DNA of 63,711 nucleotides, the filler included, from Octopus bimaculoides (lineage: Eukaryota): the NCBI RefSeq assembly GCF_001194135.2. It is 6 parts of 5 records of this genome, joined end to end, with 100 filler letters (N's around TTAATTAATTAA, not from the genome) between each part and the next. Parts side by side here need not be neighbours in the genome. Positions count along the whole stretch, not along the records: positions 56,960 to 63,711 come from NC_069009.1; 5 more parts are not named here. One strand, 5' to 3'. Position numbers and translations under genes: made by a program. Positions 1-63,711 of the stretch are shown piece after piece. Each line of letters begins with the position of its first letter. Position 1 is the stretch's first letter. The notes below the pieces were generated by a model. It ran no database searches and was not told the DNA's origin. It worked only from the letters and a program-made list of their open reading frames with translations.

Positions 1-13650: not shown

Positions 13651-14254
13651 TTTTGATGTTAGTAGTAGTACCAGCAGCAGGAGTAGTAGGAGCAGTAGTA
13701 GTAGTAGTAGTAGTATATTATTAACAAGGACAAAGCTTTGATAAGCCAAAATATCTCTCACGTATAATCAGTCTCACTGTAACCCATAGCTTGTGGGTTT
13801 AAATATCAGAATGGAGCATAAATAAATAAGAATCTCTTAAACTAAAATGTTAAAGAGTGTCATTATGGATTTTAATGAAACTAACGGTAATAAAACCTTA
13901 ATAACTCTTGCATCAAAATAGCCGTTTAAAAATTATGTTAGCTTCCAACCATTAAAATCCTATTAAAAGGATAATTTTGTGGTTTAAAGAACATAAAAGC
14001 AGCAAATTAAGGTGTAACATCAATATTTTTAGAGCTTAGTTTTCTAAGTTTAAATTGTAAAAATATATCGCTTATCTGACAAGTTATAAACTAAATGACG
14101 CTAAGTGGACAACGTTTTGTTCTTTAATATGAAAATTTCAATATTTTGTGTTACCGTGCGGACAATGCTACGAAGCAATACGTCTATCAGGCTATAAAAT
14201 GCATATACCTAAATGCGTGTCTGTATGTGTTGTGTATGTTTGCATGTATCAAAA

Positions 14255-14495
14255 CGATGAAAGTCCTTCCCGAGCCATAAGTACAAGAGGCAGGTTTCCC
14301 AGATTCAGAGGCGTATATATTCATCCCCCTCCCTGCAGGGTCGTCGCAGGATTACCCAGTTTTTGCCAGTTGAATGGAGGAATGAGTAATAAAGTGTTTT
14401 GCTCACGAATACAATACATCGCCAGGTCCAGGAATCGAAACTACCATCTTACGATCATGCACGCAACACCCTAACCACTGAGCCACGTCCTTCCA
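14255..14495 (-). mobile_element. tRNA-derived CORE-like SINE, family B
   Basis: The reverse strand starts ggaaggacgtggctcagtggttagggtgttg (A box TGGCTCAGTGG) and has B box gtttcgattcc, followed by the body. Confidence 0.8.
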
Positions 14496-14787
14496 GCATA
14501 TGCATAAAGACGCACACACACACACACACTGAAACAAGTAAAAGATAAAAGATATATGAGAGGAAGACGAAAAATCGCTCTAAGGGGGTTTGCAAGTACG
14601 CCAGATGCATTTAAGCCAAGTTGGCCACAGCAATGACGCGTGCTAACAGCTGGCTACATGCCTAGACCGGATCTGTCAGCTACGTGTAAAGGATTTTTAT
14701 TCAGCCGGGGCAGTTATTTGCACCACCGGTTAATGTTTTATTTTCTGTCTCCTACATCGGAGATGACAAATCACTCTCAGGCACGGC

Positions 14788-14877
14788 GATATTCTTTTAC
14801 TTGTTTCATTCATTCGATTGTGGCCATGCTGGGGCACCACCTCGAAGGATTTTTTAGTCGAACAAATGCCCTCCCCC
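14788..14877 (-). mobile_element. SINE family C 3' tail (second copy at ~23200-23400)
   Basis: tattcttttacttgtttca...gtggccatgctggggcaccacc...gtcgaacaaat; a similar block lies at 23215-23290. Confidence 0.65.
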
Positions 14878-14999
14878 NNNNNNNNNNNNNNNNNNNNNNN
14901 NNNNNNNNNNNNNNNNNNNNNNNNNNNNNNNNNNNNNNNNNNNNNNNNNNNNNNNNNNNNNNNNNNNNNNNNNNNNNNNNNNNNNNNNNNNNNNNNNNN

Positions 15000-15048
<49 letters not shown>

Positions 15049-15149
15049 ATTGCTTCATCTTGACAGATGTTAGCTGTCCCATCAACACACACACCACCCC
15101 CTATCACACAGCATAATCACTCCGTTGATGAGCCCTTAGGTGACTTTTA

Positions 15150-15790
15150 AGACCAGCTGCTGACTGACAGGGTTTAAAACACTAGTGATAGGTATCTTTC
15201 AAGTTTCTTCTATATCTTTACCGTTTGGAATCTGATTCTGAAGGAATGTTTTTGTGAACTAGTACATGTCTTTTAAGCCTAGATATTGTCTTACAAGATT
15301 TTTGACATATAACACAAGTCGTAAGAGGCGGTTGGTGTCCAAGATCATTACCTATCTGGGCATTACGATTTTCATGTGACGTAACGTGTTTGTGACAACA
15401 GAACACGGTCACATATAATAGATATCTAATGATCGCTGTTGATTACAGCTCCAATTGTTCCTTTACGACAAGCCCTTTTAAGTTCAGAGTGCTGAATCAT
15501 CTTTTCCTCCCAGGCATTACAACCAGTCCAAACAGCACCACTCTACTTCTTCCGATCTAGAACATGATTTTCGCAATCAATTTTGTTCATACCTATGTTC
15601 TTCAGATTTTCCTTCACACAGTCTTTATACCTTTTCCTCGGCTTATGTTGTGGTCGCTTAGCAGAGTTGAGCTCACCAAAAGAAAGATGCTTTAGCAAAC
15701 GCTCGTCTGTCATTCTAACATGTCCAGTCCGTCTCATTTGAAACAAGACAACATGTTGTTCAATTGAGCTGCAACATGCCATGCGCGAAA
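15150..15790 (-). mobile_element. RTE-clade LINE 3' fragment with C-terminal zinc finger
   Basis: RRTGHVRMTDERLLKHLSFGELNSAKRPQHKPRKRYKDCVKENLK...CVICQKSCKTISRLKRHVLVH. Confidence 0.85.
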
Positions 15791-15803
15791 TCTATATCTA
15801 GTG

Positions 15804-15834
<31 letters not shown>

Positions 15835-15850
15835 GTGTGTGTGTGTGTGT

Positions 15851-16230
15851 GGAGGTGCAATGGCCCAGTGGTTAGGGCAGCGGACTCGCGGTCGTAGGAT
15901 CGCGGTTTCGATTCCTAGACCGGGCGTTGTGAGTGTTTATTGAGCGAAAACACCTAAAAGCTCCACGAGGCTCCGGCAGGGGATGGTGGCGAACCCTGCT
16001 GTACTCTTTCGCCACTACTTTCTCTCACTCTATCTTCCTGTTACTGTTGTGCCTGTAATTCAAAGGGTCGGCCTTGTCACACTGTGTCACGCTGAATATC
16101 CCCTGAGAAATACGTTAAGGGTACACGAGTCTGTTGAGTGCTCAGCTATTTGCACGTTAATTTCACGAGCAGGCTGTTCTGTTGATCGGATCAACTGGAA
16201 CCCTCGGCATCGTAACCGACGGATTGCCAA
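15851..16230 (+). mobile_element. tRNA-derived SINE family D (~380 bp)
   Basis: A box TGGCCCAGTGG, B box GGTTTCGATTCC; near-identical inverted copy at 24612-24989. Confidence 0.93.
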
Positions 16231-16274
16231 CCAAATATATATATACATATATATATGTGTGTGTGTGTATTTAC

Positions 16275-16369
<95 letters not shown>

Positions 16370-16371
<2 letters not shown>

Positions 16372-16515
16372 CGACGGGCTCTTTCAATTTTCGCCTACCA
16401 AATCCACTCACCTGAGACTATAGTAGACGATACTTGCCCAAGGTACCATGCAGTGGGACTGAACCTGGAACTAAGACGTTGGGAAGTAAGCTTCTTACCA
16501 CACAGCCACGCCTGT
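16370..16515 (-). mobile_element. CORE-like SINE fragment
   Basis: acttgcccaaggtaccatgcagtgggactgaacc...cttaccacacagccacgcctg; a + strand relative lies at 26325-26420. Confidence 0.75.
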
Positions 16516-16576
16516 TGCCTTTTGTTCCACTGTCTATTACCTTTAGCCATTTTGCTCAGATTTAATATTTTTCTCC

Positions 16577-16780
16577 GCAGAATCACTACAACCCCAGGCA
16601 AAATGCTGAGCGGCTTTTCATCTGTCATGACATTCTGGGTTCAAATTCCGCCAATGTCGACTTTGCCGTTCATCCTTTTGGAGCTTATAAAGTAAGTGCC
16701 AATTGAGCACTAAGATCGATGTCATTGATTTCTCCCCCTCCCCGAAATTACTGGCTTTGTTCCAAAATTCTAAACAGATG
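16577..16780 (+). mobile_element. Diverged SINE family A
   Basis: gcagaatc...aaatgctgagcgg...gggttcaaattccgcc...gtcgactttgcc. Confidence 0.8.
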
Positions 16781-19107
16781 TTTTCTCCAACCCTCGGGCT
16801 TCTGTACATTCATTAGCTTATAATTCCATATCAGATGATTTTTTTGTCTCGTGGATCAGATCATTAATTACTCCGTATTACTGTGTCCTTTCCCTAAGCT
16901 GCTTATATCATCCTTCAGCTAACTTATTGACTTCTGTATACAATTACGGAGATATCTCATATCAGATTTCGAGATGCTTCTGTGAACAAAGACCTTAAAA
17001 ACAACACCAGAATGCAACCAGACAATTTACTCTCTTTCAACAACTGAGAGGCACATTAATTATACCTTTTGGGATTCTAGAAGAACGAAACTCTAAGTAG
17101 TTTTTCCCCCACACTCTAGAAAGAGCAATCAATTCTCCTTAAACCACACACTTCTTTATTTAAAAGGTCATAGCGGACAATATAGTTTGGAATAAAATAT
17201 TCCTTAGGCGAGATGGCCGCAGATTTAATGTTATTCATTGCAAATTTGCTCCATCAGGTATAAGCGAGTGAAAGAAAGTGAAAGTGAAAGAAGCCGTATT
17301 AGATAAGGAAACCTTGACTTTTAGAACTCATGTTTATAAAGAATAGTGCACATAACATAAAACTTAGATGTTAATCCCAACCAGATATAATGGACTAACA
17401 AGAACGGTCAGTGTATACTCGGAAAGCTTAGAATGAATTATGTAAAATGACGATAAATAACTGATGTAACAAAATAAATAACCTTCATTACATTCAATTT
17501 CAAGACAAAATCTGCGTTATATGATAATTTCGGCTTTATATATCGAGAGAAATTATACTTTCTCCATAAATATATAACAACTCAGAGATAAAGAATCATT
17601 TCTTTTTATGTACAGAAATAATTTAAGTAGCCAATATCAAAGCAGTCAACTTGGTGCAGACAAAATGTCATAAAAGTTTGGTTTTCTCCTCAGCTACATA
17701 CTTATTCATGGAAAAGAGAGCTAACCACTTATCGAAGTTGTTATGCTAAGACTTCTGTTCTTTCCTTAATGAAACAGGTCAAGTTATAATCTCAGAAGAG
17801 GACACTCAAATATCTTTGTATCGATGTTCTGAGAGTAAGTTGAGTGTCTTTGAATTCATACTTCCCCTCAACAGACAGCAATGTTCGACTACAAAATAAC
17901 TTTTGCATTACAAATTAAATTTGTCCTCATTAATTATTGTATTTACGTCAATGTATCTAATGGTGAGGGCAAATTCATTTATATTTATATTACTTCTATG
18001 CAATCGTTTCGGTCAAGATATATCTTCTGAGAAAATAAACCACCACATTATCACCTAGGAAATTATCTGCATAATGATGTAAATTGTTAATTAGTGTTAT
18101 AATCAGAATAGTTAGCGTTCTTTCGAAAATTCTATTTCACCATTTACCTGCTCCATGTAAAACTCTTTATTGAATTCATTTAAAGTGTATGTCTATATAC
18201 TCTACACTTAGAAACGTTCTTTGAATATTAAGAACTGTTGAGAAGAGGAGACAGCATTGCTTATATCCTTTTTTAAAGCCTTCATTACGAGTGAGAGAAA
18301 GAAACTGGGTTATCCTCGCACCCAAAATCTGGGAAAATCAAGACCAATGTGGTGATTTTAGACAAGCTGACATTAAATTTACCGTCTATTCCATGAGATT
18401 TTGTCCTTTAAATTTCACCTTAGTCGAAAGTGACACGCTGTGCCATCGAAACAGCAAACACCGCTGCTAAGCGAATATTTTAACCACACAATCCATTCGG
18501 TACCCAAGTTAATACATTTTCTCTCAGTGTATTCACTAAATATATTTCCACTTAAACCATCTGATTATTAAAAGAGTGAACATATGCATACATAAATAGC
18601 TGCACATTACTCATACATTCACTAATGTACATATACATACTTTTTTACAACTAGAAACAGATTACGTTACAGTATGATATATTCAACTCAGAAAATAGTT
18701 ATTACGTGCGAGCATATATATTCTATGGCAAATCCCTGAAAATTAACTGCATTTAGCGTCGATCTCTACTTTTTGGTCACCTGTTTTACCGAAGCCAGGA
18801 AAACATTCTGAGAAATTATCGATAGTAAAACAAAACAAAAATAAAACAGGAAAACTTCAATAAAAGGCTGAGTTTCTCTCGGTTTTCTGTGTCATTGTTT
18901 TATTCAAGATTTTCAATAAAACGTGATTTGTTTTTTAACATATGTTAATGTCATATAATTCACGTACAAGTCATGTATTGTTAGTTAATGAACGATTTAA
19001 AATATGATTAGTTTAATTACTTTAAATATGCTTTATGATATCTGAATGAGATGTGACATTATGTCTGTGACAAGTCTTTATGAAAATTGCTTTTTCAATA
19101 TGCCGTC

Positions 19108-19278
19108 TCTTTTTCGTTTGTCTTTACGTTCTGAGCTCAAATTCCGCCGAGATCGACTTTGCTTTTCATCCTTTCGGGCTCGATAAATTAAGTACCAATT
19201 GCATTCTGGGGTCGATCTAATCGACTGGCCCCACTCCCCTAAAATGTCGGGCTTTGTGCCTAGAGTAGAAAAGATTAT
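19108..19278 (+). mobile_element. 5'-truncated SINE family A with 9-bp target-site duplication
   Basis: TATGCCGTC at 19099-19107 and 19279-19287 flanks the SINE body. Confidence 0.9.
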
Positions 19279-20344
19279 TATGCCGTCACTTCATCTTTTT
19301 TCATCGTTTTGCTCTTCCATCTTTCTCGCTCGCTCTGAGACATTTTCTGACTATATATAAATATACTCCTCCACTATTCTTTACGAAACAATATCTTCTT
19401 TGTAATTGATTTCCTAGCCATATTATTCCTGTATCTATTGAGATAAATTTAGTGGATAGAAAAACTTGTATTAGTCTCCCAAATATTAAATGTATAAGAA
19501 AAATATATTGCTTTGAATTATTACTTACTTGTACATAACAACTTGAAAAAAATAATGAACATTTTCCCCAACATGAGATGATTGAACAAACTTATTTTAT
19601 TTTATTTTTTTATCAATTCTTGTTTTCAATTTCTAAGAGAAATAAAATGTTTCACTTTTCTTTTCTTCTTTTCTCAACAGTTTATATTTGTGAGACGATA
19701 TTCCTACTGAAGCCTTGAACATTTATCGACTTCTTAAGCTCAGCAAAATATGTGCTTAATAGACCGATAACTCTTTATTACTTCCACTAATTTAGCTTTA
19801 ATATTCTCGTTTTCATCCTTGGTTTATTATTTGTCTATAAGTTTTTCATGTTTTAATTACCATCCATATGTGAAAAATATTAGAATGTATTTGCCTAAGA
19901 ATGACTCATTATTATTGATATTTTATTTATATCATTTGGACTTTAGAGTCGGATGAAAGGCAACAGTACTGTTATCACAATTTTGATTGTCTAGTTAGTG
20001 CGATAGTTTGGTCTTTGATGTCTTTAGTCCTCGTGTTAACAATTTTATGCGCAACTTTAAATTGCCATTTTTACCACATTTGGTATTGACTTGGTACAAT
20101 TCTGACACACTAAACTATAATAGCTAAGAGTAGTGGAATAGTTCTAAAGATGTATTGGTATGTATGTGGTTATAGTGCTATACCTATTGACTCTATTTTC
20201 GGTAATCCAACCCTTGACTTTGCTGATGATGCTATACAGAAAACATCAATATGCATAGACTTAAAAACGTGAAAATATACTCAGATTTTATAAGGAAAAC
20301 TGAAAATGAATTTAAGTTTAATATCTAGATGTGAGTGATATCTA

Positions 20345-20660
20345 TTCGTGTGTCTCCTTAAATCTGTCCTGCGTCCTAGAACTCTTTGGCCCGAGTTTAA
20401 ACCCGATTTCCGTGGCATAAAATTGGCTGAGGTTACAACACTGCCCTCACGATTAAACGGAGGGCTGGTCCGTCACAGAATCAACTTCCTAGCCATTGTT
20501 TTTTACGTATTTGCAACTGAGTGGACTGGAGCAATGGGAAATTGAATTTTCTTTTTGTTTTGTTTCTTTCTCAAGAGCACAAGGCATCGCCCGACCTAGT
20601 AACCGAAATAGTGGGTGGAACAACCTTACAATTAGGCCACGTGCCTTCACAATTAGTCGT
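20345..20660 (-). mobile_element. Degenerate family B SINE
   Basis: gtccgtcacag...gcaactgagtggactggagcaa...ctcaagagcacaagg...aggccacgtgccttc. Confidence 0.7.
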
Positions 20661-23446
20661 AAAACCAAACACCATATATTTGCTCTAATTATAATAATGC
20701 TATATAAACATCATGTTTTATATATTGTCCTTGTCTTGATATAACACAGAAATGTCTCAATTAAATGTAAGCCTCAGAGTGGAGAATTGTGTATAGCCGA
20801 AGAAATCATCATTAGTTTCCCCAAATTCTACATTTTCCATTCAATAATGATTATTAAAATATCAACAACACACTGGTATTGTAGGCTAATTAATACAATT
20901 ATGCCACTAAATTAAACACTTTGATTGTCTTTTGGAGAGTATATTTCGTTTAATTAGACCGAAAAGAAAAGTATGAATAACGTGTCAGAGACAATAGCCA
21001 AGGAAGTAGGCAGTGAAATCCAATCTGGTAAGAGTACTTTCTTAACCATTGTTTTCTCTTTATTTTTGATGGGTTTTCCAATTTTGCCGCCGCCTAAATC
21101 CACTGATATAAAGTAGATGGAAAAGATTGGACGGAATTGAATATATTCATCCAAGAATGAATAATTATTAATTAGGTTTTTAGTTTCTCTAAAACGATGC
21201 AAAATATCGTTATATTTTAAGTGATGGTTTACATTTTATTTTCAGATGTACTAAATATATCTCAATATTTCTTCATTTTTCTTTCAGTCATTATAAATTG
21301 CTAAAGATGCTCTGCTTCTGAACATCTATCCTTCTCCAATACCTCCCGGCTGTCACATGAACAAATCAATCATCTCATCGTAACAATTTTCTTTTTCACA
21401 AACAATTTTCTTCTTGTAATTATCGTTTGTTTATTAACTGATATTGTTCTGCAAAACATTTACTTAATGTCTCCTTTTCTTTCTTATAGTTTTCTTGACT
21501 ACAATTAGATGACAGATTTATAGTCGGCATTGTTTGCTTCATTGATATAGCAGTGCACGTGTGAGTGCATAGATATTAAAACGCCATCGTTTACGACTAT
21601 TTCAACTGAAAATCAATTATTTACTCAATCAAGAAGCTTTATAGAAATTTTTAAAAAAGTATTTTTAAAAGCAAATTTTATATTTGTATTTTTTCATCAC
21701 GTACAAGAAATATTTAATGCGTAAACTGTATATAAAATACAGAAGCCTAATTCAGAAGCTTAATTGAAGTTTCAGATAATGCCCTCGGTATTGTAAAACT
21801 CTAGAGAAAATAAGTCAATCTAAAATTCATTTAATGGAAGTAAAAAGCCAGAAACATTGGCCAAGCTATTCTCGGTGGAAGCTTTAATTTCTAAGTTTCA
21901 CAAAAGATAGATCACCAAAACGTGAGATGGAAATAAATGATACTCAAGAAATCAAATTACTCAAAGACTGATACATTGGTGGTTGTTGGGGGAAGAGCAG
22001 TTTAATAGAATATGTTTGGCGGGATAAAACACAAAGAAGATGACAAAGTAGGAGACGGAAGAAATATTTAAATTCGCATTTACACATCATATGATGTTTA
22101 TTTCGGAATTTTCTCATAATGAAAAAAAATAAATAAATAAATAATATTTAATGAAACCAGAGAGGAATGGAATTAAATTAAATATAATAAATGATTTCGG
22201 ACTTTAGCACAAGAGCATCCATTTTGGAAGGAAGAGTATAACCTATTTAACTAAATACAATAATTGATTAGTATTTATTTTATTGACTTCAGAAAAAGCT
22301 AAGATAAAACGGAAAGTACCAGAATTTAATCTTAAAACGAAACTAACAGTTGAATCCTCCGTCGATCTCGACGATGACTTTTCAGTTGTCCAGCCAACTG
22401 AAAATCTACACAAGAAATTAATAAGTAAGCGGTAAAGTAAACGACTGATACGATTACTCTTAATGCATTATTCTAGCAAAAATAGCGTAACAGGAAGGAG
22501 GGTGTAGCTTCGAAATAGTGGCAAAATATAGACGGACCGGAAGAGAATATACCTTGATTCTTTGCATGCTAACGCTGAGAAATTCACTCCGACGGCCGAA
22601 CGAATTTTCAAATTCGTAGTCTGGCTCAAAGAAGAACGGTGTTGTTTTTTTATATATCATTTTATTGCTGCAAGTCCTTTCTCAACGAGAAAATATGAAC
22701 AAAGGCAAACCTTTGTAAGTTTCCTCTGTTTTTCGATAGTATATAACTGTTTGAAAAGCGGTGCGCTTATGCACTTACTATGTCTGATAAGATGTTTAGA
22801 ATGGTTATAAGGAAAATTATTTATTTAACTCAGTCAATGCCACAGCTCTGGCTGAATACGGAAAGTTGTTCTGCTTCCATCTGCATGTGGAACCACGATG
22901 CGCAGAGATGCCGCACATGATAATCGTTAATAGAATAACTTTTTGTGTTGAAGTGTGTTACGCTAGATTAGCTACGGATACGTAATGTTGTGTTTCAGAA
23001 AAATTTCTGAAGACGATGAAATATATGAGATTTGAAAATTGCCACAGAAATTTGAGGTAATGTGGGTGACTGTAACTTAGGCCACGTGATGTTGTAGTGT
23101 TATTAATGCAGTGGCAGGTGTTACGTCATCTACAAACACATTTAAAGATATCTAACTGTGTATGACTAGGCTCTATGGAGTTGTTAACTATAGGTGTGCA
23201 TGTCAGCATGTACACGTATTGGACTGCGGCGAAGCTAGGCTGCCGCCTCGAACAGTTTTAGTTGAACAAATCGACTCCAGTGCTTATTTTTTAAGTCTGG
23301 TGATTTTTAATCTTCTCTTTTACTGAACCGCTAGGCTGTGAGACGTAAACAAACCAACAACTATTGTCAAGTGGTGTGGTGGCACAAACATTGATATAGA
23401 CACACACACACACGTATGCATGTGTGTGTATAAGTATATATATATA

Positions 23447-23501
<55 letters not shown>

Positions 23502-23508
23502 ATATGTG

Positions 23509-23539
<31 letters not shown>

Positions 23540-23585
23540 GTATATATATATGTATATGTATATATATGTAGGAGATGTAGATATG

Positions 23586-23633
23586 GTCTTACAGCTGCTT
23601 ATGAGATATTATGGATATCCCTTCATCAGAGAC
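23586..23633 (-). ncRNA. Degenerate type I hammerhead ribozyme (probably inactive)
   Basis: The reverse complement gtct-CTGATGA-agggatatccataatatctca-TAAG-c-agct-g-TA-agac matches the hammerhead at 52897 except that GAAA is mutated. Confidence 0.6.
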
Positions 23634-23816
23634 GATGTGAGATGGTTAAATAGAGGTAAATGTTTGAGTTCGAAATAAGGAATTACTGTGGAAACGGAGG
23701 GGAGAGGGAATATAGAGGGAAATAGGAGAATGAAAGTAGAAATAAAATACAAAACATATAAAACAGCTGTAAGACTATATCTATTTCCTTATAAATGTCC
23801 TAAGTATATTTATATT

Positions 23817-23847
<31 letters not shown>

Positions 23848-23899
23848 CACTTGAATCCTGATTTTATAGGTGTGTGTATACATATATGTGTGTGTGTGT

Positions 23900-23940
<41 letters not shown>

Positions 23941-23984
23941 CCCGTACATACATACATTACATACATACATACATTACATACATA

Positions 23985-24600
23985 CAACATGTAATGATTT
24001 GGGATAGAGAAGAGAAGCTGTGTACAGTTGTGGAAATTAGTTGCCCAGCGGATGTTAACATAAAGTTGAAGAATAGTTAAAAAGAGAACACCTTTGCTGA
24101 ACTATTGAGAAATCTGAAGTTACTCTATCCAGATTACAAGTTCAAGTATATACCTATAATTATTGGGGCCCTGGGATATGTAACACACTGCCTAAATACA
24201 AATCTTGCGAAATTAGGCTTCTCCAACCCAGAAAGGAGAAAACTAATTCGAAGACTACAGATTCAGTCCATCAATGGAACTGTAAAAAATCTGTAAAACT
24301 TTCCAGAAGCTTATCACTTAAATACATATGAGCGTGTCTAGATATGTAGCTATATGCATGAGAATACATATATAAAGCAAAACATACAAATCTGCCCGTA
24401 TACATACATGCAAATCTGTCCATATACATATATACATACATACAAACAAAAATATTCTGTTGTTGATGTTGAAATTCTAATGAAGGAGCCTTGGCTCTAC
24501 GTTAGAAACCGACTCTTTCTCTATTGGCAATAAATCTTGAAATAAAACTAAACAATGACATACATTCATACATACATACATACATACATACATGCATGCA
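23985..24600 (+). mobile_element. 5'-truncated non-LTR retrotransposon with restriction-like endonuclease C-terminus, bounded by (TACA)n
   Basis: MIWDREEKLCTVVEISCPADVN...KENTFAELLRNLKLLYPDYKFKYIPIIIGALG...; the 3' UTR ends in (CATA)n and the 5' junction is also in (TACA)n. Confidence 0.8.
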
Positions 24601-24611
24601 AACATACATCG

Positions 24612-24989
24612 TGGCACTCCGTCGGTTACGACGACGAGGGTTCCAGTTGATCCGATCAACGGAACAGCCTGCGCGTGAAATTAACGTGAAAGTGGTTGAG
24701 CACTCCACAGACACGTGTACCCTTAACGTAGTTCTCGGAGATATTCAGCGTGACACAGTGTGACAAGGCTGACCCTTTGAATTACAGGCACAACAGAAGC
24801 AAGAAGAAAGAATGAGAGAAAGTTGTGGGAAAAGAGTACAGTAGGGTTCGCTATCACCCCCTACCGGAGTCTCGTGGAGCTTTAGGCGTTTTCCTTCAAT
24901 AAACACTCACAACGTCTGGTCTGTCAATCGAAACCGCGACTCTGCGACCGCGAGTCCGCTGTCCTAACCATTGGGTTATCGCGCCTCCA
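24612..24989 (-). mobile_element. SINE family D
   Basis: Reverse complement of 15851-16230. Confidence 0.93.
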
Positions 24990-25369
24990 CATACATACAT
25001 ACATACATACATACATACATACATACATACATACATACATACATGCATGCATACATACATGCATACATACTGCCTAACTGACAGTCTGGATAAGTTTAGA
25101 TTTTTAGAAAAAGAAATGAACCAACTAATCCGCACATTGTAAATACAATCTGTAAGTGCAAGACTTCTCAAGTTTGAAATTTGACATTATTTCCGTTATC
25201 TACATTCCAGTGGTGGGGGTTTATAACTTTGTATAACACCAGCTTCTTCCCCAGAAGAAGAATTTAAATTATTAAAAACAGAAGCTAACACATCTACTTA
25301 CATAAACCATATATATCATAAGTGTTCCGCAACAGAGATTGTTGTACCCAAGGTAAAGAAACAATTAAG

Positions 25370-25423
<54 letters not shown>

Positions 25424-25554
25424 CAGCTTATTTTTTCTCTACAGAACCAAATATTTCATCTCCATTTTATAAGTTGTTTCTCATCCTCTTCTACACAATT
25501 ATCCTCTTCTCCGTAATCATATAGGCCAACTATCTTGTGTATATAGATAAACAC

Positions 25555-25635
<81 letters not shown>

Positions 25636-26049
25636 CATGGATATATACATACACTGAAGATAAATAATAAAAGTAAGATGATGCGAGAAAAATTTAATAA
25701 GAAATGGCAATGTAAACATACTTATTAAAAATAAACTCTATACAAACTTGTTCATATTGAATATATTAAAATATTTTAATGTATTATTTATTTAACAGTA
25801 GGTGACAATGTAAAGAGCAAGTTGAAGGTAGGAGAAACGTCAATATAATTTTAATAGTTTGAAAGTATAGAAGATAGGTTTTCTGGATGTGATAGCTTTC
25901 CATTGATCAAAAGAGTTTCAAACAGATGTTACCACGTAATGAGGCACACATCTTCCATTGTAGCCTCACCCAATCTGCTATTTTTGAACTGTGGTTGCGT
26001 GCGCGTGTTTAACACAAAAATTCCAACGTGGTAGAACGTAGCATTAGTG

Positions 26050-26260
26050 ACAAGATGGCAAACATCGTTGGCACGTTGGATGAAATGCTTAGCGTCATGC
26101 ATCCTTTGTTCCGGCTTTTTAGGTTTTGAATTCAGATCTAACCGTGGTCAGCTTTGTTTCTTCATCCCTTCGGAGTCGATATTAAAACATCTATCAAGTA
26201 CTGGGGACGATGTAATCAACTAGCTTCCCACTTCTGTCAAAAAACTGTTGGCCTTGAACC
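26050..26260 (+). mobile_element. Old SINE family A copy
   Basis: gatggcaaacatcgttggcacgttggatgaaatgcttagc...catcccttcggagtcgat...aagtactgggg. Confidence 0.7.
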
Positions 26261-26423
26261 CTGCAACGAACAAGTCCTGTTCAGGTGTTGTCATCCTTGT
26301 CATTTATACGCCATAAAAACCACAGGGGCAGGCGTGACAGGTTCCATCCCAGTGCGTAGCACCTTGGGGAGTTGGGTAGACGGAATTTGGTAGACGGAAA
26401 CTGAAAGATTCTCATTGTGTGTG

Positions 26424-26487
<64 letters not shown>

Positions 26488-26588
26488 NNNNNNNNNNNNN
26501 NNNNNNNNNNNNNNNNNNNNNNNNNNNNNNNTTAATTAATTAANNNNNNNNNNNNNNNNNNNNNNNNNNNNNNNNNNNNNNNNNNNNG

Positions 26589-26880
26589 ACCATCCGGTAG
26601 CCCCGGTTGAGGGGCATAGGCTGAGATGACAGTAGCTAGCCTATGATGAAGCACTAGTCTAATCTTAAGTACTCTGTCACATACTCTAACTACCTTGATT
26701 ACCTTATCAACCCATTTCTCTGCTAGAAGTATTCCTACGCCCCCGACCCCGTCAGCGTTTCCTGCCCAGAAAATCTTGTACCTGTGTTCTTTGCCTGTGA
26801 GGAACCTCGCAGAACCTCCTCTCCATCTTACTTCTTGGATGCAGGCAGTAGGAAGATGTAGCACAAGGCTGTATAAAAGT
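26589..26880 (-). mobile_element. RTE LINE AP-endonuclease fragment (same family as 53760-56860)
   Basis: EVRWRGGSARFLTGKEHRYKIFWAG...GVGILLAEKWVDKVIKVVRVCDRVLKIRLVL...VISAYAPQPG. Confidence 0.92.
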
Positions 26881-27249
26881 GGGAAGTGATGATATTGAGG
26901 AGGTAAAGGACTACATCTATTTAGGGCACACAGTGAATATGCACTGGGATATGGTTGCTGAAATTTCAAAGAGAACAAGGATAGTCGTGATTATAACGAT
27001 TTCTGATATTTCGTATCACAGCAGGTTATTTGAAAGATATCAATAAGTGTTAAGTATTTTTACAAGGACAGAAGCTCAAATTCATGATTGAAAACAACTC
27101 ACAGTGAATGGTTTTGCTATCAACATTGCTTGTTAGGATTTAAAAAGTAATATTAAAGTATTACAAAGGAAGAATTTGGTGGACAAAATGCCCTGCGTTC
27201 TTGCAGAGGTTGGTTTGGCTGGCTTCATGTTCTTGCTCGTAGGGTTGGA

Positions 27250-27840
27250 GTCATTTCAAGTTAGTGATCGCAGAGATGTCATCATGTGTACAGCCAACTA
27301 GATCTGCCAGTGTTTTCCATTGGTGGCGGTCCCGTGCCAACCCCTCTGTATCCTCTAAGATGACGTTGAGTTTCTGGTGATCTTCCCCAATTACATCCAG
27401 CCATCTGGTGTGTGTGTGGGGGGCTACCATGAGGCCTCTTCCAGCCTGCAGCTGCTGCATCAAATGAGAGTAAATCTTTGGCAGGGTGACCTGGCAGGAA
27501 ATGGAGGACATGTCCATACTAGTGCATGCAATGGGTAGCTACAAGTTGGGAGGCTACAGGTGATGTGTGCGCACACGGTTTTTTGTTGGAAACATGATGG
27601 TATCATTTGATGTTTACAATGGTTCTCAGGGCTCTGCTATTGAAGCCGTCGATCCTCTTTACCTGAGACTTCGAGAGGGGTTACGTTTCTGCTCCATAAA
27701 GGAGAACAGAGGGGACTAATGTGTTGTAGATGCGGAGTTTCATCTTGCAGTAGATAGAGCAGTAGCGCCAAAGATGCTTTCATAGGGCGTACATGACCCC
27801 AGCGGCCAGACCACATTTGCGGGAGTCCACTTTGTTTTTC
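27250..27840 (-). mobile_element. RTE-like LINE 3' fragment (different subfamily)
   Basis: KMKLRIYNTLVPSVLLYGAET...RIDGFNSRALRTI...TRWLDVIGED...LARDRHQWK. Confidence 0.8.
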
Positions 27841-29839
27841 ATTTCTCTGGAACTTATAAATTAAGCATCAGTCATGTTGTGGGAGTGATTTCCAGAGTCA
27901 ACTTTTCCTTTCTTCAAATTTTAAGGAATTGTGCTATGACGAAACCTTTAAAAAAACAGGCCAGTGAATCAACAAAAATAGTTAGACAAAATGCCACGTG
28001 GTATTCAACTCTCCAAGTTCAAATCCTATCAAAGTCAACTTTGCATTTCATTCTTTCGAGCTCTATAAAATAAGCATCATAGTATTTTGACTGTGTAGAT
28101 GTTTTAGAAGGAACCTCAACCAAAACAGGAATTGAAAATTACAGCGGAGAGTTATTTCCCTTCTGTAATGTTGTTCTTGCTTATCTCCCTTGAATCAATA
28201 TTCCCTCTGGTATATTTTCTTGGTGTAATTTTTTGTTCGATAATATCTGTGGTCTGTAGTTTAATGATAACTGAAACAAATTATAAATTTCATTCACATG
28301 CACAGAAAAACCTCGAACTTTTGTAAAAATGTTAATGATATGTGACACAAATTATAAATTTCGTTCACTTAAACAACAAAGCCGCGAACTTTTGTTGACG
28401 TTAATGTAATTAAATCGGTCCAATATAAAGATCCTCATCTGTTAACGAAAACATTAAAAAACCCAGCTTGCTGGATATTAAACGAATACAAAAACAAAGA
28501 TTTGTGCAAACGAACCTGAATTGGAGGGGGGGGGGGACTTTCAGAAAATCCACAAGATCCGATTTTTCCCTCATAACTTTCAAGAAAATGGATATATATT
28601 GACTTTTTTTTACGGAATCCCACGTTTTCGGCTATGGAGAATCCGATTCTGGAAATTTTTTTTCAAAAATCGCAAATTCAAAATTTTAAAAGGGCTTGCT
28701 GTTGTATCTTCACTCATATTTTTTGTAACTTTCAAAAAAAAATAAATAAATAAAAAAGAACACTTTAATTTCACATGAATTACTTTGTCATATTATTGTT
28801 GGAAATTACTCTGAAAAAAAAAAAAATCATTGCAGAAACGTAAGTGGATTGATTACATATTTCTTTCATTATGTTATCGTAGTTTTATGAGATTTGGCTG
28901 TTATTTCTAGCATGTGGATAGCCTTCTTGAAGGCCAAGGCCAAAGAATTGAGAGGGGAGGGTGTTGGAGTTTTTTGTTTTTTTTTCAGCATGTATCCATT
29001 TTCCTGAAGGTTGTGAGGGAAAGATTGGATCTTGTGAAATTTCCGAAAGTCCTCACTCCCTCTCCAGGTTCATTTGTGCAATTTTTTTTTCATATTAGTT
29101 TTCTACACAGTTGTTAACACCCAGCAGGCTGGTTTTTGTTTTGTTTTCATTAATGGGTGAGAATCTTTATATTGACCATTAAATCTATTCAAGTACCTGT
29201 CTTATACATATATAGTTGGATAGGTTGTATTCCATCTAATGTGACTACTCAGAAGGCTGTAATATCATTTGACAAGAACACAGTATAAAGAAGTACATGG
29301 AACAAGGTGGTAACTTTAAATGTCTTTAATGCTGGCCATGCGTATATATACAAGCTGAATGATAAATGGAAATGTTTGATGGACAGTTGATGTCCTGAAA
29401 AAACGTTTCTTGTTCTTTTCGTCACATTTGCAACAGTTCTCTAACTGTGACAACTTAATGACTGACATATATTACAAATGACAGAGCATTTTGTTCAATT
29501 TCCTTAAAACAGCAAGTAAATCTTCCTAATAACACGCTCTACTTTTTGTGGATAATGTTGTTCTTAATATACTGGTGTAATGGCAACAGCTGGGATGCTT
29601 CTGAAGATAATTCTACTCAACCTTGGCTGAAACAACAACAGTTGTAACCCATGAACTACTTTACATGGTCGGTCATTCTGCGAGAAATAGCTGCCAAATA
29701 TTCCTCAAATCATATCCAACTGTCTTAACAGATACTGGATAATATCATAGATACTATGTCAGATGGGACGGTCAAGATTTGAACACCTTTCACTACAGTT
29801 CTATTCATAATGGCTGCACCAAACTGGTAGATAAGTGAG

Positions 29840-30260
29840 CACACTGCTACACCATTAGTACCCAGGTGATCATACTGATACCTAGGTGACCATACTACTA
29901 CACTGGTGATCATAAAGTTACCTTGGTGACCACACTGGTACCTAGGTAACCAAACTAGTACATTGGTGAGAGCACTGATACCTCATTGATGACAATGAGA
30001 CCTTAGTGACCATACAGGTATGTAAGTAACTGCACTTTGACCTAGGTAACCATACTCGTATCTTAGTGGCCACACTAGTACTTAGATGATCACACTGGCA
30101 CTGTGGTGACCACACTTGTATTGAGGTGATCATACTGGTACCTTGATCACCACACTGGTACATTGGTGAACATACTGGTATCCCAGAGATTGCACTGTAT
30201 CTAGGTGACCAAACTAGTACCTTGATAAGCACTATGGTACATTGATAACTACATTGGTCT
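29840..30260. repeat. Minisatellite, ~20-bp unit (approximate consensus GGTACCTAGGTGACCACACT), ~20 copies
   Basis: Recurrent ggtgaccacact/ggtgatcatact/ggtacc units read directly. Confidence 0.85.
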
Positions 30261-30284
30261 TTTCAGAAATTTTTCCTAAATATT

Positions 30285-30740
30285 TTTATTGAATACATAC
30301 AAACCCTATTTGATTCCAGAATCAACGTTTCTACTGGAGGAATTTCAACCATGTTTCGTGGTCTGCTACCACAACAGCTCCTTTATAGGATCCAGTTAGC
30401 TCAATACATCATCAGGAGGAACCACGTCCGGTTTTGGCCCCTACTCCTCTACCGTTTTGACGTGGTGGAGCCCCGCCTTTCGGAGGTGTCTTCAGCTCTG
30501 GTGTTGGGTGCATGTCTTCTTTCTTCTATTCCCTGGCCTCTTCGATGCAGCATCAACGAGTGTCAGCGTCCGACTGATTGTCATGTCAAATTCCCCTTTT
30601 TATACCTGCTACTAGGCTCCAGCAGGCTGCCCCAGCAAGTTGTCACGTGACACTGTCTAAATTTCCCGCTGCTAGGGTCCAGTAGGCAGCCCCAGCAAGT
30701 TGTCACATGACACTGTCTAAACTTCCCGCTGCTAGTCTCA
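30285..30740 (-). mobile_element. Solo-LTR-like segment
   Basis: On the minus strand: TG start, a 60-bp tandem duplication with GTCACGTGAC, GGTATAAAAAGG (TATA-like) and a downstream AATAAA. No internal domains or second LTR were seen. Confidence 0.4.
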
Positions 30741-32813
30741 ACTTAATTCTGTTTCTTCACTCCAGTAATAAAGTAGTTTCATAACTACATCCCCTGTTTC
30801 TCTATATAGTTAATTACCTATTGGAGACAGCCAAATCTCCCTCAAACCACACATTACCATCTTAAATATTTCATTATTGGTTAAGAGTAACAGAAAGAGC
30901 TGTGCTCATGTCATTTGCAGGGCTTACTTAAACAAGTGAAATTGAGTCTGTTAATGTGTAACTTGTTGTAAACTGATGACGACAGGGAAAAGAATAAAGA
31001 AAGGTATTTCAACAACGATCCCATTATACAAAAAGATAATGTGTGTGTGTGTGTGCATAGATAGATAGATAGATATAACATATAATCCATCATCATCAGG
31101 TAAAATTTTAAACAGCTGAGATATCTTACATGAACCTGAACAAATTCAGTATCAGTTGGATCAGTGGCTCATTCAGATTTAACATTCTAATATATAGAAG
31201 AATTCTCTCATATATATGGTCTGCAACATAAAGTGCATGAAGGGGGACTATAAGAACCAGAATACAACGTACATTGAGGAGACTTCTAGGAGTTTAGCAG
31301 AGAGACTAAATGTACATTGATGGAAGTATGATGACAGGTAACAGTTGGCTCAGTCAGCATGCCAGAGATCAACATAGTGACATGCTGAGCCAAATCAGCA
31401 TCAATATTTTGTCTAAACACCTGAGAGACCCATCACTTTGACAGATACACATGTCTGTTCTTATAAATGAGACATTAATAGTACTGAATAGAAAATAACC
31501 ATAGTAGACGGCAGAACTATAACACCACTGTTACCACTCACTCGTTATTCATATACGGATGCATCTATGTGGCAGGCATGCATGTGGTGGTATAGGCAAG
31601 TATATAGGGTTAGAATGACAGCAGGGTGCATGAAAATTTACACAAATAAATATATTTAAATAGGTACTATTCTAATACACATTCATACACATCCATGCTC
31701 ACACTCATGTGCAAGCACATAGATATATGTAGGTACAGATGAAGTAGGAGTGGAATGACAGTAGGATACAAGGAATTCCAAACAAATAAATATGTGTAGT
31801 AATGAACAATTCTAATACACATCCACATGCATGTGCTGACAGGCACACACACACACACACGAACATACAGACACAAACACATGCACACACATACACAAAA
31901 CACAGACACACACTGCAACACAAGCATACACACCACACATATACATGTACATGCATACGCTCACACTAACAAGTACAGGCACATGTACACACAGACATGC
32001 ACAAGCACATGCAAATATGAATCCATGGGAACACATGCATACACACAGATGCTTACTTATTTTTAAAAAACCCATCAGACCACATGCATACTGAAATGCA
32101 CTCCCATAAGCAAACACTCACATGTTCACACACACACACACACACACAGAACTGATTCAACCACATGAATACACAAACTTAAACACACTCACACATGCAT
32201 GTGCACACCCATCCACACCCACACACATGTACAGGTGCATGTAGATGCTCACACATACACCTACCAATGTTAGGAACTACACCCATAAATCTTTATGGGA
32301 AGACAAGCAATATCCCAGCAGATCTGAGACCAAGCTAATCTTGAACAAAAGGTTGAACCCTTAGAGGGGTCATGGATGGCTAATGCTCACACACTCACAA
32401 ACTCACATACAAAGCAGTCATGTTGGTGTACACAAACAACACACACGAACATGCGCATACACACAGAAACTTTTCTTTTACTCAAACCCTTACTTTCTCT
32501 TCTAAGCAAACACACACCTATGTATAGACACACACAGGGATACATACAATTCTCAGAGCAGATCTTGAAGAGAGAGGACAAGTTATTGAAAAGGTTGCGA
32601 AGAACTACAAAAGGACTCTTACAAAGAAACAACTGTTCGATTGTTTAACTAGCATTTTGAAGAAGTGATAGTGAACCAGTGCATGTTATTGTTATTGGTG
32701 TAATAGCCTACACCCCCAAGATGCAACAAAATTGACTTCAGCATAAGAATTCACATCAAGAATCTTGCAAACCAAATACAAAAATGAAGTGTGTATATAT
32801 ATATATATATATC

Positions 32814-34121
32814 TTGGGTCATCCCATAAATAATGCGGTTTTTTCAATTGCATGAACTAAAAGTCGGAGGGGGACAGGATAAATTACCTGCATCAACTTG
32901 CTATAAAAGCAGGTAGCAATTTTATCTTGTACTTATTCTTAGTGCAAGTTTTGAAGAGTGCAGTTCGATTTTAACAGTTACTTTTTCAAAGCTATAATGG
33001 AAGTGGTAAAGGAGCATATTTGGCATATTTTGCTTTATGAGTTCAATAATAGCAACAACGCAACAGAAAGTGCAAAGAATATTAATGCAGTATATGGTGT
33101 TCAGACAATAAATGTAAGCCAGTGTCAACGGTAGTTCTAGAAATTCCAAGCCGGAAACTCCAGCCTAGAAGACAAGCCTTGTCCTGGAAGAGCTGTGGAG
33201 CTCAACAAGGGCGTCCTGTAAACCCTGGTGGAACAAAATCCCATTGTAACTGTTGAGGAACTAGCAGAGAAGCTTTGATTTGGTCATTCAACCATTCATC
33301 GACACCTGCGTGCCATCGGAAAAGTCAGCAAATTAGGTCAGTGCATTCTTCACAAACTTTCTGAGTCTAATTGTGCACAGAAAGTAAATGTGTGCTCTTT
33401 GCAGTCATGTCTCACGAACGAACGAACCTTTTTTTTGGACCAAATTAGTGACTGGTGACAAGAAATGGGTTCTCTATAAAAATGTCCAGCACCGAAGACA
33501 GTGGGTAGGGAAGAAGAAACACCAGTGCCCCATAAGGTGTTGTTATCTTTTTGGTGGGATAGCAAAGGTTTAGTCCACTTTCAACTTTTAAACCCAAATC
33601 AAACAATAACAAAGGAGATCTACTACAAGCAGCTTGAGTGGCTTAAGTCAGCACTAGAAGAAAAACGACCATCTTTAGTTTCAAGACGAAAGGTNNNNNN
33701 NNNNCGACCATCTTTAGTTTCAAGACGAAAGGTGTTCTTCCATCAGGATAATGCTCGGCCACATACAGCAAGGATGACATTCCAAAGGCTGGACAAGTTT
33801 GAATGGGAAACGATGCCCTAACCACCATATTCATCAGACATTGCTCCTTCTGATTATCATTTATTCCACAGTCTTCAAAATCATTTGTCGGAAAAAATAT
33901 GAATTCTGTAGATGAGGTCAGAACAGTAACGGAGGAGTATTTTTCATCACAGACTAGTGAATTTTGGAAGAGGGGCCTTGCAAGTCTACTAGATAGAGGG
34001 AATAGCATTGTAGAAAATGAAGGAGAGTATATTTTAGATTAAAAATGAACTTTTGTTTATCGTAATTTTGAATAATAAAAGAAGTATAAAAAAAAAACGC
34101 TCTATTTATGGAATGACCCAA
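32814..34121 (+). mobile_element. Near full-length mariner (D,D34D-type) DNA transposon with inactivated transposase
   Basis: ~30-bp TIRs ttgggtcatcccataaataatgcggttttt and aaaaaacgctctatttatggaatgacccaa followed by TA; 1.3 kb long; motifs VTGDKKWVLY, FHQDNARPH and PYSSDIAPSDYHLF; stops and frameshifts. Confidence 0.96.
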
Positions 34122-36624
34122 TACACACACACATATATATATATACATATAATTAGGTTATAAGGATACAATAGAATCTAGGCATATCAACATGTAGGAC
34201 ACCATAATGGCTAAGTATAACATAGAGCTCATTGTCAGGTAAACAACATTGAATACATCAAGTGTTGTTTGGATATTGTAGATGTGCATGTACCAAATCC
34301 AATTTAAACCATAGATCTTACTCAGGGGTTGGTCATTGATCACAGTGGGCTGAGAAAGTGATTTCATGATTATTTGGTAATAAATTAGTAGGAAATTAGC
34401 CCCATCATAAATTAGCCCCTGATGAAGCATTGCTCATTTTTCTGAAAATTTCTGGGTTTACTGGAATCATTGGTCTGGTTCCAAATCTCCATAAATTTGA
34501 TGGTCAACGTTTCCTTTTGCATTTGAGGCCTCAAATACCGAAATGAGTATAATTTGGACTAAAATGAAGAATAAATATAATTTACCATAAAGATGACTTA
34601 CTTAAACACATTACAACATCATCTTGTTAAATAAATGGTCATCAGATGTTACAACAGTACTATCTGCAAAAAAGTTTCACACCCCAAAGTTTTCCTCTTA
34701 CCCTCTGGATATAAATTTGAAATCTATATTTTCTTACATTGGCATGTCAGATTTTTTGGGGATTGAGTTCATTTGAAAGCTTATTAAATGTACTTTAATA
34801 AATATATATGGTTTGTGTGTGATGCATGAAGTGCAAAAACAGATTTTGATGTTGAATCCTAACATAGAGCGAGAAATCATTGAAAAAACATGCAAAACTT
34901 TTGGATCTTTTTCCATTATTTGGCTGTAATTACAAGGATAACTTACGATTAAGAGGCTATTTTCATTGATTTTTCCATCACTTCAGACACTTAGCAAGGA
35001 GGTGTAATAGGCTTAGTATGTTATTTTCAGATTTAGGGAGAAAATAGACAGACACTATCAGCCAGACTTCTATTTTTTCTGTGCTTAACTGGTCCTTCTC
35101 CATTTCCAGGTGTAGCGCCAATGCCAATCCATCAAGGCACAATGGTATGAAACTTGCTAGGTCATCTATACTATGGAGTTTTACCACCAACTTAATTTGT
35201 TTTCAACTAAGTGGTGACATCTCCCTCACCGCAAGATGGCCTAACCATCTCGTTCGAAATTTTTTTTTTTTTTTTGAGCCAAAATAACTTGTGATGTGAA
35301 GGAGGAAAAGACAGAAACAGAGAGAGAATTACGGTGGTCTTACCTGTCTATGTGGAAGGGGTCACTCACAGCATCCACGTGCTCAGTCTGCCACTGTACT
35401 GTCTAACAGGTCTACTCTCATACGCTGTCCGCTGCCAACTGACTGCTCATGCCTCGCTGACCCTGCAAGCCCACTGTGGTCTTACCGGTGGGGCCTGCAG
35501 GCCCCACTTCCGACAGGACATGCATACTCCTTCACTTCCGGTCCATCTCTCCAACACAGCCTGGCTCATAATACCATATTTACAAATTTAAATATCCAGT
35601 ACTAGATAGTTTGGCATTATGGCGCTTGAACCCGCACAAGTCATTAATTTTCCTAAAAATTTTTTATTTATTAACTATTTTTGCACTGTGTCCAGCTCTA
35701 TGTAATTGTAGTCAGTCACACACACACGTATGTTTTTGTATGTACGTTTGTATACATTTACGTATGAGTGTGTGTTCGTGTGTGTGTGTGTAAGAGAGAG
35801 AGAGTAAGTGAAGGGGTGTGTTGTCATGTATATGTACATACATAAATACATATGCATACGTCTTTTTTGTATGTATCTGTGCGTGCGTGTGTGTGTGTGT
35901 GTGTGAGACAGAGAAAGTGATGTCTAAATGGACTAAATGGCACTCTCTCTTTTTCTCAAACACACACACACACACTTGTCTATTTCATATACAAGTACAT
36001 GCCTCTTTCACTTTAAAACAAGTAAATTAATAAACATTTTTTATGGAAATTAACGAACAGGCCAGCTGTTCATTTTGGCACTTCCGAGGGTTCAACCAAA
36101 AGAATGCCGATAGTTTTTAACAAGCTTTTATTTATACGATTTTTTCAATTCATATTTATTTCATTCATTGTTTGCAATGTTCTTTCTCCCACTCTCTTTC
36201 TTCATCTCTCCCCCGCACACACACACACATCTCTATTAACAGTTGTTTAAAAAATAACTTGTCAGCGTTCCCCTTCATCATATACACGAAAATCACATTT
36301 GGTTAAAATGGCTTATTGATGTGTTTTGTTTCTCTTTTTTTCCCTGACGAAATGATTGCATTATTTTACATCATTTTATTCCCTCCGGAATAATATCAAT
36401 GTTTTCTTCAAAACGTATGTTGGAAGTATAAAGATTTGAATAACACCTGCATTTGACTCCATTTTTTAATTTATCTGTGTTATACAAAAATATTTAATTT
36501 AGCCCTGGAATTTCTACCTTTATAAGAAGGCTGTAATATCCTTGGCACTTATGTGAATTTTTGCTACCCTGGTAACTATTTTTTTTTCCATGTTATTTAT
36601 ACACATTGAAAAAATACACACACA

Positions 36625-36935
36625 TATATATATAATAGAAATATTATTTCTAAATCTCTCAAAGAGAGATATACAGTAACAGCACCATAAAGGAATGCCC
36701 TTTGGCCAACATAATGTGGCAGTCCCAGAATGGGACGAATGCTACTGTTATTTAGCCCCAGAAAACATTGTTTCCAACTGGCTATATGACACAAAAAATT
36801 CTGCGTCCTTATATTTTCTAACAGGGGAGATCAGCACCTCCATCCAGCACAACTTCGCATCCATGGACAGGTTTCTGGGTTATTGCTCTTTATCAGCATG
36901 GAGTAACTTGGTTGGCTAGATGAAATCTTTATTAT
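36625..36935 (-). mobile_element. Tx1/L1-like LINE ORF2 fragment
   Basis: About 140 bp are highly similar to 40705-40832 of the zf-RVT-bearing fragment. Confidence 0.6.
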
Positions 36936-37269
36936 GCTCATTAAGATCTAAATACAGAAAGGACAATACAGGACAAGTAATACAAAAAAGTTAAAATGAG
37001 TTCAAATGAGGATAAAATTTAAATATATAATTAGATATCGATAACTTTAGACAAGAACTTTAAAATACAACTTAAATATAAAAAAAAGATACAAAAAAAA
37101 GAAAATAAAGAAAAGTGGATGCAAAGTTTAAATGATCGAACCTGGCAGCCAACAAGGCCCAGCAGCTAATTTTTCCTTTTATCGATGATTAAGCTGGGTT
37201 CCTGACACCCACCTTTCTCATCACATCCTTCCATTGTTTTTCATACTCTTTCAGCTGCAGAGTCGGATC

Positions 37270-38400
37270 TGTAGTGACGTCATTTGGCGCCAAAATACAG
37301 TCGCCATTACTGCGATTTCATCCACGCATGCGCAGGGAATAGTTCCGGAAGGAACACAGGAAGAGTCCCATGCGCATGCGTGGAATTCAACATCTAAACG
37401 TTCCCGCTCTTTTCATTCTTTTTCTCGGTCGGCCGGCCATGAGCATGGACGGGTCAAGCTGTCTCTCCAGCATCTCAACTCTGGGGACAGCTCATTCCAA
37501 CATTCCAACGTCTCAGCAACCATGCCTATTTCCTCCTTAAATAAATATTGTTGTGTTGATAGTTCGGAGTTCTGCGTTTCGTTGTTTCTACAGATTTAAT
37601 ATAGGAAAGCGGGTGTACACCTAATGATGTATAACTACTTTTCTATAATTGGTGNNNNNNNNNNNNNNNNNNNNNNNNNNNNNNNNNNNNNNNNNNNNNN
37701 NNNNNNNNNNNNNNNNNNNNNNNNNNNNNNNNNNNNNNNNNNNNNNNNNNNNNNNNNNNNNNNNNNNNNNNNNNNNNNNNNNNNNNNNNNNNNNNNNNNN
37801 NNNNNNNNGCTAAGACCTTTGTGGTTTTTCACACAAAAAACTTCATGGTTATTTCATCCTAACAACTTTTTGAGCAATTTCCTACATGTTTCACGAGATG
37901 TCAATTCATTCTTACACAGCGTCCTCTACTTGCTGAAAATAGCAGTAAAATACAGTTACATTTCACAATGCCACTAAACGGTACCTCTCAAATAGACGCC
38001 CTGTCCAATTTCTCTCTCCTGATACGCACCAACAGCTACCATCCCGCTTCTAATGGGATGGTTGAGCGTTTTCATAGGCAATTTAAGGCTGCCTTACACG
38101 CCTCGCCCAACCCGCAGTCTTGGGTTAAATTTCTTCAAGGTCGACGCTAATGGCCGTACAGAGATGGTGTCTGTCGACCGTCTGAAAAAGCGTACCTTTT
38201 CAAACACCACTGTCAACATCATTACCACCACACAGCAGCAGCAACAACAGTTCCAGTGACCACATCAACAGCTTCGTCCAGCCAAGCCTACCATCGCCGT
38301 CGCCATCAGCAACACGAGTCTACGACTACTACTGAGCATCGTCTTCGCCTCCAGCGTCAACACTACTTTCTATGTACACCAATCCAAACCACCGCGGCAC
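37270..38400 (+). mobile_element. Gypsy LTR retrotransposon remnant (CsRn1-like): putative 5' LTR, PBS start, internally deleted integrase
   Basis: TGTAG start at 37270, AATAAA at 37540, TGGTG at 37650 next to a gap; integrase SYHPASNGMVERFHRQFKAAL and GRTEMVSVDRLK, then a T/P/S-rich tail. Confidence 0.7.
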
Positions 38401-39631
38401 ATCTCTCTCTCTTCGATTCTGTTAGGTGTTTCATATTCACCACGATTAATAATAGACAAGAGAATTCAGCCAGCGACGAACATCTGTATAACAAGAACCC
38501 GGCCCGGCATCGAAGCCCCAACATCACAACAACTAGTGATCGCTCTGCCACACACAGCCTCAACTTCTTTCACATACAGACTTTTCCAATTGTGTACTCA
38601 ACAAACTGGTATAAATGCTCACGTGTTACTGACTCTTTTTCTATCTGCTGTATATAACGCATACACATACATGTATCACTCACACACACTCTNNNNNNNN
38701 NNNNNNNNNNNNNNNNNNNNNNNNNNNNNNNNNNNNNNNNNNNNNNNNNNNNNNNNNNNNNNNNNNNNNNNNNNNNNNNNNNNNNNNNNNNNNNNNNNNN
38801 NNNNNNNNNNNNNNNNNNNNNNNNNNNNNNNNNNNNNNNNNNNNNNNNNNNNNNNNNNNNNNNNNNNNNNNNNNNNNNNNNNNNNNNNNNNNNNNNNNNN
38901 NNNNNNNNNNNNNNNNNNNNNNNNNNNNNNNNNNNNNNNNNNNNNNNNNNNNNNNNNNNNNNNNNNNNNNNNNNNNNNNNNNNNNNNNNNNNNNNNNNNN
39001 NNNNNNNNNNNNNNNNNNNNNNNNNNNNNNNNNNNNNNNNNNNNNNNNNNNNNNNNNNNNNNNNNNNNNNNNNNNNNNNNNNNNNNNNNNNNNNNNNNNN
39101 NNNNNNNNNNNNNNNNNNNNNNNNNNNNNNNNNNNNNNNNNNNNNNNNNNNNNNNNNNNNNNNNNNNNNNNNNNNNNNNNNNNNNNNNNNNNNNNNNNNN
39201 NNNNNNNNNNNNNNNNNNNNNNNNNNNNNNNNNNNNNNNNNNNNNNNNNNNNNNNNNNNNNNNNNNNNNNNNNNNNNNNNNNNNNNNNNNNNNNNNNNNN
39301 NNNNNNNNNNNNNNNNNNNNNNNNNNNNNNNNNNNNNNNNNNNNNNNNNNNNNNNNNNNNNNNNNNNNNNNNNNNNNNNNNNNNNNNNNNNNNNNNNNNN
39401 NNNNNNNNNNNNNNNNNNNNNNNNNNNNNNNNNNNNNNNNNNNNNNNNNNNNNNNNNNNNNNNNNNNNNNNNNNNNNNNNNNNNNNNNNNNNNNNNNNNN
39501 NNNNNNNNNNNNNNNNNNNNNNNNNNNNNNNNNNNNNNNNNNNNNNNNNNNNNNNNNNNNNNNNNNNNNNNNNNTTACTCTTAGTCTTCTTAACAAAAAA
39601 AACCTACATCGCAAGTTATTCCATGTTAAAG

Positions 39632-39959
39632 TTGTCGTATTTCTGTGATTTCAACCAATCACTGACGTCTATTCAGCTGAATAGAGTTACTGCTGGGCGG
39701 TCATAAAAATGTTATTCCCTGTGACATATTTCATCCGGTTTAATCGTAATTTATACGCATATATTGTTTAAATTACGCTGTGCGTATCTCTGTGTGTAAC
39801 AATTTTAGAGTTCAGATTCTAGAGTTAGGGTTAGGATTAGGGTTAACAGTCTAGTTAGGGTTAGGGTTAGAAGATTAATACGATATACACCGTCACAGCG
39901 CTAACTGTTTTCAACTGAATAGACGTCAGTGATTAGTAGAAATTATCGAAATAAGACAA
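39632..39959. mobile_element. Non-autonomous TIR element (MITE-like) with internal (TTAGGG)n
   Basis: 50-bp inverted repeats at 39632-39681 and 39910-39959 (core 24/25 identical); TTAGGG units at 39825-39870. Confidence 0.8.
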
Positions 39960-40109
39960 TTTTTTACATGAAATAAATTCGAATACAAAAATTTTTTTCT
40001 GTTCTATAACACAAAATAGATAAATATACGAAGTTTGAAAGTCCTTCGGTACCAAAAACACTACATAAAACAAATGAAAACTGGTGCCCCCGTTTTGAAA
40101 TAGATCCGC

Positions 40110-40832
40110 AGAGTCTTCCTCTCCAATCCCACCTTGCTTTTCAGATGATATCTGAAGTATGTTAGCAAACCGAGGCCAGAGACGAAGGACCCTGTCACTA
40201 ATCCTTCCATTCTAGTCCTTCAAACACACTCTTTCAATACTGCAACAGTACAGTAAAAACATGCCTCACCTTCCTTTGAAAGTCCAGTTGGCTGTATCAT
40301 CTTTATTATGGATTCAGCCGATAGCTGTACTTGTCCTAAATGTGACAACACGTGTTCTACGTAAATTATCAAACTTGAAAGTTCCCGACATTGTACAAAA
40401 GCGTGCTGGACAGTTTCCCTGTCCAACCCACATCTCGGACATGTCGGTGGCACTGCCATTCCGTGCCAAGATAACTTATCACGAACAGGTAAAGCGTTCC
40501 TGTAACACTGCCAAGCCAGAGATTTTTGCTAATTATCCAAATACCCCGGCCTGAAGGTTTTCTTGAACAGGTTGGTAAGTTGGTTCTCATCGAACCTCTG
40601 AGCCCCTCCTAGAATGTCATCATTTATTGCCTCTACTAGCCCTCTATAGAATGCCTGAACTGCTGTTGAAAATATATAGATTTCAAAGTGGCACACAGCC
40701 ACTGATTTGTATAATAGAAATATTATTATTTCTAAATCTCTCCAAGAGAGATATACAGTAACAGCACCATAAAGTAATGACTTTTTGCCAACATAATGTG
40801 GCAATCCCAGGATGGGATGAATGTTACTATTA
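40110..40832 (-). mobile_element. Tx1/L1-clade LINE ORF2 C-terminus (zf-RVT)
   Basis: KSLAWQCYRNALPVRDKLSWHGMAVPPTCPRCGLDRETVQHAFVQC. Confidence 0.88.
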
Positions 40833-40835
40833 TTG

Positions 40836-41443
40836 TAGATCAGTGACTGTGGTGAGAAAGGATCTGCAGACGTTGGGCCTCACTGAGAAGATGACAAGTG
40901 ATCAACACTTCTGGTAATTTACTATGCTTGAAAAGAAACATCAAGTTAAGTAAAATTGTGGCCATCCATGCATGCTGGCTGGTTCTGTATAGCCTGCACT
41001 ATGTAAAAAGCACTTGTGCCGGCACCATGTAAGATGCATTCACCACATAAAAAGCACTCATACCAGTGTCAAATACTGTGCACTCATACCAGCCCCACAT
41101 AAAATGTACTCGTTCCTGCACCTAGTAAAAAGCACTCATGCCAGCACCATGTAAAGGTACTCATGCCATCGCCACATGAGAAGCTTTCATTCTGACACCA
41201 CATAAAAAGCACTCGTGCCAGCACCATGTTATAAAGCACTCGTGCCAGTGCCACATACAAGTACCTGTGTCAGTTTGACATAAAAAGCACCCAGTACATT
41301 CTGTAAAGTGCTTGGCATTCGGAGAGGCATCCAGCCATATCAAAATAGACAAATAGAGCCTGGACAACTATCCGACTGGCCAACTTCTGTCAAACCATGC
41401 ATCCCATGCCAGCATGGAAAACAGACATTAAATGATGATGATG
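40836..41443 (+). mobile_element. RTE LINE 3' end with ~23-bp internal tandem repeat and (GAT)n tail; related tails at 41455-41640 (-) and 41920-42115 (+)
   Basis: gatctgcagacgttgggcctcactgag (compare 56565), aaaagcactcatgccagcaccatgt units, and ...gcatggaaaacagacattaaatgatgatg. Confidence 0.8.
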
Positions 41444-44332
41444 TATGTGTGTGTGTTTTTACAATCATTGCAACATTTTAATGTTCACTTTCTATGCTGG
41501 CATGTATTAGGTGGTTTGATAAGATCTGATGAGTTGGAGAAATGTGTTCAGCAGCTTTTGCATAGTTTCTATAGCTGCATGTCCTTCCTTACATCAACCA
41601 CTTTACAGAGTGTGTTGGGTGTTTCTTGTGACACTAGAACTAGTGAGGTTGCCAAGTAACTCACAAGTCAAAGAAAAAGACCTCCCCAACTGAGTAGAGA
41701 TGGAGAGGAGAGTAGATGTTGAGAAGTTAAATATGATTCAGGGAGTGGAACAGGTGTTTTGCTGTTGAGGAGATACATGGCCGTCTTGCTTTATATGGCT
41801 GCTTCTTTAGTGTTGATGTCATAAAAATGCCCACTATACAGTCTGCAAAGGCTGTGAGGTCTCTTTAATTATGTTGAGGACATGACACATCTCAAGTGTT
41901 GCTGCTAGGAAATAAGTACCTAGTACATTCTATAAAGCGGTTGGTACTAGGAAGGACATCCATTTGTAGCAACCAAGATAAAAATGAAACATGCAAGCAT
42001 AATTTGTGTAGTACTCCAGAATATATGCTGATTCTGACTGTAGCAATCTGTCCAACCATGTCAGCATGAAAAGTAACAATATGACACTGATGATAACAAC
42101 AATGATAATGATGATAATATATGTACATGATGTGTGTGTGTGTGGATGTGCATGTATATATGTATACTCACAAAACACACACACATATATACATGCAGAG
42201 GAGGAAAGAAAAGAGAGAAAAGGAGAAATGAGAGCAACATAGTGAACAGTAATCTCATATAGAGATTGAAAAGGTGTGACCTCCTTCATACTGATAAGAA
42301 ATGTCTAAGAGGGGTGGGTGGGTGAAACAAAGGTCATTATTACTGGACAGTAGAGAATTGGCATTGATTGATATGGGAGCATTGATTAGCTGTTAGAGAC
42401 AAACATATATAAAGACCTTTATAGAGTCCTGTATAATGACCTACATCTCTTTCTCTCTCTCTCTCTATATATATATGTACATACACCCATACATATATAC
42501 ATACATACACATATCTATATTTACATCTATCAGTCTACATACTTACATACATAAATACGTACATTCATATATACATACCTCTCTCTCTCTACACACACAC
42601 ACACACGCACGTTTTTCTAAAAAACGATATATATATATTATATAATAAATGCCAAAACGAATTTCTGTGTGTCATTGTGTCACACTTTGACCCCCTCTCT
42701 CACTATTCAATGACACTTCTTCTACTCCTCTTTCTGGGGTGATAGTAAATAGTATAAGCTGTAGTTGTGATAGAGGTGGAGGTGATGGTGATCATGGTGG
42801 TGGTGGTGGTGGTAGCTGAGGCGGTCAAGCACGACACTGATAGTAAGGGATGTGAAAGACAGTAGTGATGGTGGTGGAGAGGAAGGCAGTGAAGTCAAAG
42901 GTGTTGATGGTGGTGGCATCAAAAGTCCAATGATGTGTGCAGAGCAGTTGTGGTGGTAATGTTGGTTGTACTGGTGATGGTGATGGTTGAAAACAATCAA
43001 CAGAAAGAGAGAGAGAGAGAAAGTAAGAGGTTAAGAAGAAAAAAAATTGTATTGACCCCCGAATGAGAAGACAAAAAATGTTGTTTATCATGAAGCTTTG
43101 CAATAAGTTCCAAGTCAACATATTGTATCATGGTTTTGATGAAAATTGTTCATTGCTTGAAAAATATTGGTCAAGTTTTTAAAAATTTAATATATACTCA
43201 ATGCATCAAGTGTCATTATTGGGCTCAAGGCCCAATGAAGAGTCCTTCACAGGAACTAGCTTAGAAGCTAGTATATTTGTTTTATTCTCATTGTTCACGT
43301 ATTTCACTTGTTTTTCCCTCGCTTGTTTATGTATTTTATGTTATTTGCACTGCTGGTGACATCCTGTACCCATATATGCATGTGTGTGTATATATATATA
43401 TATATATAGGTAAATGATAGGGTTGCCTCAATCTTTCAGGGGTAGTCTGAAGCATCCAAGCAACCAGGGGATGTTTAAATCCGGAGGCACTCCTGGGGAT
43501 CACCTGTACGGGTACCGTCTTGGGTAGAGGGCATCCAGAGGCAGGTAATTTATTGTTTAAACCGTAGTTTATAATTATATTTATGTGGAGAATGGAGCAA
43601 CAAATACAAGAAGAAGCAATTCTGTTGGGCTAGTTAGCCGTTGTTTTATTATGTGGAGGTTATGTAAAGAGTCATTGTGGAGGTTGAGGTCATGTAGTGA
43701 GTCATTGTGAATGTTATGTAATAGTCATTTACGTACGTTTCAATCTAGCCAATGGTTTGGCTGATCTCATCAGAATGTTGAGGAGTATGTTAAGAGTTCG
43801 TTGTGCGAGGGATGTAGGGGAAGTGATTGGTGGGTATATTAATGTATATGGTGGTGTAACAATATCGATAGGTAAAGAAAGCCTTATGTTTTAGTTGAAG
43901 TTGTGTTGGTCTTCCTGTAAGGGGATGTAGGATGGGTGCTATTTAAGTTCATTATTCCGGTTTTAATCAAATGCATCTCCACGTGATTTTATGATTGAGG
44001 GATCCGTCGTATATTTATAGCACCGGCGGTGTTAGTACAGGGAAGCAACCTTAAATTTAGGTGAAAAGGGGGCTAACTCTGGTCTTATTCGTATCTACTT
44101 ATAATTAATAATACTTAGAGGGAAAGTTCTTTTATGCTTATTTAGTTTAGCTTAGGAGGTGTAGTGTATTATATATTTAATTATACTTGGAGAATGAGTA
44201 TTTAGTAGCGTGAAGACAGATTAGACTAGATTNNNNNNNNNNNNNNNNNNNNNNNNNNNNNNNNNNNNNNNNNNNNTTAATTAATTAANNNNNNNNNNNN
44301 NNNNNNNNNNNNNNNNNNNNNNNNNNNNNNNN

Positions 44333-45568
44333 ATGTCAGTGTGCATACTCGACAGAGTGTAAGTACTTTGAGAGAAAAGTTGGACCTAAGAAGCATCAGT
44401 TGTGGTGTGCAAGAGAGACGATTGCGCTGGTATGGTCATGTGGCAAGAATGGATGACGGCGGTGAGCTGGCAGAAACGTTAGCACACCGGGCGAAATGCT
44501 TAGCAGTATTTCGTATGCCTTTACGTTCTGAGTTCAAATTCCGCCGAGGTCGACTTTGCCTTTCATCCTTTCGGGGTCGATAAATAAAGTACCAGTTACA
44601 CACTGGGGTCGATGTAATCCCTTTGTCTGTCCTTGTTTGTCCCCTCTGTGTGTAGCCCCTTGTGGGCAGTAAAGAAATAACAATGGATGAGGATAGCTGG
44701 ATGAAAAAGTGCCACACCTTAGCGGTTGAAGGAACCTGTGGAAGAGGTAAAGCCAGGAAGACCTGGGATGAGGTGGTGAAGCACGACCTTCGAACATTAG
44801 GCCTCACCGAGGCAATGACTTGTGACCGAGACCTTTGCAAATATGCAGTGATTGAGAAGACCCGGCAAGCCAAGTGAAACCATAATCCGAGGCCTCTGCC
44901 AGGGATGTAGCCAGCCCACTTATGCTTACCTTTCCTTCATTGGACACTAAGCTCTGCTTGCAAAGACCTTTTGAGGCAAGTGAAATCGAAATCGAACCAA
45001 ATTCGACGCCAGACACCCATGCCAACCTCTCCTTCATTGGACACTATACTCGGCTTGTGAAGACCTGTTGGGGCAAGTGAAATCGAAATCATGATTGAAC
45101 AGAATTCGATGACTGGCACCTGTGCCAGTGGAGCGCTAAGAGCACAGTTTGAGCGTGATCACTGCCAGAGCAGCTGTCTGGCTTCTGTGCCAGTGGTACG
45201 TAAATAGCACCATTTGAGCGTGATTGTTACCAGCATCGCCTCACTGGCACTTGTGCCAGTGGCACATGAAAAACATTTGAGCAAGGTCATTGCCAATGCC
45301 ACTGAACTGGCTCCTGTGCAGGTGGCACATAAAAAACACCATTTTGAGCGTGGCCATTGCCAGTACTGCCTGACTGGCCCTCGTGCTGGTGGCACGTAAA
45401 AGCACCCACTACACTTTCGGAGTGGTTGGCATTAGGAAGGGCATCCAGTTGTAGAAACTCTGCCAGATCAGATTGGAGCCTGGTGCAGCCTTCTGGTTCG
45501 CCAGTCCTCAGTCAAATCGTCCAGCCCATGCTAGCATGGAAGGTGGACGTTAAATGATGATGAAGATG

Positions 45569-45570
<2 letters not shown>
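44333..45570 (+). mobile_element. RTE LINE 3' end and 3' UTR, interrupted by a SINE
   Basis: STLREKLDLRSISCGVQERRLRWYGHVARMD|EDSWMKKCHTLAVEGTCGRGKARKTWDEVV...; colinear with 56333-56860. Confidence 0.93.
44457..44681 (+). mobile_element. Full-length SINE family A nested in the RTE, 9-bp TSD
   Basis: AATGGATGA at 44448-44456 and 44682-44690; the homologous site at ~56450 is uninterrupted. Confidence 0.96.
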
Positions 45571-45605
<35 letters not shown>

Positions 45606-46996
45606 NNNNNNNNNNNNNNNNNNNNNNNNNNNNNNNNNNNNNNNNNNNNNNNNNNNNNNNNNNNNNNNNNNNNNNNNNNNNNNNNNNNNNNNNNNNNNNN
45701 NNNNNNNNNNNNNNNNNNNNNNNNNNNNNNNNNNNNNNNNNNNNNNNNNNNNNNNNNNNNNNNNNNNNNNNNNNNNNNNNNNNNNNNNNNNNNNNNNNNN
45801 NNNNNNNNNNNNNNNNNNNNNNNNNGGGGTTATTTTACCCTAAATTTATATAGCAATTAGAAAATAGAGGATAATATGCTGTACCCAACGACTTACAGAC
45901 AGTGTATTCCGTTGAATTAATTAACTTATTTTGTAACTAAAATGACAAAAACCACAAAATACAAATGTTTATGACAAACCATGTTATATTGACAATTGGG
46001 GTTACAAATATAAAGTACATTAGGAATTTGAGAATAAACATAAACTTACAGCTTTTTCAGCCTAGCGTTGGCATGCCCCATTCTATCCAAATAGCTCCTG
46101 CCGGAGTAATTAGCAGATGAAATGCTGAAATGGGGGTACATGCACGATTCGCTAGGCCTCTTCAGAGATTCACAAAAATTCCACACAAATATAAAATAAG
46201 AAATAAAATCAAAAATAAAATAGAAATAAAAATAAAAATAAAAATAAGGGTACAGTAAGAATAAAATAAATAAATGAAAAATGAAAATATAAAATATGAA
46301 AATATAAAAAAATATAAGGCACATAAAAAGCCTATAAACAGTACATGAGGTCATACAAATAGTTATAGACACTCCAATATCTAAGTCCAAGTGCATAACC
46401 ATACTTAGATGTCCAATGATTCAAGATCATATATATATGTGAGTACATATGTGTGTATATATCCATCTATCCCCTCGCACATATGTATACATATACAATT
46501 ATGTATACACAGACATTCTCCTACGTACATGGTCCCTGGTACCGACACTATTCAATGTGTTTTTGAAGGTTGTTTATGTTTTTAAAAAAATTTGCTGAGT
46601 GTGTGCGTGTCAGTTCTGTATATTTTGGATGGGTCTATGTGGAAGTTCATTTCATAGGAGTTATTAATACTGCATAATGGAAGCTCATTTCAGAGAGTCA
46701 TTTTGTAAATGTGTGCAAATACAAGAGTAGGAGATGACTTTCTAAAATGAACTTCCATTATGCAGCTGAGGAGTACATTTTCATTGCACATCTTATGTGG
46801 TGTTCTCACTACATAAACAAATGAAGTTTGTACGAAATGTACGTACTGCTATAACCTAATGAACTTTTGTTGCTTTTCTTCAAATTTTTTTCACCAAATC
46901 TCTTGATATTGTTTTTGGTTTTTACCCTACCAAATTCTGGTGCCTCAAACATTTTAAGTACCACATTTAATCTTTTGATTAAATCTATATTATTAT

Positions 46997-47032
<36 letters not shown>

Positions 47033-47829
47033 NNNNNNNNNNNNNNNNNNNNNNNNNNNNNNNNNNNNNNNNNNNNTTAATTAATTAANNNNNNNNNNNN
47101 NNNNNNNNNNNNNNNNNNNNNNNNNNNNNNNNAAATGGGTAGGGGTGGGTAGGTACCGCCAGCGAGTAGATAGGGCTCTTAATTGTAGATTTTAAATATT
47201 TGAGAGACAACAATGCATAAATCGTAATTTTTAAAAGAGCAATGAATTCTGGGTGATTAGAATATAACGTAGCATGAATTTAGGAAGCTTAGAAAATGAA
47301 TAAGCATGAATTTAAGACAACAACTGAATTCAATTGAATTTCATGGAGAGAAACAAGATAAATAATAGAGGGCAAACTAAAGCGCGAAGGTATTATGAGA
47401 TGTTTGAGGCCGTAAATAAATAAAAAATCTCTATCTTATCTGCATCTTGGAGATTTCGTCGTAGTATGTCAGCGAGATAATTTAGAATGGGTTTCTCATT
47501 TATATCTTCATTTGAAGTAATTTAGGGGTAGGGGTTATGGGGTGTGTATGTGTTGATATGCAGTTTTACTGTAATACAGTATTGCAGTTCTGCATGTTGG
47601 TTAACTATAGAAAGAAATAAGAGAAAAAAACATAGACACAACTAGCAATTCCCTGTAATTTTTCTACTCTCTTCAATCAAATTTTAGCCACTATGTTATA
47701 TCACTAGTTTCACAAATGGTTCAATCAGAAATCAAAATCACATTGCAAACTTGTCTTGCCAGCAGCCTAATATGTATAACTTATAAAGATTAATAGACCT
47801 TAGCTACTGTATTTGTTGGTGTATAAGAT

Positions 47830-48070
47830 ACTAGCAGTATAACCCGACGTTGTCCGGTTGTGACTTATTATGCCATCTACGCTAAGTCTTGCTAGGTGAA
47901 AATCAACTAAAAAAGAAAGCCTTACAACGAAAAAACCCTTATGATGTAAATATGTTCATAATTCAAAAGACAATGAAATTAATAGGGAAAGTCTGAAGGC
48001 TGTTTTGCGTAACATCATTAAGTGTACGTAAATTTCATCCGTCTAATTGGCTATAGAAATGCTTGTGCAA
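47830..48070 (+). mobile_element. Possible Helentron/HINE-like non-autonomous element
   Basis: Starts actagcagtataacccgacgttgtccgg (ACTAG plus a subterminal hairpin). The 3' end is unclear. Confidence 0.3.
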
Positions 48071-48334
48071 AACAACATTTTGCACTGCCTTGATTATACA
48101 TAGCAGGGTAATTCTTTTTCGCGGATTGGGCAGTAGATGTTGATGCACCATTTTGCATTATGTTCAAAGTAGCTTCTGGAATGTGGTGAATTGCTGCAGT
48201 CTGTTGCTGTCTTTTTGAAATGGTTGCTTTCTTTCCCCAGCAAGCTGTCTTGTTTTGAGGCATAATCTATGTACATATTAAACAGAACAACAAAAGTTAT
48301 AACAGATAGCAGGGTCGGTAGTTTTCACATTTCA

Positions 48335-48534
48335 GTAATTTTTCAGATTAACACCCGCACGATTACGTAACCCTAACCCTAAAACCCTAACCCTGACCCT
48401 TAAACCGTAACCGTAACACTAACCCTAATCGTAACCCTAACCATAACCGCAACGCTAAAACCCTAACCCTGACCCAAAAACCATAACCCTAACTACCTAG
48501 TGAAAATCATGTGGGTGTTAATCTGAAAAATTAC
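48335..48534. mobile_element. TIR-bounded element enclosing a degenerate (CCCTAA)n array
   Basis: 30-bp inverted repeats at 48335-48364 and 48505-48534 (28/30 identical). Confidence 0.8.
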
Positions 48535-49066
48535 CCACATTTGTAATGAAGTTCACTGATTTGTAATGTGTTGTCCATAAGCTCTGTAGTTTGTATATTT
48601 ACAAGACATTGACGAACATGAGTTATATTGTAGTGAATGCTTGTGTGTACGTGTGCGTGCATGCATTTGAGAGAGCGAAAGAGAAGAGGGAGAGAGAAAA
48701 AGAGAGAGAGGGGTAGAAAGGAATAGAGAATGGGAGCAATGAAGAGAGAGAAAGAGAGGAAGGGAGAACGGAAGACAGTTATAAAATAGCAATGCGTGCG
48801 CATGTTTATATAAGAAACACACAGAAGCTAAATCTTATATCTATAATGTTGATGTGTGTATGTGTTTATGTGTATGTTGTTGTCATAGATCACGTATGTG
48901 TGGTTGAGTGTGTTTTTACGTTTCTATGTTATGAAAAATATGTTAGAGGTAGAGGGATAGAAGAAAGCTATTAAATGGGAGAGAGGAAGAAGAACGAAGT
49001 AAGAGTGAAAAGGTAGAAGGAAAGAATAGTCTTAAAGCAAGTTAATCTATGACTTTGTATGTATCA

Positions 49067-49103
<37 letters not shown>

Positions 49104-49269
49104 TTTTACTCTTACTCTCTATATTATATGTTGAGCGTGTGATCGATGTGTAAGAACANNNNNNNNNNNNNNNNNNNNNNNNNNNNNNNNNNNNNNNNNN
49201 NNTTAATTAATTAANNNNNNNNNNNNNNNNNNNNNNNNNNNNNNNNNNNNNNNNNNNNATATATATATA

Positions 49270-50210
49270 TATAGATTTACAGTTAGATAAATTCAAGCCC
49301 TACCCTAAGCCCAATGAAAAGCTATGTTATGTTAGCAAAGAATCTAATCATCCACCCGTAATTCTTAAGAACCTAGTTAGTAATGTAGGAAGGTGAATAT
49401 CATCAATTTCTTCGGATGAGACAGCAGTGAAAATGCTACTCCGTATTACAATAATGCATTAAGGAAAAGTGGATTCTTGGAGAAGATCCAATATAATCAG
49501 GTTAATTCTAGCAATAATAGGCCATATAGAACTAGGACTAGGAAAGTTTTGTGGTTTAACCCTGCATTTAATATGGCTGCAAAAACTAATATAGGGAGGG
49601 AATTCTTAAAATTAATCTCTAAGCATTTTCAACCTAGCCATAAGTTCTATAGAATATTTAAGAGGAGAATGCTGAAGGTTAGCTATTTTTGTTGCAAAAA
49701 CTTCACCTCTTTTATTAGCCAGCACAACATAAATTATTACAGACAACTACAGTGCTGAATCTAATCCGAGGAATTGTAACTTCAAAGATGAGACTTGCTG
49801 TCCTTTGGAAGGAAAATGTCTTGAAAAAGGTATTGTTTATAGAGACAAAGTGCAAATAAATGGCTTGCAGGAATATAAAACATATACAGGGGCTTTAGAA
49901 AATTCATTGAAGACTCGATTCTATTCCCTCTGAAATTCCTTCCGATACCCCGAGAACAGGACAGCCACTAGTCTTGCAAAGCACGTCTGGGAATTGAAAG
50001 AGAATGACACCCATCCTTTCAATGTAGCCTGGAAAATTCTTGATAAAGCATCATCATGCAGACATGGAGCTTAGAAAAGACCAATGATATGTAATATTTG
50101 CCTTTCTGAAAAATTCTTCATCCTGTTCCAGGATAAAAAAGGCTTTGAACCAGAAACGCAAGCTCTTAAATTCCTGCAGGCACACCACAAAATTTAAAAT
50201 GTCAACCGAC
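49270..50210 (+). mobile_element. Penelope-like element 3' half (RT C-terminus, Cys-rich linker, GIY-YIG), decayed
   Basis: RTRKVLWFNPAFNMAAKTNIGREFLKLISKHF; CPLEGKCLEKGIVY...KTYTG...KTRF...SLAKHVWELKE...WKILD...CNICLSEK. Confidence 0.9.
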
Positions 50211-51113
50211 AAAATACCGTATGGGTAAAATGTTTTGACTTTCGAAATATTTTTTGACTGTTACATTCGAATTTGACTTTACAGTGTGGTTATTTTGCAT
50301 CGTAATGATGATATATATGTTTCGACTAAATCTTTAAGAAAGCCTTCAACTGTTTTATATATTAATTTTAAGCTTAAACTTCACTGAGGTTCATTTTAAT
50401 TTTATTTTATTTTTACCCACCTATTTAATTATGTTACATCAAATTAATGTACAATTTCATTATTTTATATTTTTTAATTTTTATTTTTTACATTTTAATA
50501 TTATACACACTGGGCAGCTTTTTAAAAATTGTTTGCATATATGTGTTATGATGTAGATATGTCTCCATACATTTATATTTACACGTATGTATGTATTGTA
50601 GGTATGTATATGTATGTATATGCATGTATGTGTTTGTATGTATACATGCATATATATGTGCATGCATATATAGATGTGAATGTATATGTGCGTATATTTT
50701 TGTTTATGTGAGCATGTATTTGCGTACATATTTTTGTATATTTATATATATATTTATACTAATGTAGATAAACATGTAATTTTATGTGTGCGTTTGTTGC
50801 GCTAACCATATGAAGTTATCTAATCCTGTTCGCTACTTGCAAGCACCTTTATGTAATACTCTGTGTCCCTATCTATTTATTCCCCTTTCTCTTGCTAGTC
50901 TTCTGTTTCTCTTTCGTTTTCTTCTTCTCCATTGTCTTCCTCCTCCTCCTCCCCATGATTAATGTTTACCTTCTCTTTCTTTTGCCTGTAACAACTAACT
51001 TGTATAAGCATACACTAGGAGATTTTGTGTGCGTGCATGTGTGCATATATATATAAATAGAGAAAAGGATAAAGAGAACAATGGTAGAGCTAGAAATATA
51101 TTTTATGGATAGA

Positions 51114-51162
51114 GTCTTACAGCTGTTTCAGGGAAGATCCAATGCATCCCTTCATCAGAGAC
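51114..51162 (-). ncRNA. Minimal type I hammerhead ribozyme
   Basis: Exact reverse complement of 52897-52945. Confidence 0.85.
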
Positions 51163-52896
51163 AGAAATAGTAGAGGAATCGATTATTATATCTATAAGCG
51201 GAGAGTTATAGTAGGAAGTGAGAGTGAGTGTGATGCGCTGAAAAAAGAAAGAAAAAACAGTACTTGGAGTGTAGCTTCATTCCAGTAGTAAGTAACCGTG
51301 TAAATAATCCTTGTGGGAATTTTCCGGAGATAGTTGTAGCAAAAGCTGAAATAGCAGAGGTGGATATATGGCATATCGTGTCCGAAGTATATTGCGTGTG
51401 TTTACTTGAAGGATATCCCAAATCAAGTGAGAGATGTGTGCAGGGTAAATAGGTCAAGTCTTAAAGACAGAAGGGAAAGGGGAGAGAGAAGTGATTCAGG
51501 TGGGGAATGGTAATGATATATTTTGTGGTCAGTTAATCTGACTGGACAGAGAGAATAAGTATTGGGAGTAAAGGAGGAAGAGGGGATAGAGGTAAAAGTT
51601 TAGTAAGGAAGAAGGAATGCGCAGAGGTAGTATGGAGGGGTAGGCTATAAGTGGTGAGGGTATGGGTGACATTCCAAAGACAGTATTAAAGGAAAAGGAG
51701 AAAGAGAAAGAATTAGTAGTACCATATTCTAAAAAAAAGAGCGAAACCTAATTTACTGATGGTAGAAGGGGGATCAGATGTTACTAAGAGTGGAATGTGT
51801 TTATCAACAAGGAGCCTGTAGGCGGTGGTGGTCTTATTGGCAAGGAAGTGTAAAGTAAGTAAATTTGGGAAAAATATATTAAGTAGTGATAGGATCAAAA
51901 AAGAAATAAATCTATTCTAAAGATGGTATAAGGGGGACTATTTTGCTAGGTCGAATAGGTTGCCTATAGGGAGCTGTGTGATTATGTTGTGGTCATTTGT
52001 GCATTTTTGTCTGTGATAAAATTTAAATGTATGGAAGAAACGGTGATTGCAGGTGCTAAATGCTTCATTATATCGATTAAGTAGAGTGGGAGAATTGTAT
52101 TTTAAAATATGGAATGCCTCCTTTAAGCAGAGCTTGCAATTAGAGCGCTGGCCCTGGTATGGAATTCCGGAGTCTAGGATGGACCATTTTAAAGTATACT
52201 GGGTATTTGTGCTTTTGAGGTGATGAATGTGGTTGGCTAGTGTTGTAGATTTACTGTGTTTGTCATATCTAAAAGAGTGCAAATGGGCTGCGAAGCGATG
52301 TTTGAAGTTTTTAATTGCACCTATGTATGTAGCTGTAGAGTTATGTAATAGATTTCTTACAGTGCATTTATATATTACGTTGTATCTTACGCAATGCGTT
52401 TGAAGCGGGCAGATTGTCCCTTTTCCTTTAATACTGTCTTTGGAATGTCACCCATACCCTCACCACTTATAGCCTAACCCTCCATACTACCTCTGCGCAT
52501 TCATTCTTCCTTACTAAACCTTTACCTCTACCCCGCCTTCCTCCTTTACTCCCAATACTTATTCTCTCTGTCCAGTCAGATTAACTGACCACAAAACATA
52601 TCACTACCATTCCCCACCTGAATCACTTCTCTCTCCCCTTTCCCTTCTGTCTTTAAGACTTGACCTATTTACCCTGCACACATCTCTCACTTGATTTGGG
52701 ATATCCTTCAAGTAAACACACGCAGTATTCTTCGGACACGATATGCCATATATCCACCTCTGCTATTTCAGCCTTTGCTACAACAACTATCTCCGGAAAA
52801 TTCCCACATGGATTATTTACACGGATACTTAATACTATAACTTCCTACTATAACTCTCCACTTATAGATATAATAATCGATTCCTCTACTATTTCT

Positions 52897-52945
52897 GTCT
52901 CTGATGAAGGGATGCATTGGATCTTCCCTGAAACAGCTGTAAGAC
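52897..52945 (+). ncRNA. Minimal type I hammerhead ribozyme
   Basis: GTCT-CTGATGA-AGGGA(tgcattggatct)TCCCT-GAAA-C(agct)G-TA-AGAC: intact core, 4-bp stem I, 5-bp stem II, palindromic mini stem III, GUA cleavage triplet. Confidence 0.88.
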
Positions 52946-53590
52946 TCTATCCATAAAATATATTTCTAACTCTACCATTGTTCTCTTTATCCTTTTCTCT
53001 ATTTATACATACACACGCTAATACACGACCTATAATCCCCAATCCTGTTTATATAACGATTGGGGCATAACTAGCTGGTATACAGCACTTACTCGGTATT
53101 ACCTGTATCTTTGGGTTTGGTTAAATCCAATACCCTCCTTAACCTTATGCATTTGTATATATATATATTTATGTCTCACCGATATATGTCTATATATGTA
53201 TATAGCTATGTACATATGTCTGTATGTTTTAGTGTACATATGTTTATTATAGATGGTTTAGTATGTGCATGTGCTGCTAAATGTATATGCAATCCAACAT
53301 GAAAATTTTAATTATTTTAATTTTCAAACGGATATAAATTTTAATGTATTAATTGATTTATATTTTACATATAATTATTTACTCTATGTATTTATAAACT
53401 CTTTGATTTCAGGTTTTCTTCGATTTTATAAAAACATTATTTTATACCGATATTTGTTCACTGCATGCTACTGGTCATTGTAAAGACTGTTAGTTGAAAG
53501 GACCAATGAAACAAAACCATTTTCAAATGTGTATCTATTAAACTTACTGTATATGTTTGCTTATAACCTTATTTCTGTTCCATTCTAAAC

Positions 53591-53636
53591 AAAACTGTCT
53601 AACGAACAGGAATGTGAAACTCTGAGTAACAGTTTT
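53591..53636 (+). ncRNA. Type I hammerhead ribozyme with one core substitution
   Basis: AAAACTGT-CTAACGA-ACA(ggaa)TGT-GAAA-C(tctga)G-TA-ACAGTTTT: 8-bp stem I and 3-bp stem II, but G5 is changed to A. Confidence 0.6.
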
Positions 53637-53759
53637 TGTGACATTTTTGCTGATTTTCAATAAAGTATATTACTCTACCTCTGGTATTTGAGTACTATTT
53701 TCTCCACATTGTTTCACATTTTTATATATAAATATATATATATTGTCTATATATGTATA

Positions 53760-56700
53760 TATAAATGGGTTGATAAGGTAATCGAAGTAGTCACAGTATG
53801 TGACAGAATACTTAAGATTAGATTAGTGCTTCATCATGGGTTAGCAACCATTATCTTGGACTATGCTCCTCAGCCGGTGCTACCTGATGGACAGAAAGAC
53901 TGATTTTATGACACCTTCTTGCAGACTACCTCGTTGACAAATGACAGGGACCTTCTCTTTGTGGCTGGTGACTTCAATGGACATGTTGGACAACATACAG
54001 CGGGCTTCCATGGTATACATGAAGGCTATGGTTTTGGTTCCTGCAATGAGGAGGAAACCAGGCTGCTGGAGTTCTGCAATGCAAATGACCTTATGGTCTG
54101 CAATACTAACTTCAGGAAACCTGCCAGTCACCTAGTCACCTACCGTTNNNNNNNNNNAGGAAACCTGCCAGTCACCTAGTCACCTACCGTTTTGGCAGAC
54201 ACTAGCCAAATTGACTACATCCTCGCCAGAAAAAGGGAAAGATAGCTGCTTATAAATGTCAAAACCTTCCCAAGCAAAAAATGTACCCCACAACACAGAC
54301 TGGTAGTTAGTGACTTCAGGATCAGGGCTAAATGGATGAACAGCATGGAGAAGGGTCTGGAAGCTCAAAGATCCTGCGAATGGACAGAGATTTAGAGACG
54401 TATTACTCGAAGCCTTTGACAAAATAGAAGGGGATATAGCTGCACACGATGTGGAAGACAACTGGAGGTTTCTACAGGACAACCTGCTGAGGGCCACTGA
54501 CCAGATCTGTGGGTGGTGCAAAGTCACCTCTCGACCCAAAATAACGTAGTGCTGGAACAATGTTGTTGACAGGACTATTAGAGAAAAGAAACAGGCTTGG
54601 ATGGACTGGAAGAATGGTGGTAGCAGGGAATTGCATCAGACTGCCAGAAGGGAAGCTAGGAGACAGGTTTATTTAGCCAGAGGGGAAGCAGATAAGAAAA
54701 AATTTGCCAATGTTCTGTGCTGTGAGGACCAAAGACTTGAGGTATTTTGTGTAGCAAGACAGTGTGTGAGAGAGAATCGTGATGTTGCATGGATGATGGT
54801 TCACTTGCACTAAACGAGGCTGCAAAGAGAGAGGTTTGGAGACTCCACTATGAAAGGTTGCTCCATAAAGAGAATGAATGGGAGAAAGAGAGTCTGCCGA
54901 ATGGACAACCATCTGAATTGACAGTACCTTGGTAGATAAAGCAATTAAGAGTATGAAGACAGGGAAAGCCCCCGGCCCAGCAGGTATCACCGCAAAGATT
55001 CTCAAAATATCTGGCAGTGTCGGCTATAGCCTAGTCATCCGTATAGTTAACCAGGTGATACACGAAGGAGTCATACTCAATGACTGGTGTAGCAGCATCA
55101 TAGTCAACTGNNNNNNNNNNAGTCATCCGTATAGTTAACCAGGTGATACACGAAGGAGTCATACTCAATGACTGGTGTAGCAGCATCATAGTCAACTGCT
55201 ACAAAGGTAAAGGTGATGCTTTAGATACAAGTAATGACAGAGGTATCAAGTTATTGGATCAGGTAATGAAGGTCACGGAGAGGGTCATAGCCCAACTAAT
55301 TAGGGAGAGAGTCAGTTTAGATAAGATGCAGTTTGGGTTCATGTGAGGGAAAAGCACCATTGATGCTATATTTCTAGTAAGACAGCTGTAGGAGAAATAC
55401 CTAGTCGAAGATAAACTTCTGTATCTGGCTTTTGTTGACATGGAGAAAGCCTTTGACAGGGTCCCCTGATCTCTTATCTGGTGGTCAATGAGGAAACTTG
55501 GGATAGAAGAATGGTTAGTGGGAACTGTGCGAGCCATGTACAGAGATGCTGTCAGTAAGGTGAGGGTTGGCAACGAGTACAGTGAAGAATTCCGAGTGGA
55601 GGTAGGGGTGCATCAAGGTTCAGTCTTCAGCCCACTCCTATTTATCATAGTCCTCCAAGCAACAACACCGGAACTCAAGACAGGTAGCCCCTGGGAGCTC
55701 CTCTATGCTGATGACCTTGTGCTAACTGCTGAGTCACTATCAGAACTAGAGGAGAAGTTTTAGGTGTGGAAGCAAGGATTAGAATCGAAGGGCCTTAAAG
55801 TCAACCTAGCTAAAACCAAAGTCCTGATAAGTAGGAAGGCAGACAAACCACAAATTCCTTCAGGTAGATGGCCCTGCTCAATCTGTAGAAAAAGTGTAGG
55901 TAGAAACTCTAAAAGATCTACCCAGTGTAAGCTATGGACACGTAAGATGAGCAGCAATATCAAAGGAAGGCTAACTAGGAAGATGGTTTTTGTATGTGGC
56001 AGATGCTCACGAGCAATAAACACTGAAAATGAGCAGAGAATAACTCCTGCCACATTCCAGGGAGAAAAACTAGAAATAGTTGACAACTTCCGTTACCTAG
56101 GTGACCAAGTCAGTAGCGGGGGAGGGTGCACTGAAAGTGTAGCTGCTAGAATAAGAATATCCTGGGCTATGTTCTGCTGGTGACAAAGGGCCCCTCGCTC
56201 AGAGTAAAAGGCAGACTGTATGACGCATGTGTATGAACAGTCATGCTACATGGCAGTGAAACATGGGCCGTGACTGCTGAGGACATGCATAGGCTCGCAA
56301 GGAATGAAGCCAGTATGCTCTGATGGATGTGTAATGTCAGTGTGCATACTCGACAGAATGTAAGTACCTTGAGAGAAAAGTTGGACCTAAGAAGCATCAG
56401 ATGTGGTGTGCAAGAGATACGACTGTGCTGGTATGGTCATGTGGCAAGAATGGATGAGGATAGCTGCGTGAAAAAGTGCCGCACTCTAGTGGTTGAGGGA
56501 ACCTGTGGAAGAGGTAGACCCAGGAAAACCTGGGATAAGGTGGTGAACCATAACCTTGAAACTTTAGGCCTCACCGAGGCAATGACTAGTGACCGAGACC
56601 TTTGGAAATATGCTGTGCTTGAGAAGACCCGGCAAGCCAAGTGAGAGCACAACCTGTGGCCTATGCCAGTGGTGAAACCAGCCCACTTATGCGTACCTTT

Positions 56701-56860
56701 ACTTCAATGGACACTAAACTCTGCTTGTAAAGACCTGTTGAGGCAAGTGAAATCGAAATCAAATTTGATAACTGGCATCTGTGCTAGTGGAGTGCTAAGA
56801 CCACCTTGTGAGCGTAATCATTACCAGAGCAGCGGACTGGCTTCCATGCCGGTGGCACGN
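53760..56860 (+). mobile_element. RTE-clade LINE, 5'-truncated, APE + RT pseudogene
   Basis: FVAGDFNGHVG and SQIDYIL (APE); KTGKAPGPAG, LAFVDMEKAFDRVP, GVHQGSVFSPLLF and ELLYADDLVL (RT); many stops. Confidence 0.96.
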
Positions 56861-57104
56861 NNNNNNNNNNNNNNNNNNNNNNNNNNNNNNNNNNNNNNNN
56901 NNNTTAATTAATTAANNNNNNNNNNNNNNNNNNNNNNNNNNNNNNNNNNNNNNNNNNNNTATATGTATGCATGCATGCATGTCTCTGCTAATTGTTTTAA
57001 TTATTATAAATCTTTTGCTGAGGAGGGAGCCAGTTTCCAACAAAGATACAAGGCTCCATCTTTGGGATGCAGTTAACACAGAACAATTCACACATGTATG
57101 TATG

Positions 57105-57410
57105 TATGTGCTGATGTTCCGGAAAACATTATCACGGAAGAAAGTGAAGAGAATCGTAGATCAAGTGGCGGGCAAAGAACGCAACGGATGGACAATATCG
57201 AATGCTAGTCGGATAAGAGTAGCATGGTCACTAGAGAATTCGCGCTTTCGTTGTGATGTCATCAACGCGCAGCAGGCGTGCGATAAAATGGCGACGACAA
57301 CGGCGAATGTCCTGACTGCTGACGCATAAAGACAAGGAATTTATTCCATGCTGCCACAATTCTGTAACATTGTATTCCGCGCCAAAATAGTTTAACAACC
57401 GCCGAACAGT
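57105..57410. promoter_or_regulatory. Promoter-like CpG-rich block
   Basis: Unique CpG-rich island with TTCCGGAA (57117), AAAATGGCGAC (YY1/Kozak-like, 57285) and CGCGCCAAA (E2F-like, 57378). Motif matches only. Confidence 0.35.
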
Positions 57411-57692
57411 TGAGCTTTCCCCCCCCCCCTTCTTCTTTGGAAATGAGGTTAATTAGTTATATATNNNNNNNNNNNNNNNNNNNNNNNNNNNNNNNNNNNN
57501 NNNNNNNNNNNNNNNNNNNNNNNNNNNNNNNNNNNNNNNNNNNNNNNNNNNNNNNNNNNNNNNNNNNNNNNNNNNNNNNNNNNNNNNNNNNNNNNNNNNN
57601 NNNNNNNNNNNNNNNNNNNNNNNNNNNNNNNNNNNNNNNNNNNNNNNNNAAAAAATCAAAAGGCCTTTTTTTCTTTCTAAGTGATAGGCGCA

Positions 57693-57984
57693 GGCGTGGC
57701 TTGACAGAAACGTTGGCACGCAGGGCGAAATGCTTAGCGGTATTTCGTCTGCCGTTACGTTCCGAGTTCAAATTCCGCTGAGGTCGACTTTGCCTTTCGT
57801 CCTTTCGGGGTTGATAAATTAAGTACCAGTTACCATCGACTTAATCCCCTTGTCTGTCCTTGTTTGTCCCCTCTATGTTTAGCCCCTTGTGGGCAATAAA
57901 GAAATAAGAAACGTTAGCACGCCGGGCGAAATGCTTAGCGGTATTTCGTCTGCCGTTACGTTCTGAGTTCAAATTCCGCCGAGG
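57693..57984 (+). mobile_element. SINE family A tandem (full copy plus a second head)
   Basis: The tail aataaagaaata is followed directly by agaaacgttagcacgccggg...aattccgccgagg. Confidence 0.93.
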
Positions 57985-60115
57985 GAAATTTGGTTGCTGT
58001 TTCTAGCATAGTCTACCGAGTAGGTAGAAGCTAGCCTCGGTTTTTCATCTTAAGACAGTAGAGAGCAGGGAGAGATTTAGCTGCTATTTCTAATTTAATC
58101 TACTGAGTACGAGAAGCGGACTTCGTTTTTTTTTCTCGTCTTAAAACGATAGAGATTTGAGGGAAATTTTGGCTGCTATTTCTAGCATGAAATAGCTGCT
58201 ATTTCTATTGAATACGTAGAAGCTAACCTCATCTTTTCGAGTCTTAGCGAAGTCAAGGAAATTTTGGCTGCTATTTCTAGTATGGTTTAACTCTGTATGT
58301 AAAGGCTAGCTGCGACCTTTCGCTCTAAGATTATAAGAGGTTTTTAAGGTTTGGCTGGTATTTCTAACGTGTCTATCGACCACGCGGTGGCACGCCCTTC
58401 TCCGTTCCACGTAGTCCTTAGTAGCCATGCTAGAAATAACTGTTAAATCCCCCTCAAATCACAACTTCTGTTCAAGGAACCAGCAAGTAGAGCCCCCAAG
58501 TAGTCGGTAATAGCACTACTAGTAACAGCAGCCAAATCTCCCTCAAATTATATCACATATCATTTAAAAAGGAGTCGGGGAGTATGGCTTCCACGTGGTC
58601 AGTAGACATGCTAGTTATAGCAGCCAAATTTCCCTCCGATTTTATCCTTCACTGGAGCTAAAGAAAAGGCTCACACCTGGTCGGTAATCATGCTAGTAAT
58701 AACAGCCAAATCTCTTTACTGTCTCAAAGCCTTAGAGTGGGGCTTACATGAGGACTGAGAAATACGAGATATAGCAGCTAAATTTCCCTCAAATGACAGC
58801 CTACAGTCTCATAAAGAAGTCCTGGAGTGGTGCCTACACAAGGACCTAAGACATGCTAATAATAGCAGCCAAATCTCCTTTCTTAAAAGGTATCGGGGAC
58901 GTGGCCAGCGGACATGCTAGTTATAGCAGCTAAATATCCCTCAGATCATAGACTTCTATCTCAAAAAGAAGTTTCGGAATTGGGCCTACACGAGGACCCG
59001 ATACATGCTAGTAATAGTAGTCAAATCTCCCTCAAATGATACCCTACATTCTCAAAAAGAAGTCATGGAGTGGAGTCAACAGGAGGACCCGAGAAATGCT
59101 AGTTATAGCAGCCAAATCTCCCTCAAATAATACCCTACACTCTCAAAAAGAAGTCATGGAGTAGAGCCAGCATGGGAACCCAAGAGATGCTAGTTATAGC
59201 AGCCAAATTNNNNNNNNNNNNNNNNNNNNNNNNNNNNNNNNNNNNNNNNNNNNNNNNNNNNNNNNNNNNNNNNNNNNNNNNNNNNNNNNNNNNNNNNNNN
59301 NNNNNNNNNAATACCCTACACTCTCAAAAAGAAGTCATGGAGTAGAGCCAGCATGGGAACCCAAGAGATGCTAGTTATAGCAGCCAAATTTCTCTCAAAT
59401 GATACCCTACACTCTCAAAAAGAAGTCATGGAGTAGAGCCAACATGGGGGTCCAAGAAATGCTAGTTATAGCAGCTAAATCTCTCTCAAATGACGCTCTA
59501 CTTCCTTAAAAGGAACCTAGGAGTGAAACCTTTATGTGGCCAGTGGACATGCTAGTTATAGCAGCCAAATCTCTCAGATTACATCATTTCCAGTTTAAGA
59601 AGGAACTAGGAGGCTCCACCTGGTCGGCAGACAAATTGTTACAACAGCCAAATCGTTTTTAAATTACATTCTTTTGTCTCAAGAAGAAGTATCGTAGTAG
59701 GGCCCACACGTGGTCGGTAAACATGCTGTAATAGCAGTAAAATTTCCCTCAATTTACATAATTTCTTGTTTAAAAAGGAACCAAGCAGTGGAGGCTCCAC
59801 GTGGTCGGTGGACGTATTAGTAATAACAGTCAAATCTCCCTCAAATTATACCCTACGATTTTAAAAAGAAGTCTTGAAGTAGGGTCGATACGAGGTCGGT
59901 AGTCATGCTAGTAATAAGAGCCAAATTCCCTTCAAATTACATCCTACTGTCTGAACCTGAAGTCTAGGAATTTGACCTACACGAGGTCTACAGTCGTGCT
60001 AGTCGTAATAGTCAAATCTCCCTCAAATTACATCGTATTACCTAAAAAGGAACCGAGGTGGGAGGCACTGTCAGCACGTGGTCGGTAGACTTGCTAGAAA
60101 TAGTAGTCAATACTC
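57981..60115. repeat. Satellite array A, ~90-bp unit; 5 units in reverse orientation, then at least 19 forward
   Basis: The core ATGCTAG(T/A)(T/A)ATAGCAGCCAAATCTCCCTCAAAT recurs about every 90 bp from 58428 to 60110; its reverse complement recurs from 57981 to 58390. Confidence 0.93.
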
Positions 60116-60504
60116 CTTTCTCAGTCACCGATCGAACCTGGAAAACCGAGGTAGCTACGTTTCCATTAGAGTTTTCCATTTTTTTCTTTTTTTTTTTTTT
60201 TGCAAATGGCTACTACTAATTCTTCAGTAGCAACTCCTCGTAGAAGAAGAATTACCGTTTCCCACCAATAACACGCCGATAACTTTGGTACGATTTGAAC
60301 GCACAACGCAGACAGTCGGCAGAAACAGGCTGTGAGGTAATCTAGCAGACGTTCTTAACCATCCTGCTATTTCGCCGACTTCGTTCTGCTACTAAATTAG
60401 CGAAGCATGCGTTCGCAGTAGACATATGATCAAAGATATTCCTGCCAGCACCATATAAATGGATGTACATGTGCGTCTGTCATATCTGTCTGTCTTTCTC
60501 TGTC

Positions 60505-60539
<35 letters not shown>

Positions 60540-60548
60540 GTCTGACTG

Positions 60549-60585
<37 letters not shown>

Positions 60586-60809
60586 TTTTTTCTCGATCCC
60601 TTTTGATCGAACTCCTCCCTTTTTCCCTTCCTACGATCCCTTTTGGTCAACACCCCACTACTTTTTTTTCCCTTTCCCCTCCCAAAAAGAAAAGCTCTAC
60701 ATTGTATTTGTCCCATCTTTGTTGAGCCCTGTGTGGCTAATAAAAGAAATGTATCTATCTACCTACCTACCTATCTATCTATCTCTCTATCTATCTATCA
60801 AACTATATA

Positions 60810-60856
<47 letters not shown>

Positions 60857-60871
60857 ATATACATACACATT

Positions 60872-60917
<46 letters not shown>

Positions 60918-61119
60918 CATTTAATTATACATGTATATATGTCTGTGTGTGTGTAGGTATATTTATATATATGTATATATATGTATGTGTGTGTGTGTTT
61001 AAATTAACGAAGAAAGCTTTACGTGGTTCCTCGATATGCTAAAAATAACAGCAAAATCATTTTTATAATCACATCCTACCATCTATATATATATATATAT
61101 ATATATAAAAGAACCACTG

Positions 61120-63310
61120 AAGGGCACATTGGAAATTACACTCCTAGATACATAATGCCTGAATACAAGAAAATATAGTCACAGCTGAAGCATCTTTGAC
61201 CTAACCTGACTAAATAAGAACAACTATAGCCACTAATACAAACTACTATATGATACATTAGTTAATGTAGTCCTAGATACACTATGTCCGGTTAAAAGGT
61301 AGGATAGTCATAGGTCTACAGGATCAAGATTGACCTGGGGCTAAAAACGATAATAGCTATACAATACATTAGAAAATGTGGTCTTAGATACACTATGACC
61401 GAATAAAAGGCGGGATGGTCACGGCTGGACCATATTTGATCATAGGTCTGTTAGATCAAGATTGACCTGGGGCTAAAAACAACAATAGCTACTAATACTA
61501 ACTGCTATACAATACATTAAGAAATGTAGTCTTAGATGCACTATGACCGAATAAAAGGCGGGATGGTCACGGCTGGACCATCTTTGATGATAGGTCTGCT
61601 GGATCAAGATTGACCTAGGGTTAAACAACAACAAAGAAGACGACAATGGCTTCAAGAAGAAAAGAGATGGAATCTCACCTATGTAGCTCCTTATTCAAGT
61701 CACCTTGTATACCTATCAGGCAACGAACTACCCGCTCCCTCCACGCCTCCCCAAGCTGAAACTCTGCGCCGCCATCGCTGCCCCGTTTGCGTAGCGACGG
61801 CGGCGTGCAGGCGAGATTACTGTCCTGCTATGCGAGAAATAGCAGTCAAATCTCCTTGGAATCACAAACTACGGAGAAAAAAAATATGAAAGAAAGAACG
61901 AAAGAAATGAAGGAAGAAAGGAGGCGATAACATTCCACTAATGTAGTCCTAGATACATTCTTCCTATACCAATGACAGGATGGTCATGCTTGGAGCAACT
62001 TTGACAATAGTTTTGTTCTTTAAAAACTGGCCTGAGATAAACAGCTATAGCCATTGTACATTCTGCAATGAATAAAAGGCGGGTGAGTCACAACTGGAAC
62101 ATATTTGATCATAGGTCTACTGGATAAGGACTGACCTAGGGTTAAACAAGAATAGCTATAGTCACTAATACTAACTACTATACTGTACATAAGATGATGT
62201 AGTCCTAGATACACTATGTCTGGATATATGACAAGACGGTCCTGGCTGGAACGTCTTGGATCAGAGGTCTACTGGATCAGGACTGACCTGGTGTTAAACA
62301 GCTACATGCTCCAGTACTAAGTGATATTCATTAGATAATGTAGTTCTAAGATTATCATGTCAGAATATAAAACGCGATGGTCACGGCGGGAACGTCTTTG
62401 AACATATATCTGCAAGATCAGGACTAACCAGGGGCGAAAAAAAAAAACTACAGCGTCCTAATACTAACTAAGACACTGTACATTAGATAATGTAGTCCTA
62501 GATATATTGTGGCTGAATAAAAGATGAGATAGCTACAGCTGGACCATTTTTGATCATAGGTCTACAGGATCACGACTGACCTGGGGCTAAAGAACAACTA
62601 TATGCACCGATATAAGGTACTGTACATTAGATCATGTAGTCCTAGATACACTATGACGGCATAAAAGGCTGTATGTTCATAGCTGGAATATCTCCGATCA
62701 TAGGTCTACTGGACCACGACTGACCTGGGGCTAAACAAACAACTTAGCCACTAATACTATCTACTATACTATACATTAGATAATGGAGTCCTAGATACAC
62801 TATGTCTGAATAAAAGGTGGGATGGTCGCAAGTGGAACATCTCTGATCATGGGTCTACTGGGTTAGCACTGACCTGGGGTTAAAAGGCAATGATATGCTC
62901 TAATACAAAGCACTACACATTAGATAATGTCGTCCAAGGTACACTATGCCTCAATTAAAGGCGGGATAGTCGCAAGTGATCATGGGTCTACTGGATCAGG
63001 ACAGACCTGGGGTTAAACGGCAATGACATGCTCTAATACAAAGCACTACACATTAGATAATGTCGTTCAAGGTACACTATGCCTCAACAAAAGGCGGGAT
63101 GGTCACAAGTGGAACATCTCTGATCATAGGTCTGCAAGAACAAGACTTGCCTAGAGCTAAACAACAACAACAACAGCTATAGCCCCTGTACTAACTTCTA
63201 CACTACACATTATGGTGTAATCCTTGATAACAATGTCTGGTCAAAAGGCGGTGGTGTGGTCAGAACTGGTCTGAGGATCAAGTTTGACCTAGGGCTAAGC
63301 AATAATAGCA
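61120..63310 (+). repeat. Satellite array B, ~145-bp unit, ~14 diverged copies
   Basis: TACATTAGATAATGTAGTCCTAGATACACTATG...GGGATGGTCAC...TGATCATAGGTCTACTGGATCA...GACCTGGGGCTAAACAAC recurs. Confidence 0.93.
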
Positions 63311-63417
63311 ACAACAACAACAATAATGATAACTAACAATAGCAACAATGTACATAACATCGCACCAGCGTCAGCGAGTGTGCGCACCACGGTCGTCATC
63401 GCCTCTGGCAGACTTAC

Positions 63418-63711
63418 CTGCAAAAGGGAGGGTGAGTTTTCGAAGTAGGCCCAAAAATTGTGTGTTGTAGCGGTCCAACAGTAAAGACTGTATGAGAAGC
63501 TCATTCATATTACTCGGGGGGGTTGGAAGAGGGCTGGGCCGCGGCGGCGCGGAGGCGAGGCGAGGCGGAGAAGGAGGGATGGAGAGAAAGAGAGAGAGAG
63601 AGATAGAGAGAGGGAGAAAGAGAGAGGATGCAGCGGCGGCGGCACGTTGAAGGGGAAACAGAGACAGAAATAAAAGGGGGCAGTGGAGAGAGAGAGAGAG
63701 AAAACAAGGGG
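63418..63711 (-). other. Candidate first exon / 5' UTR of a minus-strand gene
   Basis: CT- and GCC-rich leader, ATGs at 63508 and 63504 with frames open to a consensus donor CAG|GTAAGT at 63418/63417. The product is not recognised. Confidence 0.35.

What the first reader, a model, noticed from the sequence alone, without database searches (positions are those of the whole stretch)
57981..63310. Two neighbouring satellites appear to be the separately amplified halves of one dispersed repeat
Single dispersed copies in this window join module A (ctagaaatagcagccaaatctccctcaaatcac) directly to module B (acattggataatgtagtcctagatacact...gggatggtcac...). Examples: 29665-29790, 17125-17225, 61020-61230, 61795-62000, and partly 11105-11200 and 30828-30910. 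Here module A alone forms a ~90-bp array (at least 24 units) and module B alone forms a ~145-bp array (~14 units), in the parental A-then-B order, with intact A+B copies at the boundary and inside array B. Units are strongly diverged, so the arrays are old yet retained, and they lie between two promoter-like blocks. I infer a bipartite, SINE-derived tandem regulatory or RNA-scaffold locus rather than an ordinary satellite.
Basis: partly seen in the sequence, partly recalled or inferred. Interest (0 to 1): 0.72.

Follow-up and report, generated by a model that had tools for sequence, protein, structure and literature searches.

The report
Two repeat arrays from one element
Two decayed tandem-repeat arrays sit side by side, and each is built from one of two adjoining parts of the same short repeated element; this is an ordinary way for repeat arrays to arise, with no sign of a regulatory or RNA role.

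Summary
The arrays are real. Array A has a ~91-bp unit. About 20 lie on the plus strand (58407-60122). Array B has a ~144-149-bp unit: 14 plus-strand units in two blocks (61127-61637 and 61933-63306).

A and B consensus sequences are unrelated. Twice in the piece (61033-61254 and 61826-62055) a full A unit runs straight into a B unit at the same B position. So A and B are adjoining parts of one composite element. I could not check whether the element is dispersed, because the rest of the window is masked and no genome or read tool was available.

The N gap lies inside array A. The 81 nt before it and the 81 nt after it are identical, so the array continues in register but the unit count there is unknown.

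Nothing supports the other claims:
- SINE origin: no tRNA, 7SL or 5S match and no pol III boxes.
- RNA scaffold: no conserved fold.
- Regulatory role: no supporting evidence.

The arrays are separated by about 900 bp of other repeats and microsatellites. Both show homogenised interiors, degenerate edges and CpG depletion. Best reading: neutral tandem arrays derived from a repeated element, a known kind (squamate sSats, oyster Cg_HINE with two consecutive arrays). Low interest.

The parts
57706..57984 (+). Neighbouring dispersed repeat R1. One copy lies at 57706-57908. A second copy of its first 78 nt follows at 57907-57984 and is cut off by the inverted A units. R1 is not part of the A/B element; it marks the left edge of array A.
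   Evidence: Local alignment shows 95% identity over 78 nt. The sequence was read.
57981..58406 (-). Array A, inverted block: five ~87-95-nt units on the minus strand. They form a distinct sub-family, about 50% identical to the plus-strand units and about 60% to each other.
   Evidence: A-HMM hits on the minus strand have E-values from 3e-7 to 8e-13. Inverted-repeat pairs I1-I18. Identity matrix.
58407..60122 (+). Array A, direct block: about 20 units of ~91 nt, including two part-units at the gap and a truncated last unit at 60088-60122. The interior (58759-59456) is homogenised at 75-91% identity; the edges are degenerate.
   Evidence: TRF; unit list; alignment and consensus; HMM E-values down to 1e-22; identity matrix.
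59210..59309 (.). Assembly gap inside array A. The 81 nt on each side (59129-59209 and 59310-59390) are identical.
60123..61002 (.). Spacer that separates array A from the A-to-B junction. Contents: T-run 60179-60201 with a retroposon-like repeat on the minus strand (~60202-60400); an inverted 40-nt B fragment at 60416-60455; (GTCT)n at 60475-60583; an R1 tail fragment at 60707-60750; and (TATC)n, (TA)n and (TAGA)n at 60752-60996.
   Evidence: All Rfam hits here are sub-threshold matches of microsatellite hairpins to miRNA models.
61003..61126 (+). Junction copy 1, A part. A possible tail of one A unit lies at 61003-61032. It is followed by a full A unit at 61033-61126, whose middle is replaced by (TA)12.
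   Evidence: A-HMM hit 61033-61084, E 8e-4. End-to-end alignment to consA+consB. The upstream part-unit is only suggestive (p=0.09).
61127..61637 (+). Array B, block 1: four units, the first being the B part of junction copy 1. The block ends in an AAC-rich run.
   Evidence: B-HMM E-values from 4e-11 to 2e-44; phased alignment.
61638..61825 (.). Unique 190-bp segment X that interrupts array B. GC is 55% and CpG observed/expected is 1.0. It has no significant similarity elsewhere in the piece.
61826..61932 (+). Junction copy 2, A part: the A core at 61828-61872 followed by an AG-rich expansion.
   Evidence: A-HMM E 2e-8; alignment.
61933..63306 (+). Array B, block 2: ten units of 128-157 nt, the first being the B part of junction copy 2. 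Mean pairwise identity is 72%. The pair 62773/62917 is 83-89% identical.
   Evidence: TRF; B-HMM; identity matrices.
63307..63352 (+). CAA/AAC-rich tail and a remnant of the B linker, which fade into unique sequence.
   Evidence: Read directly from the sequence. Block 1 ends in the same (AAC)n run.

Best explanation
This is a decaying, non-functional cluster of tandem repeats that grew out of a short composite repeated element. The element has a ~91-nt module A followed directly by a ~145-nt module B.

Shown:
- A and B are unrelated in sequence.
- They are joined A-then-B, at the same B position, in two copies in this locus.
- Each module also forms its own head-to-tail array.
- Interior units are more alike than edge units.
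- The edge units and the junction copies keep one shared sequence state.
- The arrays are CpG-poor.
- The arrays have been cut by a ~900-bp stretch of other repeats and microsatellites, by a 190-bp unique segment, and by an inversion of five A units.

Inferred:
- Each module was first duplicated locally by replication slippage or unequal exchange. Short direct repeats may have seeded this: 'ACAT' stands at the A start (GACATGCTAG), at the B start (ACATTAG) and just after the last B unit.
- The arrays then grew and were partly homogenised by unequal crossing-over.
- After that they drifted.

The class of the parent element (SINE, Helitron-like or other) remains open.
For: - Arrays and unit counts.
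- A and B consensus sequences are unrelated in both orientations (score at or below the shuffle mean).
- The only two A hits at E<=0.001 outside array A each lie directly upstream of a B unit. Those two B units lack the usual inter-B linker.
- Interior A units are 75-91% identical and the gap flanks 100%, against an overall mean of 61%. Adjacent B units are 75% identical, against 69-72% at longer lags.
- Edge units and junction copies carry 'GAAATAG...AATCAC', whereas interior units carry 'GTTATAG/GTAATAG...AATGAT/AATTAC'.
- CpG observed/expected is 0.36-0.57 in the arrays, against 0.9-1.35 in the flanks.
- No conserved RNA fold. No known RNA family.
- The pattern 'tandem units with a longer terminal unit that continues into the rest of the source element' is the one described for SINE-derived satellites (PMC10702118).
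- Seeding by short direct repeats is the published model for minisatellite birth inside repeated elements (PMC6947457).
Against: - The dispersed nature of the composite could not be tested here: the window is masked and no genome, read or relative could be obtained.
- The 'ACAT' direct repeats are only 4 nt long and could be chance.
- The ~30-nt linker between B units is absent from both junction copies, and its origin is unexplained.
- The 35-nt A core is clearly better conserved (about 0.8) than the rest of the unit (0.5-0.6). This could reflect constraint rather than faster CpG decay in the variable part.
- Two (A)n(B)m blocks in the same order could equally be two copies of a mobile element that carries both arrays.
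Confidence: 0.68

Rival explanations
1. The (A)n-(B)m architecture is the internal tandem-repeat region of a non-autonomous mobile element, of the kind seen in oyster Cg_HINE/pearl, clam DTC84 and Drosophila DINE-1 or Tetris. The locus then holds two such elements in tandem: one with about 25 A and 4 B units, and one with 1 A and 10 B units. The single A+B copies the reader saw elsewhere would be the minimal form, and the arrays travel with the element.
For: - Two blocks have the same A-then-B order, orientation and junction.
- Both B blocks end at the same B position, in an (AAC)n run.
- A (GTCT)n microsatellite lies about 450 bp upstream of the first junction. GTCY microsatellites upstream of the central repeats are a hallmark of these elements, and some carry two unrelated arrays 'in a consecutive order' (PMC7492417).
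- The B unit length (144-149 bp) and the short array length fit the central repeats described there.
Against: - No 11-nt (at most 1 mismatch) or 9-nt exact inverted match links the candidate left flank (60123-60480, also 57650-57990 and 61638-61830) to the right flank (63290-63480).
- There is no palindrome of 6 bp or more in the right flank.
- The microsatellite sits between array A and array B rather than upstream of both.
- The stretch between it and the junction holds unrelated repeat fragments.
- Element ends cannot be defined from one locus.
Confidence: 0.22
2. One reading: the locus is kept by selection as a regulatory array or as a structured or scaffold RNA. For example, the 35-nt A core, repeated about 25 times at 91-bp spacing, could act as a cluster of protein-binding sites or as a small-RNA source, near a possible first exon on the minus strand.
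For: - The A core is markedly better conserved than the rest of the unit.
- The locus lies next to a GC-rich block holding a candidate first exon with a perfect CAG|GTAAGT donor.
Against: - No fold is more stable than shuffles, and there is no conserved or covarying pair.
- No Rfam family matches.
- The arrays are CpG-depleted, interrupted by insertions, partly inverted and variable in unit length (61-157 nt).
- The candidate exon has no homologue and no domain.
- No expression, accessibility or orthology data could be obtained.
Confidence: 0.06
3. Assembly artefact: the arrays, or their lengths, were produced by mis-assembly of dispersed copies.
For: The piece has two N gaps. One gap is flanked by 81 identical nt, as expected for unmerged or collapsed contig ends.
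Against: Most units differ from one another by 10-50% and have individual indels, so they assemble uniquely. Only the unit number at the gap is in doubt.
Confidence: 0.04

Closest known systems
SINE-derived satellites (sSats) of squamate reptiles (Vassetzky et al. 2023, PMC10702118)
   Same: - Tandem arrays are built from a portion of a short dispersed element.
- A terminal unit continues into the rest of the element.
- Arrays are short and poorly homogenised.
- Different portions of the element give different arrays.
   Different: Here two different portions are amplified side by side at one locus. The SINE nature of the source is not shown: no pol III head, no target-site duplication.
Oyster Cg_HINE elements with two consecutive central arrays (Cg_HINE_10_13 and _11_12; Vojvoda Zeljko et al. 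2020, PMC7492417), and the related pearl and DTC84 elements (PMC3879986)
   Same: - Two unrelated satellite-like arrays stand in a fixed consecutive order.
- Units are about 150 bp and arrays are short.
- A GTCY-type microsatellite lies nearby.
- The setting is gene-proximal and euchromatic.
   Different: The defining subterminal inverted repeats and 3' palindrome were searched for and not found. The microsatellite lies between the arrays rather than upstream of both.
Minisatellite birth inside repeated elements by slippage between short direct repeats (the Haber and Louis model as reviewed in PMC6947457); also Tetris and DINE-TR1 in Drosophila
   Same: - Part of an element is duplicated in place and then extended by unequal exchange.
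- A short direct repeat ('ACAT') stands at the module boundaries.
   Different: The direct repeats here are only 4 nt long, and their role is inferred rather than shown.
PcH-Sat of the limpet Patella caerulea, proposed to derive from a Nin-SINE (PMC11121367, seen in the listing only)
   Same: A satellite derived from a short dispersed element.
   Different: I did not read the paper beyond its title and abstract, and I made no sequence comparison.

Membership tests
Tandem array derived from a dispersed element (sSat-type) | Array units are homologous to a defined portion of a composite or dispersed element. | tested here: met
   A units match the A part, and B units the B part, of both junction copies.
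Tandem array derived from a dispersed element (sSat-type) | A terminal unit of the array continues into the adjoining part of the source element. | tested here: met
   At 61033-61254 an A unit, preceded by a possible part A unit, runs into B. At 61826-62055 it does the same.
Tandem array derived from a dispersed element (sSat-type) | The source element is dispersed in many single copies across the genome. | not testable with these tools
   The rest of the window is N. Public collection scans gave only chance matches.
SINE | [quoted passage not shown] | tested here: not met
   No tRNA. No Rfam match at E<=10 over 61000-62320. Box A and box B matches do not exceed chance and none lies in an A core.
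SINE | A 3' tail (A-rich or simple repeat) and target-site duplications. | tested here: inconclusive
   Both B blocks end in an (AAC)n-like run. Mollusc SINEs often end in (CA)n or (CAAA)n (PMC4758252). No direct repeat flanks block 2 apart from that run.
HINE / non-autonomous Helentron with central repeats | Inverted subterminal repeats of 11-12 nt in the left and right flanks. | tested here: not met
   No inverted match between any candidate left flank and 63290-63480.
HINE / non-autonomous Helentron with central repeats | [quoted passage not shown] | tested here: not met
   No hairpin with a stem of 6 bp or more in 63290-63480 or 61600-61830.
HINE / non-autonomous Helentron with central repeats | A microsatellite (often GTCY) upstream of the central repeats, followed by a variable spacer of 10-500 bp. 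| tested here: inconclusive
   (GTCT)n at 60475-60583 lies about 450 bp upstream of junction copy 1. It is downstream of array A, and unrelated repeat fragments lie in between.
HINE / non-autonomous Helentron with central repeats | Insertion at TT without target-site duplication, with empty sites elsewhere in the genome. | not testable with these tools
   No genome access.
Classical satellite DNA | Long, homogeneous, abundant arrays, usually in heterochromatin. | tested here: not met
   The arrays span about 2.1 kb and 1.9 kb. Mean unit identity is 61% for A and 72% for B. Unique sequence lies within 400 bp. Genome abundance is unknown.
Structured non-coding RNA | A fold more stable than chance, and conserved or covarying base pairs among copies. 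| tested here: not met
   Fold z-scores run from -1.46 to +0.99. RNAalifold predicts 0 pairs for 20 A units and for 13 B units.

The most novel reading that the evidence does not exclude
A and B are the two internal repeat modules of an undescribed mobile element family that carries tandem repeats and seeds paired A/B arrays at many loci. In this reading the well-conserved 35-nt A core is a cis-acting site, for transposition or for a DNA-binding protein, rather than neutral sequence.
Probability: 0.12. Interest if true: 0.4.

Novelty: new member of a known kind. Interest (0 to 1): 0.15.

Why it matters
The locus has little importance on its own. It is a tidy example of two adjoining parts of one short repeated element each seeding its own tandem array at the same locus, with the parental junction still visible. 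That could be useful for annotating repeats in this genome and as an illustration of how satellites are born. It would matter more only if a genome-wide survey showed that the paired arrays recur with defined termini, which would indicate a new element family carrying tandem repeats. It would also matter more if the arrays turned out to be conserved or transcribed.

Tried and rejected
- Other copies of the element in public DNA collections:
  - An 18-mer of B in metagenome contigs gave 5 hits, none extended by the A or B HMM.
  - An A-core 24-mer in genome contigs gave 0 hits.
  - A degenerate B 21-mer in genome contigs gave 11 bacterial hits, each matching only the pattern itself.
  - In viral contigs the A pattern gave 0 hits and the B pattern 1 chance hit.
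- Other copies through spurious ORFs in the protein collection: a consensus B-frame query gave no hit. Looking up the 120-aa ORF at the left edge gave nothing.
Five ORFs gave no Pfam hit above the curated cut-off.
- Literature search by sequence strings returned only unrelated primer matches. No paper on cephalopod or octopus satellites turned up.
- Idea that the ~30-nt linker between B units is a degenerate A core, which would make array B a tandem of whole elements: rejected. The A HMM finds nothing in array B even at E<=100, and the consensus comparison scores below the shuffle mean.
- Idea that the A tail and the B tail form terminal inverted repeats: rejected.
- Idea that segment X duplicates the right flank: rejected. 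Only an 18-nt GC-rich match was found.
- Idea that the spacer splits a single A unit cleanly: only suggestive (p=0.09).
- The Rfam 'miRNA' hits at 60746-60991 are far below gathering scores. They come from complementary microsatellites.
- The bacterial promoter and terminator scanner was not used, because it does not apply to a eukaryotic locus.


Full report
SCOPE. Only 56960-63711 is real sequence. Everything before it is N plus a 12-nt artificial linker. No expression, population or copy-number data could be brought in.

ARRAY A. Tandem Repeats Finder reports period 91 at 58911-59208 (82% matches), 59311-59493 (92%) and 59818-60034 (75%). A single-sequence search, then a profile HMM built from the aligned units, recover 25 units or part-units between 57957 and 60122. 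E-values reach 1e-22. The 91-nt consensus is GACATGCTAGTAATAGCAGCCAAATCTCCCTCAAATTACATCCTACATTCTTAAAAAGAAGTCTAGGAGTAGAGCCTACACGTGGTCGGTA.

They stand head to head with about 20 plus-strand units (58407-60122). The repeat finder lists 18 inverted pairs between the two blocks. The minus-strand units form a sub-family of their own: about 50% identical to plus-strand units and about 60% to each other. On the left they abut a truncated second copy of an unrelated dispersed repeat, R1 (57907-57984).

Mean pairwise identity of A units is 61%. The interior units (58759-59456) are 75-91% alike. The rest of the unit is at 0.5-0.6.

THE GAP. The 100 N at 59210-59309 lie inside array A. The 81 nt before the gap (59129-59209) are identical to the 81 nt after it (59310-59390). 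Both sides are therefore the same unit in the same register. Merging them gives a perfect 91-nt period, whereas the nominal 100 N gives 181 nt for two units. Either the two contig ends overlap and there is one unit fewer than drawn, or an unknown number of near-identical units was collapsed. The array is continuous in either case. No reading frame is involved.

ARRAY B. TRF reports periods 144-152, a weak 293-nt double period, and a 91%-identical pair at 62844-63111. The unit HMM finds 14 plus-strand units: four at 61127-61637 and ten at 61933-63306. E-values reach 2e-44. The consensus, phased from ACATT, is ACATTAGATAATGTAGTCCTAGATACACTATGTCTGAATAAAAGGCGGGATGGTCACAGCTGGAACATCTTTGATCATAGGTCTACTGGATCAAGACTGACCTGGGGCTAAACAACAAC followed by a ~25-30-nt linker, GCACTAATACTAACTACTATACTAT. 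Mean identity is 72%. The first unit of each block and the last unit are the most divergent. Both blocks end at the same unit position, in an (AAC)n-like run. A 40-nt piece of B also lies in inverted orientation at 60416-60455 (E 3e-6).

ARE A AND B PARTS OF ONE ELEMENT? The two consensus sequences show no similarity in either orientation. Local alignment scores are at or below the mean of 500 shuffles. They are different modules.

Outside array A, the A profile gives only two hits at E<=0.001: 61033-61084 (E 8e-4) and 61828-61872 (E 2e-8). Each lies directly upstream of a B unit. These are also the only two B units not preceded by the usual linker. Both stretches (61033-61254 and 61826-62055) align end to end with consA followed by consB. 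A full A unit, with its middle replaced by (TA)12 in one copy and by an AG-rich run in the other, is followed by B starting at ACATT.

So within this piece A and B are adjoining parts of one composite, in A-then-B order, joined at the same point twice. This confirms the core of the observation, with one difference: the 35-nt core is not joined directly to B in these copies.

LAYOUT OF THE LOCUS, in order:
- R1 and a part-copy of R1
- five A units on the minus strand
- about 20 A units on the plus strand
- a ~900-bp spacer
- about 1.5 A units
- four B units
- unique segment X (190 bp)
- one A unit
- ten B units
- an AAC/CAA-rich tail
- unique GC-rich sequence

The spacer (60123-61002) holds a T-run with a retroposon-like repeat on the minus strand, the inverted B fragment, (GTCT)n, an R1 tail fragment and mutually complementary (TATC)n/(TA)n/(TAGA)n runs. 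These runs explain every Rfam hit in the piece. All are miRNA models scoring far below their gathering thresholds. The arrays are therefore not neighbours in the strict sense. The simplest reading is that later insertions and microsatellite growth split a once continuous A array from its junction with B. A part A unit just upstream of the junction copy is suggestive only (p=0.09).

- SINE origin. There is no tRNA. No Rfam family matches the junction region at E<=10, and none matches the neighbouring repeats. Box A and box B consensus matches do not exceed chance. No target-site duplication was found. Only the (AAC)n tail is compatible with a SINE, since mollusc SINEs often end in such simple repeats (PMC4758252).
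- RNA scaffold. Consensus and real units fold no better than dinucleotide shuffles, with z from -1.46 to +0.99. RNAalifold predicts no pair for 20 A units or for 13 B units.
- Regulatory role. This cannot be tested here. The arrays are CpG-depleted (observed/expected 0.36-0.57, against about 0.9-1.35 in the flanks). Unit length varies from 61 to 157 nt. The arrays are inverted in part and interrupted.
- 'Old yet retained'. This is only half right. The edges are old, but the interior of array A holds units that are 91-100% identical.

MOST LIKELY ORIGIN. The features are those of arrays that grow and homogenise by unequal exchange:
- The interior is homogenised and the edges are degenerate.
- Edge units and junction copies share the state 'GAAATAG...AATCAC', whereas interior units carry derived states.
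- Adjacent units are more alike than distant ones.

A terminal unit that runs on into the rest of the source element is the pattern described for SINE-derived satellites in squamates (PMC10702118). The tetranucleotide ACAT stands at the A start, at the B start and just after the last B unit. This fits the published model in which short direct repeats seed the first duplication (PMC6947457). I mark that step as inference.

MAIN RIVAL. The (A)n(B)m structure may be the internal repeat region of a mobile element. [quoted passage not shown] The presence here of two (A)n(B)m blocks and a (GTCT)n run is reminiscent of that. However, the defining subterminal inverted repeats and 3' palindrome were searched for and not found. 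I do not file the locus as a HINE.

KNOWN OR NEW. Tandem arrays born from parts of dispersed elements are well documented, including elements with two different consecutive arrays. I found no description of these particular sequences. That is weak evidence, because no repeat library was available. The source organism could not be identified with the tools. I class the locus as a new member of a known kind, of low interest unless a genome-wide survey shows a defined new element family or evidence of function.

Noticed in passing
window 59129-59209 and 59310-59390: The 81 nt on each side of the N gap are identical. This looks like an unmerged contig overlap or a collapse of identical units. The nominal gap length of 100 is probably meaningless.
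   Followed up: yes
window 63416-63508, minus strand: A candidate first coding exon: an ATG, then 31 codons (MNELLIQSLLLDRYNTQFLGLLRKLTLPFAG), ending at a perfect CAG|GTAAGT splice donor. The sequence upstream of it (63509-63711) is rich in GC and GA. If the exon is real, both arrays lie in its first intron. No homologue and no Pfam domain were found.
   Followed up: partly
window 57706-57984 and 60707-60750: An unrelated dispersed repeat, R1, about 203 bp long. It is followed at once by a second copy of its first 78 nt (95% identical), which is cut off by the inverted A units. A fragment of the R1 tail lies in the spacer. It gave no Rfam or tRNA match.
   Followed up: partly
window 60179-60400, minus strand: A retroposon-like repeat ending in an A-run, seen as a T-run at 60179-60201 on the plus strand. 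It lies right after the truncated last A unit. Parts of it look tRNA-like by eye (GGCGAAATAGCAGGATGG...GTTCAAATC), but no tRNA model matches.
   Followed up: partly
window 60416-60455: A 40-nt fragment of the B unit (unit positions ~75-113) in inverted orientation, just upstream of (GTCT)n. It scores beyond all shuffles. Its origin is unexplained.
   Followed up: partly
window 60752-60917: (TATC)n, (TA)n and (TAGA)n lie in a row and are mutually complementary. They form a long AT-rich hairpin, which accounts for the sub-threshold miRNA matches in Rfam.
   Followed up: yes
window 57981-60122 (A units, positions 1-36 of each): The 35-nt A core is much better conserved among units (about 0.8 per column) than the remaining 55 nt (0.5-0.6). 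The variable part contains the CpG sites of the unit, so faster CpG decay may explain this. Constraint on the core is not excluded.
   Followed up: partly
window 61638-61825: A 190-bp segment, GC-rich with CpG not depleted, sits between the two B blocks. It has no similarity elsewhere in the piece apart from an 18-nt GC-rich match. Its origin is unknown.
   Followed up: partly
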